Shown here in pieces: positions 1 through 64,000 of a stretch of 64,000 bases of DNA. The DNA is from a phage, in the sequence record NC_135730.1; one strand, given 5' to 3'. Numbering within the stretch: position 1 is the first letter of the stretch; the number at the start of each line of letters is the position of its first letter. A program made the translations under genes and the position numbers. The notes beneath the pieces were generated by a model. It saw nothing but the letters and a program-made list of their open reading frames with translations, had not been told where the DNA came from and ran no database searches.

Positions 1-39
1 CGCCGTATTGACAAGAAAACGAAAGTTGATGATTTTGCA

Positions 40-270
40 GTGGCAATTACTGCAGAAGCAAAAGATGTCTTGACTAATCTAGCTGAGCCGTTGTACGATT
101 GGATCAAGAACGGTGCTGAGTCCACTGACCATCAAGAACCTCAGGCTGCCAAACAGGAAGCAGCTCCACAGCAAAACACTGTAGACGCTCCTCCTGTAAA
201 TGATGCGGAAGATGACCCAATGGATCAGAATCCAGCACAGTACGTCTTTGATGATGACATCCCATTTTAA
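40..270 (+). CDS. hypothetical acidic Gln/Pro-rich protein (GTG start)
   Basis: 76-codon ORF in track; in-frame stop at 28-30; weak RBS. Confidence 0.3.
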   Translation: MAITAEAKDVLTNLAEPLYDWIKNGAESTDHQEPQAAKQEAAPQQNTVDAPPVNDAEDDPMDQNPAQYVFDDDIPF

Positions 271-333
271 CATTTAGTTAACATAGCCCTGCCCGAAAGG
301 GTGGGGCATTTTTGTATAAGGAGATCTAAAAAA

Positions 334-750
334 ATGACATTAGAAGATATCATTGTTAAACCTGAGAACTATGACCAATACAACCTGTCAACTCAATCTG
401 TAGACCTTGGATGCGCCACGGTCAGTGCGTGGCTGGTTAACGGAAAAGAGCTGGATAAATGCTTAGAAGCTCACATGTCTATTAACAAGTTTCTGGATGA
501 AAATACTCACTGGCTTGAGGGTGCTGGAGTATATGCTTCATGGTTGGAGAGTATGGGATTCGACTACCAATCTGAAGAAGGGTGGTGGAGCTATTTAGCT
601 ATCTGTCCAGAGACGCTACAATGCTTCATGAAATACTCTGAAGATTTAGAGTACCGGGCGGTGGTTGATAGTGCTATTGCCCGTTATAGCCGTAAACCTT
701 TTTCCCACGACATTAAAACTGTGGAAGAGTTTGTTGAAGTTTTCTGTTGA
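334..750 (+). CDS. hypothetical protein
   Basis: ATG at 334 (internal to track ORF 301-750) preceded by AAGGAG at 319-324 and an upstream hairpin. Confidence 0.6.
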   Translation: MTLEDIIVKPENYDQYNLSTQSVDLGCATVSAWLVNGKELDKCLEAHMSINKFLDENTHWLEGAGVYASWLESMGFDYQSEEGWWSYLAICPETLQCFMKYSEDLEYRAVVDSAIARYSRKPFSHDIKTVEEFVEVFC

Positions 751-846
751 CACAGGTTGAAAGGTGTGCAATTATAACTTCATATGACTGGAGGACGTGA
801 TGAACGAAGAAAACTGGGATGTATAACTAACAGGAGGCCACTGCCC

Positions 847-1044
847 ATGATTTATCGAATCCGTGTAAGAGAAGATGCACCAGGCTGTTACTTTGACTGG
901 CGTGGGTGGTGGTTTCTCCACCCAATGGATGGACTCACAGATAGAATGCTGGATGCTGCCCTTTATACAGATACCGACATAGAGTATAATCTCTATCTGA
1001 AGGACGGTATAGATAACGGCCTGTTTGAAGCAATTCCTGTGTAA
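847..1044 (+). CDS. hypothetical protein
   Basis: ATG at 847 (internal to track ORF 784-1044) preceded by AGGAGG. Confidence 0.5.
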   Translation: MIYRIRVREDAPGCYFDWRGWWFLHPMDGLTDRMLDAALYTDTDIEYNLYLKDGIDNGLFEAIPV

Positions 1045-1112
1045 GAGACTGTGATAGCCATGTTTTATGATCTTCCTGTAGCACCACCACCTGTTGAACC
1101 CGGAGAACTAAG

Positions 1113-1538
1113 ATGATCTATGAAATGCCAAAACTGATTCGTGACGATGCCCAAAACGCTCACACCATTATTATGGGCAAACGCATGGATATTATTTGTC
1201 ATAAAGATTTCTGGAAAGGAAGTTACTTCACAGAGTATTTTGGTAAACTGGACAATGGTCTGCTGATCCAGTTCTACACCGATGCGGAAAACAACATTCA
1301 CTGGGAGTTCGAAACTGAAGATATCCATAAACTTTTCACCTTCCTCGGTATTAAGGTTGAGGCCAAGTTTGAAGAAGGTGAGTGCGACGATTGTGGATTC
1401 TATGAGGTAACAGATTTCTATCTTCCAAGTGGTGAGAACCTTTACTATGAAAGCCACTTCGGCAACTCCAATATGCCACAGTGTTGGACTGAGTTTTTTG
1501 AAATTGCGGAAGAGGAGCTGGCATACCGTGATTATTGA
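1113..1538 (+). CDS. hypothetical protein
   Basis: 141-aa track ORF with GGAGAA RBS. Confidence 0.6.
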   Translation: MIYEMPKLIRDDAQNAHTIIMGKRMDIICHKDFWKGSYFTEYFGKLDNGLLIQFYTDAENNIHWEFETEDIHKLFTFLGIKVEAKFEEGECDDCGFYEVTDFYLPSGENLYYESHFGNSNMPQCWTEFFEIAEEELAYRDY

Positions 1539-1986
1539 TACTGTAGGTGGAGATCTAATCTCCATTTTCAAGAAAGGGTCAGGCCACATGATCCACGGTT
1601 GTAACTGCTTTCACACAATGGGTGCAGGTATAGCGAAAGATATTGCCCGTGAGTTCCCTCAAGCACTGGCAGCCGACAAAGAAACTGCTTATGGTAATCT
1701 AGACAAGCTGGGTATGTTTTCTTGTTGGGAGCATTTTGCCAAGAACAGGGTCGTATATGGAATCAACCTGTATACCCAGTTCTACCCAGGGCCCAATGCT
1801 GAATACTTCTCAATCATGAAAGGTTTTGAGCGAGTCAACGAGGTATTCAAAGGTGTGTCATTGCCGTTCTACATTCCTAAAATTGGATGCGGTATTGGCG
1901 GTCTAAAGTGGGAACATGTAGAAGATGTAATTAATCTTGCAACCACAGATATTGATGTGGTTGTAGTAGAGTACAAAAAGTGTTGA
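1528..1986 (+). CDS. macro domain protein (TARG1/OARD1-like ADP-ribose hydrolase fold)
   Basis: GTG at 1528 overlapping upstream stop; motif HGCNCFHTMGAGIA resembles the TARG1/DarG-type macrodomain core; N-terminal GGDL. Confidence 0.6.
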   Translation: MIIDTVGGDLISIFKKGSGHMIHGCNCFHTMGAGIAKDIAREFPQALAADKETAYGNLDKLGMFSCWEHFAKNRVVYGINLYTQFYPGPNAEYFSIMKGFERVNEVFKGVSLPFYIPKIGCGIGGLKWEHVEDVINLATTDIDVVVVEYKKC

Positions 1987-2237
1987 CGACCATCTTCTGA
2001 GGTGATATAGTCTCCACAACAACTAAGAGAGGAGAGCACTGTGGAGACTAGAATCTTAATTCTTGCTGTGGTAGATACAACCGAAGGAGCTATATTCGAA
2101 TCTGCAGGAGGGTATTTCTACCTACCATACGGAAAAAGAACTTCCGAGCCAAGTAAAGATTCAATCCTCAAAGTGTTCCCGTGTGCTTTCTGGCTGGAGA
2201 TTTTGGTATAAGATTGCAGAGGATTTGGGAGAGAATT

Positions 2238-2432
2238 ATGAGAAACAAGAAAGAGCTTTACTCTGGTGAGTGGATCAACGATCAACAGGTTGGAGAGGTG
2301 ACCTGCTTCCGATGTTTTACCAGGTACAATCTTAAAACTGCACCAAAAAGTGTTCCAAAGACTGATGGTTATTACATAAAAGAACCTCATTGCCCAAAAT
2401 GTAAATGCCGATTATACTGGAGTAACCTGTAA
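2238..2432 (+). CDS. hypothetical Cys-rich (Zn-ribbon-like) protein
   Basis: ATG at 2238 within track ORF 2181-2432; CxxC and CPKCKC motifs. Confidence 0.5.
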   Translation: MRNKKELYSGEWINDQQVGEVTCFRCFTRYNLKTAPKSVPKTDGYYIKEPHCPKCKCRLYWSNL

Positions 2433-2495
2433 AAGATTGACATCTGAAAACTGCAGTGTATAATATATGCATAAACTAACAGAGAGTGATGTATT

Positions 2496-2687
2496 ATGGT
2501 AATTTTTAACCGGGATGGTATCATAGTTAGACAGCACCCGTTCCTTGAATACTATCAAATTGAGCAATGGTGCTACGGGGATTGCAGTCACTCTTATGGG
2601 CAAAGTTGGGGATATCGCACAGTTTTTGAATCAACAGACCTTGACAAAGTAAGACAGAAAGTTTTAGACCTTATTAACAACAAGTGA
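2496..2687 (+). CDS. hypothetical protein
   Basis: 63-aa track ORF, weak RBS. Confidence 0.4.
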   Translation: MVIFNRDGIIVRQHPFLEYYQIEQWCYGDCSHSYGQSWGYRTVFESTDLDKVRQKVLDLINNK

Positions 2688-2697
2688 GTATCGTGCC

Positions 2698-3030
2698 ATG
2701 GTAACATTGGAAAGACGTAAAGCTATCGCCGCCACACTGGCAGACATCTTTTGGGATTGCAACTTAAAAGATACTCGAAATTGTGGCGCATCTGTAGATG
2801 TATTATTCCCACGGCCCACCATTGTTGCAATGGGAAACCTGTTAAACGTAGTGTACGGAGCATGGGACAAAGAAGGTGGATTCTATATCTGGCAACCTGA
2901 CTACGGAGCCTGGAAAGAGGTAAGGGGTGCGGATGACTTTGGGCCTACAGTTGCTAAGATGGATGGCTGGGAAATTTATGTTGGAAACGACATGAAGCTG
3001 AAAGGCGAGATTGTTTACTGGTTACCTTAA
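2698..3030 (+). CDS. hypothetical protein
   Basis: 110-aa track ORF. Confidence 0.5.
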   Translation: MVTLERRKAIAATLADIFWDCNLKDTRNCGASVDVLFPRPTIVAMGNLLNVVYGAWDKEGGFYIWQPDYGAWKEVRGADDFGPTVAKMDGWEIYVGNDMKLKGEIVYWLP

Positions 3031-3050
3031 GAAAGCGCAGGAGATAAAGT

Positions 3051-3296
3051 ATGAGCAAAGGGTGGACATTTGTAGACGGCGTTAAAAACATGCCTCTTGG
3101 AAAGTATATCGTAGCCATGGCTGATGAGGATGGCAATGTAGATTTCGGAGCTTGCGAGGTTGTTCTTGCAGGATCTGGTAACTATGTGGACAAAACCGGG
3201 ATAATTAACGGTCAGTTCTACTTTGATCACAACCCTGTTGTAGCGTATATGGCTATGCCAGAGTTCAAGTTCCCAAAGGAGGGTGCAGATGTTTAA
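3051..3296 (+). CDS. hypothetical protein
   Basis: 81-aa track ORF with AGGAG RBS. Confidence 0.6.
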   Translation: MSKGWTFVDGVKNMPLGKYIVAMADEDGNVDFGACEVVLAGSGNYVDKTGIINGQFYFDHNPVVAYMAMPEFKFPKEGADV

Positions 3297-3486
3297 GCTT
3301 AAATCTGCATGGAACATCGCTGTGGGGGACGAGATCCGTATCCCAGGTGGAAAGACCATTATGAAGATATCTCGTATTGAGTACGAAGGTGACCGTGTAT
3401 TCCACATCTTCGCAGAAGATGGTCGAGAAATTTATATACAGGCAGGTTCTCACATCTATATCCGTAAGAAAGGGGACGACAAATGA
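3289..3486 (+). CDS. hypothetical protein
   Basis: ATG at 3289, 7 nt after AAGGAGG; overlaps previous stop. Confidence 0.5.
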   Translation: MFKLKSAWNIAVGDEIRIPGGKTIMKISRIEYEGDRVFHIFAEDGREIYIQAGSHIYIRKKGDDK

Positions 3487-3815
3487 CAGAGATCATCGTT
3501 TCAACTGCAGGGTATGTATTCCTGACAATCATTGCGCTGGCTATTCTGGTGGCGGTGTATGGATTTGTTATCCTGCCTATTCTTGAGACATTTAGTTTGT
3601 GTCGGTGTTGGAGAAAAGCTTACGGACCACAACCGTGGAAAGACTGGTTCCATTTGGTGCGTATAGCGTTCTCTTATGCCTATGACCACTCTAGCAGTGC
3701 ATGCGTAACCGGGTACCATGCCTACAACTGGAACTGGGAAGGGCTGGGGAGATGGACTGTTACAAAAACTATACCCTTACGGTTGTACAAAGGAAAGAAC
3801 ACACTGGGAGCCTGA
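3483..3815 (+). CDS. hypothetical membrane protein
   Basis: 110-aa track ORF with hydrophobic N-terminal segment. Confidence 0.5.
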   Translation: MTEIIVSTAGYVFLTIIALAILVAVYGFVILPILETFSLCRCWRKAYGPQPWKDWFHLVRIAFSYAYDHSSSACVTGYHAYNWNWEGLGRWTVTKTIPLRLYKGKNTLGA

Positions 3816-4416
3816 TATTTTAAGTTATCAGGTTGCCAGAGATCAGGAGGATTTCTAAAATGGATTTCCTCCTTTTGATATTTTACCTGCCAGGATATTT
3901 TAAAATCCTTAGAAAATCAGAAAATGGATCGAAAACTAAAATGGATTTTTCAGAGTAGGCGCGACAAGCTGAATCACTCATCCTACCGTTTGCACCATAT
4001 TCCAGACCACCATTATAGATTTCCCGCACATGCTTACATCTCGCTACTAGAACTTCCTCCACTTACCCTTGACCTTTTATAGCAATAATCCAACCACTAT
4101 CTTGAAGTTGCGGTGCAGCTTTCCAGGTACTCGATCTGTTTTTCGTTTCAAAGATTGAATTTTCTGAAAATTTTTCTCGATAAATTTCTCAGTACTCGAT
4201 CTGTTTTTCGTTTTCTGAATCGGATTTTCTGGAAATCGCTCCGGCTCTTGGCCTAAAATTTTTGGGGACGAAATCGATTTTTCGTTTTCAGAAATGGATT
4301 TTTAAAATTTCTATACGGGAATATTTTATGGGATACTGTTTTATAGGAAATTGTTACGGAGGGTAATTAGCGTGCTAATTAAATTTATTAAATGCGAGGA
4401 GTTCTCATTTAGAATT

Positions 4417-4435
4417 TTGAATGATAATCATTCTC
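4417..4435. promoter_or_regulatory. Fur-box-like site A
   Basis: ttgAATGATAATCATTcTC matches the 19-bp Fur consensus GATAATGATAATCATTATC at about 15/19. Confidence 0.45.
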
Positions 4436-4449
4436 GTTTGCAGAATAAC

Positions 4450-4495
4450 GGGCAGGCCCGGTGATTGTCTCCCGGCCCCTGTTGCCCCGGCTTGT
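4450..4495 (+). repeat. GC-rich hairpin element, copy 1
   Basis: ggcaggcccggtgattgtctccc core shared with 4590-4629 and, inverted, 13459-13507. Confidence 0.6.
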
Positions 4496-4552
4496 TATTA
4501 TAGTATCACACAGGACAAAGAAAGCAAGGATTTTTTGCATAAATTTTTAAAT

Positions 4553-4571
4553 GATAATGATAACCGTTCTC
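4553..4571. promoter_or_regulatory. Fur-box-like site B
   Basis: GATAATGATAAcCgTTcTC matches the Fur consensus at 16/19. Confidence 0.45.
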
Positions 4572-4589
4572 ATTTTATGCAGCGCCCAT

Positions 4590-4629
4590 CCCCGGTGGTT
4601 GTCTCCCCCGTCACCGGTGCCTGCCGTCC
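4590..4629 (+). repeat. GC-rich hairpin element, copy 2
   Basis: ccggtggttgtctcccccgtcaccggtgcctgcc with internal inverted repeat ccggtg/caccgg. Confidence 0.6.
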
Positions 4630-4889
4630 TTTCGATAGGTATATTGTGCCACCTGGCGGGGCCGCTGTCAACACTTTTCAAAAAATTTTTCTAACCTGAT
4701 GCGCTAACCGCTGCCACCTGGCGGGGCCAGCCTGGAAAATGTAGCTATTAATGACGCTGAGGCTATCACCCTGGTTGAAAAGGCCATGGCGGGAGCGTTG
4801 GAACATAAAGAAGAGTACGAAAAAATGATGGTTAACCTGGCAGGGCGGCGGCAGGTGGATTCTATCATAAAAATAATTTAAAATAGTCG

Positions 4890-4918
4890 TTGACAACAAG
4901 GTTAATCATGGTATTATT
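4890..4918 (+). promoter_or_regulatory. sigma70-type promoter
   Basis: TTGACA, 17-nt spacer, ATTATT. Confidence 0.6.
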
Positions 4919-4967
4919 ACCCTACAAGGTGAACAACACCGCACTAACCAGTAAAGAGGATAAATTT

Positions 4968-5165
4968 ATGAACGCATACGGGATCAAAGTACGTCGCAAC
5001 ACTCGCCAGGTGGTCACCAATCAAGTGATTTGCCGGGTGGATGTAACCATCAACAACGGGCAAGGCCTTTATAAATTTCGTCGCGGTCATAGCTATACCC
5101 TGCAACAGCTTAATCGTTGCGCCCTGACAAAAGGTCAGATCAACCACTGGTTTAATAAAAAATAA
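4968..5165 (+). CDS. hypothetical protein
   Basis: ATG at 4968 after AGAGGATAA RBS; internal to track ORF 4890-5165. Confidence 0.55.
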   Translation: MNAYGIKVRRNTRQVVTNQVICRVDVTINNGQGLYKFRRGHSYTLQQLNRCALTKGQINHWFNKK

Positions 5166-5168
5166 GTA

Positions 5169-5197
5169 TTGACATATAGTCCGACACCAAATACACT
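5169..5197 (+). promoter_or_regulatory. sigma70-type promoter
   Basis: TTGACA, 17 nt, TACACT. Confidence 0.55.
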
Positions 5198-5229
5198 AAA
5201 AGCACAAAAGACACTAAGAGGATAAAATC

Positions 5230-5628
5230 ATGAAAACCACAACCTTTAATTTTGATAATGCCGACTTTTCTTTTTCTGATGTCAAGAACTGCCGCCGTGA
5301 TCGTGGATTTTACAAGGCTTATAATCTAGTGGGCCTGGACGATGACAATAATTTGCACGAAGTAGCTGAGATCCGGTATTATGCCGCCGCCAGCGGGAAC
5401 ACTTACTACTGCGTTTTTTGGATACACGACAACAAGAACAATAAGTACGGCTATACTGGCGGCAAGGCGAGCGGTCACGGTTATGATAAAGCTAACGCAG
5501 CATTTGAGAGCGCATTAAATGCTATGGGGATCACTGCCAACGGCTGGATCTATGAAGAAGAGTTTTTGTCGGCACTTGCTAACCACCTAGGCTATAAAAA
5601 GCACATTGTAACATGTGCCCACGAATAA
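5230..5628 (+). CDS. hypothetical protein
   Basis: 132-aa track ORF; AAGAGGA RBS. Confidence 0.65.
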   Translation: MKTTTFNFDNADFSFSDVKNCRRDRGFYKAYNLVGLDDDNNLHEVAEIRYYAAASGNTYYCVFWIHDNKNNKYGYTGGKASGHGYDKANAAFESALNAMGITANGWIYEEEFLSALANHLGYKKHIVTCAHE

Positions 5629-5638
5629 AAAAAAATTA

Positions 5639-5666
5639 TTGACACGCTGCAAAATTAAAGTAAACT
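5639..5666 (+). promoter_or_regulatory. sigma70-type promoter followed by 5' leader hairpin (5677-5695)
   Basis: TTGACA, 16 nt, TAAACT; leader hairpin ggcgggaatgtttcccgcc then CA-rich leader. Confidence 0.55.
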
Positions 5667-5714
5667 AGACACAAAAGGCGGGAATGTTTCCCGCCAACAC
5701 AAAGGAAAAAGATC

Positions 5715-6110
5715 ATGAATAAGAACGTACGCCGCATCATGAACGAACTGGCAAACGATGAAAAAATTATTGATATGCATTTGGTCAACATTTGCCGCCG
5801 TTGTGTAACATATAACAACCGCGCCGCAAAAGCGCGTGAGATGAACGCAAAAGGCACCTTAAAGCCCTTTCAGGTGGTTGTAAAATCTATAGCTAATGCA
5901 GCAGGCCAGGCGCATGACCACAACAACGAGAGCACTAATATTGATCCGTCTTACGTAATGAAACGGATCCGGACTTGCAAGAATAAAGAGCAGGTGTATA
6001 ACGTCATAGATTGGCTGGACTCCATGGGCGATGGGGTTTATAATAGGTTTTCTGCAGCTATCGAGATCCAGCTTGACAGATTGGACGGGAAAGTACTGAA
6101 AACTTACTGA
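5715..6110 (+). CDS. hypothetical protein
   Basis: 131-aa track ORF. Confidence 0.65.
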   Translation: MNKNVRRIMNELANDEKIIDMHLVNICRRCVTYNNRAAKAREMNAKGTLKPFQVVVKSIANAAGQAHDHNNESTNIDPSYVMKRIRTCKNKEQVYNVIDWLDSMGDGVYNRFSAAIEIQLDRLDGKVLKTY

Positions 6111-6121
6111 GTTTATTTTTA

Positions 6122-6158
6122 GATGGCCTTGACACCAGGGCCATCAATAAAGTAAACT
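6122..6158 (+). promoter_or_regulatory. palindrome-embedded promoter, copy 1
   Basis: GATGGCC-ttgacaccag-GGCCATC inverted repeat with TTGACA in the loop; near-identical copies at 6741 and 10484. Confidence 0.55.
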
Positions 6159-6189
6159 AACCACAGTTGAGCGGAAAGGGGGCTTAAAG

Positions 6190-6309
6190 ATGAGTACTAC
6201 ACGCCAGCACACAAAGGTAACTATTATCGTTTGCATCATTGGTTACATCCTGGCGCAAATGTTGATGGGTAGCGCCAACGGTATCGCAAAATTTTTCTTA
6301 AACTTTTAA
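6190..6309 (+). CDS. small hydrophobic peptide (39 aa)
   Basis: MSTTRQHTKVTIIVCIIGYILAQMLMGSANGIAKFFLNF after AAAGGGGG RBS; below track size cutoff. Confidence 0.4.
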   Translation: MSTTRQHTKVTIIVCIIGYILAQMLMGSANGIAKFFLNF

Positions 6310-6337
6310 TTGACAAGCTAACTTAGATCAGTATACT
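6310..6337 (+). promoter_or_regulatory. sigma70-type promoter
   Basis: TTGACA, 16 nt, TATACT; leader hairpin gggaaaacttccc. Confidence 0.6.
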
Positions 6338-6387
6338 AACCACATAAACGGGAAAACTTCCCAGAACACACAAAAGGAGAAAACACC

Positions 6388-6729
6388 ATGACTACTATGA
6401 CCGCCGCAGATAAAGCTATGCAGATCGCCGCGCTGAAAAAACAGATCGCAGACCTTGAGAATAAGATCGATAACTTTGAAATCGACGAGGACAAGTACGA
6501 CGAAAACTATGATGAATGGTTAGACGAGATCTACGGCGAAATTATGATCGGAAACATTTCTTTTCTTCCGTCGCGTATCCTCAAGGAGCTAGATCCTATC
6601 GCTTACCGCTGCGGATTTAGCGACTACATCGACAGCCTGGATATTGAGGACGATGAAGAATACCAGGAATTACAGACAGAGTTGGAAGAAGCAAAAGAAG
6701 AGCTTGCGGAGCTGGAAGAAAACGAGTAA
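6388..6729 (+). CDS. hypothetical acidic coiled-coil protein
   Basis: 113-aa track ORF; AAGGAG RBS. Confidence 0.65.
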   Translation: MTTMTAADKAMQIAALKKQIADLENKIDNFEIDEDKYDENYDEWLDEIYGEIMIGNISFLPSRILKELDPIAYRCGFSDYIDSLDIEDDEEYQELQTELEEAKEELAELEENE

Positions 6730-6740
6730 GATTATTTTTA

Positions 6741-6777
6741 GATGGCCTTGACTCCAGGGCCATCAATAAAGTAAACT
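6741..6777 (+). promoter_or_regulatory. palindrome-embedded promoter, copy 2
   Basis: gatggccttgactccagggccatc. Confidence 0.55.
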
Positions 6778-6818
6778 TTATACTGTTAACACTGAACTAA
6801 TGCATAGGAGTTAAAACC

Positions 6819-7064
6819 ATGGCAGCACTAATCACCAAATATTATGCCCCTACCAACACCAAAAGCGCCCGTATCATGGTAAAAGGCTTCGGACGTAAAA
6901 AGGTTTACACCTGGGATTATGCCTTAGACACGGAAGACAACTACACCAACGCGATGACCGATTTTATTAATGATCTGAACACGCGGATCTTGACAAATTA
7001 TAAAATTACCGATATTGCCTATATAGGGGAAGGCGGGATCTGTTTTGTCGGTATCGTCAAATAA
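6819..7064 (+). CDS. hypothetical protein
   Basis: 81-aa track ORF; ATAGGAG RBS. Confidence 0.6.
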   Translation: MAALITKYYAPTNTKSARIMVKGFGRKKVYTWDYALDTEDNYTNAMTDFINDLNTRILTNYKITDIAYIGEGGICFVGIVK

Positions 7065-7139
7065 GCTGTTTTTTCGGTGGTCCTGGTAGCAGGGCCATCT
7101 ATAAAGATAGTTTATCAACACAATGAAAGGAGAAAGTAC

Positions 7140-7493
7140 ATGATCAGCGGGGCAAGTTTTATTATTGGCGCTATTGCTACGGCTTTAATTGTAAACAAGA
7201 TCCAATCTAAAAACGAAAAAGAGAGCAACGCGCTCACAGAATACCCATTTTGGGTATTCAACGACAATGAAGACTACATTATCAAGTACAAGAATGAGAA
7301 GGGCGACCAGGTAACACCGCGACCGATCCCAGCTTACAAGATGCAAGAAACACTATACCGCCTAAAGGCTGGAGGCGCAAAAATCGTAGACTTTTGGGGA
7401 TATGATTGCAAGGATCAGGAGGTTATAAAGCGCCGTATCCGGGCTATTCAGGCCAATATTGAAGTTAGCAAGGGGGGAATATATGAAGATTAA
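7140..7493 (+). CDS. hypothetical protein with N-terminal hydrophobic segment
   Basis: ATG at 7140 after AAAGGAG; track ORF 7077-7493 starts at a GTG inside the upstream palindrome variant. Confidence 0.55.
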   Translation: MISGASFIIGAIATALIVNKIQSKNEKESNALTEYPFWVFNDNEDYIIKYKNEKGDQVTPRPIPAYKMQETLYRLKAGGAKIVDFWGYDCKDQEVIKRRIRAIQANIEVSKGGIYED

Positions 7494-7680
7494 TTTTGAG
7501 AAGATTGTAAAGCGATCTCATGATTCCAAAGAGCTGCCGGAACGACGCCAGCGCAACAATAAACTGAATAAGCCAAAAAGATTTGGGAAGATCTGGCGGA
7601 ATCATTATGATCGTAAATTGCCGGGCCTACTTTTGGAACGTGAACGACAGGCGGAACGATACCGCCACAAAGGCAAATAA
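7483..7680 (+). CDS. hypothetical basic protein
   Basis: ATG at 7483 within track ORF 7459-7680; followed by a terminator. Confidence 0.5.
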   Translation: MKINFEKIVKRSHDSKELPERRQRNNKLNKPKRFGKIWRNHYDRKLPGLLLERERQAERYRHKGK

Positions 7681-7687
7681 CAACCAA

Positions 7688-7716
7688 CGCCCCGCCATTG
7701 TGCGGGGCTTTTTTAT
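7688..7716 (+). terminator. rho-independent terminator
   Basis: gccccgc-cattgt-gcggggc followed by TTTTTT. Confidence 0.7.
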
Positions 7717-7863
7717 TTCTATCCTACGAATAGCGCCCCTGGTTGGCCCTGTAAACGCCATAAAAGCCCCTACCTATGCAATCCCCTTTCTTAACCTGAA
7801 AACAGCGTCTAGGGCCGTTTTATGGCGTTAAAAATGTTATTGACAGTGATTTTATTTAAAGCT

Positions 7864-7891
7864 TGACACCTTGGAATAGTCCGGATATACT
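7864..7891 (+). promoter_or_regulatory. sigma70-type promoter (second TTGACA at 7839)
   Basis: TTGACA, 16 nt, TATACT. Confidence 0.6.
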
Positions 7892-7926
7892 GACCACATC
7901 AAAGCAAGAAGGAAGGAGTAAACGCC

Positions 7927-8187
7927 ATGCGTAAATTGAAAAATTTTGATAAGGTAGATGTAGTACTGAATAATTTTTACTACTGCAATAATAAAGCCGT
8001 TTGGTGGCGTGATAGTTCCACCGATAAAGTTAAGGCGCGCTTTCTCCAAGGGCACTGGCAAGGCCGTCCAGTGATTAAAATCATGGGGCAATTGGTAGCG
8101 TTTAAAAATTGCCGCCGTGTTGATGACGTTGAAGAGATTTTAAGCATTTTGCGCCACAATAATTTAAAAAATAGTGTTGACAAGTAA
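7927..8187 (+). CDS. hypothetical protein
   Basis: 86-aa track ORF; AAGGAG RBS. Confidence 0.65.
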   Translation: MRKLKNFDKVDVVLNNFYYCNNKAVWWRDSSTDKVKARFLQGHWQGRPVIKIMGQLVAFKNCRRVDDVEEILSILRHNNLKNSVDK

Positions 8188-8204
8188 ATCTCGATAAGTA
8201 TACT
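8177..8204 (+). promoter_or_regulatory. sigma70-type promoter with leader hairpin (about 8215-8233)
   Basis: TTGACA, 16 nt, TATACT; hairpin ggcgggaaaacttcccgcc. Confidence 0.6.
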
Positions 8205-8261
8205 TAAACACACAGGCGGGAAAACTTCCCGCCACTAACAAAGAAAATAGGAGAAAATATC

Positions 8262-8885
8262 ATGACCACCGTTAACATTACCACAGGTTACAATTTATCT
8301 TTCGACGTGCTGACCGATGAACAAAAAGAAAAAGCTATTGAAATGGTCCGCGAAAGAGAAGAACACAGCGGGGATAACTTTTTTGCAGAAAGTGTAATTG
8401 AAGACTATAAAGAACATATCTTTCCAGAGTATGGCCTTGAAGATACCAAGGTACATTGGTCCGGCTTTTGGTGCCAGGGCGACGGCGCGTCAATCAGTGC
8501 GGAAAACGTGGATTTAGAAAAATTCTTGCGTAAAGTCAAGTCTCTGACTAAATTCCGCTCAATTCGTCACTTGTTCGGCACAATGCACGATGGCGAGCTA
8601 TCCGCAAGTGTTGAGCGTGATCCATATAGCCGCTATAGTCACGAAAACACTGTAAGCGGGTACATCGATACTACATGGCTAGACCTGACAGCCAAGCAAG
8701 AAAGTAAGGTTGAAGAGCTGGAAGAGCTGATCACCGAGACGGTACGGGAGCTATCCCGCAAGGTTTATGTAGACCTGGAGGAGGCCTATCTAGAACAGTT
8801 CACTACCGAAAACCTGATCGGCCTTATTGAGGCCAATGATTGGCGGTTTGATGTGGATGAATATGGAGAGATGAGTTTTTCATAA
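8262..8885 (+). CDS. hypothetical acidic protein
   Basis: 207-aa track ORF; largest gene of the early array. Confidence 0.7.
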   Translation: MTTVNITTGYNLSFDVLTDEQKEKAIEMVREREEHSGDNFFAESVIEDYKEHIFPEYGLEDTKVHWSGFWCQGDGASISAENVDLEKFLRKVKSLTKFRSIRHLFGTMHDGELSASVERDPYSRYSHENTVSGYIDTTWLDLTAKQESKVEELEELITETVRELSRKVYVDLEEAYLEQFTTENLIGLIEANDWRFDVDEYGEMSFS

Positions 8886-8974
8886 ATAAAGTGTTGCAAT
8901 AATCTAAAAACTTGCTATATTAAAACTCAAGGGGGCAAGACGTTTGCCCCACACAAAACAAAGAGGAAAACATT

Positions 8975-9355
8975 ATGAAAAACACTACTAAAGCTATTGA
9001 CACCGTTATGTTTAACCTGGTTACCTTTCGCGAGGATATGAAAGATCTTCCACGTGAAACAGTGTGCGATCACATTGAAAACTATCGCAAACTAATCAAA
9101 GAGTTGCCTTTAAAACGTGACCAGTATGCGGCTAACGCTATGCTCAACGCCATGATCAAAAAGATGATTCAGTGTGATTTAACCCTGGCTTATGATTATG
9201 CAGGTGGTCGTTTTGCAGTATACAATCAGCCCGTGCCTGGTATGGGCACCACCGAAGAATTGCACGCGCTCAATCTAAAACAAGACGTGTGGGATAGTAT
9301 GCCCCGCGTGGTGGTGTGGGCAGAAAGCGGAAAGATTTACGGCGATAATTTTTAA
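8975..9355 (+). CDS. hypothetical protein
   Basis: 126-aa track ORF; upstream TTGCAA/TATATT promoter and leader hairpin. Confidence 0.65.
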   Translation: MKNTTKAIDTVMFNLVTFREDMKDLPRETVCDHIENYRKLIKELPLKRDQYAANAMLNAMIKKMIQCDLTLAYDYAGGRFAVYNQPVPGMGTTEELHALNLKQDVWDSMPRVVVWAESGKIYGDNF

Positions 9356-9364
9356 TCAGGTAAC

Positions 9365-9392
9365 AGGCGGCATATTTGCCGCCTTATTGTTA
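9365..9392 (+). terminator. rho-independent terminator
   Basis: ggcggca-tattt-gccgcc followed by TTATTGTT. Confidence 0.55.
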
Positions 9393-9419
9393 AACAGAAC
9401 TGCAAAAGAGGTACATAGA

Positions 9420-9791
9420 ATGGAATTTATTATTTTGGCCGTATTAGTTTCCTTGTTTAACGCCTGGATCGCTGGCAAGATGGGTAGATCCGCCTTTTTA
9501 TGGTTTATTATATCTATTTTCCTGGGGGTGGTTGCAACTATTGTACTTGTTATCCTTGCAATTGTTGACAAGGGGAATAATAGAAAGGGTAAAGTATTTT
9601 CAGACCTGTACGACGCTCAAACATTTGTCAACGCCTACTACAGCGATCTTCCAGTCTCCCTACGTTGCAGCCTTGCACAACAGGTTTTCGATGAAGCTAA
9701 AACCAGAGATCACGCCCATGAGATTTGTTTAACTGAGGCGGATCGCCTATTTGAGAGGAATAGAAAATATGTGGACCAGCCGTTTAAATAA
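9420..9791 (+). CDS. hypothetical membrane protein
   Basis: ATG at 9420 within track ORF 9387-9791; two predicted TM segments. Confidence 0.55.
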   Translation: MEFIILAVLVSLFNAWIAGKMGRSAFLWFIISIFLGVVATIVLVILAIVDKGNNRKGKVFSDLYDAQTFVNAYYSDLPVSLRCSLAQQVFDEAKTRDHAHEICLTEADRLFERNRKYVDQPFK

Positions 9792-9990
9792 TGCCACGTT
9801 AATTAATCCCTTTAGTGAAGATTTGAAGCCAGCCGCCTGGCGCGATGGATTCAATAACGAAAGCTTTATTTTCAGGCCTGATCTTAAGGAATTTTATAAC
9901 AATGGATCGAACAACGACAGAGATAATTTTTCTTGTAATGTGCGTGGTGATAATACTCCTGGGGGCCATTGCAAACCACGTCACTGCTAA
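9769..9990 (+). CDS. hypothetical Asn-rich protein (an alternative frame 9902-10027 encodes a TM peptide)
   Basis: ATG at 9769 with GAGAGGA RBS; competing overlapping frame. Confidence 0.3.
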   Translation: MWTSRLNNATLINPFSEDLKPAAWRDGFNNESFIFRPDLKEFYNNGSNNDRDNFSCNVRGDNTPGGHCKPRHC

Positions 9991-10010
9991 CAGGAGGGGA
10001 GGGGGAGACG

Positions 10011-10130
10011 ATGACAACCAAGGATAAGCCCCGCACCGATAAGGTGCGCCGTGTTATGGTATGGCTTGAGATCATCGCCCTTGAAATATTGTTAGGCGTA
10101 GGGATGTACTTTATCGCTGTAAGTAACTGA
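10011..10130 (+). CDS. small hydrophobic peptide (39 aa)
   Basis: MTTKDKPRTDKVRRVMVWLEIIALEILLGVGMYFIAVSN after AGGAGGGG RBS. Confidence 0.35.
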   Translation: MTTKDKPRTDKVRRVMVWLEIIALEILLGVGMYFIAVSN

Positions 10131-10133
10131 TAA

Positions 10134-10166
10134 CGGCCCCCAATCCCTGGGGGCTTAACTTTTTCA
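10134..10166 (+). terminator. rho-independent terminator
   Basis: gccccca/tgggggc stem followed by a T-run. Confidence 0.5.
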
Positions 10167-10270
10167 AAAATTTTTCTTCCCGGGTGTTGCAATCCGGTCC
10201 GGAATATGGATAATAACAATCAACGGGGAAACATCCCCACCAACACAAAAACCAGAAAGGAGAAACAAAA

Positions 10271-10471
10271 ATGAGCAACAATATCCGCGTTATTAACTTC
10301 AAAAAAGAAGAAAAAATTGCCGTGCTGATTGACGGTCAAGAAATCTTCAAGGGCGACTATGAAGATCATCAAACGGCGATTAGTATCACTCGCGTGATTG
10401 GTTACCATAATTTTTACCCCCAAGGCGCTGAGGCGGCGGTTAAACGAATCAAAGAGATTGTAGGCCTGTAA
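10271..10471 (+). CDS. hypothetical protein
   Basis: 66-aa track ORF; leader hairpin ggggaaacatcccc; AAAGGAG RBS. Confidence 0.6.
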   Translation: MSNNIRVINFKKEEKIAVLIDGQEIFKGDYEDHQTAISITRVIGYHNFYPQGAEAAVKRIKEIVGL

Positions 10472-10483
10472 AATTTATTTTTA

Positions 10484-10520
10484 GATGGCCTTGACTCTAG
10501 GGCCATCAATAAAGTAAATT
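10484..10520 (+). promoter_or_regulatory. palindrome-embedded promoter, copy 3
   Basis: gatggccttgactctagggccatc. Confidence 0.55.
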
Positions 10521-10556
10521 TAAACCCTGTTAAAATAATCAGTGCAAAAAGGAGTA

Positions 10557-10862
10557 ATGATCATGTTTATCCAGGCTAATAATCTTTATTTCTTTGATGG
10601 TCAGATCGTAGACGGCGTGGAGGTGGAAATCACCGGGTGCCCTGGCGGTCAGGTTATGACTTTTCGGAATAATGCCTTTGATGATTCTCATATCGTTATG
10701 AGAATGGAAGTTAGTAAGCTGGATGACAAGAAAACACTTATCGACTATTCTGTGAAAGATCATCCAGACTACCACATGATCTATGGTGATTTGTGCGTTG
10801 TTGACCGTGACAAGGTGGGCGGCATTGTGATCGCTATTGTGAACGATGTTTTCTCAAACTAA
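10557..10862 (+). CDS. hypothetical protein
   Basis: ATG at 10557 (or 10563) after AAAGGAG; within track ORF 10542-10862. Confidence 0.55.
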   Translation: MIMFIQANNLYFFDGQIVDGVEVEITGCPGGQVMTFRNNAFDDSHIVMRMEVSKLDDKKTLIDYSVKDHPDYHMIYGDLCVVDRDKVGGIVIAIVNDVFSN

Positions 10863-10879
10863 TTTCAGCAGGTGATTTT

Positions 10880-11230
10880 ATGAAAGTAAAACTATATTAC
10901 CTTAATGAGCTTAACCCCCTTGCCCAGGTCCGCGCCATAGCTAATACCTTGATTTGTGAGAAATCTGTATATTGTGTTGAGCTTAACGCCATGCGTGAAC
11001 GTCTCAAAGGTGGTTACTTTGACATCCATACTGCAATCAACGGCCTGAATATGGAATTTATACGCTTACGTAACAGCCGCTGGAATCTGGCAAGAATGGA
11101 ACAAGATCCGGCCTACCTTCGTAAGCTGGTTATTGAAAATCATCTGATGTTTAATGCCGAGGGTGATTATTACCATTTTCACCGCAGACGCTGGTACCGT
11201 GGCGGCAATACAGGCAAGAATGCAAAATAA
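10880..11230 (+). CDS. hypothetical protein
   Basis: 116-aa track ORF. Confidence 0.6.
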   Translation: MKVKLYYLNELNPLAQVRAIANTLICEKSVYCVELNAMRERLKGGYFDIHTAINGLNMEFIRLRNSRWNLARMEQDPAYLRKLVIENHLMFNAEGDYYHFHRRRWYRGGNTGKNAK

Positions 11231-11261
11231 GGCCCCTAGCAGGGCCTGCAGCAATATAATC

Positions 11262-11300
11262 ACATAAAGGCTATGCGGTTGCATGGCCTTTATTATTTTG
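11262..11300 (+). terminator. rho-independent terminator
   Basis: 8-bp stem ggctatgc/gcatggcc followed by TTTATTATTTT. Confidence 0.55.
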
Positions 11301-11430
11301 GCGTTACAACGGCATACGGGGCGCTTAAAAATTTTTAAAAAGTACTTGCATCATTCCCGACAATATGGATAATAGGACGCATCAGGGGGGCGGCCCCCAA
11401 TCATTAACCGGATAGATAGGAGTTAAAACC

Positions 11431-11715
11431 ATGGCTATTGTTACCGTTGGCGATGTAGTGGAAATGGAAGCAAAATACTTAAAAGCGGGTATGCATATCC
11501 TTCGGAACGATCAAGAAATGTTGCTGACTATGGTTGACTATAATCCTGGGCAGGATTATCCTAGCGTTGACTACTTTTTCCAGTATGTTGATGAAGAATT
11601 AAAAGAGGATGAGGCTTATTGCGGTGAGTTCTGCAACTTCTTTTGCCCGGATGAAGTTGTAAAAGTTATCTATCAACCTGGCGTACCTTTCCCGCTACAC
11701 GCTATCAATAAATAA
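11431..11715 (+). CDS. hypothetical acidic protein
   Basis: 94-aa track ORF; TTGCAT/GATAAT promoter; ATAGGAGTTAAAACC leader as for the 6819 gene. Confidence 0.65.
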   Translation: MAIVTVGDVVEMEAKYLKAGMHILRNDQEMLLTMVDYNPGQDYPSVDYFFQYVDEELKEDEAYCGEFCNFFCPDEVVKVIYQPGVPFPLHAINK

Positions 11716-11771
11716 ACCTGGCGGGGCCGAAAAGGCCCCCCAATTATGAAAATAAAGAGAGGCAAATCATC

Positions 11772-12002
11772 ATGATGGAACAAATTAAACGCGCCGAGGC
11801 TATTAATGGCAACGTGATCTATTTTGTCAGCAATAACGAAAAAGGCGTACCATATGCGGCGGTAATAGTACAGCCTGACGGCGATTATTGGTTTACTGTG
11901 TACGGCGCTTACTCTTTTGGGCGTCCAGTGCATGATAAAATTTTGAAAGTAGCGAACCCTACCGGGAAGAATATCACAGCAGAAAAATTTTTTGAAAAAT
12001 AG
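11772..12002 (+). CDS. hypothetical protein
   Basis: 76-aa track ORF; leader hairpin ggggccgaaaaggcccc. Confidence 0.6.
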   Translation: MMEQIKRAEAINGNVIYFVSNNEKGVPYAAVIVQPDGDYWFTVYGAYSFGRPVHDKILKVANPTGKNITAEKFFEK

Positions 12003-12082
12003 TTGACATGGCCTTATAAGACTGTAGAATATAAATCAAAGGGGGCAACAAGCCCCACCAACCACAAAGAGGATAAAAAATC

Positions 12083-12262
12083 ATGGCTATTATTGCAAAG
12101 ACTGAGATCGTAGGCTTAGATTCTATTCTCCTCGCATATGAGGAAGCTATAGAAATGTATGTGGTTTCCTATGGTGAATATATCCGTGAATATAAATCTA
12201 TTGATCTGGCTTTTGAATGTTATATTCGCCAGGTTAATAAAGCGTACGATGATTATCGTTAA
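12083..12262 (+). CDS. hypothetical protein (59 aa)
   Basis: own TTGACA promoter, leader hairpin, AAAGAGGA RBS; below track cutoff. Confidence 0.45.
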   Translation: MAIIAKTEIVGLDSILLAYEEAIEMYVVSYGEYIREYKSIDLAFECYIRQVNKAYDDYR

Positions 12263-12352
12263 AATAGCTTGACAACAAACAACCATCTAACAAAGCATAA
12301 TACATAAGGCGGTGGAATGGTCCGCCACCTGGAACAAGAAGAGGAAAACAAG

Positions 12353-12457
12353 ATGAAACAGAAATTAATTGATGCGGTGATCCTGGTTATTGCCCTGGGT
12401 ATTGGCCTGATTGCAACCATGTCTAATATGATCTTGTCTTCCAACGGTATCGGGTGA
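12353..12457 (+). CDS. small hydrophobic peptide (34 aa)
   Basis: MKQKLIDAVILVIALGIGLIATMSNMILSSNGIG after promoter, hairpin and AAGAGGA RBS. Confidence 0.4.
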   Translation: MKQKLIDAVILVIALGIGLIATMSNMILSSNGIG

Positions 12458-12466
12458 GGTTGGCAA

Positions 12467-12682
12467 ATGATCACTAACAAAACAGGCAAAACAGAATTTT
12501 TACGCAACTTACAGATCGGCAAGCCTGAGATCTGGTATTGCACTAAAACACCACGTGACGAAATGAAAGACTTCACCGCCACGCTGCAACGGGTAAAGAT
12601 ATCCATCACGCAGAAAAAGGCCTTATTAGTGGTGGAAGGTGAGATCCCCCAAACCGTTGTTATAGTTGAGCGTACAGCATAG
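12467..12682 (+). CDS. hypothetical protein
   Basis: 71-aa track ORF. Confidence 0.55.
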   Translation: MITNKTGKTEFLRNLQIGKPEIWYCTKTPRDEMKDFTATLQRVKISITQKKALLVVEGEIPQTVVIVERTA

Positions 12683-12773
12683 TTTAATTTATACCGATAC
12701 CCGAAAATTAACCAACAAAGCATAAACAGGCGGTTACCGCCGCCTTAAACGTAGCAGAAAGAGGATAGACACA

Positions 12774-13058
12774 ATGAAAAAGATGATCGCAGTGGTTGCC
12801 CTGGTTGTTGGACTTAATGCGCCTGTAATGGCTAAAGAGCTGGCAAAAGAGGTTAATCTAACGGATATTCATGCCGTCAATCAAATCGGGGTTACTTATC
12901 GCTTATGCCTTGCCGCTAAAACTTTCCAGGACGGCACGACAGAGTACTACGGATTCGAGGGTATCCGGTGCGGTGAGCTTGCTCGCGACCTTAAGGAAGA
13001 TCCAGATCTGGAAGATCTACCCATCACCGTAAACGGTAAAGCTTACGTAAACCGTTAA
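12774..13058 (+). CDS. hypothetical secreted/periplasmic protein
   Basis: 94-aa track ORF; N-terminal signal-peptide-like MKKMIAVVALVVGLNAPVMA. Confidence 0.6.
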   Translation: MKKMIAVVALVVGLNAPVMAKELAKEVNLTDIHAVNQIGVTYRLCLAAKTFQDGTTEYYGFEGIRCGELARDLKEDPDLEDLPITVNGKAYVNR

Positions 13059-13060
13059 CC

Positions 13061-13195
13061 ATGAGAAAGATAACCATCACCTTGGGGATTGTGGTAGCAA
13101 TACTGGCGCTCTTTCCCCTTATGGTTAGGTATGTGCTGATCAGTGTTGTCCTGATAGTCAGTGATCTATTGGAAACGGTTGGCACCTTGTTTTAA
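13061..13195 (+). CDS. small hydrophobic peptide (44 aa)
   Basis: MRKITITLGIVVAILALFPLMVRYVLISVVLIVSDLLETVGTLF; below track cutoff. Confidence 0.35.
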   Translation: MRKITITLGIVVAILALFPLMVRYVLISVVLIVSDLLETVGTLF

Positions 13196-13208
13196 AGAGC
13201 GATAAAAA

Positions 13209-13400
13209 ATGAATATCGAACAAGTTAGAAAGGTATTAGCGGTACTGCGTTATCATAATCATAGAAAGGTCATAGACGATCCTGATTATGTTGATTCAAG
13301 CCTGGAAGAGGATACACTACAAGCCATAAGTAACATGCAAGAATTGCTAAAGCGCATGACAGAGAAAAACCGACCGGACTACATAGGCGAAAAAATATAA
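13209..13400 (+). CDS. hypothetical protein
   Basis: 63-aa track ORF followed by a terminator. Confidence 0.55.
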   Translation: MNIEQVRKVLAVLRYHNHRKVIDDPDYVDSSLEEDTLQAISNMQELLKRMTEKNRPDYIGEKI

Positions 13401-13416
13401 TATTTATAAACTACAA

Positions 13417-13446
13417 AACAGGGCTTGCAATGGTCCTGTTTTTTGT
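13417..13446 (+). terminator. rho-independent terminator
   Basis: acagg/cctgt stem followed by TTTTTTG. Confidence 0.55.
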
Positions 13447-13458
13447 TATACTTATTCC

Positions 13459-13507
13459 ACGGCAGGCACCTGGCGACGGGGGGAGACAATCACCGGGCCT
13501 GCCTGTC
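13459..13507 (-). repeat. GC-rich hairpin element, copy 3 (inverted)
   Basis: reverse complement reads ggcaggcccggtgattgtctccccccgtcgccaggtgcctgcc. Confidence 0.6.
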
Positions 13508-13611
13508 ATATAAGAACTATAAAAACCGTTGACATCTGCCATGGGGTGGGGTAACATTTATCTTGAAGGGGCAAAAGTGCCCACACAACACCCAGGAGAG
13601 AGGAAAACATT

Positions 13612-13884
13612 ATGTCAAGCTGGATTAATCAAGAAGTCGAATCACGTTTTAATGCTATATGGGATCTCATCGAAAAAGAGGACGGAACATCAAGCCCCTA
13701 CCTCAACAATTTGGAATTCCATTTTGTGGAAGCGATGAACGCAGAACATGATCACGAAGGTGGCGCGGATGAGTTCGCTAAAGGTTATGGCTTTAACAAT
13801 GCCAACGAAATGATCGAGGCGGTCGTACTCCAGGCTGAGGAAGATTATCAATTAAAAACGCTTGAATTCTGCCGCCGTAAGTAA
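13612..13884 (+). CDS. hypothetical acidic protein
   Basis: 90-aa track ORF; TTGACA promoter at about 13533; leader hairpin gggcaaaagtgccc. Confidence 0.65.
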   Translation: MSSWINQEVESRFNAIWDLIEKEDGTSSPYLNNLEFHFVEAMNAEHDHEGGADEFAKGYGFNNANEMIEAVVLQAEEDYQLKTLEFCRRK

Positions 13885-13944
13885 TAAGATAATGACATGG
13901 GCCAAAAGGCCCACTAATCAGAACCACACAAAGAGAGAAAGAAA

Positions 13945-14163
13945 ATGACAACCCGTAAAATTAAAGTTGTTTGCATTGAATCGACTGGGGGCGCTTTTGT
14001 AGTTGGTCAGGAATATAATGCGGTTTTAATGGGTACGGATTGGAAGGTTAAAGGCCTTAATGGTTACGAGTACGGCACTACTTGCGGCTTGCGTGGTCGA
14101 ATCGGATACGTGAGTTTAGACAATAAAGAAAAATTTGTTTTCGACACCCTTGTGAGTAAATAG
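13945..14163 (+). CDS. hypothetical protein
   Basis: 72-aa track ORF; leader hairpin gggccaaaaggccc. Confidence 0.6.
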   Translation: MTTRKIKVVCIESTGGAFVVGQEYNAVLMGTDWKVKGLNGYEYGTTCGLRGRIGYVSLDNKEKFVFDTLVSK

Positions 14164-14240
14164 CATGAATTGCTAAAAACTGATCTGCGAACTGCTGTAT
14201 TATCAACTAATCAAAACGAACCACATAAAGAGGAAACATC

Positions 14241-14504
14241 ATGAAACGTCTGGATCAGCTTAAATTAGTTCAGTACATGGCCTACAGAATTCTTGAAGTC
14301 CAAAAAGGTAGCAAAAAAGAGGTTTGCGAGAAAGCTTATAAGATCTTTACCCGCAAAAAAGATGACTGGATGCTACGCCAGACCAAAAAGGCTGACATCT
14401 TGGGGTACCTGGAAGAAGAGATCCGCCTTGAAGAGCAAGAAGAGATCCGCCGTAGTGAGGCAGATTATCAGGCAGCTTGGGAAAGCTGGATGAGTAACAA
14501 ATAA
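14241..14504 (+). CDS. hypothetical protein
   Basis: 87-aa track ORF; AAAGAGGA RBS. Confidence 0.6.
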   Translation: MKRLDQLKLVQYMAYRILEVQKGSKKEVCEKAYKIFTRKKDDWMLRQTKKADILGYLEEEIRLEEQEEIRRSEADYQAAWESWMSNK

Positions 14505-14646
14505 TACAACAAGTTACGGTCAGGGGGTAATAAAGCCCCTTGATCACATAAAAATTATGCTATCCTTGGTTGACAAGGATCGGCAGTTTTGCTATATTCT
14601 TTTTGAAGGGAAGTTGTAAGAAAATTAACTAAGAGGTAAAAACACC

Positions 14647-15066
14647 ATGAACATTAAATCTAATAATCCGGCATATAGCTTTGATAACGCTTTTTGTCAC
14701 GGTCCGGCGGCGAAAGGATTCGAAATCGATGGTAAACTAATTATTGTCAATGTTGACGGGGAAGAGGTTGCAGTATATCCGGTGGCAGACGTTAAAAGCC
14801 GTTTGCAATGCCGCATGGATGTTACCGCCTATCAGCTTGATCCGGTCCGCATAGTTGCCCTGGTCCTGGAAGAAGAAATTAAAGCCATGCACCATAGCAA
14901 CAGGTTTATTGGTGACGCTCAGGATAATATGAAGGTATGCCGCTATAAAGTTAATGAAGTGCTTAAAGAATATGGATTTAAGGATCTGATGATCAAACGT
15001 GATGAAAAATTCCGCTACCGTAACGACCTGGCAAATCGGATTTTTGAAATATACGAATCATTATAA
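14647..15066 (+). CDS. hypothetical protein
   Basis: 139-aa track ORF; TTGACA/TATATT promoter at about 14567-14600. Confidence 0.65.
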   Translation: MNIKSNNPAYSFDNAFCHGPAAKGFEIDGKLIIVNVDGEEVAVYPVADVKSRLQCRMDVTAYQLDPVRIVALVLEEEIKAMHHSNRFIGDAQDNMKVCRYKVNEVLKEYGFKDLMIKRDEKFRYRNDLANRIFEIYESL

Positions 15067-15084
15067 TTTTTTAACTGAATTATC

Positions 15085-15110
15085 AAGGGGCTTAGGCCCC
15101 TTTCTTTTTG
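15085..15110 (+). terminator. rho-independent terminator ending the + strand early block
   Basis: aagggg-cttag-gcccct followed by TTCTTTTTG. Confidence 0.65.
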
Positions 15111-17500
15111 TCTGCTCTTCCCCCTACCATAAACGGCCCTACCTGGCAAGTGGAATAATTGACGAGCCATCAATCCCACACACTGTACAAATATACATGT
15201 AAAATAGCTATTGCATAACCTTTCATTGTGTGGTAGCAGGGCTATTTTACCCGTTTTCCCTTCCAAAATTGCACGTAATGCCGCTATTGCACAAATTTTA
15301 ACCTGATGCAGATCTTCAATATCTTGTCAACAAATAAAAATTCTTATAAGTCATACACTTACACCAACACAAAAGCGTTTTCTACGTGAAAAATCGAGTA
15401 TAACTATAGCCGCCAGATCTCAGAATTTACGTACGCTCACCATTCTATAGCCTGCTAAGTATTTATTCCAACCATAGAATAATGGAATAGTCAATACCTG
15501 CATAAAATAATTATTCGTTTAAATTGCATAACATAAATCAGCCAGGGTGTCAACATTTTTCGTAAACAGTCCGAAATTATCGCTGTGAATTATCATAAAC
15601 AGAGAAATCTTTAGTCGTCTAATGTTTACTGTACGTTACTATACTGACTGGAATCATTAGATGACTAAGAGAAAGATAAGAAATAATTAACAATACAATT
15701 ATTTTATCTGTAACAATAAGGCAACTATGCAAACGAATGGCATGGCGCGACGGAGTCGCGACATAATATAAAAGCAGTAACCATCACCCCCGTGATAGTT
15801 TGTCTGCAATCTATTAATCAGATCATAGTTGCCTTGTATTTAGTTAATCATGACATAACAAGCAAGGCAACTATAGATCTTCTAATAGTTGCCCTGCTTT
15901 TATATTATGTCATAGAAACACCCGAAGGGGTGACCAAAGGTCACCTGGCATAGCCAGCGAAAGATTATTAACTTGCTAATCGTTATCATGCAAACGAATG
16001 GCATGGCTTATAATTTTTGAGCAAATAGTCTATACGTGAACAGTGAGGCATGCAATAGTAACAATTGTTATTATATCCAGTGTTTAGTATGCCCAGTGTG
16101 TCAAAGGTGTCTAAAGTGTCAGACAAGTTTTTCTCCTCTTTGTCAAGTGCTGCATGAAAAATTTACAATCTGGTATGGTAGCATTTTTGCGGCCCTGTTT
16201 ACATCCAGTTGTGTATGTATAACCCTTGTTGTGTGGGCGTTTAGACGTCTGGACGGTTGGAAGTCTACAGGTCAATATCTAATCTATCGGCTGCTAACTA
16301 TATCCCACACAAATAGTAAGAAATATAATTGTTATATGCGTAAACAGTAACTCATGTTATCAATCCCTGTATGTATCGCCAGTGGTGCGCATAATGGGTA
16401 TTATGTTAAATTGCCCGTAATGATAATGGTTCTCACAATGATATGTATTCTCATTCCCCCACACAAAATAGATTGCAAATGTTGTGCCACTATGTGAACG
16501 GCCTCACCTATTAATTTGCCTCACTGCCTCGATATTTGAGAATTGTTATAAGAATGAGAAGTATTCCCATTTCGTCCGCCTGGCAGCACTCCTGTCGGTC
16601 AGGTCAAAATCGTGGTATAACTGGACCTGTTCAGATATTTCTGGCTGACTCTTCAGGCCTGTGTGGGAAAAGCCGACCCCTCCGGCGGCGGGGAGGGGGT
16701 CAATTAAAAAATTTACGGGGTATATGAAGCGCTCTTCAGGTAAGGCAGGTATTATGGGATGAAACCCTCTTCAGGTAATGATATTTGTGGGTGTGATATT
16801 TGCTGGAAAGCCAGATATGACGGGACTCCCGGCGGGGCAGGGGTAGTACAGACAGGGAAAATATGGAGGATGTGGTTGGGTAAATTGATCAGACAGGTAG
16901 AGTATGGAATATGTTATGAATATGTTAAATATAGAGGTTGAATATCTGTAGGATTTGTGTGTAAAATCAAAGACTTAAGTGGTGTTGTGGTATTTTCTAT
17001 AAATAATTCAAGTTTAATAGGTGATATTTGTCCCTATCTACTTTGTGTGGTAAACAGATTCAGATGAGATTGGTTTACGAGTGTATACATAATATACAAA
17101 TTAAAGATACAAGAAACCCCCCTCCCCCTTCGGCTACCATTCACCTTTTCCTCTGACTGGTACTTAAACACTTATTCAGACTCTTCAGGTTATCACCCAT
17201 ATATCATATGGCAGTGACTGGTGTCCTCCGGCCCCTCTTTCGTCACCCGTCCGCTTCGCCATGCTAATGCCATAGCCAAATGTTCGGTTGTTCACCCTGT
17301 TCACTCAGGTGTATCTCCATACCCCTTCAAACCGAAGAGAACAGAAAACCCGAATTACTCGGTAAAAGAAAAGAGAAGAACTTAATTTTATCAGGATAGG
17401 CAAGAATGTCAAGGCATGACTGCTCACTAAACAAGCAAACAGTCATGTGTGGGAGGTAAGTGATTGTGGTGGTGGGAAATTTAGTTGAAAGATGTGCTAC
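15111..17500. other. 2.4 kb non-coding repeat-rich region at the convergence of the two transcription blocks
   Basis: no credible ORF with RBS; nested inverted repeats 15757-15915, duplicated atgcaaacgaatggcatggc, four ctcttcagg repeats, CCCCTCCCCC motifs. Confidence 0.6.
16672..16705 (-). terminator. candidate minus-strand terminator
   Basis: gacccctcc/ggagggggtc hairpin followed on the minus strand by GGCTTTTCC. Confidence 0.35.
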
Positions 17501-17541
17501 AGGTGCGCTTCCAGCACTTTAGCCGGGCAGCTAATTGTGTG

Positions 17542-17757
17542 TCAGTCCAGCGGTTCATCCTCTACTTCACTGAAATCAATGTTCATGGTCTCTTCCCAAC
17601 CATCGATCTCAGCACAAGAGTGGAGTTCTTTAGGGTTTACTCCCAAAGCCTCAGCAACAGAGTCTATATTTAACACCTCTGGCAGGTATGATTCATCGAA
17701 TTCAAGGTAAATCAGGCCACGAGTGTTGTCAGCTCCACCAAATATTTCTATCTTCAT
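17542..17757 (-). CDS. small acidic protein (family A-like)
   Basis: ATG at 17757 after AGAGGAG RBS; starts MKIEIF; within track ORF 17542-17823. Confidence 0.5.
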   Translation of the reverse strand: MKIEIFGGADNTRGLIYLEFDESYLPEVLNIDSVAEALGVNPKELHSCAEIDGWEETMNIDFSEVEDEPLD

Positions 17758-17877
17758 GAAATCTCCTCTGGAAATGAGAATGTGAACAGGGTTTATATGT
17801 TCCAATGCACTGGAATTATGCACGTTTGCCTCTTCAGGCCATGCTTTAGCATGAGGAACCTGTGTGGGCTCGGTGCT

Positions 17878-18090
17878 TCATAGTCTACCACCTCTGAACT
17901 CTTCGTGCTCAGGCATAATAGAGAACCAGATATCTACGATGTCTTCCCACGTTAGGTCATCAGCCTCAGGATCTACCTGGAGCGAAGATGGAGAATCTTC
18001 AGAATCGAAGTTTTCCTCTTGCACTGGCTCAGTCAAGGGACATATAGTCACTCCTTTGGATGTCTCTTCAGATGCATGTGTGTTTATCAT
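17878..18090 (-). CDS. hypothetical acidic protein
   Basis: ATG at 18090 overlapping the stop of an upstream 29-aa TM peptide (ATGA coupling); within track ORF 17878-18291. Confidence 0.4.
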   Translation of the reverse strand: MINTHASEETSKGVTICPLTEPVQEENFDSEDSPSSLQVDPEADDLTWEDIVDIWFSIMPEHEEFRGGRL

Positions 18091-18176
18091 GTTCCACCCG
18101 TGAGTATTCCGGCAACAGCCACTATGGACGTAATGATCATCAGGATCACCACCAAAACCTCTGACAATGTTTTCAT
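18087..18176 (-). CDS. small hydrophobic peptide (29 aa)
   Basis: MKTLSEVLVVILMIITSIVAVAGILTGGT downstream of a minus-strand TTGACA promoter near 18225-18255. Confidence 0.3.
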   Translation of the reverse strand: MKTLSEVLVVILMIITSIVAVAGILTGGT

Positions 18177-18450
18177 TGTGTATCCCATATTCTCCAAACG
18201 ATGTGTGGATACTATCACTGGAGCGGCAATGTGTCAACAGAAACGCCGCGAGGGTTTGGTTAAAATCCGAGCGTATGGTGATTTGGGTCAAAACGGACGT
18301 GCGTTCTCGCTACGCTCGAAAAAGAGAGTTGTTTGTAGGAAGCTCTTAAACGCTCTGTAAGGAGATTATCTGTCCAAGGTATGCAATCGTGCACCAGATA
18401 AAGAAAAGGACGCCACAGAGCGTCCTAGGTGTCTTAAATTTGATATTTTG

Positions 18451-18750
18451 CTATACCCATGATGGCTTATCAAGGTTGGAGTAGCTGAAAGGTGTCAAAA
18501 GGTGACTGTCAAAATCTCTCAAACTATCCAGATCTTTTTCCTCGTCCTGACACCATCTGTGCCTGCATTTATTGTTGTAGTGCATAGAATGCATGGCGTT
18601 CTGCAACTTAACAGGCACAAGTGATTCCGGAGTAGATAGTATTGTTGGGTATGCTAGAACCACCTCAAACAGTGGAAACACATCGAAACTAAAATCTACC
18701 TCTGCAGAGGTTGATGGCATGTAGGAGTATTTAGCCGTCTTTGTAGACAT
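18451..18750 (-). CDS. hypothetical protein
   Basis: ATG at 18750 after GAGGTGGA RBS. Confidence 0.5.
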   Translation of the reverse strand: MSTKTAKYSYMPSTSAEVDFSFDVFPLFEVVLAYPTILSTPESLVPVKLQNAMHSMHYNNKCRHRWCQDEEKDLDSLRDFDSHLLTPFSYSNLDKPSWV

Positions 18751-18758
18751 AATCCACC

Positions 18759-19085
18759 TCACACAGGTTTGATAATACCTTCACCGAATAACTCTTCATA
18801 TCTAATCTTATCCGGATCCCACTCCTGGATAATTTCGAAGACAATATCCAACCCTGGGATAATCACTTCTCCAGTGTCAAGTTTGGCAAGAACAAAACCA
18901 GAAGGCTGAATGGTTTCCCAGTTGCGACGATTGGAATAGAAGACCTCGAAAATATCACCGACCTTGATCTGTTGATCAAGATGTTCAAGGTTCTCTTTCA
19001 TGTAGACGCAGCGTATTTTTCGTGCAGGCCATAGACCACCTGCATCACGTTCATTCAATTCTTTTACAGTGATCGGTATACCCAT
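18759..19085 (-). CDS. hypothetical protein
   Basis: 108-aa track ORF; GAGGGAG RBS. Confidence 0.6.
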   Translation of the reverse strand: MGIPITVKELNERDAGGLWPARKIRCVYMKENLEHLDQQIKVGDIFEVFYSNRRNWETIQPSGFVLAKLDTGEVIIPGLDIVFEIIQEWDPDKIRYEELFGEGIIKPV

Positions 19086-19104
19086 CTCAAATCTCCCTCA
19101 TAGA

Positions 19105-19135
19105 TAGTAAAAAGAGGGGCTTTGGCCCCTCTTTG
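19105..19135 (-). terminator. rho-independent terminator (hairpin usable on both strands)
   Basis: agaggggc-tttg-gcccctct with T-run on the minus strand. Confidence 0.55.
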
Positions 19136-19138
19136 TCA

Positions 19139-19444
19139 TTATTCTACAGAACGTTTGAACAGAATGTCTGCCTCGGACATGTGTTCAACCTCTTCTTCGA
19201 TTTTAGCTCGACGTTTTTCAGCCTCATAGCGAATATCGAACTCGGTAGCCACCAGAGATTTGATGAATTTAGGAGAATACAGGTGATCCTGCTTCTCAAC
19301 GAGAATGATATCCTTAATGGCATCTTTCAGATCTTTAATCTGAAGTTGGAGTTCTACCAGTTCTTCGATTGTTTTGCGAAGGCGATCACGCTCTGCAGTG
19401 TCAGAAGGAAGAGAGGTGAACAGTTCAACTTTAGATTTAGCCAT
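19139..19444 (-). CDS. hypothetical coiled-coil protein
   Basis: 101-aa track ORF; TAAGGAG RBS. Confidence 0.65.
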   Translation of the reverse strand: MAKSKVELFTSLPSDTAERDRLRKTIEELVELQLQIKDLKDAIKDIILVEKQDHLYSPKFIKSLVATEFDIRYEAEKRRAKIEEEVEHMSEADILFKRSVE

Positions 19445-19472
19445 AGTAAGAGTCTCCTTATGTTGTTTTAAA

Positions 19473-19724
19473 TTAACGTTCTACAAAAATACCGTTCAGT
19501 TCAATAACCAGGAATTTCTGGTCTTCACTATCGTCTCGTGCCAGCACCTCACAGACGTATCGGTCATCCCCATCATCATCGCAGTCAAATACAAGACTGA
19601 GGACTTTATCATGGTAAACCTTCGCCACTACCGCCTCGTAAGTATTGCCGATTGTGAATCCAAGATAATCTCCGATGCATTTGACAACAACATGGTCTCC
19701 AGCATTTAAGTCAATCTTCGTCAT
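19473..19724 (-). CDS. hypothetical acidic protein
   Basis: ATG at 19724 after AAGGAG; within track ORF 19473-19790. Confidence 0.55.
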   Translation of the reverse strand: MTKIDLNAGDHVVVKCIGDYLGFTIGNTYEAVVAKVYHDKVLSLVFDCDDDGDDRYVCEVLARDDSEDQKFLVIELNGIFVER

Positions 19725-19879
19725 TACTGCGCTCCTTGGGTAATAATACTGTATGTAAAACTTTAACCAGAGATGTGAATAACGCCCCAAAACACACCGA
19801 TAGCGCTAAAACAGACAAGGCCATCATTAAAGCTTCAGTAAAATCAGTCATTCCTCACCTCTTGTTAGTCACTATACTA

Positions 19880-20143
19880 TCATTTATCCTTGTCGTCAAG
19901 AACTTTTTTAAATCTTTCAGGGATATCTCCCGTTCTTAGATAGTTCATGACCTCGCAAGGTTCCCACTTGAATTTCTTACAGAGCAGGGCGGCTGAGATT
20001 GTTTCATTGCGAAAAGAAAGGATATTAATATCCCACTCTGAGAACCCCAACTTCCGAAGGGTAGCTACAGAAATCCTCACCGCAACCCAGCAGCAAAAAC
20101 ATGCAACAAACGCCACTGCTACAACCCACATCAGGATGTTCAT
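19880..20143 (-). CDS. hypothetical membrane protein
   Basis: 87-aa track ORF; N-terminal TM ILMWVVAVAFVACFCCWVAV. Confidence 0.55.
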   Translation of the reverse strand: MNILMWVVAVAFVACFCCWVAVRISVATLRKLGFSEWDINILSFRNETISAALLCKKFKWEPCEVMNYLRTGDIPERFKKVLDDKDK

Positions 20144-20232
20144 ATAAGCACCTTACTGAAATACAAGACACAGTGTTAAGGTTACTGACCAGCAAATAAT
20201 TAACAGTGCCGTTGCAACCTTGGCAAGATTTA

Positions 20233-20520
20233 TCATAGTGCCTCTAAGATTTCATATCCTTCGGGTCGGAATACAAGCCACTCCGTGGCTCCGTTTGGTC
20301 GATACGCTTTATACAGAACAACCTGGTCTCGGCACATGCACATGGCTACATAGTTTTCATCCACACCTGCAGCCTGCATTGCATCTTCTTCTCCGGCAAC
20401 TGCTTTGCTTACAACTTCCTTGGTAGGCAGGTGTGCGATCAGCTCGTCACCATCATTAATTCCAAAATGGCCGAGTTCGCCGTTGGTATCTTTAATCTTA
20501 ATCTTAACCAGATCTTTCAT
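20233..20520 (-). CDS. small acidic protein
   Basis: 95-aa track ORF in tightly packed operon. Confidence 0.6.
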   Translation of the reverse strand: MKDLVKIKIKDTNGELGHFGINDGDELIAHLPTKEVVSKAVAGEEDAMQAAGVDENYVAMCMCRDQVVLYKAYRPNGATEWLVFRPEGYEILEAL

Positions 20521-20849
20521 TAGTCTTCCCCCAGGTTCAAAGGTCCTAAGATTTCATATGCCAGATTAGAAGTTACAAGAGGGTCTTCTGCGTCTTTAGT
20601 ATTATACCACCCGTGAATAACCAGAGTCCCACTCTGTTTCATATCTAACTGGAACTGTTCTGCAGTTTCCTCATCCATCTCTAAGATCTCCATAAGGTAC
20701 TTGATGTTAGGAAGGTATGCAGCTGTTACAGTTCCCTCTACCAGACCTTCGGGCCAACCTACATCCGGATGACAAGTAGGAACCAGATTAGTCAGCTTAA
20801 TAGTGTACGCTTTTTCTGCACGAGCCTTCAGTAACGGGTCAATCTTCAT
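20520..20849 (-). CDS. hypothetical acidic protein
   Basis: 109-aa track ORF; stop/start overlap with neighbours. Confidence 0.6.
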   Translation of the reverse strand: MKIDPLLKARAEKAYTIKLTNLVPTCHPDVGWPEGLVEGTVTAAYLPNIKYLMEILEMDEETAEQFQLDMKQSGTLVIHGWYNTKDAEDPLVTSNLAYEILGPLNLGED

Positions 20850-21199
20850 TATTCGTCCTCCTCTTCGGTGCCTGCTTCCAGTAATAAGTTAAGAATATCT
20901 TCTGCACAAGGTTCATAGAACTCTTGGCCTTCATTATCGATGATTTTGTAGTCATCTCCACGAATAATCAGGGGATCACTCTCAAAATTATCGAGACCTT
21001 TAACAACGACAACACGATCGATTGCCATCATTGTAAGAACTTTATCGACATCTTCCTCTGCTACACCATACTGCAGCAGAATGTCTTTGGTAGGAGGAAC
21101 AGCATCCACCACAACGCCGTTACCAAAACCTTCTGGAAGTTTAGCTAAAATATCTTCCGGAACCACATTCACATCAAAACCGGTAATTTCTACTTTCAT
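20849..21199 (-). CDS. small acidic protein (family A-like)
   Basis: 116-aa track ORF; starts MKVEITGFD. Confidence 0.6.
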   Translation of the reverse strand: MKVEITGFDVNVVPEDILAKLPEGFGNGVVVDAVPPTKDILLQYGVAEEDVDKVLTMMAIDRVVVVKGLDNFESDPLIIRGDDYKIIDNEGQEFYEPCAEDILNLLLEAGTEEEDE

Positions 21200-21460
21200 T
21201 TACAGCACCTCTTCGTCAACTACTTCATAAAAATGGCCTGGGATTGCAATAGCGTTCTCACCTTCACCTACAAACACAGTTCCGTCAAGAATCAACATCA
21301 TAAGAATTTCTGTAATATCCTCTTCCGGAACGTTGCCAAAACCTTTAATCAGCTCGTAGGTTGGAATATTTACCTCTAAGATGTCACCATCTTTAGAACG
21401 GAAATCAACACCGTCCTGAATCTCTGCCGTTTCAAGGTTTTTCAATTTAATCTTCATCAA
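21200..21460 (-). CDS. small acidic protein (family A-like)
   Basis: 86-aa track ORF; starts MMKIKL. Confidence 0.6.
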   Translation of the reverse strand: MMKIKLKNLETAEIQDGVDFRSKDGDILEVNIPTYELIKGFGNVPEEDITEILMMLILDGTVFVGEGENAIAIPGHFYEVVDEEVL

Positions 21461-21536
21461 TCGGTCTCCTGTCTTGTTAAGATGAAGGTATTATTTCACA
21501 CAGGGTTGGCGTTGTCAACACCTGTGTGCAAGAAAA

Positions 21537-21932
21537 TTACTGAAACAGTGCGGATAAATTACCTTCTGGTGGGAACTTATCTGCCAAAAACGGTGTTAGC
21601 ACAGTAGCCTTCTGAAGATCTGGGGTCCACTCGTTGTTCAGAACATCCCAGTAGTACGCAATGTTGCTGTGTGGGTGCCGCATTACGAACTTTTTCCCTT
21701 CGTAGTCATCTGAAACCTCTACAGAAGAAATAACAACAGAATCTTCAAGGGTTTCTTCATAGAAAGATCCGCCTTCAAATTTCCAACGAGATGCAAGAGC
21801 CCCTGCCTTGAACGCTGCAGATAACGGACTGTCGGCAAGAACATACATTTCTTGCACTCTGTCGCTGCGATCTTTGCTTCTTACGTTGTATACAGTATCT
21901 GAGCTATACTCAACACGGTATAGGCTTACCAT
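21537..21932 (-). CDS. hypothetical protein, paralog family B
   Basis: 131 aa; shares HP(D/H)S...YW(N/D)...(T/E)WTP with 23739-24137. Confidence 0.65.
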   Translation of the reverse strand: MVSLYRVEYSSDTVYNVRSKDRSDRVQEMYVLADSPLSAAFKAGALASRWKFEGGSFYEETLEDSVVISSVEVSDDYEGKKFVMRHPHSNIAYYWDVLNNEWTPDLQKATVLTPFLADKFPPEGNLSALFQ

Positions 21933-22264
21933 TACCGCACCTCCTCAATAACTTCCACATCTGAACCTACCACAAATGCAAAAGGACAGGTTTCATGAAA
22001 GACATCCGGATCGCCGCCAAGCTTGCTAACAATCTCTCCACCACTAATAAACACAAGCTCACCGATATTCATCAGATTGCTGAAATAGTACCCATAATGA
22101 TTAAAGAATGCAGCAGGGTCAGGTAGACTAGTAGCCTCAAGCACTACATCAGTTGAGGTTACTTTCTTATCATAACCTCTCGCCTTCTGAGATGCAAGAT
22201 CTGCAGAATCTTCAGGCGACCGGAGATGCACAGGAATTGTTTCACCAATAAAGCGTACTTTCAT
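21932..22264 (-). CDS. small acidic protein (family A-like)
   Basis: ATG at 22264 (MKVRFIG); C-terminal FAFVVGSDVEVIEE resembles family A tails. Confidence 0.55.
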   Translation of the reverse strand: MKVRFIGETIPVHLRSPEDSADLASQKARGYDKKVTSTDVVLEATSLPDPAAFFNHYGYYFSNLMNIGELVFISGGEIVSKLGGDPDVFHETCPFAFVVGSDVEVIEEVR

Positions 22265-22268
22265 ATTA

Positions 22269-22532
22269 TCACCCAACAACCATAGCTTCAAAAGGGGTCA
22301 TGAACGAATAAACGGCATCATCATCTGCTTCAGGGAATGCTCCCAAAGACTTCATGTCTGAGCCTTTGACAAATACAAGGTTTTGATCAAAAGCTTCTTG
22401 GGGGTCAATCCGATACATATTTCGTAGAATATCGCCTACCTCCTCATCAAGAGGTGAGTATGCTGTGCACGTTTTTCCGATCAAGCTTTGAGAATCAGGG
22501 TATCCACCTGAAGTTTTAAAATAAACAATCAT
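22269..22532 (-). CDS. small acidic protein (family A-like)
   Basis: 87-aa track ORF; VFVKGSDMKSLGA motif. Confidence 0.6.
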   Translation of the reverse strand: MIVYFKTSGGYPDSQSLIGKTCTAYSPLDEEVGDILRNMYRIDPQEAFDQNLVFVKGSDMKSLGAFPEADDDAVYSFMTPFEAMVVG

Positions 22533-22623
22533 ATAGTATCACCTATGGTAAGAGATTGGGATTCCTTTCCCACAAATAATTACAAACCTTCCTTGTCGAG
22601 GAAGTATGCTAATCCAAGCAGGA

Positions 22624-22893
22624 TTATTCCTCTACAATCTCATACACATCCGGAGTTACAATCAACTCTTCTCCGTTACCTGGTGCAACAAACACCACCA
22701 TTCCTTCAGGTGTGTGCTTTTTAGCCATCTCGATAACATCTTCTCGCAGAGCTGGCTCCATCAGATCAAAACCTTCACCCAGGGCATCACGAACCACCTT
22801 CATATAGTCAACTGGTTGTGCTTCGACAATCATGCCTTCAACCAGTCCACAGTTTTTGTCTGCCAGCTCAGTTTTGAATAATTTAATTTTCAT
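22624..22893 (-). CDS. small acidic protein (family A-like)
   Basis: 89-aa track ORF; MKIKLF start, YEIVEE end. Confidence 0.6.
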   Translation of the reverse strand: MKIKLFKTELADKNCGLVEGMIVEAQPVDYMKVVRDALGEGFDLMEPALREDVIEMAKKHTPEGMVVFVAPGNGEELIVTPDVYEIVEE

Positions 22894-23030
22894 TTAGAGG
22901 TCTCCTCAATTATTTGATATTAATAGCCGTAACCTAACACATTAACTACAACTGCGATTGCAAACATAATTTCAAAGCATGCAATCTCTACATTTGGGAC
23001 TAGTTTCTTAATCACGCCCATTGTAGCACC

Positions 23031-23348
23031 TCATTCTCCAAAGTCAATCTTTACTTTGCCTTTCCCCTTACCTTTCTTTCCACCGCATTTAGCCAGCTGA
23101 CGTGCTGCAACATCTACCATACGGTCAGTTGCCTCGTAAGCATCACCACCTTTAGCCTTGGCAATAACTTCTTTTCCAGAATTGTCAAAAATGAGCGCCA
23201 TAACTTCCTGGTGATCATTTTCAACTTTTACACTCACACGTGCATAGTTGGCAGAGGGGTGCAAACGCTCCAGCTTAGACATTTTGTGGGAAATGAAAGA
23301 CACCATACCTTCAGTGATTTCTACGTTGCCAGTGATTTCAATTTGCAT
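23031..23348 (-). CDS. hpf: ribosome hibernation-promoting factor (HPF/RaiA family) homolog with Lys/Gly-rich C-terminal tail
   Basis: MQIEITGNVEITEGM...KLERL...VKVEN...ARQLAK parallels E. coli HPF MQLNITGNNVEITEAL...KLEQY...LKVEK...ARQLTK as recalled. Confidence 0.65.
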   Translation of the reverse strand: MQIEITGNVEITEGMVSFISHKMSKLERLHPSANYARVSVKVENDHQEVMALIFDNSGKEVIAKAKGGDAYEATDRMVDVAARQLAKCGGKKGKGKGKVKIDFGE

Positions 23349-23430
23349 AACGTGTTCCTTTTAAAGAAGAGGGAACCAAACCCTCTTTGAAAACAATGAT
23401 ACTAAATCTGAAGCGTTGTGTCAACAGTTT

Positions 23431-23721
23431 TTACAGCTTGTTGTCGATAGTTTTTAAAATATCCACAGCAAGATCTGCCATTTTTCGAACATACTCTGCA
23501 AACTCAACAGGATCCTTGATCAAAGAATTCACAGGGTCGTACCCTAGAGCGTTTAAAATGGCTGCAGCATCTACAACCTTCTCATCATTTGCGAAGATCT
23601 CTCCGTCAAACTTGTAGGTCCATTTTGAGTCAACCTTAGCAGAGCAGGGTTTGTCCATGCTTGTTACACCATCGTCTTTAAACTCTCCTGCGTTATCAAT
23701 ATTTAGAATTAAATCCATCAT
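23431..23721 (-). CDS. hypothetical acidic protein
   Basis: 96-aa track ORF. Confidence 0.6.
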   Translation of the reverse strand: MMDLILNIDNAGEFKDDGVTSMDKPCSAKVDSKWTYKFDGEIFANDEKVVDAAAILNALGYDPVNSLIKDPVEFAEYVRKMADLAVDILKTIDNKL

Positions 23722-23738
23722 GGTGACACCTCACTGTT

Positions 23739-24137
23739 TCAGTTTAGCTTTTCTTCAACAACCCCATAACTTGGGGCAGAGTCAAGAGCTTTCTGGTTTA
23801 AAAGTGGCGTAGCAGAATCTGCAAACGGTGTCCAAGTTTTTGTTCTGGCATTCCAGTAATGCTTCACTCTGGAATCTGGATGCACTATAACAAAAACTTT
23901 TTCACTTGTCAACACATTAATTTCTTCTACACCCTTGCTGATAATTTCTCCGTCATAGCCCCCAGTCTGGTATCCTTCGTACCAGGTTCTTGCATAGGCA
24001 TAGCCAGCCTGCCAGCATGCAGCCTCCTCCGAGGTGGAGACTACGTAGAAGTCTTTCTCAAATTCTGGAATACGCCCTTGCTTTACGCTCCAAGCCCCGC
24101 GAATTTTCATTGTAACTTTAAACAGTTTATTTTTCAC
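23739..24137 (-). CDS. hypothetical protein, paralog family B
   Basis: 132 aa; paralog of 21537-21932. Confidence 0.65.
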   Translation of the reverse strand: MKNKLFKVTMKIRGAWSVKQGRIPEFEKDFYVVSTSEEAACWQAGYAYARTWYEGYQTGGYDGEIISKGVEEINVLTSEKVFVIVHPDSRVKHYWNARTKTWTPFADSATPLLNQKALDSAPSYGVVEEKLN

Positions 24138-24149
24138 AACGGTTACCCA

Positions 24150-24404
24150 TCACAGCTCTACAATATCTGCATCTGACCCTACCCCAAAGGCATAATAGGA
24201 CTCTTCCCCGAAATAGTATTCAGGTGCACCAGCGGTGATCAGGTCTGATCCCAAGATAAACACCACGTTGTGGCCTACATAACTGTGATGTTGCCGCACA
24301 GGATCATCCCACGGCAACCCTTCAAAGTATACCGCAGGAACGACCTTTCCATTCAGGAAGGATTGTCCCAAGTAGACGTTAGAATCAAGAATTTTAACCT
24401 TCAT
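24150..24404 (-). CDS. small acidic protein, paralog family A
   Basis: MKVKILDSNVYLGQ...GSDLITAGAPE...DADIVEL. Confidence 0.65.
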   Translation of the reverse strand: MKVKILDSNVYLGQSFLNGKVVPAVYFEGLPWDDPVRQHHSYVGHNVVFILGSDLITAGAPEYYFGEESYYAFGVGSDADIVEL

Positions 24405-24621
24405 GATCGTCCTCCACTACCTCTACATCCTCACCTAGGGCAAAGTTATAGGTCCACTGACTGTCAAAGCATTCCTGAGATGCACCAGCGGCAATAAGAT
24501 CTGCTCCTTTTATTTTTAAAAGGTCAGGGTAATCTTCGTTAGGGACAGCAGTAAACACTTTTCCTACTAAAGGCTCCTGACCAATATAGAAGCTTGAATC
24601 TAAAACTTTAACTTTCATCAA
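24394..24621 (-). CDS. small acidic protein, paralog family A
   Basis: MKVKVLDSSFYIGQ...GADLIAAGAS...DVEVVED. Confidence 0.65.
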   Translation of the reverse strand: MMKVKVLDSSFYIGQEPLVGKVFTAVPNEDYPDLLKIKGADLIAAGASQECFDSQWTYNFALGEDVEVVEDDHEG

Positions 24622-24905
24622 CGGTCTCCATCGGGTGGTTGTGGGACGTAAACACTGTTACGAATATCGTCAGCAGTGTAGTAATAAGTGGTTCCAACCC
24701 TGTCTCGGGCTGCAATGTACTCTGCTATACCAATAAGTGCCATTGATTTGGTGGCGTATCTTCCCAACTCGTTAGCTCCCCAGTAGAGTTTAGACCAGTA
24801 GGGAATAAGACCGAACAAATATACCTTTTGACGAACTTCCCAGTAAGTGCCTTTTCCGACAAGTTTAAACTCTACTTCACTACTGTTAATCTTTTTCATT
24901 ATCAA
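24618..24905 (-). CDS. hypothetical protein
   Basis: 95-aa track ORF. Confidence 0.6.
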   Translation of the reverse strand: MIMKKINSSEVEFKLVGKGTYWEVRQKVYLFGLIPYWSKLYWGANELGRYATKSMALIGIAEYIAARDRVGTTYYYTADDIRNSVYVPQPPDGDR

Positions 24906-25198
24906 TCTCCCTCTACCGTGGTCGGATTGTCAGTAAGAAATTGAGCATTGGCTGGAGGCACGCCTGACATTTTCCACACAACCATAAGTTTGTAACCAGG
25001 CACTCTATTAAGTGCAGATCGAGTAGAGTTTGTGCACGTATACTTTCGCTTTCCAAACCCGTTCTCCATCATAATCCAGTACCCAGTATCTTTGTCACCA
25101 GGTATCGGTAGACCACCTTCATCAACCCACTGAATGGACCACGGCACGATGGCTACAGCTTTATATTTAAACTTTTTAAACCACTCAAAAAGTTTCAT
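24902..25198 (-). CDS. hypothetical protein
   Basis: 98-aa track ORF. Confidence 0.6.
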   Translation of the reverse strand: MKLFEWFKKFKYKAVAIVPWSIQWVDEGGLPIPGDKDTGYWIMMENGFGKRKYTCTNSTRSALNRVPGYKLMVVWKMSGVPPANAQFLTDNPTTVEGD

Positions 25199-25383
25199 AA
25201 TTCAGCCTCGCTTGGCAACTCTTCTACCTTAACATGCCGAAAAGTGTTACCGTAATGGTTGATCCATGACATCAGCTCGCTTTCTTGCTCTTCCTCTGGG
25301 ATGAACTCTCGAATGCTGACAAGTTTTAAGAAAACCCAATCACAATCTGCACCCATTCTACCAGACAGGCAATAGTGCTTCAT
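25195..25383 (-). CDS. hypothetical protein
   Basis: 62-aa track ORF, overlapping stop/start. Confidence 0.5.
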   Translation of the reverse strand: MKHYCLSGRMGADCDWVFLKLVSIREFIPEEEQESELMSWINHYGNTFRHVKVEELPSEAEL

Positions 25384-25401
25384 AAAACCCTCCTGCCTGG
25401 T

Positions 25402-25596
25402 TTAGAATATTGCTTCTTCCATTGCGCCTGAGAGCAACAAAGAGGTGATCTGGCTAACATTCATCTCAGACTCTACTTCCTCCCCTTTGAAAGGTTCGCG
25501 GCAGAATAGGACTGTTTCAGGACTTTTACTTCGAACAATATAATACAAATCATTCAATGTGTTGTAGTAATAAGTGTTAAAACGTAAGTTTTTCAT
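25402..25596 (-). CDS. hypothetical protein
   Basis: 64-aa track ORF. Confidence 0.5.
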   Translation of the reverse strand: MKNLRFNTYYYNTLNDLYYIVRSKSPETVLFCREPFKGEEVESEMNVSQITSLLLSGAMEEAIF

Positions 25597-25880
25597 TTTC
25601 TAGTCCTCTTCTTAGATTTTTGGGGAGAAACGCTTTCTGCAATACGAGACAGACGTTCTTCTGAAGCCTTACCTACTCCAGGTTTTTTGAGTGGATTATC
25701 TTTATGACCACAATCCAACTGGATATTGGATACCTCTCCAACTTTGTAAGTCAATTCTAGCAAAAGGTTGTCGTCCTTGTCAAATGTTTTTACGATAAAT
25801 TTTTTATCGTTCTCCTGAACTTCATATCTGGTACCTGCAGTATACAGCATGGTGCCATCAGCATAGGATATCCAGATCAT
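25593..25880 (-). CDS. hypothetical protein with basic C-terminus
   Basis: 95-aa track ORF. Confidence 0.55.
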   Translation of the reverse strand: MIWISYADGTMLYTAGTRYEVQENDKKFIVKTFDKDDNLLLELTYKVGEVSNIQLDCGHKDNPLKKPGVGKASEERLSRIAESVSPQKSKKRTRK

Positions 25881-26224
25881 TGAGCCTCCTTTTGCTGCAA
25901 CAGCATTAACTCTTTGTTAGAGATCTTTACTGCTGTTTTTATTGTTCCATCTTCACGAAACCACGACCAGAACTCTACAGTGTCACCACTATCAAGTAAA
26001 GCATGCCCATGGTAAAAATCTTTGTCCTTAGACAGTTTCTCATCTATATCTGCATCAACACATTCGTGATCCATAGCATTTTGCCTGAACGCATCGGTTA
26101 TGCCAATGCACGCCTTGCTCTCAAGACTGGTATATCCGATATCTTTTAATTCAGTTTCCCAAGTCCAGTACCCTATAAAAGCTAAAACAGCTACCCACAG
26201 TAATAACGTTTTAATCTTTGGCAT
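25877..26224 (-). CDS. hypothetical exported/membrane-anchored protein
   Basis: 115 aa; N-terminal hydrophobic LLLWVAVLAFIGYW. Confidence 0.55.
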   Translation of the reverse strand: MPKIKTLLLWVAVLAFIGYWTWETELKDIGYTSLESKACIGITDAFRQNAMDHECVDADIDEKLSKDKDFYHGHALLDSGDTVEFWSWFREDGTIKTAVKISNKELMLLQQKEAQ

Positions 26225-26286
26225 TCTCTCTACCTCTTTCTTAGTTTATTTCACTATGGCACATCCTTTGTGCCATATCTCAACTA

Positions 26287-26757
26287 CTACTTAAATAGTA
26301 GTTCAAAATAGTGCAAAATTAACAGAAGTTGAACTACACCTAGTGCAACGGCGAGTATGTTAATCTTAGAATCGAAAAACTTCTTAACTTTTACTCTAAA
26401 AGGTTCCTTAATGTCCTTTACGATCCTATCTATAGATGACCTCATATCTCTGATTACCATCCTGAACATTAAAGACGGATGCTCCCCCATCTCTGTAACG
26501 GAATCGAAAACATACTCTCTTCGGTCATAAGGGCCGCCAGCTCTGCGTATTAACCTCTCCACAGAGACCTCGAACGTCACACCTGTAACGTAATCATCTA
26601 TAACAAGTCGTGACGGGTCTTTACCTTTACTATCAAGAGGTATCAAAGTTATCTTTCCAGATTTTGTTAAAATTTCCCCTTTTTCAAGCAAGGTGTACCA
26701 ATGCTCTCTGCCAAGACTGTTGAGGCACGTTTTTACATATTTAACAAACATCGTCAC
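26287..26757 (-). CDS. hypothetical protein with C-terminal TM anchor
   Basis: 156 aa; C-terminal ILAVALGVVQLLLILHYF. Confidence 0.55.
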   Translation of the reverse strand: MTMFVKYVKTCLNSLGREHWYTLLEKGEILTKSGKITLIPLDSKGKDPSRLVIDDYVTGVTFEVSVERLIRRAGGPYDRREYVFDSVTEMGEHPSLMFRMVIRDMRSSIDRIVKDIKEPFRVKVKKFFDSKINILAVALGVVQLLLILHYFELLFK

Positions 26758-26939
26758 CCCTCATCGCACGTCTGATATAACCACTCTATAAAATCTTGAT
26801 ACCATTCGCCCTCTGAGCGCTCCGTAGGCCAATAATCTTCACCCTCTCGTGCATTAAAATCTGAGTATTCAACTTTCCACTCCTTTACCAGCTCGTGGAG
26901 AAGGTTTTCAGCCTGCTCTAAAGATTTATTTTTTACCAT
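26754..26939 (-). CDS. hypothetical acidic protein
   Basis: ATG at 26939 after AAAAAGGAGA; track ORF starts at upstream TTG. Confidence 0.5.
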   Translation of the reverse strand: MVKNKSLEQAENLLHELVKEWKVEYSDFNAREGEDYWPTERSEGEWYQDFIEWLYQTCDEG

Positions 26940-27022
26940 TGCTGTCTCCTTTTTCAAGATAGTTATACATCAGAACTGCACCACCTAAGATGGCTACCAG
27001 TAACAATATCCCAGATAGCATC

Positions 27023-27175
27023 TCAATAAACATGGCTTGAAACACTGGAAGGTCTCCCTAAATTAACGCACCATTTTAAATACATGCTCTTTTCCCATAA
27101 AGGTGCCTGGCTAAGATCTGCGTAGAACGCAATCTCTTTAAGAACAGTATAGATAGTTTTAGGTGCGGTCTCCAT
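27023..27175 (-). CDS. hypothetical small protein
   Basis: ATG at 27175 (METAPKT) after AGGAAGGAGAG. Confidence 0.35.
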   Translation of the reverse strand: METAPKTIYTVLKEIAFYADLSQAPLWEKSMYLKWCVNLGRPSSVSSHVY

Positions 27176-27386
27176 CCCTACTCTCCTTCCTGATATTCTT
27201 GTAGTAATCAACTAGGCACATTATTACGATGAAGATAACAACAGGCCAAAAAGGTGCAGCAGTGATGATGGTGATAAAATCATCAAACTTCACCCTTCGT
27301 CTGGACACGATGCATACACCTGTCAAGAATACCGCTGTTATAACGGACATTACCAGGTAACCTATTAGCACAACATTTATACTCAT
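27159..27386 (-). CDS. small two-TM membrane protein (holin-like topology)
   Basis: 75 aa; two hydrophobic helices and charged C-terminus KNIRKESRDGDRT. Confidence 0.45.
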   Translation of the reverse strand: MSINVVLIGYLVMSVITAVFLTGVCIVSRRRVKFDDFITIITAAPFWPVVIFIVIMCLVDYYKNIRKESRDGDRT

Positions 27387-27416
27387 TGGTCCTCCCTTTG
27401 TAGGTTAAATTGTATA

Positions 27417-27950
27417 CTACAAATGGTCGCTGAGGGTGTCAAGAAAATTATCCCGTTCTTTCTCAGAGTTTTCATGTGTGTAGCTGAAAAACATATCGAG
27501 AATAACCTTATTGATATATTCCAGCTCCTCTGTGTTCAGATGCTTAGCAGGATCTACAATGACATCCCAAATATCATACAGACCACACTCATGATACCCA
27601 TAACGCCACTCAATTGTCAAGCTGAGCGGCAAATCTTTACCTTCACAAACAACCTTCCATCTACATATGTTGGTATCTGGTCGTACCTGTGCACGGTACA
27701 CCTGCACAAAATCCAATTTGAATTTGAGGTACTCGTCATACAATTTAAGCACAAAGCTCTCGATTTGTGGAGACACTTTTGCAGCAAACTGTGCGTATTT
27801 GTACTTGCACTGGATGATCTTTCTGCGTTTTGCAGTTAAATTTTTTGCCGCCAGTTGTTCTTCAGTGTATCTCCACCTACGATCAACAAACGCAACAGGG
27901 TCTTTGTCCCCATAGAGGTCTTCCCAGTTAATCAGAAGCATACCTGTCAC
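27417..27950 (-). CDS. hypothetical protein
   Basis: 177-aa track ORF. Confidence 0.65.
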   Translation of the reverse strand: MTGMLLINWEDLYGDKDPVAFVDRRWRYTEEQLAAKNLTAKRRKIIQCKYKYAQFAAKVSPQIESFVLKLYDEYLKFKLDFVQVYRAQVRPDTNICRWKVVCEGKDLPLSLTIEWRYGYHECGLYDIWDVIVDPAKHLNTEELEYINKVILDMFFSYTHENSEKERDNFLDTLSDHL

Positions 27951-28180
27951 TCCTCCACAACTTCAAGGCCTTTACCGCCTCGCTCTGGCAGATTACTTAA
28001 AGATAGGTAATACATATAATCAGGAGAGATCCTGCCAGACTCTGCACCTGCAGCTAGTAAATCCTTCCCTTTAACCAGGACAACATTCTCGTTTGCAGAT
28101 AGCCGTTTTGCTTCCACAATTTTACCGACACAGTCAACCAAGGAAGGGTACCCTAAATCTGTAAGAAATTTAACTTTCAT
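27947..28180 (-). CDS. small acidic protein, paralog family A
   Basis: MKVKFLTDLGY...GKDLLAAGAESG...GLEVVEE. Confidence 0.65.
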   Translation of the reverse strand: MKVKFLTDLGYPSLVDCVGKIVEAKRLSANENVVLVKGKDLLAAGAESGRISPDYMYYLSLSNLPERGGKGLEVVEE

Positions 28181-28217
28181 GCTACCTCCTACCTACCGTC
28201 CCTGGTAAGATAAATTA

Positions 28218-28616
28218 TTACTGAACAGAGCGCGGTGCTGGGAAGGATAACTCTTCTAAAGAGAAGATTTCATTTCCTACCACCCAAGTTGCTGGGTCAT
28301 CTGGATCAACAGGTTGGATAATCATTACCTCATCCGCCTCGCACACACGTTTCCCACCCATAGTAGCGTCAGCCACTAACATACGCGGCTCTTCAGAAAT
28401 GCACAGGTAGCCACCTCGGCCCACTGTTCCTTCCACGGGATCCTGCCCTTTGACCACAATGAATACCTTCTCTCCTGTGGAGATATTACTTTTCACACTA
28501 ACAGTTTGACCAACTTTAGATGTACCGATCTTGGTGGCTTCAAACATTAAATCTCGAATTACTGTTGCATAGTTGCCGGACACTTTCTTACCTTCTTTAG
28601 TAATCTCAATCTTCAT
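28218..28616 (-). CDS. hypothetical protein (MKIEIT start, family A-like N-terminus)
   Basis: 132-aa track ORF. Confidence 0.6.
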   Translation of the reverse strand: MKIEITKEGKKVSGNYATVIRDLMFEATKIGTSKVGQTVSVKSNISTGEKVFIVVKGQDPVEGTVGRGGYLCISEEPRMLVADATMGGKRVCEADEVMIIQPVDPDDPATWVVGNEIFSLEELSFPAPRSVQ

Positions 28617-28888
28617 AATCTAGGCTCCTTAAATGAATCTATGTAATCAATTAAATCCCAAGCATCGCGATGGGCTGTCAGAGGGTATACTTCTCCGAGA
28701 GGGATCATAGCAATAAGTCTATCAAAAACCCAGTCTGGACGCAACATTTTATGGTGATATTCCCACTCACCTTCCACAGATTTTTTCTGAGTGATCAGGA
28801 TCTCTGTGTAGTGTTTCGCCTGTCTTGAGTAGATTGAAAATGACTTGTACATAAATGACCCCCTCTTGTTGAAAACAACAATACACAA
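28613..28888 (-). CDS. hypothetical protein
   Basis: 91-aa track ORF. Confidence 0.55.
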   Translation of the reverse strand: MCIVVFNKRGSFMYKSFSIYSRQAKHYTEILITQKKSVEGEWEYHHKMLRPDWVFDRLIAMIPLGEVYPLTAHRDAWDLIDYIDSFKEPRL

Positions 28889-29203
28889 CTACCAGGTTAC
28901 TGTCAAGTAGGCAACCGTATTATTTTTCTCTGGGGAGATCCCAACAACATCTACCTGCAGACCTCCTGCCCTTAAATCTCCAACAATGTGCGGGAAGTAA
29001 TCTGAGAGATGCGAGGGTAGATTTATCGAAAATCCGCACCCCAGAAAGCCTGCTAACGCTTTATTTTGTATCTCCCCTACAATCGCATCATAAATGGAGT
29101 TAAGCTCGTCAGGGAGCGTTACAGGGCGTTTTAGCGCTAGCTGGTGTAATTTGTCCTTAGCACTCATTTTCATTTCAGGTCTACCTCTGGGGGTGCCAAC
29201 CAC
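28889..29203 (-). CDS. hypothetical protein
   Basis: 104-aa track ORF. Confidence 0.55.
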   Translation of the reverse strand: MVGTPRGRPEMKMSAKDKLHQLALKRPVTLPDELNSIYDAIVGEIQNKALAGFLGCGFSINLPSHLSDYFPHIVGDLRAGGLQVDVVGISPEKNNTVAYLTVTW

Positions 29204-29703
29204 ATAAACGGCGGCAAGTCTAAACGGTTTTTCTTATCCCACACAAAATATGCATATGCTTGCCCGTCAGTTCTGCCGTTTGATTGAAATGATGGACGCT
29301 TAGATATTGTGATCACAGTAGTAGGTGCATTATCAAGCCACCATTCAAATCTGGCTTTGCTTTCCAGAAAATTAAGACGCAAAAGCATAATAACTACGTC
29401 AGCATCTTTCAACGCCTTGTCTACAAACTCACGAGCCAGGCTGTATGGTGGGTTGGTGATAATACAGTCAACATGGTTGTATTCTGTATTCAGATAGTCA
29501 ACACCTTCTTGTATTTCTCCCCATGCAGATCCTAACGGCATACGGGAGTAGAACACACCTGAGGCACTATTCCTGCAAGGCTCTAAGTAGGTCCAGTCTT
29601 CTGGGAACGGAATAAGGTCATACAGCCCTTCTGCACACCACTCCGGTGTCACATACTCATCGTAGGCGTTACGTTGTTCATCAGGTTTTCTAGCACAAGT
29701 CAT
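29170..29703 (-). CDS. DNA N6-adenine methyltransferase
   Basis: catalytic motif IV CIITNPPY. Confidence 0.65.
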   Translation of the reverse strand: MTCARKPDEQRNAYDEYVTPEWCAEGLYDLIPFPEDWTYLEPCRNSASGVFYSRMPLGSAWGEIQEGVDYLNTEYNHVDCIITNPPYSLAREFVDKALKDADVVIMLLRLNFLESKARFEWWLDNAPTTVITISKRPSFQSNGRTDGQAYAYFVWDKKNRLDLPPFMWLAPPEVDLK

Positions 29704-29754
29704 GCAAATCTCCAGATCATAAAAGCCCTCCGAAGAGGGCTTTAGAATTAATGT

Positions 29755-30804
29755 TTAAGCTTCTTCGACAATTCCTGCACCCAGGATTTTTTCATTGAGC
29801 TCTTTTGCTGTTTTAATAATATTGTCCACCAGACGCTTGCGAGTCTTATCTTTCACCTTAACCTCTTCACCGCCGTTCAGAGTAGTCTTCAATTGAGACA
29901 GAATATCCTGAAGTTCAACGACAGAGAATCTCTGCAGATCTTCTGAAGTAATCTCACCCAGGGCAATTCTGACGGTCTCGCCACTCTCCATCTGCAGATT
30001 CAGGAACACAGTGTGAACATCACCTTTCGAACCACCCGCTTTTGCAGATTCAACAGCATGAACTAACTCATCTAAAGATGTGCACTGGTGAATCTCCGGA
30101 AGACCTGCTTCACCTAACACGCCTTCTTCATCACCTTTTGCCAGAAGCTTTTTCGGTTTTTGTCCGTTCTGGATGCGTTGTATGTTGCCTTCATCCAGAA
30201 TAATAGCTCCAGTGCGTGCTGCCAGCTCTTCTCCGTCCAACCACACTTCGCCACCAGCTGTGATGGATGCGATCTCATCTTCTGTCAGCACCCCACCGTA
30301 GTATTTTTCGATCAGGCGTTCAAAACGTTTTTTCCAGTAGCTGACCTGAGTATTCATGTTCACACCGTTACCATAAGTGCCACCTTGATAGTAGTGGAAC
30401 ATAAACTCTGTGTCCGGAGCCACAGTACGTTCTTTACAACCAAGCCATAAGATTGTTCCAGCAGAGCAGCACATCCCTTCAGCATGTGCAACAACGCTTG
30501 CCTGAGACTCGCGGAATGCCTGCAAATACGCCATAGCAATGTGAACGCAACCACCAGGACTGTTAATGATTACACGGATACTTTCTTCTGGCTGAGCCAT
30601 ACGGATCGTCTGCAGACGAGACATATGATCTTGTAAGTCTTCCAAATCGTCGATATAAAGAACGTGGTCAACAACAGGTGTTGGGTAGCTGTATGTTTCC
30701 ATAATACCACCCGGCATACCAAACATTTTATTACTCATAGGTTCGAAACCGTTCTGTTTTTCTTTCATGCCGTGTACCATGGTGCTGCGAGGTGTTAAAT
30801 TCAT
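29755..30804 (-). CDS. ClpP-like serine peptidase (S14) with about 170-aa helical C-terminal extension
   Basis: SPGGCVHIAMAYL and GMCCSAGTILWLG resemble the ClpP active-site region; Lys/Glu-rich C-terminus. Confidence 0.6.
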   Translation of the reverse strand: MNLTPRSTMVHGMKEKQNGFEPMSNKMFGMPGGIMETYSYPTPVVDHVLYIDDLEDLQDHMSRLQTIRMAQPEESIRVIINSPGGCVHIAMAYLQAFRESQASVVAHAEGMCCSAGTILWLGCKERTVAPDTEFMFHYYQGGTYGNGVNMNTQVSYWKKRFERLIEKYYGGVLTEDEIASITAGGEVWLDGEELAARTGAIILDEGNIQRIQNGQKPKKLLAKGDEEGVLGEAGLPEIHQCTSLDELVHAVESAKAGGSKGDVHTVFLNLQMESGETVRIALGEITSEDLQRFSVVELQDILSQLKTTLNGGEEVKVKDKTRKRLVDNIIKTAKELNEKILGAGIVEEA

Positions 30805-30864
30805 GAGAAATCCTTAATATTGGAAGTTGAAAGCTATTTATTTAAAACTGATTCACATTTACCT

Positions 30865-31176
30865 TTATTTAGCAATCACTAGGGAATACTTACGATTGTC
30901 AGAAGCATCACAGCTCAATGATTGCCAGTCTACCACATACCACGTATCATTGTCAACAATTACTTTATCGCCTGTTCTGTAGCAGGTGCTGCTTTCAATA
31001 ATCCGAGACTCGATAAAGAATCTGTGTCGGCGCTCACGTAGCAACGCTAAGTTGATTATATTACCACCACTGTCCTTGATCCACACATTCTTGGATCCTT
31101 TATTTGCCAAAATTGTCTCGCCGTTATAGACAAACAGGCAGTATATTTTATTCAGTCTCTCTTGTATTGTAGCCAT
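30865..31176 (-). CDS. hypothetical protein
   Basis: 103-aa track ORF. Confidence 0.55.
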   Translation of the reverse strand: MATIQERLNKIYCLFVYNGETILANKGSKNVWIKDSGGNIINLALLRERRHRFFIESRIIESSTCYRTGDKVIVDNDTWYVVDWQSLSCDASDNRKYSLVIAK

Positions 31177-31231
31177 ACTATCTCCTTCTCCTTGTTTTGT
31201 CCGATAATAATACCTAAAGCTTATCTGTTTG

Positions 31232-32161
31232 TCAACAATTGTCTTCTAGAAACTCTACAATATCATGAGAGTACCAGAACCACTCCGTTGCCCCGTCGAA
31301 ACCTTCGAAGTGGCAGTTGCGATCTGCAAAGACTTTATGCACCAATTTTTCAAGCTGCATGGTAGCACACCCCTGCTCGAAAGTAAATACTTTAAGCACG
31401 TGAACAGGAAAATTTGTGTTCCTTCTTATGTTGTATAGTCTGCTCTGTAGATTGATAGTCACCCCAACTTTTATAACCGTGGGAATGGTAAGATCATCAA
31501 CAAGAAGGTACAGACAGCTCTCTTTAGTACTCTGCCTGAATCCTGAAGTAGAGCATTCTGGGCAACCGTTACCGCACAGGTGGTTTGCAGGCTGTTGAAG
31601 AAACTTACACCCGCAAGACTTGCAGATAATGGTTACAGGAGTGTGGGTATTCACATACTTCACTTCTGAATAGTCATATATGTCTCCGTGTAGTTGAGTA
31701 GCATCCTCTATGAATCTATCTTTAGACTTCCTCATCTTTTTAGCTGTCGCTCTTTTTCCACACTTGTAGCACCCACCAGCTAAATGATTTGCAACTGTCT
31801 GCTTGAACTCTCCGTGGATGGGGCAAATAATAGTAACAGTGTCGTTCCTGTTAGAAAAACTTTTTACAAGAGAGTAGTCATACTTCCCCTTGTGCAGTTC
31901 TGTTGCCCTTTTTACAAACTCCTCCTTAGACATTCGGAATCTCTCACTTAACTCCCTGTTCTTACAATCTGGGCATCCTGCGCCTATAAGGTGAGACTTA
32001 GGAGTTTTACTAAAAACTGTACCACACTTGTTGCACACTATATTCACAGGTGTTGTGTTGTTTTTGTATACAACTTTGGAGTAATCATACTTGTCACCAT
32101 GCTTATCAGTAGCTTTCTTGATAAACACTTCTTCTCGTGATAACTGTTCTCCTAAACGCAT
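31232..32161 (-). CDS. putative free-standing homing-endonuclease-like protein (three Zn-ribbon repeats plus T5orf172/GIY-YIG-like C-terminal domain)
   Basis: three tandem repeats KYDYS...P(V)(N/T)I(V/I)C..CG..F...P..HL.G.GCP.C; C-terminal domain family named from memory. Confidence 0.45.
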   Translation of the reverse strand: MRLGEQLSREEVFIKKATDKHGDKYDYSKVVYKNNTTPVNIVCNKCGTVFSKTPKSHLIGAGCPDCKNRELSERFRMSKEEFVKRATELHKGKYDYSLVKSFSNRNDTVTIICPIHGEFKQTVANHLAGGCYKCGKRATAKKMRKSKDRFIEDATQLHGDIYDYSEVKYVNTHTPVTIICKSCGCKFLQQPANHLCGNGCPECSTSGFRQSTKESCLYLLVDDLTIPTVIKVGVTINLQSRLYNIRRNTNFPVHVLKVFTFEQGCATMQLEKLVHKVFADRNCHFEGFDGATEWFWYSHDIVEFLEDNC

Positions 32162-32202
32162 CTTAAATAGAGGGTGAATAATATCACCCTCTCTCCTATA
32201 TA

Positions 32203-32997
32203 TTATAAACCTGCCTCAGGGGTCCACACACCTTTATTACGGTCAGTCATAAGGCCTAGTGCAAACAGTCTACCAATGCCTGAGCGAACCACATCTTCTG
32301 GCTCGTCAAAATCTACGATACCAACACCGTTGATTTCGTGCCTCGTTACAAAGTCGATCAGCCACTGAAGTCCTGAGGTGCCTTTGAGATCGTTCTGTCG
32401 TAAGTCTCCCATGCAAATCATTTGTGCATGCTCACCAAGCCGTGTGGCAATTGCCAAAGCCTCTGCACAGGTTGTCAACTGAAACTCATCAACTAGGATG
32501 ATGCAACGATCAGAGAAATCTCGACCTCGGATTGTTGCAACCTCTTGCACCTCGATGCGCCCAGTCTGACCGTCTCCCAATAACGTACTATAAGCACCAG
32601 GTCCGAGTCGTTTTTTGAGAGTTTCTAAAATTGATTTTAAGAAAGGTTCGTTTTTCTGTAATACACCTCCAGGTTTGAACCCCGTGCCATGGCTTCCACA
32701 TTCAACATTTGGGCGGCAAACAATAATTCTATCAATCTCGTTCTTACGAAGCAGGTCTGCAGCATAAGCTGCAGCCATAAACGACTTGCCTGTGCCAAAC
32801 AGCCCTGTTGCGATCACTAACTGTTTAGTTTTAAGAAGGTGGAGATAATACTCTTGTTTTTTATTCATCGGTCGGAGAGCTGGAGCTGTGTGCTCTCGTT
32901 CTTCAGCAAATTTCTCAGCAGCTTTACGCAGGCGATCAGATTTGCGAGCCTCTTTAGCTTCATCACGCATGCGTTTTGTTTCTTTAGCTCGACCCAT
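32203..32997 (-). CDS. phoH: PhoH-like ATPase
   Basis: P-loop ATGLFGTGKSFMAAA and Walker B ILVDEFQ in PhoH-like arrangement. Confidence 0.7.
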   Translation of the reverse strand: MGRAKETKRMRDEAKEARKSDRLRKAAEKFAEEREHTAPALRPMNKKQEYYLHLLKTKQLVIATGLFGTGKSFMAAAYAADLLRKNEIDRIIVCRPNVECGSHGTGFKPGGVLQKNEPFLKSILETLKKRLGPGAYSTLLGDGQTGRIEVQEVATIRGRDFSDRCIILVDEFQLTTCAEALAIATRLGEHAQMICMGDLRQNDLKGTSGLQWLIDFVTRHEINGVGIVDFDEPEDVVRSGIGRLFALGLMTDRNKGVWTPEAGL

Positions 32998-33035
32998 GTT
33001 GGGACTCCTTTCAGATTGAGATGTGTCTGGAACTT

Positions 33036-33386
33036 TTACTGCAACAGTTTTTCAATAGCCGCTTCCATGCTGCTTGCAACAGCCTGAACTCGGATATTCA
33101 TCTCTTCTTGGTGGATCAGCTCCTTAAGCTCTTTAATGGTAAATTCTTTAGAGAAACCTTCCACCATAATCTTGTGTAAGGCTTCTTGCGTACCTACTTG
33201 CAAGAACTTTTCCAGTTTGTTGGCAGAGGCTTCTAAATCAGCCCGAATACGAGGGTCATCTGTGCGATTCAGCATTAGACGTAAGCCATCAAGATTAGTA
33301 GAAATAGCATCTGCATGTTGAGTAACTAACCGTGGCAAAATGAGATCTACAAACTTATTAGCCAAATCGATACGTTCTTGTGTCAC
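33036..33386 (-). CDS. hypothetical alpha-helical protein (GTG start)
   Basis: 116-aa track ORF; GTG start overlaps stop of upstream micro-ORF. Confidence 0.55.
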   Translation of the reverse strand: MTQERIDLANKFVDLILPRLVTQHADAISTNLDGLRLMLNRTDDPRIRADLEASANKLEKFLQVGTQEALHKIMVEGFSKEFTIKELKELIHQEEMNIRVQAVASSMEAAIEKLLQ

Positions 33387-33496
33387 TGTTGCACCCCCTC
33401 TTCATCTTCATGATGTTTCTTTTCACGCTTGTGTTTTTTCTTAAGCTCAAGCGCAATCTCTTTCTTGTACGCCTTCTTCAAGGCTTTTTTAGCCAT
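33383..33496 (-). CDS. Lys-rich micro-protein (37 aa)
   Basis: MAKKALKKAYKKEIALELKKKHKREKKHHEDEEGVQQ after GAGGAGGTG RBS; coupled to downstream GTG. Confidence 0.4.
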   Translation of the reverse strand: MAKKALKKAYKKEIALELKKKHKREKKHHEDEEGVQQ

Positions 33497-33560
33497 TTGG
33501 CACCTCCTCTGCTTTCATTTTACGATAATTATACCTATCTAAACAAAGCTTTGTCAACAA

Positions 33561-34034
33561 CTAGTCTACCTGGACCCAACCGCCTGCTACTTTTTTAAAC
33601 ATTCTTTGGTTATCGCTACCTCGGAACGGTTTCTTGGTTGGTAAATCTTTTACATACTTACCGTCAATGATGATATCAGCCAGTTTAAGAACATTACTAG
33701 AGATATGGTCAAATGTGAACCCAGTATATACAAGAATAGTTTTCTTGTCACCAAATTTTTCCTTAATTTTCTCCATCAGGCTAATAATATCTGGCTCATT
33801 ATAGTATGCTAAGGGTTCTCCACCCAGCAGAGAGATACCGCACACAGACGGGTTATCTAAATCTGACAAGATTTTTTGCAAGTCTTCTTCAGTAAACTCT
33901 CTCCCCTTATCTTTTGACCAAAATGCCTGATTAAAGCAACCAGGGCAAGCGTGTGGGCACCCAGATACCCATAAGGCAGTTCTAATACCTGGCCCTTCGG
34001 TGTAAGATATTTCTGTGTATCCGGCAATATTCAT
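33561..34034 (-). CDS. nrdG: anaerobic ribonucleotide reductase activating protein (radical SAM)
   Basis: CPHACPGC cluster near N-terminus; adjacent to nrdD. Confidence 0.8.
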   Translation of the reverse strand: MNIAGYTEISYTEGPGIRTALWVSGCPHACPGCFNQAFWSKDKGREFTEEDLQKILSDLDNPSVCGISLLGGEPLAYYNEPDIISLMEKIKEKFGDKKTILVYTGFTFDHISSNVLKLADIIIDGKYVKDLPTKKPFRGSDNQRMFKKVAGGWVQVD

Positions 34035-34147
34035 AGATACTCCGCATCACATTTAGGGCAATGCCAAATAAAATCGTCCAGTGCCTTGCACCAACGAAGA
34101 TTGCAACGACAACCACACTTGCAAATTTTATAAATACCTGTAGACAT
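34031..34147 (-). CDS. Cys-rich Zn-ribbon micro-protein (38 aa)
   Basis: MSTGIYKICKCGCRCNLRWCKALDDFIWHCPKCDAEYL after AGGAGG; stop overlaps nrdG ATG. Confidence 0.45.
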   Translation of the reverse strand: MSTGIYKICKCGCRCNLRWCKALDDFIWHCPKCDAEYL

Positions 34148-34210
34148 ACTGTACCTCCTAGCTCACTGTGTGTCAATAATATGCCACATCCTTGTGGCTT
34201 TTGTCAAGTA

Positions 34211-35206
34211 TCAGCAACCACAACTTCCGTAGTGCTTAACCCGTTCTATAACTTCCGCTTGCTTACCTTTATTGTAAGGACGGGAGTTTGGACTAGACAG
34301 GTACCCGGATACACGTCTGATCACACTGATCGTTCCCTCTTCATGGTTTCCACACTCTGGGCATACGAATCCCTTAGCTGTTGCACTGAACTCACCAGAG
34401 AAACCACACTTAAGACATTTATCCACAGGCTGGTTGATACCAAAATACATAATGTGTTTATATCCGAAATCAACAAGAGCTTCCAAAGCATCTAAGTTGT
34501 TTTTCAGATTTGGTGTCTCTACGTATCCGATGTTGCCACCAGAGGAGATCATAGCAAAACCTTCCTCATACTCCCACTTATCAAAAGGAGAGCTATTGAT
34601 CCATACTGGCTGATGGAAACTGTTGGTGAGATATTCATGCTCGTGCTTCAACACTTCAGGATATTCACGATCCAGACAGGTTGCAGCTTTATAGCATAGA
34701 CTCTCAGAAGGGGTGCCGTACAAGCTAAATGCTAGTCCACTTTCCTTCTTATATCGCTCACAAGCATCTTTCATGTGCTGAAGGATTCCAAGAGCTAAAG
34801 CCTTGTCACCCTCTCTGCCCAAAATCTGACAGGTTTCATACACACCAATATACCCAATACTGATGGAAGCGTACCCGTCATAGAAGAGTTTATCAATACT
34901 CTCTTCAGGATCCAGGCGAGCAAGAGCGCCTTCACACCACATGATGGGGTTCTGCCCTGCCTTTGTTCCTTTTAGACGGTTAACCCTTACAAGGTGAGCC
35001 TCGTATGCAAGATCTAAGTATTCGTCAAGAACTGCAAAGAAATCAACACCTTCCGTCTTAGCTTTTGCCGCAATCATTGGCAAGTTAAGGCTAACAACAC
35101 CCAAGTTGAATCTGCCAAGGTATTTCTCCTCGCCTGTTACAGGGTCGCTATATTTCGATAAGAAACTTCTACACATTATGTTCAGGGTGGTTCGCAAGTC
35201 CACCCC
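34211..35206 (-). CDS. nrdD: anaerobic ribonucleoside-triphosphate reductase NrdD, exon 2 (C-terminal part; 5' boundary approximate)
   Basis: glycyl-radical region RVSGYL and C-terminal Zn-ribbon CPECG...CGC; frame open upstream of the first track Met. Confidence 0.75.
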   Translation of the reverse strand, partial: GVDLRTTLNIMCRSFLSKYSDPVTGEEKYLGRFNLGVVSLNLPMIAAKAKTEGVDFFAVLDEYLDLAYEAHLVRVNRLKGTKAGQNPIMWCEGALARLDPEESIDKLFYDGYASISIGYIGVYETCQILGREGDKALALGILQHMKDACERYKKESGLAFSLYGTPSESLCYKAATCLDREYPEVLKHEHEYLTNSFHQPVWINSSPFDKWEYEEGFAMISSGGNIGYVETPNLKNNLDALEALVDFGYKHIMYFGINQPVDKCLKCGFSGEFSATAKGFVCPECGNHEEGTISVIRRVSGYLSSPNSRPYNKGKQAEVIERVKHYGSCGC

Positions 35207-35935
35207 CGCACCTTTACGTGCTGCTGCATGTTCCCATGCAGATCAGACTATATCTTCACACTTAGTGTGTCTACCATTTCGAGTGTCATCGGCTTACACC
35301 CTACACCGCTACATTCATCACGGTTAGTCGTTAGGCATTTCGTAACAGAACTCGTAATCATAGTTATTAGGCGCACCACGTTTCAGGATAGCAGATATTC
35401 TTTTTCTATCCACTCCTAAAACATCAGCACAACATCTCAGACTTTTAAAGTGGAAAACCTCACCAGTTAATTTGTTGGTGGCTTTCACACCGTGGCATCT
35501 TGTGTAAAAAGCATAACAGTTGTTGTTGTATCCTTCTTGCGTATTGTCTGGGCAAGCTCCCCACTCAAGGTTGTATACACTGTTATCTTTCCTGTTGTCC
35601 CCTTTGTGCTTAACATAGGGTAAATTGTCTGGATTTGGTAAGAACGCTTCAGCAACAAGTCTGTGAACCCTTAGGCAAACAGTCTTTTTGTTCTTGCGTA
35701 TCCTAACAAGACGGTAACCTGTGTTTATCTCTTCCCACGAATGAATAATTCTTTCATTTTCGTAGCGGGTGCAATAAACATTGCCCATCTCGTCAATTTC
35801 ATAACCTTCAAAATCACGAATTTGTTTTCTCATTTCAGGACTCCTCTTGGTCAGGAGTTCTGTTACGTTTAGCACGGGATTGTCCGTTCTGGAGTTTCCC
35901 CGTTTAGATAGATTTTACATGAGCAGTTATAGTTT
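35207..35935 (-). mobile_element. group I intron in nrdD (boundaries approximate)
   Basis: core elements on minus strand: P-like cuaAACGGGGAAAcucc, Q-like AAUCCCGUG, R-like AACGACUAA, exact S AAGAUAUAGUC; exon ends GGGU. Confidence 0.65.
35324..35875 (-). CDS. HNH homing endonuclease (intron-encoded)
   Basis: HRLVAEAF...VKHKGDNRKDNSVYNLEW HNH motif; lies between the two NrdD halves. Confidence 0.7.
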   Translation of the reverse strand: MLNVTELLTKRSPEMRKQIRDFEGYEIDEMGNVYCTRYENERIIHSWEEINTGYRLVRIRKNKKTVCLRVHRLVAEAFLPNPDNLPYVKHKGDNRKDNSVYNLEWGACPDNTQEGYNNNCYAFYTRCHGVKATNKLTGEVFHFKSLRCCADVLGVDRKRISAILKRGAPNNYDYEFCYEMPND

Positions 35936-37096
35936 ACCCATGCTCGTTACTTTGCCATCTGTCGAGCCTGTCACTTTACGATTTAGTGGAACAGAAACAA
36001 AGTCAGGATAAATCCGCTCTGCAGAGCATTCCAGAGCTAATCGTTTCAAATCATAGTTAGGATCTCCAGGGTTCATGTTGACACCCTCTTCTAGGAAGAA
36101 CAGCACTTTAGGGAACACAGGTGTGATACGTTCTTCACCAAGACCCATTTTGTGGACTTTCAAGTAATTTTTGGTAATCATTCTACCAAAGACCGAGGTA
36201 TCCAGACCTAAACTTAATGTGATGAATGGGGTTTGCCCGTTGACAGAAGTTAACGTATTGATTTGATAGAGTAAAGTCTGCATGCTGTCAAATACGTCTT
36301 TATCTGTCATCTGCATTGCAACAGTCTCAGCATCTGGCAACCAATGTTCCTGGCAAAATTTAAGGTTCTTCTCATAAGTCGCCTCAGCATACTGTGCCAG
36401 ATAATGATCAATATGGCTCATAGTCTGACCCCCATATTGAGCACTAGCTACCGCACTAGAGATTTGGCTAAGGATTGTTGTTGCAACCCCTATTGACTTC
36501 GGCTTACTGACATGGGCGTTACCAATGTTGAATCCGTTTTCCAACATATCTGGATAATTTACCAAACAACAGTTTGTTAACGGACTGATCAAGTAGTCAA
36601 GATCATGCACATGGATGAAGCCTTTATTGTGCTCTTCTGAGACACGGTCTGGCAGGATCTGTGTTGATGCAAGGTGTTTGCTAAGGATGCCTGCAAGCAG
36701 GTCACGATGAGTGTGTACATGATTGGTAGGCTTATTTGCGTTTTCTTTTGTAAATTCATCACAAGTTCGATCCAAGAAGCCACTAATATCTGCAAGCAGT
36801 TTTCCACCTGCCTCTCTGTTATTATCTCTTGTCTGTCTATACTGGATGTATTCTCTGGCTGCACATTTTAAACCCATATCCATAAGAGCATCTTCAACAA
36901 GGATATGGATATTTTTTACAGAGATCGTGCACTGGTCGGTTGGTAGATTGTTAGCAACAACTTCATTAACCGCACAAGCGATCCGGTAAGCTTCTTCTTC
37001 AGTATGTCCAGACTCAAGTAAGGCGGACTCTGCCGCCTTGATCACCTTAATTCCGTTATAGAACTCTTCTCTACCGTCCCGTTTTACAACTTTCAC
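35936..37096 (-). CDS. nrdD: NrdD, exon 1 (N-terminal part; track ORF reads through 3 codons to stop at 35927)
   Basis: N-terminal ATP-cone-like MKVVKRDGREEFYNGIKV; ends where intron begins. Confidence 0.75.
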
Positions 37097-37371
37097 TTTT
37101 TCTCTCCAAAACCATTCTTAACAAAAGAGATGAAATCGTCGGCACCGCCTATATGGATACTGTCAAGATCGCTTTCTAAGAAGATCTGCGGCAACGTTCT
37201 GGGGACGATTGGACTACACTTCTCAATAAGCTCTTCTTTTGTGTAGCCCTCGCCAAGTGTCTTATATACAAAAGGCAGACCTTTGCTGATTGCAAATTCT
37301 TTTGCTCTGACACAATGTGGGCAGTTATCCTTACCGTAAATGATGATGAAAAAAGATTTTTCGCAGCTCAT
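37093..37371 (-). CDS. glutaredoxin/NrdH-like redoxin
   Basis: CPHC active-site motif; 92 aa; between nrdD and nrdB. Confidence 0.75.
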   Translation of the reverse strand: MSCEKSFFIIIYGKDNCPHCVRAKEFAISKGLPFVYKTLGEGYTKEELIEKCSPIVPRTLPQIFLESDLDSIHIGGADDFISFVKNGFGEKK

Positions 37372-37374
37372 ATA

Positions 37375-38463
37375 TTAAAACTCCCAAATTTCTTCTTCAG
37401 CGTCGTTAACAGTTGTGTTGACGCGGTAGTCAGTGTTCGACATTTCTTGGTTCGCCGTCTGTTGTAATGAAGGTTTCATCCACACCTGCATAAACGGTAG
37501 CGGGTCCTTTGTTGGCGGCACAAAGTCTTTGTCGATGTCGTAGTAATCATAAATCGGTGAGCAGTTATAGTCAACCCACTCTTTAAGCAACGGTGAGTTA
37601 AGACCTATAATCGCTCTTCCTTCGCTGAAAATATAGTCACTCCAACCGTACTCTTTGGTTCGTACTTCATCAAGAATCTCTTTTAACTCCCCCTTTATCT
37701 CAAGGAAGCTTTTCTCCCATGCGGGATCATTAAGCAAGATATCAATGATGGCAAAATCACCTTTCGAATGCAGCATTTCGTCAAGCATGATTTTTTGAAC
37801 AAGCTGCGCCACCTGAACAAAGATACCCTGTTCAGCTACTGCGAAAGTGCATGCAAAACTTGCAATAAACTCAATACTTTCCAGAGCTAAAAGCGCAAAA
37901 AGCGCTCTAAGAATGCATTTCCGCACAATATCTTCTTCAACACTAGAAGGATCCAGGCGGTATTTTGCACCAATAACCTCAAGCTCTTGCATGTATTTGA
38001 CAATAACGCCGGATCTGCTCAGAACGTTTTGGTTTTCCTGAATCTCTTCTATAATCTCACGGGCATTGGGGAGGCATTGTCTAACAATCTCTGAGTAAGT
38101 TAGTGCGTGAAGAACTTCAATCTCTGACTGTTTCATCAATAGAGTGAAAAGCTCACTATTAGTGATGAATGGTGAAAAGAGGCAGATGATCGATCTTGCC
38201 GCAACGCTATCAGCCTCCCATTGCCACATCAAGGTCTGCACCATCACGTCATAAGTTGACTTTGAGCATGTTACAAAATCTGAAATAGATTGCGACAAAT
38301 CCACTTCATCCTCTGCCCAATCTTGCTCTTTTTGTTTTTTGTATAGTTCAAACAGTTGTGGATATTTTTTGTTGATAGAGTCGTACATACCCATTTGCTG
38401 TCCCAGAAACAGCGGATAGTCACCAGTTTTATGAGCGGTGTTCTCAGCATTAAATACAGCCAT
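37375..38463 (-). CDS. nrdB: ribonucleotide reductase class Ia beta subunit
   Basis: ATG at 38463 after AGAGGTAG RBS; size and position next to nrdA. Confidence 0.8.
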   Translation of the reverse strand: MAVFNAENTAHKTGDYPLFLGQQMGMYDSINKKYPQLFELYKKQKEQDWAEDEVDLSQSISDFVTCSKSTYDVMVQTLMWQWEADSVAARSIICLFSPFITNSELFTLLMKQSEIEVLHALTYSEIVRQCLPNAREIIEEIQENQNVLSRSGVIVKYMQELEVIGAKYRLDPSSVEEDIVRKCILRALFALLALESIEFIASFACTFAVAEQGIFVQVAQLVQKIMLDEMLHSKGDFAIIDILLNDPAWEKSFLEIKGELKEILDEVRTKEYGWSDYIFSEGRAIIGLNSPLLKEWVDYNCSPIYDYYDIDKDFVPPTKDPLPFMQVWMKPSLQQTANQEMSNTDYRVNTTVNDAEEEIWEF

Positions 38464-38501
38464 TATTCTACCTCTAAAATGGGGCCGAAGCCCCTTTAAA
38501 A

Positions 38502-40817
38502 TTATAGTGCACAGCTTTCGCAATACGGATCTTCAACTGAACTATCTGCAATCAAAGGATAGTTCTTTCTGGTTTCATCTTCAGCCTGTTTCTTGGCATG
38601 AAGTTCCTCTGCCAAGGAGTCACCAGCACCAACCCTAGAGTTTAAATAATACCATGTCTTCATCCCGAATTTAGTGGCACGGATAAGGTACCCTAACTGC
38701 TCCTTCATTGAAATTTTACCATCTTTCAACTTGGTGTAGTCTATGTATAAATCCGCGCTGATTGCCTGACCTGTGAATTTTTGAATCACGGCATACATAT
38801 CGATCATGTCGTTAGTATCAACGTCCCAAGCCGAGGTGTAATACTCTTTCAACTCATCATAGTCAGGAACGATAAACAGCACCTGCCCTTGTGGCGACTT
38901 TTTAAAGATAATGTGCTCACGGACAGGATAAACCCCGTTAGTGGTGTTTGTTGCCAGCGAAGAGCTTTCATTAGGCATATATGCTTCAAGAACGCTATTA
39001 CGTAGCCCACCATTCTCAATGATTTCTTTACGTAACCCTTCCCAATCCTGTTTAAGAGAAGGATCTTTCACCACGCTATCGACCTCTTTGTTATAGGTGT
39101 CGATTGGTAACCAACCTTCTGGATATTTTGTTTTATGCATCCACTCGCAGACACCACGCTCTTTTGCCAACCGTAAACTTGCCTTATGCAAGCTGTAGCT
39201 GTGAAGTTCTGCAAGATCGTGAACGAGCTGTTTACTTTCAGGAGACCCGTAAGTAACCTTGTGGCTGGCAATAAAATGTGCAACATTGGTAAGGCCAACC
39301 CCGATGGATCTGCGTTTTTTAACTGTGCTTTCCATATTTTCATACGGATATGTCATGATTTCCATAACATTGTCAATCATAAGCACCGTATAGTATGCAA
39401 CATCCTCATACTCCTCTGGAGTAACCCTCCCAGCTACAAGAGATGACAGGAAGCACAATGCAACCTCTCCATCATCAGCATCGTACTTGAAGATATTACG
39501 CATATCTGAATAGCCTTTTGTCGGGAGGGCTATTTCTGCACACAGGTTGCTTGAATAGATCACATCTTTAAAAGGTGTATGTCTATTCATCTCATCTGTC
39601 CAGTATACGTACAGCCTTCCCACCTCAGTGCGCTGCGTGATCAGTTCAACAGCAAGATCTCTAGCTCGGATCCATGTTTTAGGAATACTGTCATCTTTAG
39701 CAATACGATCAACCTCTGCATCAAACTCCTCCATAGACATGGTGAAGATACCCTCATGCAGTTGAGGCGCGTGCTTATAAGAAACAAGCATCCAATCTAA
39801 ATTCTTAGCCACACGGTTGATAAACGACCTATTAATACCGATGGAGTAGTCCATGGTGTTGATTCTTTTTGAAGCAACAGTCATAGGGTTTCTCAAACGG
39901 ATTAGCTCATCAATCTGCGGGTCCAGTGCAAGGAATGATACTGTTGCAGAACCACCACGTGATTGTTGTCTGTTCTCCTTAACCCCAGCATCAATACCTC
40001 GATAATATGGAATCTTACCCATATGTTTAATAGTGTTACCACGAACACCATCGCCTGCAGATCTTGAGGATAAGTAGTAGCCGATACCTGCTTGGTTAAC
40101 CGTCATTGTGTACGCAACTTCACGTGCCACACCAATAGATTTTGCTGTATCGTCAGCTTTTATTACACAACAAGATGCATACCCTGTCTTACCTGTGCGC
40201 AGCCCGTTTAAGTACGGTGTTGGGGCATTGATCTTTAAGTCGGACAGATAAGTGTATAATTTTACAACATCGTTGATACGACGTTCTTTCGGCATATTCT
40301 TCATGACAGCCATTGCTATCCCCATAAACATCATCTGGGGAGATTCAAACAAGGTGTCTTTAAGAGTATCCTTGATCCCGTATTTGTCGCGAAACTGTTT
40401 AAGGACTGCATAGCCATAACCGAGATCTTTACTGTGGTCAATAACAGCGTCTAAAGTGTTTAGCTCGGTAAAGCTATAACCCATATCCTCCCAATAACCT
40501 TTCTTAACCATGTCATTGTAAAATGATGGTAAGGAAGGGATCTTTGTAAACCCTCCAAAAGCCTCTTTATAGATCTGACCAATAAGAACACGACCAGCCA
40601 TACGGGAATGTGCTTCGTCTTTACGGCTAACACAAGAGTCTATAATAGCTTGGTTAACTTCTTTGGTTGTACATCCATCATACAACCGCTTGTAGGCATC
40701 CAGTGCAATATGTGACCAATTGCCGTTACCATCGTCACCGAAAATAGCTGCCTTATTTAAACGTTCTGGATCGAATGCCACTTCACATCCGTTGCTTTTA
40801 ATTACCTTGGTGATCAA
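38502..40817 (-). CDS. nrdA: ribonucleotide reductase class Ia alpha subunit (TTG start)
   Basis: 771 aa; N-terminal ATP-cone; TTG start 6 nt after GGAGGA, no in-frame ATG/GTG upstream. Confidence 0.85.
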   Translation of the reverse strand: MITKVIKSNGCEVAFDPERLNKAAIFGDDGNGNWSHIALDAYKRLYDGCTTKEVNQAIIDSCVSRKDEAHSRMAGRVLIGQIYKEAFGGFTKIPSLPSFYNDMVKKGYWEDMGYSFTELNTLDAVIDHSKDLGYGYAVLKQFRDKYGIKDTLKDTLFESPQMMFMGIAMAVMKNMPKERRINDVVKLYTYLSDLKINAPTPYLNGLRTGKTGYASCCVIKADDTAKSIGVAREVAYTMTVNQAGIGYYLSSRSAGDGVRGNTIKHMGKIPYYRGIDAGVKENRQQSRGGSATVSFLALDPQIDELIRLRNPMTVASKRINTMDYSIGINRSFINRVAKNLDWMLVSYKHAPQLHEGIFTMSMEEFDAEVDRIAKDDSIPKTWIRARDLAVELITQRTEVGRLYVYWTDEMNRHTPFKDVIYSSNLCAEIALPTKGYSDMRNIFKYDADDGEVALCFLSSLVAGRVTPEEYEDVAYYTVLMIDNVMEIMTYPYENMESTVKKRRSIGVGLTNVAHFIASHKVTYGSPESKQLVHDLAELHSYSLHKASLRLAKERGVCEWMHKTKYPEGWLPIDTYNKEVDSVVKDPSLKQDWEGLRKEIIENGGLRNSVLEAYMPNESSSLATNTTNGVYPVREHIIFKKSPQGQVLFIVPDYDELKEYYTSAWDVDTNDMIDMYAVIQKFTGQAISADLYIDYTKLKDGKISMKEQLGYLIRATKFGMKTWYYLNSRVGAGDSLAEELHAKKQAEDETRKNYPLIADSSVEDPYCESCAL

Positions 40818-41044
40818 TTTGCTTCCTCCACTTCACTAACGTATTTATCAAGGCAGGTATCAGTATCTTGCTGGATAAAAGTATCCTCTTCTACAGAGAT
40901 ATTTATAATTTTACCTGTATACTCGTCATAATAGACATCATCATACATTTTAATATCGTTTGTCAGGCCATTGAACCAAAGCCAACCAACATACTCTGCC
41001 CGACTTGCAAAACCAAGATCCTTCCACTTGGAGTTATGACTCAT
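40814..41044 (-). CDS. hypothetical protein
   Basis: ATG at 41044 after AAGGTGGTG RBS. Confidence 0.5.
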   Translation of the reverse strand: MSHNSKWKDLGFASRAEYVGWLWFNGLTNDIKMYDDVYYDEYTGKIINISVEEDTFIQQDTDTCLDKYVSEVEEAN

Positions 41045-41054
41045 CTTCACCACC

Positions 41055-41555
41055 TTAGCTTTCAATACCGAATAATTTTTCCAGGCGATGCAGATCTTCA
41101 AAATTGAAAGGTTCATCAACAATATGAATATCTTCAGCCTTTTCAGATTGTTTTGTATACTTTCTTACATTAACACGATCCTCTACAGGGATATCATACG
41201 GGAGATCTTGAACAAGCATTGCCTCACCAGGTGCTTTATCTACATCTAAAATATCTACACCGTTATACATTTGTGGGTATCTAAAGTCTGCACGCATGAC
41301 ACCAGCAAATACATCTGCCTTTCGATAATGTGTTGGCTTATTTTTGCATCGAACGTTTTTTCCACGAAGAACATCAATACTTTTTAAATCAAACCCTACG
41401 GCAAAGAGTGCAGCTCGGAGACCGTTTCGTGTGCGAACGTTAAACCCGGGGACGGTAGATAGAAAATCTAAAGTAACTGAAATAAATGTCTTTTTAGGAA
41501 TCATAACATTACTCATATCTGTCTCCATTTCTGGCTCACCAACAAAGTGAGCCAT
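41055..41555 (-). CDS. hypothetical protein
   Basis: 166-aa track ORF in nucleotide-metabolism block. Confidence 0.6.
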   Translation of the reverse strand: MAHFVGEPEMETDMSNVMIPKKTFISVTLDFLSTVPGFNVRTRNGLRAALFAVGFDLKSIDVLRGKNVRCKNKPTHYRKADVFAGVMRADFRYPQMYNGVDILDVDKAPGEAMLVQDLPYDIPVEDRVNVRKYTKQSEKAEDIHIVDEPFNFEDLHRLEKLFGIES

Positions 41556-41614
41556 TATTATAGATTATCTAATACTATTAGTCAACACAAAAGTTACCTA
41601 TCGCTGTGATAGGA

Positions 41615-42598
41615 TTAACCTTTCACGAAGTGGTTATTAAGCAGCTGTCTGTGCTGAACCCACCCACAAAAGTTGGCAGACCAGAATTTACCATCACGGT
41701 CTTGATGGGTTACACCTTCCTGCCAAGTACTGATGTCTTGTGTGATTTCACATGAAGACAGGTAGTAGTTTAAACGTTCCATTGCGTTATCGTGATCCAT
41801 AGGTGTTGCCTGGTGCTCGTAAGGGCTTGCATGAATACGATCCCCACCAATCAATTTTTTAGCCACACTATCTGCCTTTTCAAACGTGCTGTCAATATTT
41901 CGATAAGATACTTGTGCACAGCAACTAGCACTGATAGACAGAGCTTCTTTAGTATCGAGAATGCAGAGCTTTCCTTCTGTGTCACGTACAGCGTAGTTAA
42001 ACTCTCCGTCCAAATAAACGTGCTCTACATATGGGGTGTGCCATTGACCCGGTTTAAGGATTTCAGGAGTGCTATTCTCAAGAGCCTCCCACATACAATT
42101 AGCTAACATCTGAATTGTAGGATCCGCATCGTGCCAGCAACGGAGGTGGAAAAAATTATTCCACTCGGTGCTTGTTACAACTGTTTTCATGCGCTGGAAC
42201 GGCTCCACTAAGCGGTTACATACTTGCTTATGGTAACCAGCAAGGGCGAACTTCTCTGCATGCCAAGCGGCGTTTTTTGCAGCTTCTTTCCAAAACTCTT
42301 CAGGAGTTAGCTCCATGTCAGTGTACTCTACACGGATCTTTTGATCGTGTTCCCCACCATCTTCCATTCCTCGCTTATTTACACCGAAGCGAACTGGCAT
42401 TGCCGGATTCTCCACAATCTGTTGTAGCATCTTGCCGACAGGTACTGCACGGGAAGACATGGCGTTTCGGCTGAACACTCGGTGCGTCATAAGCTCTGAG
42501 TGAATAATTCGAGGATACTCTAGTTCAAAAGTGGTGATACGCTTACCTTTCTCGGAAATGCTGTCAGCAATAATCTTTGCAGTGCACAGTTTTAGCAT
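41615..42598 (-). CDS. thyX: flavin-dependent thymidylate synthase (ThyX-like)
   Basis: ELMTHRVFSRNAMSSRAV resembles the ThyX HR...S.N..S.R signature. Confidence 0.6.
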   Translation of the reverse strand: MLKLCTAKIIADSISEKGKRITTFELEYPRIIHSELMTHRVFSRNAMSSRAVPVGKMLQQIVENPAMPVRFGVNKRGMEDGGEHDQKIRVEYTDMELTPEEFWKEAAKNAAWHAEKFALAGYHKQVCNRLVEPFQRMKTVVTSTEWNNFFHLRCWHDADPTIQMLANCMWEALENSTPEILKPGQWHTPYVEHVYLDGEFNYAVRDTEGKLCILDTKEALSISASCCAQVSYRNIDSTFEKADSVAKKLIGGDRIHASPYEHQATPMDHDNAMERLNYYLSSCEITQDISTWQEGVTHQDRDGKFWSANFCGWVQHRQLLNNHFVKG

Positions 42599-42798
42599 TA
42601 TTTAGCTCTCCTTGTTTTAATTTTGGAAATTTCGTCTGGGTTTATGTTGGCCTTAAATGCAAGGTATCTGTTGAACATGTCAGAGCACATATCTTGGGTG
42701 ATCCTAGAGGCATACACTAGCTTACCTCCTAGATCATACACCTCTAGCCAGTCACCGTATCTGACTACAGGATCGCCACCTTTAGAACATCTGCCCAT
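42598..42798 (-). CDS. hypothetical protein
   Basis: 66-aa track ORF. Confidence 0.5.
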   Translation of the reverse strand: MGRCSKGGDPVVRYGDWLEVYDLGGKLVYASRITQDMCSDMFNRYLAFKANINPDEISKIKTRRAK

Positions 42799-42799
42799 T

Positions 42800-43393
42800 T
42801 CAAATACCTTCTAAAAATTTTCCTATTTTATACCAGCTATTAGCGGTATAGTCAACACTGACCTTTAACTCCTCGAATTGCTCATAAGGCGTATCTTTTA
42901 GGATTTTAATAACTTCAGGTCGTGAAGCGAATTGGTTCAGGTATTCATGCCTGTCGTCAATTATAACATCTACAGCCACATTCCCTTTGAAATGTGTGGC
43001 GTAGAAGCCGTGGCCCTGGGTGTGATCGTCCAGATCCATAAAATCACTGGTCCAACGCTTTAAGAACCTTGATTTAGATGCAAGGTGACCTTTCTTGCAT
43101 ACCGAGATAAATGCAAGCTTGTGACCACGAGCCACCAAATCTTTCATAACCTCAATAGCCCCCTCTTCAGGCTTAAGGAAGTCGTAGAGGAACGGATCAC
43201 TCCAGAAATCAAAAGGTCCTATGATGTTTTCTTTGGGACGATCAGGCCAATACTTTGACAGATCGTAATACATTAACCCATTAGAAGGTTTAGCTACTGT
43301 CTTACTGGCTGGACCATACAAACGCTCCAACCACTCCCACCATGCTGTTCCTGAATCTACCAGTGTCAGATCTACATCAATTCCGATTAACAT
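42800..43393 (-). CDS. HAD-superfamily phosphatase (5'-deoxyribonucleotidase-like)
   Basis: N-terminal GIDVDLTLVD (DxDxT motif I). Confidence 0.5.
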   Translation of the reverse strand: MLIGIDVDLTLVDSGTAWWEWLERLYGPASKTVAKPSNGLMYYDLSKYWPDRPKENIIGPFDFWSDPFLYDFLKPEEGAIEVMKDLVARGHKLAFISVCKKGHLASKSRFLKRWTSDFMDLDDHTQGHGFYATHFKGNVAVDVIIDDRHEYLNQFASRPEVIKILKDTPYEQFEELKVSVDYTANSWYKIGKFLEGI

Positions 43394-44001
43394 TCTTCTT
43401 GGGCCTCTTTAGCATCAATATACTTGCACACAATCTCCGATGCACACTCCCAAGGTGCACCTTCAGGGTTTACAACATCAAACTCAACCCCTTTTATTCC
43501 GTTCTTTTCCAGACTTAGATAGGTTCTGGAATCATTTCCCCAGTCATATCCTACACGGTGAATACGGAACAACAACAGACCTCCACCTGTGCTGTATGCG
43601 TACTCGCTAAGGCATGCCAGCTCCTCTTTGAATCCCCCATCGGAGTAAACAATAACCCCTTTACCTTCAGGGAAATCTTTCTTCAAAGATGCGACTGCGG
43701 CTTTACCGAAAGCATCTTCACCAAAGATAGGTTTAATCAGATTTTCACTACAATGGATCATCCATTCTCGCGGAGAAACATGCTTGCCGTCTATCATTAA
43801 GAAAGGGCAAGGCTCTTCTTTGTAGTGGCGGTCATAAAGTGCATTCCAGAGTTGAGGAGTTACACCAGCTGCCTTAATTGCCACACTGAAGAGCATTTCC
43901 TTAACCTCACGGTGGTGTGAGTTAGGAATAGCTTCCAACAAGAGATCTGCAATGTGATCCTTACCACTGCTGGGTGGGGCGTTAAGAACAATAATATCCA
44001 T
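43387..44001 (-). CDS. deoxynucleoside monophosphate kinase
   Basis: P-loop NAPPSSGKDHIAD resembles T4 gp1 GVKRSGKDTTAD. Confidence 0.6.
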   Translation of the reverse strand: MDIIVLNAPPSSGKDHIADLLLEAIPNSHHREVKEMLFSVAIKAAGVTPQLWNALYDRHYKEEPCPFLMIDGKHVSPREWMIHCSENLIKPIFGEDAFGKAAVASLKKDFPEGKGVIVYSDGGFKEELACLSEYAYSTGGGLLLFRIHRVGYDWGNDSRTYLSLEKNGIKGVEFDVVNPEGAPWECASEIVCKYIDAKEAQEEC

Positions 44002-44204
44002 TAAAAACCTCCGTGGTATTCTTCAACTGCATCAATAATACTTTTACACTTATCTACCAGCTCGTTAGCCACTACAGCATCGTCTTCCCAAACAGCCTCC
44101 TCAATCTGATCAAGCAATGATCGCATCTTACTCATCATTTCTGGGATAAAGTTTTCTGAAAAGCTGTCTGGAATTGTTAACTCTAGTGTCATTTCGGTCT
44201 CCAA
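44001..44204 (-). CDS. hypothetical acidic protein
   Basis: 67-aa track ORF. Confidence 0.5.
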   Translation of the reverse strand: METEMTLELTIPDSFSENFIPEMMSKMRSLLDQIEEAVWEDDAVVANELVDKCKSIIDAVEEYHGGF

Positions 44205-44219
44205 TCATACTATGCGTTA

Positions 44220-44678
44220 TTAGAAGTTTGTTTTTACACGTCCCTTCTCATCAACCTCGTTGTTAGCTAAAAGCGTTACAAAGTCTGTGAAACGAACATG
44301 AAGAACCCTTTTCTTATCAAGGTATCCTAAAGCCACCCCTGAGAAATTTAGCATCAAAGGGGCTAAAGAAGCTCTGGCACTGAAATGCTGTTGTTCTACC
44401 CTTCCAACACCCTTAGTGTAGGATGGGTTAAGATTGTAAGTTCTGAATCCCAGTTTTGTTGGAGCTTTAGAATTAAAAACGACTTTATAGCGTTTCTTAC
44501 TCAACTTATGCTCCAGGATAAGCATTCCCTTATCACCTTTGATAAGTTGAAAATCTGTAAAGTGCTCTTTTAAGACGAAAGGTAGTGCCAGTCCCATCGC
44601 CTGTCCTCTTTGTACCGCTGTCTCACCAAAAGCTTTTGCATCAGTAAGTTCTTTGGTCAAGTCTATGCTTTTGATCAT
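44220..44678 (-). CDS. hypothetical protein
   Basis: 152-aa track ORF. Confidence 0.55.
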   Translation of the reverse strand: MIKSIDLTKELTDAKAFGETAVQRGQAMGLALPFVLKEHFTDFQLIKGDKGMLILEHKLSKKRYKVVFNSKAPTKLGFRTYNLNPSYTKGVGRVEQQHFSARASLAPLMLNFSGVALGYLDKKRVLHVRFTDFVTLLANNEVDEKGRVKTNF

Positions 44679-45459
44679 ACCTGGTCTCCAAAATGTATTG
44701 TAGTTCTTTCTTACCTATACTCTTCATTCCAGCAGTCTTACCTGCTTCTTCTTGAAAAGAAGAATAGCATTCAGCAAACACTCTGTCAACACCGTTAACT
44801 AAAGATTTTATGAAATATGTTGATTCTTCAGATTTTGGGTCATCATCCCCCAATACTTTTCCAGCATTATACCCAACACGTCTTACACAGAAGTCGTAGT
44901 CATCTGGTGTGCTAAAAGAAAATAACTTATTCTCTCCAATCTCTACAGGATCCCTATTGCACGCCTTTTTCTCCCAAATTTGGAAAACACATGGCACGTC
45001 ATAAGGTTTGCCATTAAGTAAAAACGAATTCTTAGGGCACCTTTCGCTGTAGACAAGGTGCATCGACATGTCCAGTTTGTTTGCAAAAAATATTTTTTCA
45101 AATGTCCGTGGCAAGATGAAGGCTATAGCCCCTCCAAGCTCTAGCAATGATGCACAATGGTTAAAGAATTTGCAAGCTAAGGATGAATTCTTGCCAAATG
45201 GTGGGTTACCTATGAAGACATCTGCCTTGGGATGCACCTCCAAGAAGTTTGCCTGAATGCACGGTGTTGGTCCTTCAAATTCAGGATCTGGTACTAAATC
45301 GTACGACAGTATCTCTGAAAATAGTTTTGAAAAAGAACCCCTTCCAGCAGAAGGCTCAACGTATGCACAATTCCCATACTTATCTTTTACTTTACCAACA
45401 AGATATTCTGCATACTCAGGGTTTGTGTAGTATTTGTCGTTGGACTCTTTCTTGCTCAA
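44641..45459 (-). CDS. DNA N6-adenine methyltransferase (second)
   Basis: motif I EPSAGRGSF and motif IV IGNPPFG. Confidence 0.6.
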   Translation of the reverse strand: MSKKESNDKYYTNPEYAEYLVGKVKDKYGNCAYVEPSAGRGSFSKLFSEILSYDLVPDPEFEGPTPCIQANFLEVHPKADVFIGNPPFGKNSSLACKFFNHCASLLELGGAIAFILPRTFEKIFFANKLDMSMHLVYSERCPKNSFLLNGKPYDVPCVFQIWEKKACNRDPVEIGENKLFSFSTPDDYDFCVRRVGYNAGKVLGDDDPKSEESTYFIKSLVNGVDRVFAECYSSFQEEAGKTAGMKSIGKKELQYILETRYDQKHRLDQRTY

Positions 45460-45504
45460 AGTGCCTCCAAAAGGAAAAGGGAGGCTTGCGCCTCCCTATA
45501 ATTG

Positions 45505-46488
45505 TTAGATTATCTGAATCAGGGTATTTTTCATTTCTTCTCTGGTGCGGATGTTGTTACGGTCACGAACAACAGATCCACAACCTTCACAGCGGTATGT
45601 TTTAAATGCACTCAGTTGAGTATACGCCAAAGCTTCTTCCTCGTGAAGGTGTTCTCCACCACAGCGTGGGCAACGAACTTTTGGCTCCTCATCCTGGTAG
45701 TACAATGACATGTTGGGGTGCTGCTTAGCAAACGGGCGAGCCAGCAAATACAAGCCTTCCAGAGACAGGATATCACCAACATTATACTCCCGCATCTGTT
45801 TAAATGCCTCAAGATCGCCATGGACACACTTGATCCACATTTCAAATGTGTGGTCAATCAGTTTCTGTCGGGCCAGTTGGAAGTATTTGCATGCATACTC
45901 TAAAGTGTTTGCATTCAAACGGAATGCCTTCTTGATCATTTTAAGGGTGTCAACCTCTTTGTAGGGGCTTGTTGGAGGCAACCCGTGAAATGCAAATCGT
46001 TGGTTGGCCCACCCGCAGTCAAAACCTGAATTGTGGGCTACTGCGACATCGCATTTATCCAGATAATACCACAAATCCTGAATCAATTCGAGATCATTGT
46101 GAATATCCTCATCCCACATTTTGTAATCTGGAAGAGCGCAGTCAACCACACTAGGGCTGTCTAACCACTTACCTGCGAAAGTTAGCATATAGGGCATAAC
46201 TTCAATACCACAGGTTTGAATGTTGGTCTTATAGTGCCCAAAGAACCAGCCGTTTGTTGGGGATGTCTCTGTATCATACACCCAAACTTTAGCACCTTTG
46301 TGCTCTTCAAGGAAGCGCTCCGTTGCTTCTCCTACAATCTCTGACATATTCTCTTGTGCACGTTTAAGCTGTAGTCGGATCCAGCTCTCACGTGACTCAC
46401 GGCCTAAAAATTCACGAGCAATTTGTCTATTAGTGTATCCTTGTTGCTTTAGTGTTAAAATTTGCTCAAGAGTTAACTTTGTCATCAT
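45505..46488 (-). CDS. DnaQ-like DEDDh 3'-5' exonuclease with N-terminal HTH
   Basis: VYDTET (Exo I), HNSGFDCGW (Exo II), HGDLE (Exo III). Confidence 0.6.
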   Translation of the reverse strand: MMTKLTLEQILTLKQQGYTNRQIAREFLGRESRESWIRLQLKRAQENMSEIVGEATERFLEEHKGAKVWVYDTETSPTNGWFFGHYKTNIQTCGIEVMPYMLTFAGKWLDSPSVVDCALPDYKMWDEDIHNDLELIQDLWYYLDKCDVAVAHNSGFDCGWANQRFAFHGLPPTSPYKEVDTLKMIKKAFRLNANTLEYACKYFQLARQKLIDHTFEMWIKCVHGDLEAFKQMREYNVGDILSLEGLYLLARPFAKQHPNMSLYYQDEEPKVRCPRCGGEHLHEEEALAYTQLSAFKTYRCEGCGSVVRDRNNIRTREEMKNTLIQII

Positions 46489-46500
46489 CGTTAAGATTCC

Positions 46501-46722
46501 TTAGTAAAACTGAAGAATGTCTTTTAAAGCGAAGTCACGATATTCGCCCTTGTCTACATCGAAGGCACGCATCAACCACTGCTCTTCTTTATGATACTCT
46601 GTAGAGCCAAACCATAAATTAGGCTCAGTAACGCAGCGATCTGCAACAACACCTTTCCAGTTACGGTATTTCATCCTGATCAGGACTGAGTCGCAAGGAT
46701 TGAATACCTTTTTCATCCCCAT
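46501..46722 (-). CDS. hypothetical protein
   Basis: 73-aa track ORF. Confidence 0.5.
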   Translation of the reverse strand: MGMKKVFNPCDSVLIRMKYRNWKGVVADRCVTEPNLWFGSTEYHKEEQWLMRAFDVDKGEYRDFALKDILQFY

Positions 46723-47266
46723 AGAAATCTCTCTCCTCAGTTTTCTTTATAAACTCCTGCATGTAGAGCTCAATAGCCTCATGCTTGGTGCACTCTGGAT
46801 TAATGACAAGATTGAGATCTGATTCTGCTCGTGCAATAATCGTAGCTTTAGAGCATCTCCTCAAGAACTTTGTCATATCATCTCTGTAGTTTTTGTGGAG
46901 CGGGAAGTCGCTGTAGTCTTTCTCCAAATAGTCAGCCATCCGGCGCAACGCCTCTGATAAACTGCAATCTGTATACTCGTTACAGTATTTCATCCAGTAT
47001 TTAAGCACATACCCCTCAAAGGTATTAGTGCATTGAGACAAAACACCCCTGCAACGACCAGTCAGATGATCATGATCTAAACAAGGCTTACGAAGTGGCT
47101 CGCACAAGATCGGATCAAGACCATCCTGCTCCTCTGACAATTCTTTTCGAAAGTTGGCTATGTCCTTAGAATCTTTTAACCACCCGTTATGAACTGGGGC
47201 TTTGACAGCTTTCTTTCTTATTTTACGCTTTGCGATAATCCCTCCAGATGAGCCCTGCCTATCCAA
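46661..47266 (-). CDS. endonuclease VII-like Holliday junction resolvase
   Basis: CLDHDHLTGRCRGVLSQCTN parallels T4 endo VII HLDHDHELNG...RGLLCNLCN. Confidence 0.7.
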   Translation of the reverse strand: MDRQGSSGGIIAKRKIRKKAVKAPVHNGWLKDSKDIANFRKELSEEQDGLDPILCEPLRKPCLDHDHLTGRCRGVLSQCTNTFEGYVLKYWMKYCNEYTDCSLSEALRRMADYLEKDYSDFPLHKNYRDDMTKFLRRCSKATIIARAESDLNLVINPECTKHEAIELYMQEFIKKTEERDFYGDEKGIQSLRLSPDQDEIP

Positions 47267-47847
47267 TAAGCATCTGCGAGATCGGTCTTACCTTGTACCA
47301 AATTGATCCCGTCTAGGAACCCAGGTTCAGATACTTCGCAGGCCTTAACCATCAACTTTTTATCCATTGTAACAGGTTTCTTCACAGTATGCTCTTTACC
47401 TGTCTTTTTGTCAAGCTTTTTCTTCTCCTCAAAAGCAAGTTCTTCAGGAAGATGACTACGAGCAAACTTTTTGGCAGTTGTTGGTGTCACTGTGTGGACC
47501 TTAAACAGGCCGTCATTTTCACAATCAGCTAAGGCATCCCAAAGCATAATTTCAAGACCGTAAAACAACCCAGCCAGTTCACGTGTGGCATCCCCGCGTG
47601 ATCCAAAGGAAAGCCCTTCCATAACCACGGTGTCAACGTGATGCGTGTGGATATAATATCTGACCTGTTTGCAGATCCAGTCAATACGCTCAGCAGCTGT
47701 TGCAAAAGAAACCGTCCCTGGTTTCTTCTCTTTTGCAGATGAGCTTTGAGTTCGTAACACAACCTTATGAACAGGCTTTCCATCGTCCCATACAACGCAA
47801 GCTGTGTGTGTCAACGACTGGTCTATGGATAATAGACGCTCTCTCAT
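47218..47847 (-). CDS. putative RuvC/YqgF-like nuclease
   Basis: N-terminal LLSIDQSLTHTACVV resembles the RuvC-fold first catalytic strand. Confidence 0.4.
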   Translation of the reverse strand: MRERLLSIDQSLTHTACVVWDDGKPVHKVVLRTQSSSAKEKKPGTVSFATAAERIDWICKQVRYYIHTHHVDTVVMEGLSFGSRGDATRELAGLFYGLEIMLWDALADCENDGLFKVHTVTPTTAKKFARSHLPEELAFEEKKKLDKKTGKEHTVKKPVTMDKKLMVKACEVSEPGFLDGINLVQGKTDLADAYWIGRAHLEGLSQSVK

Positions 47848-48179
47848 GCTTCCTCATCCTCCTCTCCTTCATCAGGAGCATAAGCCTTATCTTTGAACAA
47901 GACGAGAGAGCAAAGCTTAACATCTGTTTCCACACTGGTGAACATGCATAACCGCTCGCCCTCAATCAACTCACAATCCTCTTTTAAAACAGCAGACCAT
48001 ACACGGTCATCTGCGTAATCATCTGTGTACAGGATGTATGAAATAGTGTCATCTTCATACAACCGCCACATACCTGTGGCAACAATAAATGTATTTTTTG
48101 TTTTAATGGTCCCTGTTGTATGATCATCCTCAAAAACAGCTTCCATAATTGCATTATCTACAGAATTTTTAGTCATCAA
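47844..48179 (-). CDS. hypothetical acidic protein
   Basis: 111-aa track ORF. Confidence 0.55.
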   Translation of the reverse strand: MMTKNSVDNAIMEAVFEDDHTTGTIKTKNTFIVATGMWRLYEDDTISYILYTDDYADDRVWSAVLKEDCELIEGERLCMFTSVETDVKLCSLVLFKDKAYAPDEGEEDEEA

Positions 48180-49315
48180 ATTGCTCCAACATTTCTAAGA
48201 ACGTTAACAAGTTTTGTTCGATCATTGAATGTTCGCTTCATATACAAACAGTCAAAAATTATACTCATCCACTGACCTACGGAAATTCTACGATCAATAC
48301 CATTGAAGTCAGTATACTTAACAACACCTTTCGGGAACCACTTCTTGTACTGATCAATAATAGCCGCCCACATCTCCTTTGGAGTGCTGCACTGAGACAG
48401 TAGGTAGAATGCTGAGGCATCCCCGAACTTACCCTTACCGATAAGTCCTTGATACGGCTTGATGTTGTCAGCAGAGTCACCACACAGCATTTGGTATCCG
48501 AAGAACAGCATTCCGTAACCACCAACCTCTCCATTAGGCTTCATGAAGATGTTACCCATACCGTTATCGATCAGCATAGGGGTTTCCCTTACAAAATCTC
48601 CCTTATCATTTCGCATGGGATCGAACACAAGCCCCGGTAGTGTTCTTTGGTCCTTATCAATAGAGATAATAAACTTGTTGAACTTACCTGTTTTTTGGTA
48701 GTGGTTCCAACCTTCAAATTGCTGGATAGCTAACCAGTCGTCAGCCTCGATACCGTTGATCACTTGAGCATTATACTGCTTTTGGAGATACTGTCTTGCA
48801 TCTCCAAGCAGCAGTGGTCGAAGAGTATTGTTACGGTTGGCTTTATATCTTTCCGGCATTGGGAGATCTAGTCTGAAGTTACCTGTGCCTCCCAGCACCC
48901 CAACGCACCGATCTTCCGGAATACCGAGATAATTAAGGACTGCATTAGCTTTACACTTAATTGTGTGCAAGCAGTTCTCTACAGGATCTGGGGTTTGGAT
49001 ATCCAAGACGTCGAAATCTTCTCGTGTCCACGGAATAAACTCCTTGCCAGCCTTTTTACATGCAGCTTCACGGTTGGTATTCTCAGCTTTTAACCAACCA
49101 CCAACGGTGTTCTTCTGCCGCCCCCAGAACTCTGTTCGTGTTTTAAACATCTTCTTACGTCCGGAGGCTTTGTGTGTTACCTCAATTGTCCTTTTTTCAC
49201 AACTTGCTGCAGCTTGATATGCAACCTGATCGAAGTCATAATAAACTATAGCGTCAGGTTCAAGAAGATCAGCCAGACAATCTATGGACTCAATAAGTGG
49301 ATATTCTCTACTCAA
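48176..49315 (-). CDS. putative 5'-3' exonuclease / flap endonuclease
   Basis: INGIEADDWLA resembles FEN motif G(Y/I)EADD. Confidence 0.5.
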   Translation of the reverse strand: MSREYPLIESIDCLADLLEPDAIVYYDFDQVAYQAAASCEKRTIEVTHKASGRKKMFKTRTEFWGRQKNTVGGWLKAENTNREAACKKAGKEFIPWTREDFDVLDIQTPDPVENCLHTIKCKANAVLNYLGIPEDRCVGVLGGTGNFRLDLPMPERYKANRNNTLRPLLLGDARQYLQKQYNAQVINGIEADDWLAIQQFEGWNHYQKTGKFNKFIISIDKDQRTLPGLVFDPMRNDKGDFVRETPMLIDNGMGNIFMKPNGEVGGYGMLFFGYQMLCGDSADNIKPYQGLIGKGKFGDASAFYLLSQCSTPKEMWAAIIDQYKKWFPKGVVKYTDFNGIDRRISVGQWMSIIFDCLYMKRTFNDRTKLVNVLRNVGAI

Positions 49316-49616
49316 AGACCCTCCTGTTAGTTATTCTGCAAGATGGTTGGATGCTGTAATGGAATGCATCATCACTCTCTGCAATAAGTGACTCAACATC
49401 CCAATACTTTTCAAAAAGGAACGGATTAGACCCCCAGTGGTGGGTTATTTTCATCAAGGAGTCTGGTATCATATAACCACAGATCTTAATTACATCGCCA
49501 GGTTGAATTGTGTTTTCATGAAGGTTGCTTGCCTTCTTCAGAATCATACCTTTATGATTCTCGTTTGCATACAACTGGACAATATCTTTATCTTCAATAA
49601 TAAAAATTTTAAGCAT
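49308..49616 (-). CDS. hypothetical protein
   Basis: 102-aa track ORF. Confidence 0.55.
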   Translation of the reverse strand: MLKIFIIEDKDIVQLYANENHKGMILKKASNLHENTIQPGDVIKICGYMIPDSLMKITHHWGSNPFLFEKYWDVESLIAESDDAFHYSIQPSCRITNRRVFE

Positions 49617-49675
49617 ATCTAGTTCTCCTAGTTTATAGATATCTGACCGATAATATCAGATTAATAACACTTTTG

Positions 49676-49969
49676 TCAAGACTTTTTAGTCTTTCTTGGA
49701 GAGCTTTTTGTTGATCTTTTCCTTTTGTGGTAGATTCCAAGTGCAGCGTTTTCTTGGGCGCACGTTTTAACAGTTCTCAGACAAGAACTTTCAGCTTTAG
49801 GCAGGTTTAACTCCCACCAACCAAGCCAGTAAAGTTCTGATTCAGACAACTGCTCAGATTCAGCCTTCCGATACAAGGCTTGCATACCTCTGATGATATC
49901 GTCCAGAGGTGTATCGAATACAAAAGCTGTCTTATCGAATTTCTCTTTTACAGGTCTCTTAGCCATCAA
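49676..49969 (-). CDS. hypothetical protein
   Basis: 97-aa track ORF. Confidence 0.55.
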   Translation of the reverse strand: MMAKRPVKEKFDKTAFVFDTPLDDIIRGMQALYRKAESEQLSESELYWLGWWELNLPKAESSCLRTVKTCAQENAALGIYHKRKRSTKSSPRKTKKS

Positions 49970-50423
49970 GGTAACCCTCTATCCACGAAAAGTCAGTCTT
50001 CCATTCTGGAACTTTACTAAGCTCACGCCACTCTGCAAAGCAGTCTCGGTAATACGCCTCTGCCATACCTTTGGTGATCTTATTCACCTTAGCCAACTGA
50101 TTAACTGCCTGAGCATACTTTCCACGGATATTTGCTAACCCAGGATGCACCGATGTGTGACAATCTGGGCACAACGCTATCAGTCCGACAAGCCGGATCA
50201 CTCCCTCTTCGAAAGTGTAAAGTTCATGACACTCCACTGGGTGTTTGCTGCCTTTACCGCCGCACACCTCACAGGTGTAGTTGGCTTCTCTATAGCACTT
50301 CTTGCGGATCTTATCCCACTCACTCTTCTTTACAGCGTTTCGGAGGTTATTATACCAAGCTGTTTCTGGGATCAGTTGCACAATAAGCCTGCGTTCAGAC
50401 TTCATTAAACGTCCGTCTTCCAC
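49959..50423 (-). CDS. putative HNH/Zn-finger nuclease
   Basis: CEVCGG...HPVECHELYTF...CPDCH. Confidence 0.45.
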   Translation of the reverse strand: MEDGRLMKSERRLIVQLIPETAWYNNLRNAVKKSEWDKIRKKCYREANYTCEVCGGKGSKHPVECHELYTFEEGVIRLVGLIALCPDCHTSVHPGLANIRGKYAQAVNQLAKVNKITKGMAEAYYRDCFAEWRELSKVPEWKTDFSWIEGYLDG

Positions 50424-50432
50424 GTATTCTCC

Positions 50433-50639
50433 TCATTCAAAGAAATGGGTGCGAGGGCAGGAACCTGCCTCACCTTGTTTCACAAGTTCGTAGAGCTCAC
50501 CTTGGCTTGTCTCATAAAGGCAAATACGTTTACCATTGTCCCGATATACATCGACAAGATACGCTGTTTCACCTGCAAACACGACACCACAGGCCAGACA
50601 TGCTGCCATGAACAAAATTGCCAACAGAAAATCTTTCAT
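50433..50639 (-). CDS. small lipoprotein
   Basis: LFMAACLACG signal plus lipobox Cys; 68 aa; immediately downstream of endolysin. Confidence 0.55.
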   Translation of the reverse strand: MKDFLLAILFMAACLACGVVFAGETAYLVDVYRDNGKRICLYETSQGELYELVKQGEAGSCPRTHFFE

Positions 50640-50702
50640 GGTTAAACCCTCCTAAACATTTTATGAGGTAAAAATACCACGTCCGTGTGGTTATGTCAAT
50701 GA

Positions 50703-51173
50703 TCAATCAAGGACAACACCGCCTGCCTTTTTAAACACCTCGATCAACTTCTCAATCTTCTGTTCATGCTGACCATATCCAGCACCAGGTAACGAAGCCC
50801 AGCGGGAACGGCATTTATGGATAGCCTGGTGAATACGACCTTCATCAATATCATCGAGCGCCTTACACTCACGGATCAGTTGCAACGCAATCTTGTCCTG
50901 GCTGGCAGGTCCAAAATCTGGTAATCCTAGCTGTTTCATATAGTGTTTAGCAAACTTCTCCAAAATCTGGTAACGCCCAGCAGCAGAAGAGGTAAGTTTA
51001 GCATTTAGCTTAACGTAAACACCTGGATGCTTGCTGTAATCGCTGAACAGATTGCCACCGACTATGACATCGTATCCACGATCCTTGGTAGGTTGTCTAC
51101 CATTATCTGTGCCTTCTGAATATGCGATCATATCCAAGAAAGCTTTTCGTTGAACATTTTTATCAAGTTTCAT
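50703..51173 (-). CDS. endolysin, lambda R-like lytic transglycosylase
   Basis: QRKAFLDM...EGTDNGRQ...GYDVIVGG...AGRYQ...WASLPGAGYGQ closely parallels lambda R as recalled. Confidence 0.85.
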   Translation of the reverse strand: MKLDKNVQRKAFLDMIAYSEGTDNGRQPTKDRGYDVIVGGNLFSDYSKHPGVYVKLNAKLTSSAAGRYQILEKFAKHYMKQLGLPDFGPASQDKIALQLIRECKALDDIDEGRIHQAIHKCRSRWASLPGAGYGQHEQKIEKLIEVFKKAGGVVLD

Positions 51174-51296
51174 TTTTCATACTCTCCAGTTTACTCATAA
51201 CTAACCCGATCAACAACACTACACAGTGTGGTTATGTAGGTGCCGATTGAAAACCATCATTCAATTGGCTACCGTTACCTACTGAACCTTCCTACA

Positions 51297-52580
51297 TCAT
51301 TCAAGCACCTCCCAAGTATCTGGGTTAACATTTCGGACGCAGATACCGACAGGGAATTGGTAGTTGTTGTCTTCTGTCCTTGCTTGGTATTTGAAGGTGA
51401 CAAACTTGCCGATCATTTCCTGCATCCTGTCATAGCTACGCTCCTCGTGCGTGCCTTTCATCTTCATTTTAACAACAATACCTTCCTTGTCAACGCAGAT
51501 AAGAACACCTTCATCATTCTTATCTTTCTCAACGTCAATAACTTTCACCTCTGCGTCGTTGAACTTTTTCCATTTCAATGCTTCAGATGTTCGCTGACCG
51601 TACTCGTATTTACCGCAGAAATTACGCATGATAGTACCTTCATATCCTTCGGACATGAATATACCAACAGATTCTTCGCAATGATCAACTGTGTACGCAA
51701 GCTCTGCGTCAACAACCTTGATATGGTCAAGCATCAGAGTGGTAACGGTATCCTCTGCATCCATAAGATCCTTGCAGCGTCCAGACTCTGTTTCTGGATC
51801 CCACCACACCTTGTCGCTAGGAATATCAAAAATGTGATACTCCAGATCGTAGCTACAGTATCCACCGTAACGCAAATCATCACGAACAGGCTCAACATCG
51901 ACAGGAATATCTACCTTGTTGAAGTTTTTGTATGTTGATAAGCCTGCCTTAATTGCTGCATGACGGCGTTTTTTATCTGCCTCATAGTCTTTATCGATCT
52001 CGGCCTGAATCTCTTCCTGTGTGCGCCACCGTTTAGCAAGAGACACTATTTTCTGCAAAGGAAGACCATGAATGTATAGTTCCCCATCAAGTTGTTTAAT
52101 CCCAGTGGTAGAATGGAAAGAACGAAGTTGCTCTAAAAGCTTTCCTTGAATAGGGTAGGACTTATTACCACGGGAAATAAATTTAGGCTCACCATTTTGG
52201 AAAACAACAAGCAGACGAAGGCCATCTAACTTACGCAAGATCCAGCAAGGTAATTTAAGTGCCTTGCCACGCTTCAGGTAGTCATGCACCAGCATAGGTA
52301 AAAGATCAACACCCTGCTCGCAATCTTCCATGTTTTCAACATACCCCAGACGGACTTGTTTTTCCCACTTGCTGATAGCCTCAAGCTCGGCCTGTTGCTC
52401 AGCTGTAGTCTCGTTGGCACGACCTACGTTTTTAGGTGTACATACCGTCTCTTTGTACTGCAATTTACCGTCAAGCTTGCCAAACTCTACGATAACCTTT
52501 TCGCCATCAGTGAATACTTTCCACTGTTGGTAGCTGCCATCTTTGTTCAGTGCGTACAGTGTTGTTTTGATTTGATGCAT
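51297..52580 (-). CDS. ATP-dependent DNA ligase
   Basis: adenylation motif I KLDGLR; 427 aa. Confidence 0.8.
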   Translation of the reverse strand: MHQIKTTLYALNKDGSYQQWKVFTDGEKVIVEFGKLDGKLQYKETVCTPKNVGRANETTAEQQAELEAISKWEKQVRLGYVENMEDCEQGVDLLPMLVHDYLKRGKALKLPCWILRKLDGLRLLVVFQNGEPKFISRGNKSYPIQGKLLEQLRSFHSTTGIKQLDGELYIHGLPLQKIVSLAKRWRTQEEIQAEIDKDYEADKKRRHAAIKAGLSTYKNFNKVDIPVDVEPVRDDLRYGGYCSYDLEYHIFDIPSDKVWWDPETESGRCKDLMDAEDTVTTLMLDHIKVVDAELAYTVDHCEESVGIFMSEGYEGTIMRNFCGKYEYGQRTSEALKWKKFNDAEVKVIDVEKDKNDEGVLICVDKEGIVVKMKMKGTHEERSYDRMQEMIGKFVTFKYQARTEDNNYQFPVGICVRNVNPDTWEVLE

Positions 52581-52849
52581 TACTCGGCCTCTTCCTTAAA
52601 AATTTTAAACATCTCTTCTTTACTCATTACCAACCAGTCTCCCATAAAGTCAACTAACCAATCTCCCTGGTACAAAACCAAGTTGCCAAACGGCTCAACA
52701 AGCTCACACATGCGACGAATATCTCTGGTCCGAACAGGTGACGATGTAAACACACCTGTATCAATCCACCGTTGCAGATCAGATACTGATGAAGAGCTTC
52801 CATCAAACTGGTGTGCTTCTACAGGTTTAGCAAGATTAAATAACGGCAT
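52580..52849 (-). CDS. hypothetical protein
   Basis: 89-aa track ORF. Confidence 0.55.
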   Translation of the reverse strand: MPLFNLAKPVEAHQFDGSSSSVSDLQRWIDTGVFTSSPVRTRDIRRMCELVEPFGNLVLYQGDWLVDFMGDWLVMSKEEMFKIFKEEAE

Positions 52850-53144
52850 TGCAGTCCTCCTTCTGTAGTAGGTCTTTTATAGGATAAACAAGTAAGTGTG
52901 GATAGGAATAACGTATAGTCCTATTCTGCCACACTATGAACTTTATTACAACCAAATTTACAATATCTTTATCACCATGTAGCCCAACACACACATTTGT
53001 CCATATTTTGTGGTTGAAGATCTTGCTATCGATGTAGATTTTAGTGTCAAACTTATCTTCCATTCTACCTATAAGTTTGATCAGCTCCTTCATCTGATCG
53101 CCAAACACAGCATCTTTTTCAAGATCTCTGGAATGCTTGTACAT
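52836..53144 (-). CDS. hypothetical protein
   Basis: 102-aa track ORF. Confidence 0.55.
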   Translation of the reverse strand: MYKHSRDLEKDAVFGDQMKELIKLIGRMEDKFDTKIYIDSKIFNHKIWTNVCVGLHGDKDIVNLVVIKFIVWQNRTIRYSYPHLLVYPIKDLLQKEDCNAVI

Positions 53145-53206
53145 AACTAACTACCTCACTGCATACTTTCCATAATAAGTAAAGCCGGGTAATCCCGGCT
53201 ATGTTG

Positions 53207-53920
53207 TTAAATATACTCTGTTACATCCTTGAAGCTCGAAGGCTTCATGATCTTACCTTTACTGTCAAGGAATATGATAACTTTATTACCGTTGTAGAAT
53301 TCTTCCTTGGCAACAAAACCTTCATATCGACCATCAAAGCGGCGTTCAAGATCTTTAATCTCCAACTCGATTAGTTGTTCAGCAGGCATATCTGCACTGG
53401 CACCGTGTGAATACCGTAGATGGTTGACCCGTGCAAACTTGCTGTCATTCGATTTGAGAACCTTACGCATCATCCCGCACACATCGCCGCGAAGCTGGAA
53501 CAGCAAAGCTGTTGACAACTCTGCTAAGCGGTAAGCAGACGCTCTTTGCTTAGAGGTGTTTTTCGCAGCGATCAGTGTATCATAGAACTCGCCGATCTTG
53601 AACTTAAGACCTCGTGGATTATCAAACAGGTTTGACCACTTTTCGTGATTATCATTAACAAGATAAGCGGCATAACTTGTGACAACGTGAAGATCGCAGG
53701 CCTCTTTTAGCAGGTGATCTCCACCATCACCTTTCTCCAGCTCTTCCAAAACCTCATTGAACTCTTCCTCAATGAAGCTAAGCTGTAATTCGAATGGCGT
53801 GTATGATTTTTTCACTTTAGCTGCCACACGGTTCCAGTTTTCCACCCAATTGGCAGACCAAAGGTAGTTTTCAGGCTGAGACAGTTTTTCCAGGTTGTCG
53901 ATCAGTTTAGTATTCAGCAT
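53207..53920 (-). CDS. hypothetical protein with MazG-like all-alpha NTP pyrophosphatase motif
   Basis: EEEFNEVLEELEKGD...LLKEACDLHVV resembles MazG/HisE EExxE repeats. Confidence 0.35.
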   Translation of the reverse strand: MLNTKLIDNLEKLSQPENYLWSANWVENWNRVAAKVKKSYTPFELQLSFIEEEFNEVLEELEKGDGGDHLLKEACDLHVVTSYAAYLVNDNHEKWSNLFDNPRGLKFKIGEFYDTLIAAKNTSKQRASAYRLAELSTALLFQLRGDVCGMMRKVLKSNDSKFARVNHLRYSHGASADMPAEQLIELEIKDLERRFDGRYEGFVAKEEFYNGNKVIIFLDSKGKIMKPSSFKDVTEYI

Positions 53921-53933
53921 TAAAGGTCTCCTT

Positions 53934-54695
53934 TTAAAGTTCCATAAAGTTTTCTACAGTTTCAATAAATGCTTTATCAGAGAAAGCGTCAACAGCACCG
54001 TTAAACCATACAGGGATCCCGCGATCCTCATATTGATAAAGGTCGCTACGTGAAATGCCACTTCCATCTGCACTCTGCGAATCATACTTGTTTACAATCA
54101 GCAGTTTTGTTCCTTTACAAGTAGCAGGAAACAATTCCCAGTTAAAATTAATAACTGTGTTAGAACAACCCACTAGGATCACCATATCATTGCTGGTGAG
54201 AGATGTCAACAGGTCATACATGTCTGTATACTTAGGAGCAACCTCGCCGAAGAACACTACATTGGGCTTAACCCAGGTATACTTGCCTGTATCTACCTCC
54301 GTGTATCCGATATTTTTAATTACATCATTACCTTCAGCATCTTCGTAGGTGATTTCAGGCAAATACCCGTGGACATGTAAAATATCTTCATGTTTTACAC
54401 CAGCCCGCTCCAGCAAATCATCTACATTGGTGGTAAGGTTGATCACACGACCAGACCAGCGGGAATACCACTCAGCGATCCGAAGATGTGCAAGGTTAGG
54501 ATCAACACTGCCCAGAGCTACACGACGTGCATTGTAAAAGTCATGCACCTTGTAGTAGTTCTTGGCAAAGGTGTGGATGTTGCACACCTCATCGATGCTG
54601 AAATTCTCCCACATTGCAGTGCTACCAGATCGGAAAGTGGGAATACCAGATTCAGCGCTCAAACCAGCACCGGAGATAATAATCAGTCGTCGCAT
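53934..54695 (-). CDS. Sir2-family NAD-dependent deacylase/ADP-ribosyltransferase
   Basis: GAGLSAESGIPTFRS NAD-binding motif, TTNVDDL, HG. Confidence 0.75.
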   Translation of the reverse strand: MRRLIIISGAGLSAESGIPTFRSGSTAMWENFSIDEVCNIHTFAKNYYKVHDFYNARRVALGSVDPNLAHLRIAEWYSRWSGRVINLTTNVDDLLERAGVKHEDILHVHGYLPEITYEDAEGNDVIKNIGYTEVDTGKYTWVKPNVVFFGEVAPKYTDMYDLLTSLTSNDMVILVGCSNTVINFNWELFPATCKGTKLLIVNKYDSQSADGSGISRSDLYQYEDRGIPVWFNGAVDAFSDKAFIETVENFMEL

Positions 54696-54703
54696 AAGTG
54701 TCC

Positions 54704-55054
54704 TCAGTAGATGTTTTGTTTAATCTCTATTCCAAACTTTTTAAACGAGTCAGCTGCAAGCATGAATTTACGAGCCGCTGATGGGTTAGAAGTATGCACG
54801 AAAATCTTCACGTTGTCAACTACAGGGGGCTTACCAAATACAAATTTTTCCTCCAACATAGATAGGCAATCGTACCCTTCGAACAACTCTCCAAGGTCGT
54901 TGTCCATGTGCCACTCAGAAACGCGTCTGTAGAGCTTTCTATTATCGTTAATAAAATCTATAAACTCGGAGGAATTCTTTAGCCAAACAGCGTCTTGGAG
55001 CCCGTAATTTGACGGATCTCTCAAGTCATCCAGCCACACAATCAACTTCTTCAT
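54704..55054 (-). CDS. hypothetical protein (possible flavodoxin-like fold)
   Basis: 116-aa track ORF; IVWLDDLRDP motif. Confidence 0.5.
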   Translation of the reverse strand: MKKLIVWLDDLRDPSNYGLQDAVWLKNSSEFIDFINDNRKLYRRVSEWHMDNDLGELFEGYDCLSMLEEKFVFGKPPVVDNVKIFVHTSNPSAARKFMLAADSFKKFGIEIKQNIY

Positions 55055-55986
55055 TGCATATAGTTCTCGTTGTGGAAATAGTAATCAAGTATCTCACGGC
55101 GTTCCTGCTCCAGGAGGCAGTTCCACACATCTTCTGTGTAATTGTTACGAATGAAGTTTACCATGCCGTAAAACTCTTCGTCAACACGTTTAAAGATATC
55201 ATCATCCCAAATCTTCCAAGCTTTACCCCTCATTACGGCCTTCCGTGCCAGGTAGTATGGAGACTTGATCTTCAGCTGCAGGTCATAAGGGTAGTAAGGC
55301 TTACGGATCATATACCCTTCGCCCATTGTTTCTGCAGCTAATTCTTTTGCATAGCTGAACGGGATTTCACGCACAGTGTGAGGACGTTTTGCACCAAGGT
55401 ATTTGGCAATCCCATCTAAAGCTGCTTCTGGTAGCATTATTCCAGAATCATTATATCTGCAACCTATCAAATATGCGCCATGGTCTTCTTGAACAATATG
55501 CGGATCTGAAGGGTGACAAATTTCAAACATGAATGTCATGTTTTCATTGCCCATAACCTTCTTGATAAGATCTAAATTACCACATTGCTCTTGGATGGTT
55601 TCCTTTGCAAGGTTACAATATGGAGAATCAAGAGACCCGGTTGTTGAGAACAATAGGTCACCTTTATGAGATGATACCACACCAAGGAATCCGTTCTTTT
55701 TCTCTACCGCCGTCACAAGCTTATTGTCAGGCAGGTTGGTGGAGTTTTCTCCCAAGTTAAACACTTTTGTGAAGGGCCATGCCACAACATTCCCTTCATT
55801 ACCTACAACAATGCCTCGGCACTCCAGCAGACGAGGAGACAAATGCCATAAATTGTTGTAAAATACTTTTCTGGCATATTTATAGATCTTTAATCCAAGA
55901 TCTGGGTAATATCTGCTGGTTACAAGACCTTTGTCAACTAGGTCGTCTGCATTAAAATACTTCATCATGCGTTCCTCATTTGTCAT
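55051..55986 (-). CDS. putative RNA ligase (Rnl1/Trl1-type nucleotidyltransferase)
   Basis: motif I KKNG, motif IV EGYMIRK, motif V LKIK; separate from the KLDG DNA ligase. Confidence 0.55.
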   Translation of the reverse strand: MTNEERMMKYFNADDLVDKGLVTSRYYPDLGLKIYKYARKVFYNNLWHLSPRLLECRGIVVGNEGNVVAWPFTKVFNLGENSTNLPDNKLVTAVEKKNGFLGVVSSHKGDLLFSTTGSLDSPYCNLAKETIQEQCGNLDLIKKVMGNENMTFMFEICHPSDPHIVQEDHGAYLIGCRYNDSGIMLPEAALDGIAKYLGAKRPHTVREIPFSYAKELAAETMGEGYMIRKPYYPYDLQLKIKSPYYLARKAVMRGKAWKIWDDDIFKRVDEEFYGMVNFIRNNYTEDVWNCLLEQERREILDYYFHNENYMQ

Positions 55987-56029
55987 TTTGTCAGTCTATC
56001 CTGCCACACAAATAACCTGGTGTCAACAC

Positions 56030-56058
56030 TTGAAATTAACAAAACAGTTGGGTATACT
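56030..56058 (+). promoter_or_regulatory. sigma70-type promoter in divergent intergenic region
   Basis: TTGAAA, 17 nt, TATACT; a TTGACA box for the minus-strand RNA ligase lies back-to-back. Confidence 0.55.
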
Positions 56059-56087
56059 ATCGTTGAAATTAAAACGGAGGATTACTA

Positions 56088-56497
56088 TGTCTAAAATGCT
56101 ATATATCGTGCGTGGTCTACCAGGGTCTGGCAAATCAACACTGGCAAATGCGCTATCTTTAGACGGTCTGTATCCACATTTTGAGAACGACATGTTCTGG
56201 TACGACGATGATGGAAATTATAACTGGGGTGCAAGTAAAGTAACACTTGCAGCAAAATGGTGCAAAGATAACGTAGAAGATATGATGCGTATGGGATACG
56301 ACCGTATCGTGGTAAGTAATACGTTTACAAAAGAAAAATATGTGCAAGAATATATTGACATGGCGATCAGTCATGGGTATAGTTATACCGTGATCGTGGT
56401 TGAAAACCGCCATGGTAATAAAAGCATTCATGATGTTCCAGACAGGGTTGTGGATCGTATGGAACGCCAGCTTAAAAACTGCATTAAACTTAAATGA
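56088..56497 (+). CDS. polynucleotide 5'-kinase-like P-loop kinase
   Basis: GLPGSGKST resembles T4 Pnk kinase domain GCPGSGKST; ACGGAGGA RBS. Confidence 0.6.
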
Positions 56498-56504
56498 GGA
56501 ATGT

Positions 56505-57059
56505 ATGAAATACTTTGTAACAAGCGACACACACTTTCTCCACCAGCGGGTCATGGAGTTCGATTCATGTCAAAAACACAGATCTCAGTATGATCACAAT
56601 CTTGACAGTATGAATGCGGGAATCATCACCAAGTGGAACTCTGTTGTGTCACCTGCAGACACTGTGTTTCACTTGGGAGATATTGCGTGCACTAATGATA
56701 AGAATATCAACAAATTGCTCCCAGATGTTCTAAATATGTTGAACGGACATATTATTCTTGTTCGTGGTAACCATGACACAAGGACGACTGTCAGAATTAT
56801 GAAAGAGTTCGGTCATGAGGTTGTAGATTATTACGAGCTTCGCCACAACAAGAATTTGATCTGTATGAGCCATTACCAGTTTGCAAAGTGGAACAGAAAG
56901 CCTCACGGATCAGTCCAACTGTTCGGTCATGCTCACGGAACCACACAGCAGTTGTTTGGCAGGCAGTTTGATGTCGGTTGGGATGTGTGGGGGAGACTCT
57001 TACCATTGGAAGAGGCATACCGTATTGCAATGAGTCTTGCTATTGACAGCGGGGAGTAA
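56505..57059 (+). CDS. calcineurin-like metallophosphoesterase
   Basis: ATG at 56505 (MKYFVTSDTHF) within track ORF; GDI, GNHD and HAHG metal-binding motifs. Confidence 0.7.
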   Translation: MKYFVTSDTHFLHQRVMEFDSCQKHRSQYDHNLDSMNAGIITKWNSVVSPADTVFHLGDIACTNDKNINKLLPDVLNMLNGHIILVRGNHDTRTTVRIMKEFGHEVVDYYELRHNKNLICMSHYQFAKWNRKPHGSVQLFGHAHGTTQQLFGRQFDVGWDVWGRLLPLEEAYRIAMSLAIDSGE

Positions 57060-57106
57060 TCCCTGCTATTTTAAAGAAAATTGCCACACAAGGAGAATCA
57101 GGAGAT

Positions 57107-57457
57107 ATGAAAGATGGGGATAAGCTGCTATATCTTAAAGTCCCCCTTGAAATACTGTCTATGTCAAAAGTTTTGAATGACACAACTGGGGAGGTTGTTG
57201 TTCTTGACTTATATGACAAGATCGTATACTGCTACCTGCACAACTGGTATAAGCTTGGAGGAAATTCACGCTTCACACCCAGCACAAGGAAAATTGCAGC
57301 AGATGTTGGGATAAAGAAAACAAAAGCAGCAGCGTGCGTTAAAACTTTAGAATGTGCAGGAGTGGTTGAAATATCCACACAAGGGAGAGGTAAAAGATGT
57401 ACATTTTCCAAAGTTTTGCCACCAGAAGAGGTTATTCGAATGTCAACAACTGGTTAG
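57107..57457 (+). CDS. hypothetical protein, possible DNA-binding protein adjacent to iterons
   Basis: 116-aa track ORF; CAGGAGA RBS. Confidence 0.55.
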   Translation: MKDGDKLLYLKVPLEILSMSKVLNDTTGEVVVLDLYDKIVYCYLHNWYKLGGNSRFTPSTRKIAADVGIKKTKAAACVKTLECAGVVEISTQGRGKRCTFSKVLPPEEVIRMSTTG

Positions 57458-57531
57458 ACCAGTAAAAACTTAAATATCTGTACTATAAGGATTAGTATGT
57501 TTTATGTTCGCTCTGGAACAGAGGTTAGTAA

Positions 57532-57760
57532 CTGTCCGTGATACGGACACTACTGTCCGTCACGCGGACACATCTGCCCGTAATACGGACACTAACTGTC
57601 CGTGATACGGACACATAAAGAATATAACTAAAATAACTAAATAATAAAAATAAAAGATCTAGTACTTATGGTACTAAGTACATATACTTAACTTATGTAG
57701 AATATACTAGATCCTAAGTACCATGTTTTAAAATTATTACTTACTATAGGTAGTGTCGGC
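57532..57760. promoter_or_regulatory. origin-like element: four palindromic iterons plus AT-rich tract
   Basis: CTGTCCGTgATACGGACAc repeated at about 57532, 57553, 57574, 57596 (21-22 bp period), then about 150 bp of AT-rich DNA. Confidence 0.55.
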
Positions 57761-58010
57761 CCTTCATTGGCACTCGCCTACGAGGGGCGAGATGCCGGGC
57801 CTCCTTGGTGCACACAATAACAGAAGTGCATACATGCAGGTCTGTTAACATGTGTGGGAGCGAAGCGATAGCGCAGGCCAAAGGCCGAGCACTGATGTGG
57901 ACCACCGACGAAAGCTTGCCAGCGCCGTAAGGAGTCGGTTGAGAGTCTCCCGCGCGAGCTTGGATGAAGTTTATGTGTGGAAACTGACAAGAAGGCCCCT
58001 AAATCGCTCC
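57760..58010. other. GC-rich structured segment (candidate ncRNA or cis-element)
   Basis: about 250 bp GC-rich island with many short hairpins; only a spurious-looking minus ORF. Confidence 0.3.
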
Positions 58011-58116
58011 ACAGCTATATAAACTATACCAGGTAATGCAATCGCACCAGTTTGATAGAAAAGCTCGTTACAAAGTGATACAGTGAGTTTTTCTATAACT
58101 TGAAGAGGAGGCAGCT

Positions 58117-58695
58117 ATGGGTTCACGCAAAGATGACCGTGAAAAGATTGCAAAACGTTATCAGAATGAAGAACAGATGGAGAAAACTTTCAAGTGGAAG
58201 CCTGGTTTCCAGCGTAATCATTCTAACGCTCGTGATCGTAAGCATCCGGATAAGTGGCTAACACCGCCAAATGATGGCATGCAGGTTGGTGATGAGAAGG
58301 AGATGTCACCTGGAAAAGATGGCAACTACATTCGCACTAAGGAAGCTGGTCCAAAGGATGACAGCTATCTTGTAGATAAGGTTCTTAATGGTATTGATGT
58401 AGATGTTGACACTGCACGAAACCTTTTTCTTGGTTGGTATCGTACAGGGTTTTTCGACATCAAGGCTATTCGTCGTGTTTGCGATATTAAAAAGTCTGCC
58501 TATGATGATGACTCCCTACATCGCACTCTGAGACAATACTCAGAGAGATACGGTCATCCAGTTATCACTCTTGACGATATTAACGAAGTGATGTATCATG
58601 CAGAGGTTGTTGCAGGTAGATTCGGTGATGCATATCTAGATATCCTTTCTGCAAAGGATGAGGTAATGTTAAATAAGATTTACTATGAACGCTGA
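58117..58695 (+). CDS. hypothetical protein
   Basis: 192-aa track ORF; AGAGGAGG RBS. Confidence 0.65.
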   Translation: MGSRKDDREKIAKRYQNEEQMEKTFKWKPGFQRNHSNARDRKHPDKWLTPPNDGMQVGDEKEMSPGKDGNYIRTKEAGPKDDSYLVDKVLNGIDVDVDTARNLFLGWYRTGFFDIKAIRRVCDIKKSAYDDDSLHRTLRQYSERYGHPVITLDDINEVMYHAEVVAGRFGDAYLDILSAKDEVMLNKIYYER

Positions 58696-58705
58696 GGGGT
58701 GCTTA

Positions 58706-58894
58706 ATGAACAATCCGGTAGCAAAGAACTGTACTAAGTTTAACAAGTCTGCGATTCACACTGACAGGAAAAAGGGCTGGTCTCCTGACATTGACGAGGA
58801 GCTTGAGAGTTACTTTGAAGACCTGGTCACTAATGCAGATGAGGTTGCGATTAAAGAATACGCAGACAGGAAGGATAAGGCCGGAATCTGTTGA
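58706..58894 (+). CDS. hypothetical acidic protein
   Basis: ATG at 58706 within track ORF 58685-58894; GAGGGG RBS. Confidence 0.5.
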   Translation: MNNPVAKNCTKFNKSAIHTDRKKGWSPDIDEELESYFEDLVTNADEVAIKEYADRKDKAGIC

Positions 58895-58970
58895 CAAAAA
58901 TAGTGTTACCTGATAAGATCTGCAATATGATGTGATGCAATTTTAACTTACGAGGTCTACAGGTAATGCT

Positions 58971-59213
58971 ATGTTTAAGGTTAAGCTCGTTTTTCGTTCC
59001 ATGAATGAGGATTATTTAGAAGATGAAGGTGAATTTCGTGCACTGGATGATGCAATAGATTTTGCCAACGATTTAGCTTGTATGAATACAGGTTATGGGC
59101 TATGTTGTTGGGATGGTGGTGTTCAGATCGGTGATAGCAAGATCTTCTACTTCTACCCTGAGCCTGATAACAAACAAATTAAGTATGTTTTATTTATTTG
59201 TGCTTTACAATGA
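58971..59213 (+). CDS. hypothetical protein
   Basis: 80-aa track ORF; TTGACA promoter at about 58893. Confidence 0.5.
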   Translation: MFKVKLVFRSMNEDYLEDEGEFRALDDAIDFANDLACMNTGYGLCCWDGGVQIGDSKIFYFYPEPDNKQIKYVLFICALQ

Positions 59214-59239
59214 GGTTGTTTTCGTGTATCATGATGAAT

Positions 59240-59500
59240 ATCCAATTTAAAGATGAATTTGATGGCTTTATCTCTGGATGCTTTGAAACAGGGTTCGGAG
59301 AAGGCTGAGTTCCCCTTAGAGGGCTTGATAGTGCACCACACTTAAAATGGTAGGGGCAGCCAGCACATGACGATGTGACCCCAGCCAACCTGTAACAAGG
59401 TCGAGCCGAAGCGCGGGTAATAGGCCTCTGGTAACCCACTTGGTGGGTCTTGCTGGTCCAGGACGCTGGACAAGTCGCAGGGAATACCACCCTGCGGCGA
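59240..59500. other. GC-rich structured segment (candidate ncRNA or packaging element)
   Basis: clean hairpins gtccag-gacg-ctggac and cgcaggg-aatacca-ccctgcg; no credible ORF. Confidence 0.3.
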
Positions 59501-59502
59501 AC

Positions 59503-59531
59503 TTGACAATCAGTATTTGCTATGATAAAAT
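59503..59531 (+). promoter_or_regulatory. sigma70-type promoter
   Basis: TTGACA, 17 nt, TAAAAT. Confidence 0.55.
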
Positions 59532-59559
59532 CCACCTATCACGTGATAATGGAGGAAAC

Positions 59560-59898
59560 ATGGCGGATACAACTAAAAAGCGTCGCCGTAGAGGCAGACC
59601 TCTGAAAGAGGAGTCCAACGCCATTCAGCTAGAGAAGAACATCCTTGATATGAAGGAATCTTTTATAGCGATGGTTCCAGAAGCTCACAAAGTTTTAAGA
59701 GAGCTGATGTTGGACCCGAAAACCAAACAAAATATTCGTCAAAGCATTGCAGAGTATGTTCTTGATAAGGCAGACCGAATGCAGGAAGAATATGATGAGA
59801 TGTTTGGTGAAGAGGAAGAGGTGGTAGTGGAAGAGGCTGAAAAACCAGCACCTTTTATGCCATTTACTACAGAAATACAGCCTGTTAGCAATAGCTAA
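59560..59898 (+). CDS. putative terminase small subunit / DNA-binding protein
   Basis: ATG at 59560 after AATGGAGGA; basic N-terminus KKRRRRGRPLK, acidic C-terminus; upstream of terminase large subunit. Confidence 0.4.
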   Translation: MADTTKKRRRRGRPLKEESNAIQLEKNILDMKESFIAMVPEAHKVLRELMLDPKTKQNIRQSIAEYVLDKADRMQEEYDEMFGEEEEVVVEEAEKPAPFMPFTTEIQPVSNS

Positions 59899-59907
59899 AA
59901 TATTTTC

Positions 59908-59936
59908 TTGACAAACTTTGCTTAACAGTGTAATAT
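59908..59936 (+). promoter_or_regulatory. promoter of tRNA cluster
   Basis: TTGACA, 17 nt, TAATAT about 60 nt upstream of first tRNA. Confidence 0.55.
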
Positions 59937-59994
59937 TGTAAACATGGTCTCCCACCTTTTCTGGCGGCTAAGGTGTAAAAGAAAGCCACCCAGT

Positions 59995-60069
59995 GCCCTG
60001 TTAGCTTAGTGGATAAAGCAGCGGCCTTCTAAGCCGTTGACACTGGTTCGAGTCCAGTACGGGGTGCCA
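59995..60069 (+). tRNA. tRNA-Arg (anticodon UCU)
   Basis: manual cloverleaf; anticodon loop CTTCTAA; T-loop GGTTCGAGTCC; CCA present. Confidence 0.7.
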
Positions 60070-60073
60070 AATT

Positions 60074-60160
60074 GGGGAGTTATCCCGTAGAGGTAGCGGT
60101 GTAGACTGTAAATCTATTGTCATTGCGACTCGGGTGGTTCGACTCCACCACTCCCCACCA
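60074..60160 (+). tRNA. tRNA-Tyr (anticodon GUA), type II
   Basis: acceptor GGGGAGT/ACTCCCC; loop CTGTAAA; long variable arm; T-loop TTCGACT. Confidence 0.7.
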
Positions 60161-60274
60161 AATTTATATTTTTAGATGCATAAATAATACAGATAATGGC
60201 ATTGATATTTATCGTCGTTTATACTAGTCACTAACTGCTCGAAAATCAGTGTCATTATCAGTATAATTTATAAA

Positions 60275-60365
60275 GGAGGGTAGGGAGCAATGGTGCTCAA
60301 GCGGTCTTGAAAACCGTCCCGTTGAGGATGACTCGATGATGGTTCGATTCCATTACTCTCCGCCA
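60275..60365 (+). tRNA. tRNA-Ser (anticodon UGA), type II
   Basis: anticodon arm CGGTCTTGAAAACCG matches E. coli tRNA-Ser as recalled; long variable arm. Confidence 0.75.
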
Positions 60366-60463
60366 CATTGTTGACCTTGTAATTAAGCGAAAGCCGGAAG
60401 CAGAACCGGATTATCAAATGTTACAGTCGTCATCGCCGACTAGCAACATGGTCAACATACTGA

Positions 60464-60562
60464 GCTAGGTAAGCCCTTTGGCAAGGGCGAGGATTTTTAA
60501 TCCTGAAAATAGACGAGGTAGTCGTTGAATACATAGGTGGTTCGATTCCATCGCCTAGCACC
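60464..60562 (+). tRNA. atypical type-II-length tRNA-like gene, anticodon ambiguous (UUU or UAA)
   Basis: good acceptor, D and T arms; anticodon stem only 4 bp; about 29-nt variable region. Confidence 0.4.
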
Positions 60563-60567
60563 TTTTT

Positions 60568-60643
60568 GCTGATGTAGCACAATCGGTAGTGCAATTGATT
60601 TGTAATCAATAGGTTGTAGGTTCAAGTCCTGCCATCAGCACCA
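60568..60643 (+). tRNA. tRNA-Thr (anticodon UGU)
   Basis: all four stems pair cleanly; loop TTTGTAA. Confidence 0.8.
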
Positions 60644-60644
60644 A

Positions 60645-60719
60645 GGCCCTGTAGCTGGAAGGTTCAAGCAAGCGACTCATAATCGCCAGACGGTGGTTCA
60701 ATTCCACCCAGGGCCACCA
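60645..60719 (+). tRNA. tRNA with CAU anticodon (Met or lysidine-Ile)
   Basis: acceptor GGCCCTG/CAGGGCC; loop CTCATAA; T-stem GGTGG/CCACC. Confidence 0.7.
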
Positions 60720-60730
60720 AATAGTAAATA

Positions 60731-60807
60731 CTCCGCGTAGCTCAGCTTGGTAGAGCGCCTGATTTGGGATCAGGAGGTCGAGTGTTCGAATCACTCCGTG
60801 GAGACCA
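60731..60807 (+). tRNA. tRNA-Pro (anticodon UGG)
   Basis: C1:G72 first pair typical of bacterial tRNA-Pro; loop TTTGGGA; clean cloverleaf. Confidence 0.8.
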
Positions 60808-60853
60808 CTTTCAGTTATACTTTAAACATATACAAACAAAAGGAACCTTTAAA

Positions 60854-61123
60854 ATGTATACACTTAAAATTGTAGAGCGTGTAAATCCAACCCATACCGT
60901 AGATTTTCGTGACGATTTCAATCCTCTGGCTGTAAATCTTCGAGAGTCATATCATGAACTCAGCTGCGATGCAGTGGTGGTCTTTTTTGAAGACAACTCT
61001 GAAGGGGCAGTAGCTTGTGTTGTTGATAGTGAGCAGAAGTTTTATATTTACAGAGATGTAGATGCATACTTGATGAATGAAAATGCAGTTACTGTTAGAA
61101 TCATCCACCGAGTGCCTCGATAA
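60854..61123 (+). CDS. hypothetical protein
   Basis: ATG at 60854 (MYTLKIV) after AAAAGGAA; track ORF 60764 start overlaps tRNA-Pro. Confidence 0.55.
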   Translation: MYTLKIVERVNPTHTVDFRDDFNPLAVNLRESYHELSCDAVVVFFEDNSEGAVACVVDSEQKFYIYRDVDAYLMNENAVTVRIIHRVPR

Positions 61124-61174
61124 GTATTAGTCTCCTTTTAGTTAGTTTCGATCTATTTAGGTTACTCAATTTTA

Positions 61175-61215
61175 ACCCGCCCCGTTAGCTGCATAGCTGC
61201 GGGGTTTTTTCGTTT
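61175..61215 (+). terminator. rho-independent terminator
   Basis: GC stem around agctgcatagctgcgggg followed by TTTTTT. Confidence 0.5.
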
Positions 61216-61228
61216 CTGGAGCCTTAAA

Positions 61229-61627
61229 ATGATTTCAGTTTTAACATGGCTGAGTAGGTATAAAGGGATCATAAAAGGTTTAGTTTTTGCAGCTGCGATA
61301 GGTACAGCTTATCTTGGGGCCGTGTATTGGTTTAACTCTAAGCTTAATGATGCCTACCAGGAGGGTGTGTCAGCAACAGAGTTAAAGTGGGAACGGATCC
61401 TTGATCAGCAACAAAAGCAGGCCGACAAGATTAAAATGGGCCACGCAGAGGAGGTTAAAAACCTTGAAAAATCTCTTTCTGATCTGCAGGATAAATTAAA
61501 TATAGCTGAGAGGGCAGGTAGAGAAAAGCAGATTATCTACCTCCAATCACCTGAAGGTAAGAAGTCAACACTCCCTGATCAGCTTATAGATATTTATAAT
61601 GAGAGTATCAATCAGGAGGATCGATGA
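61229..61627 (+). CDS. i-spanin (Rz-like)
   Basis: N-terminal TM LVFAAAIGTAYLGAVYWF then coiled-coil; overlaps next gene start. Confidence 0.6.
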   Translation: MISVLTWLSRYKGIIKGLVFAAAIGTAYLGAVYWFNSKLNDAYQEGVSATELKWERILDQQQKQADKIKMGHAEEVKNLEKSLSDLQDKLNIAERAGREKQIIYLQSPEGKKSTLPDQLIDIYNESINQEDR

Positions 61628-61911
61628 GAGTTGCTGCACTGTTTATTGTGTGCTTTTTATTATGTGGGTGTGCAACCAGCGTTGAGAGAGAATACAAGAT
61701 TGACCCTCCAGATGTAGGAAGGTTGATTGTTAAACCCCCGGAAGGTGCCATGAAACCACCTGCTAAAGCTATGCCTTTGAAGAAAGGTGCTCCAGATGCA
61801 GTAAATTCTGGCATTATGAGGGATAATAATTTGTCTTGTAGCAATGATAGAGCTAAATTGATCATTTTGCAAGACTATATTAGAACACTGTTTCCAAAGG
61901 AGAGAGGTTAA
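61624..61911 (+). CDS. o-spanin (Rz1-like lipoprotein)
   Basis: signal plus lipobox FLLCGCATS; Pro-rich mature region. Confidence 0.6.
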   Translation: MRVAALFIVCFLLCGCATSVEREYKIDPPDVGRLIVKPPEGAMKPPAKAMPLKKGAPDAVNSGIMRDNNLSCSNDRAKLIILQDYIRTLFPKERG

Positions 61912-62336
61912 TGTCTAAGATTTACGGACCGTGTTCTGAAAAGCAGAAGATGATCCTCGAAAACGATGCAGATATTTTGGTAATCGGCGGTGCCGCAGGG
62001 TCTGGCAAGTCGTTCCTCTTGCAGTTGATGCCGCTTAAAATTATTGATGACCCCCACAGCTCTGTGGTTATGTTCCGAAGAACAACCCCACAGTTGGAAG
62101 GTGAGGGTGGGCTATGGCCTAAAGCAGTAGCTATTTATAGTGATCTGCCTGAAAACATTAAGCCAAAGTTCAGAGAGAAGGATCATAAGTTCATTTTCCC
62201 ACGGTTTGATCCGAGCACTGGCAAGTGGGATAGAAGCAAAAAGGGAGCTGTTGTAAAATACTGCCACATGGAGTATGTCCAAGATAAGCTTAACCATCAA
62301 GGTCTTGAGTACACCATGGTTTGCTTCGATGAGGGT
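61911..62336 (+). CDS. terminase large subunit, exon 1 (ATPase domain)
   Basis: Walker A GGAAGSGKS, Walker B MVCFDE; ends at intron 5' splice site. Confidence 0.8.
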
Positions 62337-62653
62337 TAATTTGTAGCTCTCGTAAAACCTCCCTAATTGCGGGGAAATCTTTACTATTAATACCACCAAC
62401 CTGTCATGGTAACATGATAGAGGCTTCGAAGAGAGATCGAAGGTATGGTAACAGTGTGTTAATTTAGATAATCCGCAGCGAAGCATCCGAGAGGATGAAC
62501 GTTCAACGACTAGTCGAAAGACGTAGAATCAAGCGATTCGAAACGGGAGGGTAAGCGGTTGTTGTCGCTTATAAGATATAGTCTGGTCTGCATGGAGACA
62601 TGCAGCTGCCTGAAAAATGGCGGGGCAAGACTAGCGACCTTGCCCGAACATAG
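62337..62653 (+). mobile_element. ORF-less group I intron in terminase large subunit gene (3' boundary +/- 3 nt)
   Basis: all four core elements in order: P AAUUGCGGGGAAA (about 62364), Q AAUCCGCAGC (about 62470), R GUUCAACGACUAG (about 62501), S AAGAUAUAGUCU (about 62573). Confidence 0.75.
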
Positions 62654-63778
62654 ACGACACAATTCGAATGGGAGCAGATAGACTATCTGATGTCTCGTCT
62701 GCGATCTCAGTCAAAGTATCCATCAAGAATGGTTATCAGCTGTAACCCCGATTCAGAACACATGCTTGCCAAACTGGTTAGATGGTGGTTGGACGATGAA
62801 GGGTATCCAGATCCGGAGAAATGCGGTAAGAAAAGATATTTTATCCGACGCGACGGTGAATTTATATGGGGAGATTCTAAAGAAGAGTTGATAGAGAAAT
62901 ACACCACGGTTAACGGACTGGGTGTGGAGATCAAGCCAAGACCGTTGTCATTCTCGTTTATAGGCGCAACAATATTCGATAATCCTGTTTGCTTAAGAGA
63001 CAACCCAGAATACCTTGCTTTCCTTGAAGGTCTGCCGGAACTGGAAAAAGCTCAGCTTCTTCATGGTAACTGGTTTGCAAAGCCTGAGGGTGCAAACTAT
63101 TTTCAAAGATCTTTCCTTCGTGATGCCGATAGAGTACCCCTTGGATCAGTATCTTGCAGGGCATGGGATAAGGCAGGAACCGAGAGAACTTCCGGTAATA
63201 AATTTCCTGACTTTACCGCCAGTATTAAGGTAAGTAAAGATAGCGACGGCTTTTATTACCTGTCCGGTGATTATTGTCCTGAGAACGTGGATGACGGGAG
63301 GTATTCCACAGGTCTGGAAGGCAAGTTCTGTAAAAAGGCTGGTGAACGAGATGTGATCATCAGGAAACAGGCGCAGTTTGATGGTGATGATTGCATAATC
63401 GTATTCTCTGTGGACCCTGGTCAGGCAGGTAAGAGTGAGTTCTTAACCTCATCCAGATCCTTGCTTGCCGAAGGGTTCAGGGTTGAAGAAGACCCAATGC
63501 CTTCCAACAAGTCTAAACTGACAAGGTTCTCACCTTTTGCCAATCTTGCCCAACAAGGAATGGTGAGGATTGTAAAATCCAGTTTCCATCCTGATACTCT
63601 GGAAGCATTTCTGACTGAACTTGAAAAATTCAACGGGGAAAGATCAACATTTAACAGAAAAGACGACTGGGCCGACTGTGTAGCTTCTGCGATTAATTTC
63701 CTAGAGAAAGAGGAGGTAGCACTTCCTTGTGTGATTCCATCAATCTCATCACCTTCTATGTTCAAGCGTTTTATCTAA
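62654..63778 (+). CDS. terminase large subunit, exon 2 (nuclease domain)
   Basis: frame open from 62654; nuclease-domain region IVFSVDPGQAGKSE; track ORF begins at internal Met 62690. Confidence 0.75.
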   Translation, partial: TTQFEWEQIDYLMSRLRSQSKYPSRMVISCNPDSEHMLAKLVRWWLDDEGYPDPEKCGKKRYFIRRDGEFIWGDSKEELIEKYTTVNGLGVEIKPRPLSFSFIGATIFDNPVCLRDNPEYLAFLEGLPELEKAQLLHGNWFAKPEGANYFQRSFLRDADRVPLGSVSCRAWDKAGTERTSGNKFPDFTASIKVSKDSDGFYYLSGDYCPENVDDGRYSTGLEGKFCKKAGERDVIIRKQAQFDGDDCIIVFSVDPGQAGKSEFLTSSRSLLAEGFRVEEDPMPSNKSKLTRFSPFANLAQQGMVRIVKSSFHPDTLEAFLTELEKFNGERSTFNRKDDWADCVASAINFLEKEEVALPCVIPSISSPSMFKRFI

Positions 63779-63827
63779 GTGTTGCCAATCTTAATTAGAT
63801 GTGGTACAATAAAGTAATTGGAGATAC

Positions 63828-63855
63828 TAGCCCTCTGACGAGGGCTATTTTGTTA
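63828..63855 (+). terminator. rho-independent terminator
   Basis: agccctc-tgac-gagggct followed by ATTTTGTT. Confidence 0.55.
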
Positions 63856-63878
63856 TACTGTTTTGAGGGGTAAAGCTT

Positions 63879-64000
63879 GTGTCCAAAAAGAACCGCAGGA
63901 AACACAACGCCACAGCCAAAACTGTGAATAAATCTGGGAACGCAGGCGCACCAACTCATAATGTTCGTATGAGTGAGATCGGTTCTGGCGCACTTTCCCA
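63879..64000 (+). CDS. hypothetical protein, 5' partial at window edge (GTG start)
   Basis: GAGGGG RBS then open frame to window end; position after terminase suggests a structural gene. Confidence 0.35.
   Translation, partial: MSKKNRRKHNATAKTVNKSGNAGAPTHNVRMSEIGSGALS

Follow-up and report, generated by a model that had tools for sequence, protein, structure and literature searches.

A T4 AdfM-type stand-alone macrodomain in a Vequintavirus with a probable role against DarT2 ADP-ribosylation of phage DNA

In phage T4, the gene tk.4 was the single significant match of a HIDEN-SEQ screen on a DarTG2 host, and its clean knockout made T4 sensitive to DarTG2, the gene being renamed adfM in 2025, for anti-DarT factor Macrodomain (bioRxiv 10.1101/2025.11.20.689424). 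These T4 data are genetic and were released as a preprint, where the hydrolysis of ADP-ribosylated DNA by Tk.4 was deduced (bioRxiv 10.1101/2025.11.20.689424). The PhiKZ macrodomain gp104, also named AdfM, takes DarT2 marks off in vitro and confers protection on the phage (PMC13309987). In addition, the Vequintavirinae Bas60-62 also encode the NADAR enzyme AdfN, which counters DarTG1 (PMC11825919). Regarding the cellular macrodomains, SCO6735 strips ADP-ribose (ADPr) from thymidine on single-stranded DNA and rescues E. coli from DarT, hydrolysing protein-linked as well as DNA-linked ADPr; its Q85A substitution kills the activity and N27S nearly abolishes it, and human TARG1 likewise clears thymidine-linked ADPr from DNA (PMC9411070).

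The window analysed here is a stretch of 64,000 nucleotides from a Vequintavirus, an rV5-like E. coli myovirus, and the macrodomain gene with the sequence just upstream comprises:

1528..1986, plus strand: macrodomain gene, an intact ORF of 152 aa with its GTG at 1528 and the TGA stop at 1984-1986 included, of the T4 Tk.4/AdfM-type stand-alone kind
1512..1517, plus strand: putative Shine-Dalgarno-like box GAGGAG, read from the sequence, 10 nt 5' of the macrodomain GTG
1113..1538, plus strand: upstream overlapping ORF of 141 aa, with its stop at 1536-1538, matching PHROG 8157 (function not known) with E 1.6e-81

The 5' end of the macrodomain ORF and the stop of the upstream ORF overlap by 11 nt, an arrangement that suggests translational coupling, and the upstream ORF, for which the Pfam scan gave no family, may be co-translated with the macrodomain gene, a partner role not being implied. 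Its candidacy as a conserved partner was rejected, because the homologues in T4 and Krischvirus JK32 have vs upstream, the gene that T4-like phages carry in that place. The N-terminus of the macrodomain protein, beginning with MII, agrees with those of its homologues and with the CDS of phage A51.2, which is annotated as 459 nt long; the record of PMBT16 places the start further upstream (498 nt), a choice that was rejected, as the homologue N-termini give it no support. The gene is surrounded by other small genes on the plus strand, where sigma70-like promoters recur (12, compared to 7.0 +/- 2.9 in shuffles, a modest excess), and a perfect sigma70-like consensus promoter is located at 2437-2464. 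The Pfam scan of the neighbouring small ORFs gave no family and no adjacent DarT toxin. From this block of small host-takeover genes, the macrodomain would probably be made early in infection.

The first-pass annotation had recognized a macrodomain at 1528-1986 by the motif HGCNCFHTMGAGIA, which corresponds to residues 23-36, and Pfam, PHROG and AlphaFold2 all agree with that reading. When the product was searched against macrodomain family profiles, Pfam Macro PF01661 matched with E 1e-5 and 25.9 bits, above the cut-off of 22, and PHROG 335 with E 5.5e-59. Database homologues at E <= 1e-3 number 266, and tblastn found homologues in 2,821 of 50,697 phage records (~5.6%), mostly large myoviruses of enterobacteria, while a family HMM run over the 64-kb window gave exactly one match, the macrodomain gene itself. 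The AlphaFold2 model, with a mean pLDDT of 94.8 and a pTM of 0.90, consists of a mixed beta-sheet with helices, and Foldseek retrieved with it 192 matching folds from the PDB (E <= 1e-3), the top ones all being macrodomains; the best were Poa1p, TARG1, the Taq and Mtb DarG proteins and SCO6735, with probability 1.0 and TM of 0.69-0.76.

Among solved relatives, the family profile matched MtDarG with 2e-14, BT1257 with 6e-14, SCO6735 with 2e-13 and TARG1 with 5e-13, and the E values for the ALC1-like class ranged from 2e-14 to 6e-12, compared to just 4e-3 for the MacroD-type viral/nsp3 macrodomains. Sequence, profile and AlphaFold model together place the protein in the ALC1/TARG1/DarG-like class. 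The PADLOC DarG model matches it with 45.5 bits in the macro part alone (profile positions 9-143 of 329). As to a descent from DarG or from the stand-alone SCO6735/BT1257 types, the profile scores of 49-57 bits for all of them are too close to separate the two, the Gln/Lys position discussed below being the sole feature that tells DarG from the SCO6735/BT1257 types. The nearest bacterial relative of the protein is encoded by a gene that stands alone, with no DarT beside it.

Compared to T4 Tk.4, the protein is 39% identical over residues 1-150, i.e., over its full length (E 1e-42), a value that does not guarantee an equal substrate, and tk.4 is the only macro match by tblastn in the T4 genome (E 2e-36); with the product found in the vs-tk.4-tk slot of Krischvirus JK32, the identity reaches 67.5%. 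Both the T4 protein (155 aa) and that of the window (152 aa) are stand-alone, match the PADLOC DarG model in the macro part only, and have in common the motifs HGCNCFHTMG(A/S)G, NLYTQ and IG(C/A)GIG. They differ in their origin, Tk.4 belonging to a phage of the Straboviridae and the window protein to the Vequintavirinae, and in their neighbours, as the window phage has neither vs nor tk at this place, where an uncharacterised ORF overlaps the 5' end of the gene. Judging by its sequence, the window gene can be regarded as a new member of the T4 AdfM-type anti-defence family already known, and near-identical public records already label it "macro domain protein", phage macrodomains having been surveyed before. 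In Bas59 (EduardKellenberger) the counterpart is bas59_0089, with 98% identity, and Bas54 has an orthologue too.

The homology with Tk.4 also bears on the proposal, made when the gene was first noticed, that a phage copy could reverse DarT, which is now backed by the requirement of Tk.4/AdfM for the growth of T4 on DarTG2 hosts (bioRxiv 10.1101/2025.11.20.689424). We consider, with moderate confidence, that the gene encodes a T4 Tk.4/AdfM-type stand-alone macrodomain ADP-ribosyl hydrolase, most likely reversing the DarT2 ADP-ribosylation of phage DNA. In the proposed mechanism, DarT2 from the DarTG2 toxin-antitoxin defence of the host would put ADP-ribose on thymidines of single-stranded phage DNA, and the phage macrodomain, acting as an orphan "antitoxin enzyme", would take it off again, allowing the replication to go on.

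The same strategy may be held in common with PhiKZ gp104, by analogy, as it is also a stand-alone phage macrodomain that removes DarT2-installed ADP-ribose from DNA (PMC13309987). However, gp104 is 22% identical to the window protein (pairwise E 8e-5; profile probability 96.8%), is imported into the phage nucleus and is Lys-type (MFPTK, DarG-like), whereas the window protein is Gln-type. By sequence, then, the T4 and PhiKZ proteins named AdfM fall into different sub-branches of the class, with an invariant Gln in T4/V5 and the catalytic Lys in PhiKZ gp104/DarG; therefore, conclusions on mechanism or specificity are not to be transferred between them without testing. This split between Gln-type and Lys-type AdfM proteins is a small mechanistic point.

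The conservation of the active-site motifs was scored over 58 homologues, 34-84% identical, and the segments concerned are:

1594..1635, plus strand: residues 23-36, HGCNCFHTMGAGIA, the end of strand 2 and the first Gly-rich (GxG) ADP-ribose-binding loop, including N26
1765..1779, plus strand: residues 80-84, NLYTQ, with Q84 at the catalytic-Lys position, the columns matching in HMMER and MAFFT alignments
1876..1902, plus strand: residues 117-125, PKIGCGIGG, the second Gly-rich (phosphate-binding) loop

In the first loop, G24, N26, C27, M31, G34 and A36 are invariant, and H23, F28, G32 and A33 are conserved in at least 90% of the homologues; N80, Y82, T83 and Q84 of the NLYTQ segment are invariant, as are P117, G120 and G122 of the second loop, where I119 and G125 reach at least 90%. 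The loss of the Gly-rich loop on alignment had been named as an argument against a macrodomain; both loops (G32-A33-G34 and G120-C-G122-I-G124-G125) are conserved, and the macrodomain claim thus stands.

According to alignments to SCO6735, DarG and Poa1p, N26 is the conserved macrodomain Asn, equivalent to Asn27 of SCO6735. Q84 aligns with the catalytic K80 of DarG, K84 of TARG1 and the essential Gln85 of SCO6735, and G124 takes the place of the catalytic D125 of TARG1. Since the Lys and Asp of TARG1 and DarG are replaced by Gln84 and Gly124, the active site is SCO6735-like and not TARG1/DarG-like. Consequently, the description of the core as TARG1/DarG-like in the first-pass annotation holds for the class, by sequence, profile and fold, but not for the catalytic residues.

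DarG (M. tuberculosis 5M3I, T. aquaticus 5M31/5M3E) has the same fold and class (TM 0.75-0.76) and gives the best profile match (2.1e-14), its substrate-binding loops and Asn being kept in the window protein. Nevertheless, its catalytic Lys80 is replaced by Gln84, its C-terminal DarT-binding domain is absent from the window protein (152 aa, compared to a model of ~330-340 positions), and there is no adjacent DarT toxin in the window phage; the NCBIfam DarG equivalog NF048014 scores 44.2 bits, compared to a cut-off of 250, with positions 8-144 of 338 matched. Human TARG1/OARD1 (PDB 4J5R/4J5S) is similar in fold class (TM 0.74-0.80, E 7e-10) and in length, but possesses the K84/D125 dyad, to which Q84 and G124 correspond in the window protein. 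An identification as DarG or TARG1 proper was rejected, given the missing catalytic Lys (and Asp), the missing C-terminal domain and the score far under the NCBIfam cut-off.

SCO6735 (PDB 5E3B), of the ALC1-like class, is the best single-sequence PDB match (2.2e-5), and it resembles the window protein in having Gln at the catalytic-Lys position (Q85, Q84 here) with the supporting Asn (N27, N26 here) and in the lone position of its gene, which has no DarT next to it. On the other hand, the identity is 27% by MAFFT and 22% in the Foldseek structural alignment, Lys34 and Val25 are replaced by Ala33 and Gly24, and SCO6735 has a longer "mobile loop" after the Gln, a MAFFT insertion whose Lys89 lacks a counterpart here (PMC9411070); moreover, SCO6735 is a cellular, DNA-damage-regulated protein and that of the window is viral. 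As Val25, Lys34 and the Lys89 loop are DNA-binding features, their absence from the window protein means that mechanistic details may differ. By analogy with the matching Gln/Asn active site, the window protein is predicted to hydrolyse ADPr-thymidine on single-stranded DNA, and its chemistry would be expected to follow SCO6735 and not DarG/TARG1, there being no catalytic Lys. The invariant Gln84, held by Asn26, would position the distal ribose, and a water-mediated cleavage of the N-glycosidic bond would release free ADP-ribose.

SCO6735 also acts on proteins, and therefore the specificity of the window protein may exceed DNA. This leads to the possibility of a broad-spectrum eraser of macromolecular ADP-ribosylation, beside or beyond DarT2 marks, whose targets would be RNA, modified by RNA-targeting ART toxins, or proteins. 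It would agree with the activity of SCO6735, likewise with a Gln-type active site, on DNA- and protein-linked ADPr (PMC9411070), with two reports according to which TARG1-class enzymes reverse nucleic-acid ADP-ribosylation more generally (PMC11833690, PMC13036486), and with the ~5.6% of phage records carrying the family, a wide distribution for a countermeasure to a single defence. However, the T4 gene was the only significant match in the DarTG2 screen, and a specificity for thymidine-linked ADPr has been reported for DarG-type enzymes (PMC13309987, PMC11825919), which makes this broader role rather unlikely.

A Sir2-family enzyme had also been indicated in the window and is indeed encoded there, on the minus strand, within the following block:

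53934..54695, minus strand: Sir2-family gene of 253 aa (Pfam SIR2 E 6.9e-28; PHROG 2162 E 6.6e-108), a module apart from the macrodomain function
54704-55054, minus strand: cREC (Pfam cREC_REC 3e-15)
55051-55986, minus strand: T4 Rnl1-type RNA ligase (Pfam RNA_lig_T4_1 1.6e-14)
within 55931-56497, plus strand: P-loop kinase (AAA_33 3.3e-9)
56400-57059, plus strand: calcineurin-like phosphoesterase (Metallophos 5e-6)

This Sir2-cREC-RNA ligase-kinase-phosphoesterase block is already on record for phage V5, where RNA repair was predicted as its function; in neighbourhoods of this type, as stated by Iyer et al., the sirtuin goes without a coupled Macro gene (PMC9503650). The Sir2 protein matches CobB-like (deacylase) NCBIfam models, all under cut-off, and none of the PADLOC defence-Sir2 models; inspection of its translation showed that it lacks both CxxC pairs of the zinc ribbon. 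The gene is ~52 kb apart from the macrodomain gene, on the opposite strand. Regarding their distribution, the whole T4 genome carries the macrodomain and no Sir2, for which the best tblastn match reached E 0.008 over 34 aa, and the T5-like phage APCEc03 carries a Sir2 (55% identity, E 2.5e-96) and, over its whole genome, no macrodomain by tblastn or by the family HMM. By these comparisons, both genes occur independently and are not functionally tied, and the link implied by their co-mention was not sustained: a Sir2-macrodomain functional pair was rejected on distance, strand, the RNA-repair neighbourhood of Sir2 and the independent occurrence in T4 and APCEc03.

The most specific form of such a link would be a writer/eraser pair of the kind known from bacterial SirTM-macrodomain systems, where Sir2 ADP-ribosylates and the macrodomain removes the modification. 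Both genes are indeed present in one genome, and two-gene sirtuin-macro systems exist in bacteria and some actinophages (PMC9503650). However, the known pairs are adjacent, whereas here the genes stand in different functional blocks, their phyletic distributions are independent, the Sir2 belongs to a V5-type RNA-repair neighbourhood (PMC9503650), and its matches are to deacylase models under their cut-offs, with no defence or SirTM-specific model among them, so that this pairing is highly improbable. The Sir2 co-occurrence, which made the locus look special, thus points to no joint system.

Yeast Poa1p (PDB 6LFQ-6LFU) is the top Foldseek match (6lfs, E 6e-10) and a sequence match too, having in common with the window protein the I-H-x-C-N-C...G-x-G-I-A motif, in which H23 and S30 of Poa1p, the residues mutated in the PDB entries 6lfs and 6lft, correspond to H23 and T30 here. 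The two are 20-21% identical, and Poa1p, with 166-169 modelled residues, exceeds the window protein in length and gives a lower target-normalised TM of 0.64; it is an ADP-ribose-1''-phosphate phosphatase whose substrate is a soluble tRNA-splicing metabolite. Public annotations of family members also read "phosphatase" or "Poa1p-like", and Poa1p is the source of both labels.

These likenesses raise the question of a Poa1p-like housekeeping eraser, acting on soluble ADP-ribose-1''-phosphate, ADPr>P-derived products or O-acyl-ADP-ribose; among its substrates there could be side products of the Sir2-cREC-RNA ligase module, or ADPr metabolites with a toxic or signalling effect that arise from NAD-based defence of the host. 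Besides the leading position of Poa1p in the Foldseek list and its appearance as a sequence match, the family is equally close to Poa1p and keeps its His23 together with a residue at position 30 that bears a hydroxyl, the public labels agree, and the window Sir2 is predicted to be KptA-like, generating ADPr>P. Against the DarT2 reading, a comparative-genomics survey maintained that soluble derivatives of ADP-ribose, and not macromolecular adducts, are what phage macrodomains mostly act on (PMC9503650). Nevertheless, the "phosphatase" labels are transferred annotation, the Sir2 module is 52 kb off on the other strand, no sirtuin-Macro coupling exists in these RNA-repair neighbourhoods according to Iyer et al. 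(PMC9503650), T4 has the macrodomain without Sir2 and APCEc03 the reverse, and the only functional data on a family member, those on T4 Tk.4, point to DarTG2. A role of this kind is therefore judged unlikely.

A wider proposal, which we regard as speculative and quite improbable, is that the Gln-type phage macrodomain is a general ADPr eraser, acting on thymidine-ADPr DNA as well as on RNA-linked or soluble ADPr-phosphate products, including those of the V5-like zinc-ribbon-less Sir2 in the Sir2-cREC-Rnl1 block; if true, one enzyme would join anti-DarT defence and NAD-dependent tRNA repair.

The reversal of DarT2 marks, favoured here, concerns a modification made by the host, and the first-pass annotation had also considered an action on phage-directed modifications. 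ADP-ribosyltransferases and NADAR enzymes were searched for over 64 kb of the ~137-kb genome. Pfam scans of 108 further ORFs gave no DarT, ART or NADAR (AdfN) among the matches listed, and T4 Alt, ModA, ModB and 30.3 had no tblastn match within the window. As no phage-encoded ADP-ribosyltransferase was found among these listed matches within the window, that suggestion was not borne out.

If the anti-DarTG2 role put forward here holds, the Vequintavirinae, which are broad-host-range therapeutic candidates, would carry a ready countermeasure to DarTG2, to which some of them add NADAR against DarTG1. It would also help in predicting the defence repertoires of E. coli that Vequintavirinae can overcome.

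The first-pass annotation had placed a macrodomain ORF, quoting the motif HGCNCFHTMGAGIA, near the start of the window; this ORF is real and intact, its family match is far beyond chance, and the motif is present exactly at residues 23-36. The gene and the ORF preceding it are as follows:

1528-1986, + strand: macro gene, intact, 152 aa, GTG start at 1528, stop codon at 1984-1986
1113-1538, + strand: upstream ORF, 141 aa, PHROG 8157, no Pfam family

The two ORFs overlap by 11 nt, at the macro start and the upstream stop codon, and 10 nt 5' of the start is a GAGGAG box. The encoded N-terminus (MIIDTV...) agrees with homologues, which start MI(I/V), and with that of the 459-nt CDS in the phage A51.2 annotation. 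The window protein exceeds the Pfam Macro threshold, matches PHROG 335 with an E-value of 5.5e-59 and has 266 database homologues; matches to its gene occur in 2,821 of 50,697 phage records. The upstream ORF appears to be specific to V5-like phages, since the T4-like macro homologues have vs upstream instead.

Judged by its sequence, the window belongs to the ~137-kb genome of an rV5-like E. coli myovirus, as its first 6 kb, which match 125 phage records, are 98.5% identical to Escherichia phage A51.2 (Vequintavirus) and 95-96% identical to several BASEL Vequintavirinae, e.g., EduardKellenberger. The same 6 kb share 99.1% identity with two records that lack annotation and bear the label Campylobacter phage C15/A12a. 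The nearest database records (99%; MG065654.1, MG065666.1 and others) were deposited as "Campylobacter phage" C15, A12a, C5, C14 and A142; the sequence is nevertheless that of a typical E. coli Vequintavirus, and either the host labels look wrong or the phages stem from mixed cultures. Positions 1 to ~17,000 carry a + strand run of small genes, nearly all annotated "hypothetical", followed at ~17,500-56,000 by minus-strand genes, nucleotide-metabolism functions among them. A terminator-like hairpin lies at 286-307, a perfect sigma70 consensus (TTGACA-16 nt-TATAAT) at 2437-2464 (+), and region 1-3500 has a modest excess of + strand promoter-like sites (12 vs. 7.0 ± 2.9 in shuffles), which fits transcription of the early region by the host RNA polymerase. 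Between 40 and 29703, the Pfam scan found one Phage_zn_bind_2 ORF (E 1.6e-22) and weak Dam/EcoRI-methylase matches, which probably correspond to the DNA N6-adenine methyltransferase of the PMBT16 annotation. In the minus-strand small-gene block, a 105-aa ORF at 23031-23348 (-) matches the ribosome hibernation/S30AE family (PF02482, E 1.6e-12, 48 bits), and this phage-encoded homologue might modulate host translation; it is ~43% identical to E. coli HPF, whose sequence served only for locating the ORF.

Regarding the macrodomain class, the earlier description as TARG1/DarG-like is right, because single-sequence, profile and structural searches agree. The single-sequence search of the PDB returned SCO6735 (2.2e-5), the M. 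tuberculosis DarG macrodomain (3.5e-5) and Poa1p (2e-4), then BT1257 and TARG1. A profile built from 58 homologues matched MtDarG (2e-14), BT1257 (6e-14), SCO6735 (2e-13), TARG1 (5e-13) and Poa1p (6e-12), and reached no better than 4e-3 with MacroD-like viral nsp3 macrodomains. Foldseek, applied to a confident AlphaFold2 model (pLDDT 94.8, pTM 0.90), ranked Poa1p, TARG1, DarG, BT1257 and SCO6735 first (probability 1.0, TM 0.69-0.76). A Poa1p-like function, in which soluble ADPr derivatives and perhaps also Sir2-module products would be the substrates, is a rival reading that we hold to be improbable.

The window protein has an experimentally characterised phage relative, T4 Tk.4 (155 aa); the two share three motifs and are 39% identical from end to end (E 1e-42). 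The T4 homologue adjoins vs, as located by tblastn, a 67.5%-identical protein of Krischvirus JK32 fills the same vs-x-tk slot, and one of the database matches, from a Delftia phage, bears the name "Tk.4". As described in a November 2025 preprint (10.1101/2025.11.20.689424), a transposon screen of T4 on a host with DarTG2, a toxin-antitoxin defence, gave tk.4 as its only significant hit, T4 became sensitive to DarTG2 once tk.4 was cleanly knocked out, and the Tk.4 protein, resembling the DarG macrodomain, was named AdfM (anti-DarT factor Macrodomain). PhiKZ gp104 was independently given the same name in a 2026 study, which showed that it removes DarT2-installed ADP-ribose from DNA in vitro and protects the phage (PMC13309987). 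Translated from the construct in that study, gp104 shares just 22% identity with the window protein and carries MFPTK with a DarG-like Lys; thus, the window protein is, by sequence, an AdfM of the T4 (Gln) rather than the PhiKZ (Lys) type. It can be ruled out as a DarG antitoxin, because its match to the PADLOC DarG model is confined to the macro part, as is also the case for Tk.4, and because it reaches 44 bits with the NCBIfam DarG equivalog, whose cut-off is 250. Its nearest bacterial relative among those examined is a stand-alone chromosomal gene without DarT alongside.

In an alignment of 58 sequences, whose homologues are 34-84% identical to the window protein, G24, N26, C27, M31, G34, A36, D50, N80, Y82, T83, Q84, P117, G120 and G122 are invariant. 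Both Gly-rich loops are conserved, so the loss of such a loop, named beforehand as evidence against the assignment, is not seen. HMMER and MAFFT align Q84 to the catalytic Lys of DarG (K80) and TARG1 (K84), and G124 to the second catalytic residue of TARG1, D125. Meanwhile, the equivalent of Q84 is Gln in BT1257 and Gln85 in SCO6735, which also shares the invariant Asn (N27 for N26). SCO6735 differs in having Val25 and Lys34 instead of Gly24 and Ala33, and a longer loop after the Gln (the "mobile loop" with Lys89, PMC9411070). SCO6735 outperforms DarG and TARG1 in efficiency at stripping ADP-ribose from ssDNA thymidine, and it also rescues E. coli from DarT; its activity is abolished by Q85A and nearly abolished by N27S, and a water-mediated mechanism was proposed (PMC9411070). 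A broader eraser role on RNA or protein ADP-ribosylation is another rival reading, which we consider unlikely.

The analysis shows the fold, the class, the homology to T4 AdfM and the conserved catalytic pattern. The substrate, timing and phenotype that we infer are those of a stand-alone ADP-ribosyl hydrolase, made early, which would take DarT2-installed ADP-ribose off thymidines in single-stranded phage DNA through a lysine-independent, Gln84/Asn26-based site like that of SCO6735, and would neutralise the abortive DarTG2 defence; this is the probable, though by no means certain, role.

A Sir2 gene, also named earlier, is a real minus-strand ORF in a predicted RNA-repair block, with a tRNA cluster at higher coordinates:

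53207-57059: whole block, comprising Sir2, cREC, RNA ligase, kinase, phosphoesterase and a 237-aa protein (no Pfam match, possibly a MazG-like member)
53934-54695, minus strand: Sir2, 253 aa
54704-55054: cREC domain protein, neighbour of Sir2
55051-55986: T4 Rnl1-type RNA ligase, neighbour of Sir2
Same block: P-loop kinase and calcineurin-like phosphoesterase, divergent from the Sir2, cREC and RNA ligase genes
59995-60807: tRNA cluster, seven calls (Arg, Tyr, Ser, Thr, Met, Pro and one odd)
60464-60562: the odd tRNA call, with a 4-base anticodon

Sir2 matches Pfam SIR2 (6.9e-28) and CobB-like NCBIfam models, every one below cut-off, and none of the PADLOC defence-Sir2 models. By inspection, it lacks both CxxC pairs of the canonical zinc ribbon, with only three scattered Cys, and retains the GAGxSxxSGIPxFR and HG motifs, which fits a distinct viral sirtuin clade. 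The block is exactly the second neighbourhood type ("Escherichia phage V5") of Iyer, Burroughs and Aravind, predicted to be an NAD-dependent, KptA-like RNA-end repair system, where, as they note, the sirtuin is not coupled to any Macro gene (PMC9503650).

Sir2 has homologues in 1,022 phage records, with T5-like, V5-like, phi92-like and jumbo phages among them. The complete genome of T5-like APCEc03 has Sir2 (55% identity, E 2.5e-96), with no macro found by tblastn or family HMM, whereas complete T4 has macro (E 2e-36) and no Sir2 (best match E 0.008 over 34 aa). Co-occurrence in the window is therefore uninformative on joint function, the link implied by the first-pass annotation is not supported, and a SirTM-like writer/eraser pair is essentially excluded. 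Concerning other ADP-ribose enzymes, ART, DarT and NADAR were not found among the Pfam families listed for 108 further window ORFs (for the second list, the best 25 of 36), and T4 Alt, ModA, ModB and AdfN (30.3) had no tblastn match in the window, about half of the genome. The NADAR AdfN of three Vequintavirinae, Bas60-62, is reported to be active against DarTG1 (PMC11825919); Bas59, the closest BASEL relative of the window, is not among these carriers.

Public genomes nearly identical to the window already label the macro gene product a macro domain protein, surveys of phage macrodomains exist, and a function has been reported for the T4 homologue. Only one point is mildly new: the literature gives the name "AdfM" to two proteins that differ at the catalytic residue, and the window protein, a putative member of this anti-DarTG2 family, is of the Gln type.

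Follow-up and report, generated by a model that had tools for sequence, protein, structure and literature searches.

Fur-like operator arrays adjoin a conserved candidate small-RNA element in the control module of a lytic rV5-like coliphage

Fur boxes are known on temperate phages, where they lie before cargo genes such as stx1 and sitABCD. Convergent promoters with antisense transcripts are familiar features of IS10, P22 and ColE1, and multicopy Fur boxes de-repress the Fur regulon, which is the principle of the Fur titration assay. An offset of 6 bp (or 3 bp) between overlapping sites is typical of Fur site clusters, and Fur binding at the fhuA site has been demonstrated by gel shift (Chen et al. 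2007; PMC2189734). The rV5-like phage PhiTE expresses an intergenic non-coding RNA, pseudo-ToxI, which contains 36-nt ToxI-like repeats and has an anti-ToxIN role (PMC3475682). Our literature searches on Fur boxes in the control DNA of rV5-like or lytic phages, and on transcriptomes of this group, found no relevant report.

The window analyzed here is a 64,000-nt stretch of phage DNA (NC_135730.1) from a Vequintavirus, an rV5-like lytic coliphage. A non-coding module of about 900 bp (4060-4960) lies at the upstream edge of its early-gene array, and the region of interest, 4380-4880, is the right half of this module (Table 1). The place and layout of the module are kept across Vequintavirinae and Stephanstirmvirinae (rV5-like and phi92-like phages). 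Position and order hold at 16 loci, which represent Vequintavirus, Seunavirus, Mydovirus, Certrevirus, Henunavirus, Kashira, Phapecoctavirus and Justusliebigvirus, and the module is common to phages of at least eight genera; it is conserved in phages that infect Escherichia, Salmonella, Klebsiella, Cronobacter, Pectobacterium, Erwinia, Serratia and Pantoea. Automatic ORFs have been placed in the module in Gotham, EdH4 and F5M2A; a coding role was rejected, as indels of lengths not divisible by three, and reading frames that change from strain to strain, oppose it. The direct repeats in the left part are spaced 65-74 bp from start to start, and each has A/T tracts and the sequence GTACTCGATC, a GATC site. 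Triplets of equivalent repeats (GGTTCTCGATCG..TTTTC..AAAAAATTTTT) occupy the same position in PVP-SE1, Ro1, Kashira, KaOmega, POP15, Hena1 and LNA4.

Table 1. Positions of the features described in the text (window coordinates)
Feature	Position	Strand	Details
Three direct repeats	4120-4171, 4185-4236, 4259-4310		Repeat family D1; left part of module
Fur-like operator array 1	4417-4441		19-mer 4417-4435 (site 1); overlapping 6-bp-shifted 19-mer 4423-4441
Rightward promoter-like sequence	4417-4446	plus	TTGAAT-18-CAGAAT, beneath operator array 1; read from sequence
GC-rich RNA element, copy 1	4444-4499	minus	Minus-strand core GGAGACAATCACC = plus strand 4460-4472; orthologues aligned
Leftward sigma-70-like promoter, copy 1	4500-4527	minus	TTGCTT (4527-4522), 16-nt spacer, TACTAT (4505-4500); read from sequence
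Fur-like operator array 2	4552-4572		19-mer 4553-4571 (site 2); two 7-1-7 cores 6 bp apart, 4552-4566 and 4558-4572
GC-rich RNA element, copy 2	4579-4626	minus	Minus-strand core GGAGACAACCACC = plus strand 4594-4606
Leftward sigma-70 promoter, copy 2	4643-4671	minus	TTGACA-17-CACAAT, TG before -10; promoter scan, 10/12 matches
Second 17-bp repeat copy	4712-4728		Adjoins deletion junction
5'-truncated early-gene remnant	4726-4881	plus	Alignment with Gotham, EdH4, L007; PHROG match phrog_21957
Rightward promoter, copy 3	13425-13452	plus	TTGCAA-16-TATACT, TG before -10; inside preceding gene's terminator hairpin
GC-rich RNA element, copy 3	13459-13507	plus	Inverted relative to copies 1 and 2; core GGGGAGACAATCACCGG at 13480-13496
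Second Fur-like palindrome cluster	16416-16571		Inside and at edge of terminal-repeat junction

The right half of the module consists of two tandem paralogous units. On the minus strand each unit has the order promoter, GC-rich element and operator array, and this order was preserved by the tandem duplication of units 1 and 2. Array 2 is a direct-repeat paralogue of array 1 at an offset of 130-136 bp (repeat families D3, D8 and D13). A third unit (13425-13507), in the opposite orientation and without operators, occupies the far edge of the early array and is conserved across genera. The first-pass annotation was right that the copies bracket the early array, an arrangement that other genera share.

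We compared the two candidate operators with known Fur sites. Site 1, TTGAATGATAATCATTCTC, matched the Fur consensus GATAATGATAATCATTATC at 15 of 19 positions, and site 2, GATAATGATAACCGTTCTC, at 16 of 19, which confirms the earlier estimate of about 15-16. Site 2 is the only site in the 64 kb with at most three mismatches to the consensus, where 0.01 would be expected. Scored identically, the E. coli operators of fepA-fes, fepD-entS, fepB-entC, fhuA and iucA reached 13-17 of 19. In addition, a small Fur matrix, built from six E. coli operators only and zero phage sites, was applied to all 19-mers of the window. It ranked 4553 first (16.4 bits) and 4417 second (15.0 bits), and the 6-bp-shifted partner at 4423 scored 13.5 bits. 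The 7-1-7 core of array 1 is TGATAATCATTCTCG (4422-4436), and in both arrays the sites overlap at the 6-bp offset of Fur site clusters (4417/4423 and 4552/4558). Site 1 and the Fur site of the E. coli K-12 fhuA promoter share 16 contiguous identical bases, ATAATCATTCTCGTTT, and the 13-mer AATGAGAATCATT, present in relatives, recurs unchanged in the aerobactin operator that precedes iucA. Finally, the 7-1-7 motif (core TGATAATNATTATCA) occurred 17 times against 6.1 ± 2.5 expected, with clusters at 4422-4572 and 15974-16551. Judged by sequence, both sites stand at the level of proven E. coli operators, and their Fur-box quality is strongly supported.

Could such matches have arisen by chance in AT-rich DNA, or as a captured remnant of host DNA, as the first-pass annotation had allowed? 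The region around the sites is AT-rich, and the 16-base identity with the fhuA promoter could suggest capture. However, a blastn search of the 5,426 complete genomes of E. coli (20,395 records) with 4380-4900 returned nothing, the chance expectation is 0.01 for the 16/19 site and 0.08 for the triplet of element cores described below, and the module is conserved in phages of eight host genera, from Escherichia to Pantoea. These results refute both versions, to which we leave only a very slight probability.

The palindromes were also considered as RNA hairpins. One position departs from symmetry, with T on one half and C on the other, and mispairs in either RNA sense; the hairpin reading was rejected on this ground, and the palindromes act like DNA sites for protein binding, not like stems in an RNA. 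Their spacing to the RNA core is fixed, without an indel in any orthologue. In most other genera the consensus is TGAGAAT-C-ATTCTCA, a symmetric departure from the Fur core TGATAAT-N-ATTATCA. Phapecoctavirus and Justusliebigvirus carry three to five palindromes, spaced 23-29 bp apart in phage SD2, and arrays of this kind are reminiscent of lambda-type operators.

These features raise the rival explanation, which we consider rather unlikely, that the palindromes are operators of a phage-encoded dimeric DNA-binding protein, that their likeness to Fur boxes is incidental and that the module is an iron-independent switch, for example for early shut-off. The perfect palindrome common to most genera, symmetrically off the Fur core, is how the site of a dedicated phage protein might look, and the SD2 spacing appears to resemble phage repressor operator arrays; both points weigh against Fur. 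A candidate binder is an 88-aa protein (phrog_19316), whose gene in Phapecoctavirus, Justusliebigvirus and Kashira is the only one next to the module in reverse orientation. Its segment GGTVHQVASATGLKVETV looks like a helix-turn-helix. However, neither this protein nor the 60-aa DUF7170 protein, the alternative small reverse-strand neighbor in some genera, has a DNA-binding Pfam match. Certrevirus and Vequintavirus loci with palindromes lack both, and the window has no homologue of either. The small reverse-strand neighbors were accordingly rejected as universal binders. Furthermore, the variation at the deviant position (T/G on one half, A/C on the other) equals that of authentic Fur operators, namely TGAGAAT at iucA, TGAGAAG at fepB-entC and ATTCTCG at fhuA. 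The sites of the window come closer to the Fur consensus rather than diverging from it, and GATAATGATAAC gains an extra GATAAT hexamer.

We next describe the promoters of the units. The copy 2 promoter has an inferred start near 4636, directly upstream of copy 2, and its positional homologues are TTGACG-17-CATAAT in L011, TTGCAA-17-TATAGT in L004 and TTGACA-17-TATACT in L008. The copy 1 promoter is weak and fell below the scanner threshold in the window (inferred start near 4493), and homologues were called in the relatives L011 (TTGCCA-17-TATATT) and L004 (TTGATC-16-TATTAT). The promoter at the far edge appears to drive copy 3, and the same layout of terminator plus promoter precedes copy 3 in phiWec181, anhysbys and KaOmega. 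Array 1 also overlaps the weak rightward TTGAAT-18-CAGAAT, and array 2 overlaps no promoter. The rightward sequence was not reported by the promoter scan, and the A at position 2 of its -10 hexamer is unconserved (CTGAAT in Mydovirus, CGGAAT in L070, GAGAAT in anhysbys); its standing as a real promoter is doubtful.

The spacer of the copy 2 promoter holds the first copy of a 17-bp repeat, TGCCACCTGGCGGGGCC. The first-pass annotation had noticed this repeat; it does occur twice, and exactly, but at 4647-4663 and 4712-4728 instead of roughly 4640 and 4715. The two copies agree at only 15-16 of 17 positions in relatives. The open frame ending in IIKII* (stop 4879-4881) had correctly been described as lacking a canonical start. 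It is the 5'-deleted remnant of a 57-aa gene, intact in Gotham (F10B_0201) and in EdH4, and it has no start codon because a deletion of about 85-120 bp took the ribosome-binding site and the ATG. The C-terminal frame of the remnant varies between strains.

The GC-rich element was found in both units and, as the first-pass annotation had seen, a third time inverted at 13459-13507. Its core CCGGTGRTTGTCTCC(C) has three exact occurrences, at 4458-4474 (+), 4592-4608 (+) and 13480-13496 (-), where 0.08 would be expected by chance; no other complement of the core lies within the window. The invariant apical part is GGAGACAAYCACCGG. A sigma-70-like promoter lies 25-36 nt upstream in the same sense in all 26 collected instances of the element. 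The basal stem covaries (AUAGCG/CGCUAU, AUGGCG/CGUCAU and AUGGCA/UGUCAU), with changes from A-U to G-C and from G-C to A-U; conservation between genera does not extend to the inner stem. A structured region of about 200 nt is present in other genera. In the promoter (minus) sense, the counts are 58 Watson-Crick pairs, 14 G-U pairs and 6 mismatches, compared with 58, 6 and 14 in the opposite sense. The first-pass annotation had read GC-rich hairpins on the other strand. The repeated element stands, but since the promoters lie upstream in the minus sense and the G-U pairs number 14 to 6, it is most likely transcribed from the opposite strand. Stability is uneven as well. The fold z-scores are -0.8 for copy 1, which folds no better than shuffled sequence, -2.3 for copy 2 in the promoter-concordant sense and -2.6 for copy 3. 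The element thus has its own promoter, compensatory changes and a strand-specific G-U bias, as a structured RNA should, with a z-score of only -0.8 for copy 1, and it is defined by its conserved core, not by raw stem strength.

Neither a T-run nor an intrinsic terminator was found at 4444-4499, 4579-4626 or 13459-13507 on either strand, and the hairpins were rejected as intrinsic terminators for want of T-runs at all three copies. A real terminator is present at 13415-13442, upstream of copy 3. Rfam 15 gave nothing relevant at the gathering threshold, nothing relevant at E <= 10 in 3900-5100 and nothing at E <= 1 in six related loci, and literature searches with the core sequence found nothing relevant and no published description. 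In Phapecoctavirus and Certrevirus, units orthologous to copy 3 are 9-12 kb away from the module, and further matches occur in Salmonella and Cronobacter phages; the far copy of KaOmega also precedes a Fur-like palindrome. Concerted evolution of a variable pentamer between copies 1 and 3 was considered and rejected, as it holds in the window and KaOmega but fails in Phapecoctavirus. An IMG/VR scan with the 15-base core alone returned mostly chance matches, and adding the -10 hexamer gave specificity. Four copies of the element are present in an unrelated 46.8-kb metagenomic phage contig, where one copy, with a promoter, the element and a U-run and with neither repeats nor palindromes close by, resembles a stand-alone mini-gene.

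Taken together, the reading that we prefer, tentatively and at rather less than an even chance, is that these are Fur operators directly downstream of leftward small-RNA promoters. In each minus-strand unit, a sigma-70 promoter would give rise to a GC-rich transcript of about 50 nt, either a leader or a small RNA, with the apical GGAGACAAYCACCGG, ahead of a Fur-type operator array. Fe2+-loaded host Fur may bind the operators, which would begin about 45-65 bp downstream of the leftward starts, and in unit 1 would additionally cover the weak rightward promoter-like sequence. Abundant iron would block or truncate transcription through the module, and iron scarcity would release it. The output may be an iron-dependent change in the amount or length of a small RNA, which may have a target of its own.

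This reading retains one suggestion of the first-pass annotation, a Fur-regulated small RNA, which the Fur-box quality favors, but the RNA would lie on the opposite strand and the sites lie downstream of the promoters. A second suggestion, iron control of the early genes, is not supported in that form: every early gene from 4890 on has its own strong sigma-70 promoter in the promoter scan, and the matrix score never rises above about 10.5 bits across the early array (4.9-13.4 kb). Several points count against the preferred reading itself. The leftward promoters lie about 45-85 bp upstream of both arrays instead of beneath them, and operators at about +45 to +85 are unusual for Fur repression. 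The rightward promoter that a classical layout would use has an unconserved -10 hexamer. The window units have no terminator, copy 1 has the poor fold score given above, and the leftward transcripts predicted for units 1 and 2 have no gene ahead to express.

Leftward promoters without a gene also suit a cis-acting replication or packaging element, in which the repeats of about 65 bp would be iterons, the palindromes would be architectural or initiator sites common to the genome ends, and a leftward G-rich transcript would activate or prime, as in T4 or ColE1-type origins. This explanation, which we judge unlikely, is consistent with about 900 bp of gene-free DNA conserved across two subfamilies, with the triple direct repeats and their GATC sites and A6T6-like tracts, and with the G-rich minus-strand RNA. 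It also draws on the second cluster of palindromes. The terminal-repeat junction near 16.4 kb is the only other place in the window where such Fur-like sites cluster (AATGATAATGGTTCTCACA at 16419, AATGATATGTATTCTCATT at 16437 and AATGAGAAGTATTCCCATT at 16553). The terminal repeat of Gotham, a close relative, corresponds to about 16122-16580 of the window; the same palindromes occur at its edge, and a similar cluster lies at the repeat edge of KPP-1. The RNA-control reading leaves these terminal-repeat palindromes unexplained. On the other side, a search for DnaA boxes found none, no initiator gene is adjacent, and the GC skew has its turning point not at 4.4 kb but at 16-17 kb, the terminal-repeat junction. 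The RNA element stands alone at 13459-13507 and recurs in the metagenomic contig, and stem covariation with strand bias points to an RNA function. The module itself was rejected as a genome terminus or pac site, since the Gotham repeat maps about 11.7 kb away and the separation in KPP-1 is similar.

The second cluster bears on Fur titration as well. If Fur binds, the many sites in the module and in both terminal repeats, amplified as the genome replicates, would sequester Fur, and host iron uptake would be de-repressed to the advantage of the phage. The sites score like authentic operators, they form two clusters of which the terminal-repeat one is present twice per virion genome, and several lie over no convincing promoter. 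However, titration is pure conjecture with uncertain copy numbers, and it explains neither the fixed spacing between palindrome and RNA core nor the joint duplication of promoter, element and operator; we regard it as improbable. A broader account, possible though on the whole doubtful, is that the strictly lytic Vequintavirinae and Stephanstirmvirinae of enterobacteria have wired host Fur into their genomes. Operators would guard a new small RNA (GGAGACAAYCACCGG) and mark the terminal repeats, infection would be tuned to iron or Fur would be titrated, and the motif, with its four copies in an unrelated metagenomic phage, would represent a new phage RNA class.

If Fur binds, coliphages in wide therapeutic and biocontrol use (relatives of rV5, phi92, PVP-SE1 and CR3) would read or alter the iron physiology of their host. 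Iron is scarce in the gut and in infected tissue, and Fur binding would then bear on phage performance there. Fur aside, the analysis delimits a regulatory module of 900 bp that is conserved, and it describes a new RNA motif. The motif has its own promoters and lies, in inverted orientation, on both sides of the early region across two subfamilies; we found no Rfam family or published description for it.

Compared with the E. coli Fur operators of fhuA, iucA P1 and fepB-entC, the phage sites have the same 19-bp and 7-1-7 palindrome architecture, the same 6-bp-shifted overlaps and equal or better scores, and they share identical words (16 bases with fhuA; 13 bases with iucA and fepB-entC in relatives). 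However, these candidate sites belong to a strictly lytic phage and are not upstream of an iron gene, they lie downstream of the best promoters instead of across -35 and -10, and phage relatives favor G/C at one symmetric position where Fur favors T/A. As with Fur-repressed small RNAs of the RyhB type, a predicted small structured non-coding transcript adjoins high-quality Fur boxes, and an iron-dependent RNA output is plausible. Unlike them, the phage element has no sequence or Rfam similarity and no terminator or U-tail in the window copies, and its Fur box is not over the RNA's promoter. The layout also recalls IS10 RNA-IN/RNA-OUT, P22 Pant/Psar and ColE1 RNA I/RNA II, in that a GC-rich stem-loop lies between a facing leftward promoter and a rightward promoter-like sequence about 55 bp apart, and the two transcripts would be fully complementary if both fire. 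In contrast to those pairs, the rightward promoter is weak and unconserved, and no protein-coding target overlaps the element. Lambda nut and HK022 put likewise come in several copies to a genome, each immediately after a promoter, with a conserved stem-loop sequence and opposite orientations at the two edges of the early region. The analogy would be functional only, as the element has no boxA/boxB or put similarity and units 1 and 2 point away from genes. Finally, pseudo-ToxI of PhiTE differs in sequence and locus, and nothing ties it to Fur, but it provides a precedent for a non-coding RNA locus in this phage group.

At the module, the non-coding gap of ~900 bp around the Fur-like sites (4060-4960), the window is without a credible gene. 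In annotated relatives, it is flanked by small early genes encoding hypothetical proteins; all of them read on the + strand, and a sigma-70 promoter is predicted for each. By megablast, window 4000-6000 matched 122 phage records, which were 90-99% identical to it and without exception rV5-like Vequintavirus, Gotham and EdH4 among them. Several of these are labelled "Campylobacter phage" with the same sequence, and ~16-18 GenBank records of that name (C15, A12a, C5 and others) were 94-100% identical to the E. coli Vequintavirus of the window in the regions queried; their host labels look unreliable. Elsewhere in the window, five clustered tRNA genes (59995-60804) are closely followed by a group I catalytic intron (62327-62605, + strand; Rfam match of 84 bits, E = 6e-20).

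Coordinates of the operators, RNA elements, promoters and neighbouring features (L-numbers are loci of related phages)
Feature	Coordinates	Strand	Sequence
Fur-like site 1	window 4417-4435		
Fur-like site 2	window 4553-4571		
RNA element, copy 1	window 4444-4499	-	
RNA element, copy 2	window 4579-4626	-	
RNA element, copy 3	window 13459-13507	+	
Element core	window 4458 (+), 4592 (+), 13480 (-)		CCGGTGRTTGTCTCC
Leftward sigma-70 promoter	window 4671 to 4643		TTGACA-17-CACAAT
Rightward promoter	window 13425-13452		TTGCAA-16-TATACT
~200-nt non-coding region, right of the element	L011 1640-1760; L004 3130-3240; L008 1690-1770		CTACCGGCGATCCACCTTCC...GTTAGCCCCGCCTTTTCGCCGTGGGGTGGCG
Reverse-strand gene abutting the module, the sole one of the region in several genera	L008 1817-2083; L004 3294-3476; L019 1527-1718	-	

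We judged the phage sites against real E. coli operators, beyond the consensus alone. As the first-pass annotation had described, site 1 matched the Fur consensus at 15/19 positions and site 2 at 16/19; site 2 was the sole site with three or fewer mismatches in 64 kb (0.01 expected). The aerobactin operator sequence has a match of 100% identity immediately ahead of iucA in 797 plasmids. The other reference operators (the fhuA promoter and three enterobactin intergenic regions) were read from E. coli K-12. The best 19-mers of the E. coli operators matched the consensus at 13-17/19 positions, placing the phage sites in the upper half of the range. Site 1 has 16 contiguous bases, ATAATCATTCTCGTTT, in common with the E. 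coli fhuA site, which is shifted by Fur (Chen et al. 2007, PMC2189734). In addition, the palindrome form in relatives, AATGAGAATCATT, showed 13-base identity to the iucA operator, and the Mydovirus form, AATGAGAAGCATT, to a fepB-entC site. Under a matrix built from six E. coli operators and zero phage sites, sites 2 and 1 ranked first and second in the window (4553, 16.4 bits; 4417, 15.0 bits), and a partner of site 1 shifted by 6 bp, at 4423, scored 13.5 bits; since the matrix is small and each operator was picked because it fitted the consensus best within its own promoter region, these scores are an indicator and not a calibrated model. A 6-bp spacing is typical of Fur clusters (Chen et al. 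2007, PMC2189734). The two blocks of Fur site plus hairpin arose as tandem copies of each other, 130-136 bp apart from start to start.

The GC-rich hairpin element was found in three copies with the third inverted, as noted earlier (0.08 core matches expected), and its strand is revised here. A mechanical promoter scan placed the leftward promoter in the window, others at homologous positions in L011, L004 and L008, and the rightward promoter directly upstream of inverted copy 3. With the core in the sense GGAGACAAWCACC, a -35/-10 pair lay 25-36 nt upstream in 26/26 instances lined up. The six-pair basal stem showed compensatory changes among copy-1 orthologues; read in the promoter sense, its pairs comprised 58 Watson-Crick, 14 G-U and 6 mismatches, and in the reverse reading 58, 6 and 14. 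Because of the upstream promoters and the G-U strand bias of the stem changes, the element is most simply read as an RNA from the minus strand (copies 1 and 2) or the + strand (copy 3), antisense to the strand first read. Its stability was moderate (fold z-scores of -0.8, -2.3 and -2.6 for copies 1, 2 and 3), the promoter/terminator scan gave no terminator at any of the three copies, and no Rfam family was found.

Sensitive blastn aligned window 4379-4536 at 72-88% identity with unannotated DNA of other genera and a second subfamily. We read and aligned 16 loci, in which the module keeps one order: three direct repeats of ~65 bp with GATC sites and A/T tracts; 1-5 palindromes, consensus AATGAGAATCATTCTCATT; GCAGAAT(A/G)(A/G)C(G/A)(G/C)GCA, a variable pentamer and GGTG(A/T)TTGTCTC, with zero indels; and a GC-rich stretch. 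A conserved region of ~200 nt follows in all genera except Vequintavirus; the window lacks it and carries the duplicated second unit in its place. One of its stems showed compensatory changes ACCAGG/CCUGGU, GCCG/CGGC and CCC/GGG, the other CCCC/GGGG and CCAA/UUGG. A pseudoknot, CGGCG/CGCCG crossing CCCC/GGGG, is possible, and the region had zero Rfam matches. Chance matching and host DNA were excluded as sources of the Fur-like sites and cores by the expectations for the core and the 16/19 site, a blastn search of 5,426 complete E. coli genomes, which gave no match, and the conservation in phages.

The pentamer between GGCA and GGTG (window 4452-4459, same place in relatives) is hypervariable (GGCCC, CCCCC, GGTCC, GGTTC, GCTCC, GGGGC, GGGGT, CCCCT). 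Identical alternative forms recur across genera, near-identical genomes differ at the pentamer only, and a search for a compensating change found none. A short motif, CTTTACA(N5)CTTTACAAA or a lone CTTTACA, recurs downstream of the RNA element on the + strand, in the module as well as beside the far copy of Phapecoctavirus (window 4510-4530; L146/L147 ~560-580; L011 1625-1650).

The abutting reverse-strand gene has one of two products: phrog_19316, a protein of 88 aa in which one segment resembles a helix-turn-helix, or a DUF7170 protein of 60 aa. Neither is present in the window. Control by a phage-encoded repressor is an unlikely alternative, weakened because these only neighbouring candidates are also missing from Certrevirus.

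The 17-bp direct repeat, placed at 4640 and 4715 in the first-pass annotation, has its two exact copies at 4647 and 4712. When the window was aligned with Gotham, EdH4 and a relative from IMG/VR, it proved to have a deletion of ~85-120 bp that took away both the ATG and the ribosome-binding site of a gene for 57 aa (phrog_21957); the C-terminal frame of its remnant varies between strains. The open frame thus has no start, as proposed, but by alignment it is a decaying remnant of this phage gene and not a host fragment.

The copies do bracket the early array, and Phapecoctavirus and Certrevirus have orthologues of the copy-3 unit, a terminator-embedded promoter plus element, which are inverted and separated from the module by 9-12 kb. 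Salmonella and Cronobacter phages gave additional matches, and the far copy of KaOmega is followed by a Fur-like palindrome. In IMG/VR, the core with a TATAAT hexamer was confined to Vequintavirus-like contigs and one unrelated 46.8-kb contig (3300027123_000194), which has four core copies, GGAGACAA(T/A)CACCGG, each 22-23 nt after the hexamer and followed by a U-run. One resembles a stand-alone mini-gene: promoter, ~45 nt, U-run, then terminator. No palindrome lay near any of the four, no isolated phage genome matched the contig, and six of its ORFs had no PHROG match.

The 7-1-7 Fur core, a shorter motif, is enriched in the window (17 sites vs 6.1 +/- 2.5 expected) in two clusters, one in the 4380-4880 region of the module and one at 15974-16571, the region of the concatemer junction. 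For Gotham, a close relative, the published direct terminal repeat of 459 bp (PMC7471380) is annotated at both record ends and maps to ~16122-16580 of the window. In Klebsiella phage KPP-1, whose repeat of 514 bp has been mapped (PMC9862379), Fur-like palindromes likewise cluster at one repeat edge and just beyond it. The junction spanned by the window (16122-16597) sits within a 2.4-kb gene-free region (15100-17500); GC skew changes sign there, and transcription from both sides runs toward it. No RNA-element core lay near the terminal-repeat palindromes. Given these palindromes without cores and the metagenomic cores without palindromes, the two are, on sequence evidence, independent modules that co-occur in the window. 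A replication or packaging element would fit the direct repeats and the palindromes common to module and genome ends, but we consider it quite unlikely: zero DnaA boxes were found, the skew turn is located elsewhere than the module, and stand-alone RNA units exist.

From what the sequence shows, namely the quality of the operators, the promoters, the conservation and the strand bias, we tentatively favour, somewhat short of probable, that candidate Fur-type operators control transcription through small-RNA units. Fur would bind the sites, and transcripts of the units would depend on iron. Several points weaken this reading: the good promoters are upstream of the operators, the rightward promoter-like sequence over site 1 (4417-4446), with which the layout would be classical, lacks conservation, a symmetric G/C variant of the site prevails in relatives, and Phapecoctavirus and Justusliebigvirus have multi-operator arrays. 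That the sites would instead titrate Fur seems very improbable.

Fur boxes are well known. On temperate phages they precede cargo genes, the sit operon being one example (PMC6969025); we found no literature report of them in lytic-phage regulatory DNA, and no published paper containing the core of the RNA element. The closest non-coding-RNA precedent in this phage group is the pseudo-ToxI of PhiTE, which is unrelated to the window element in sequence and role.
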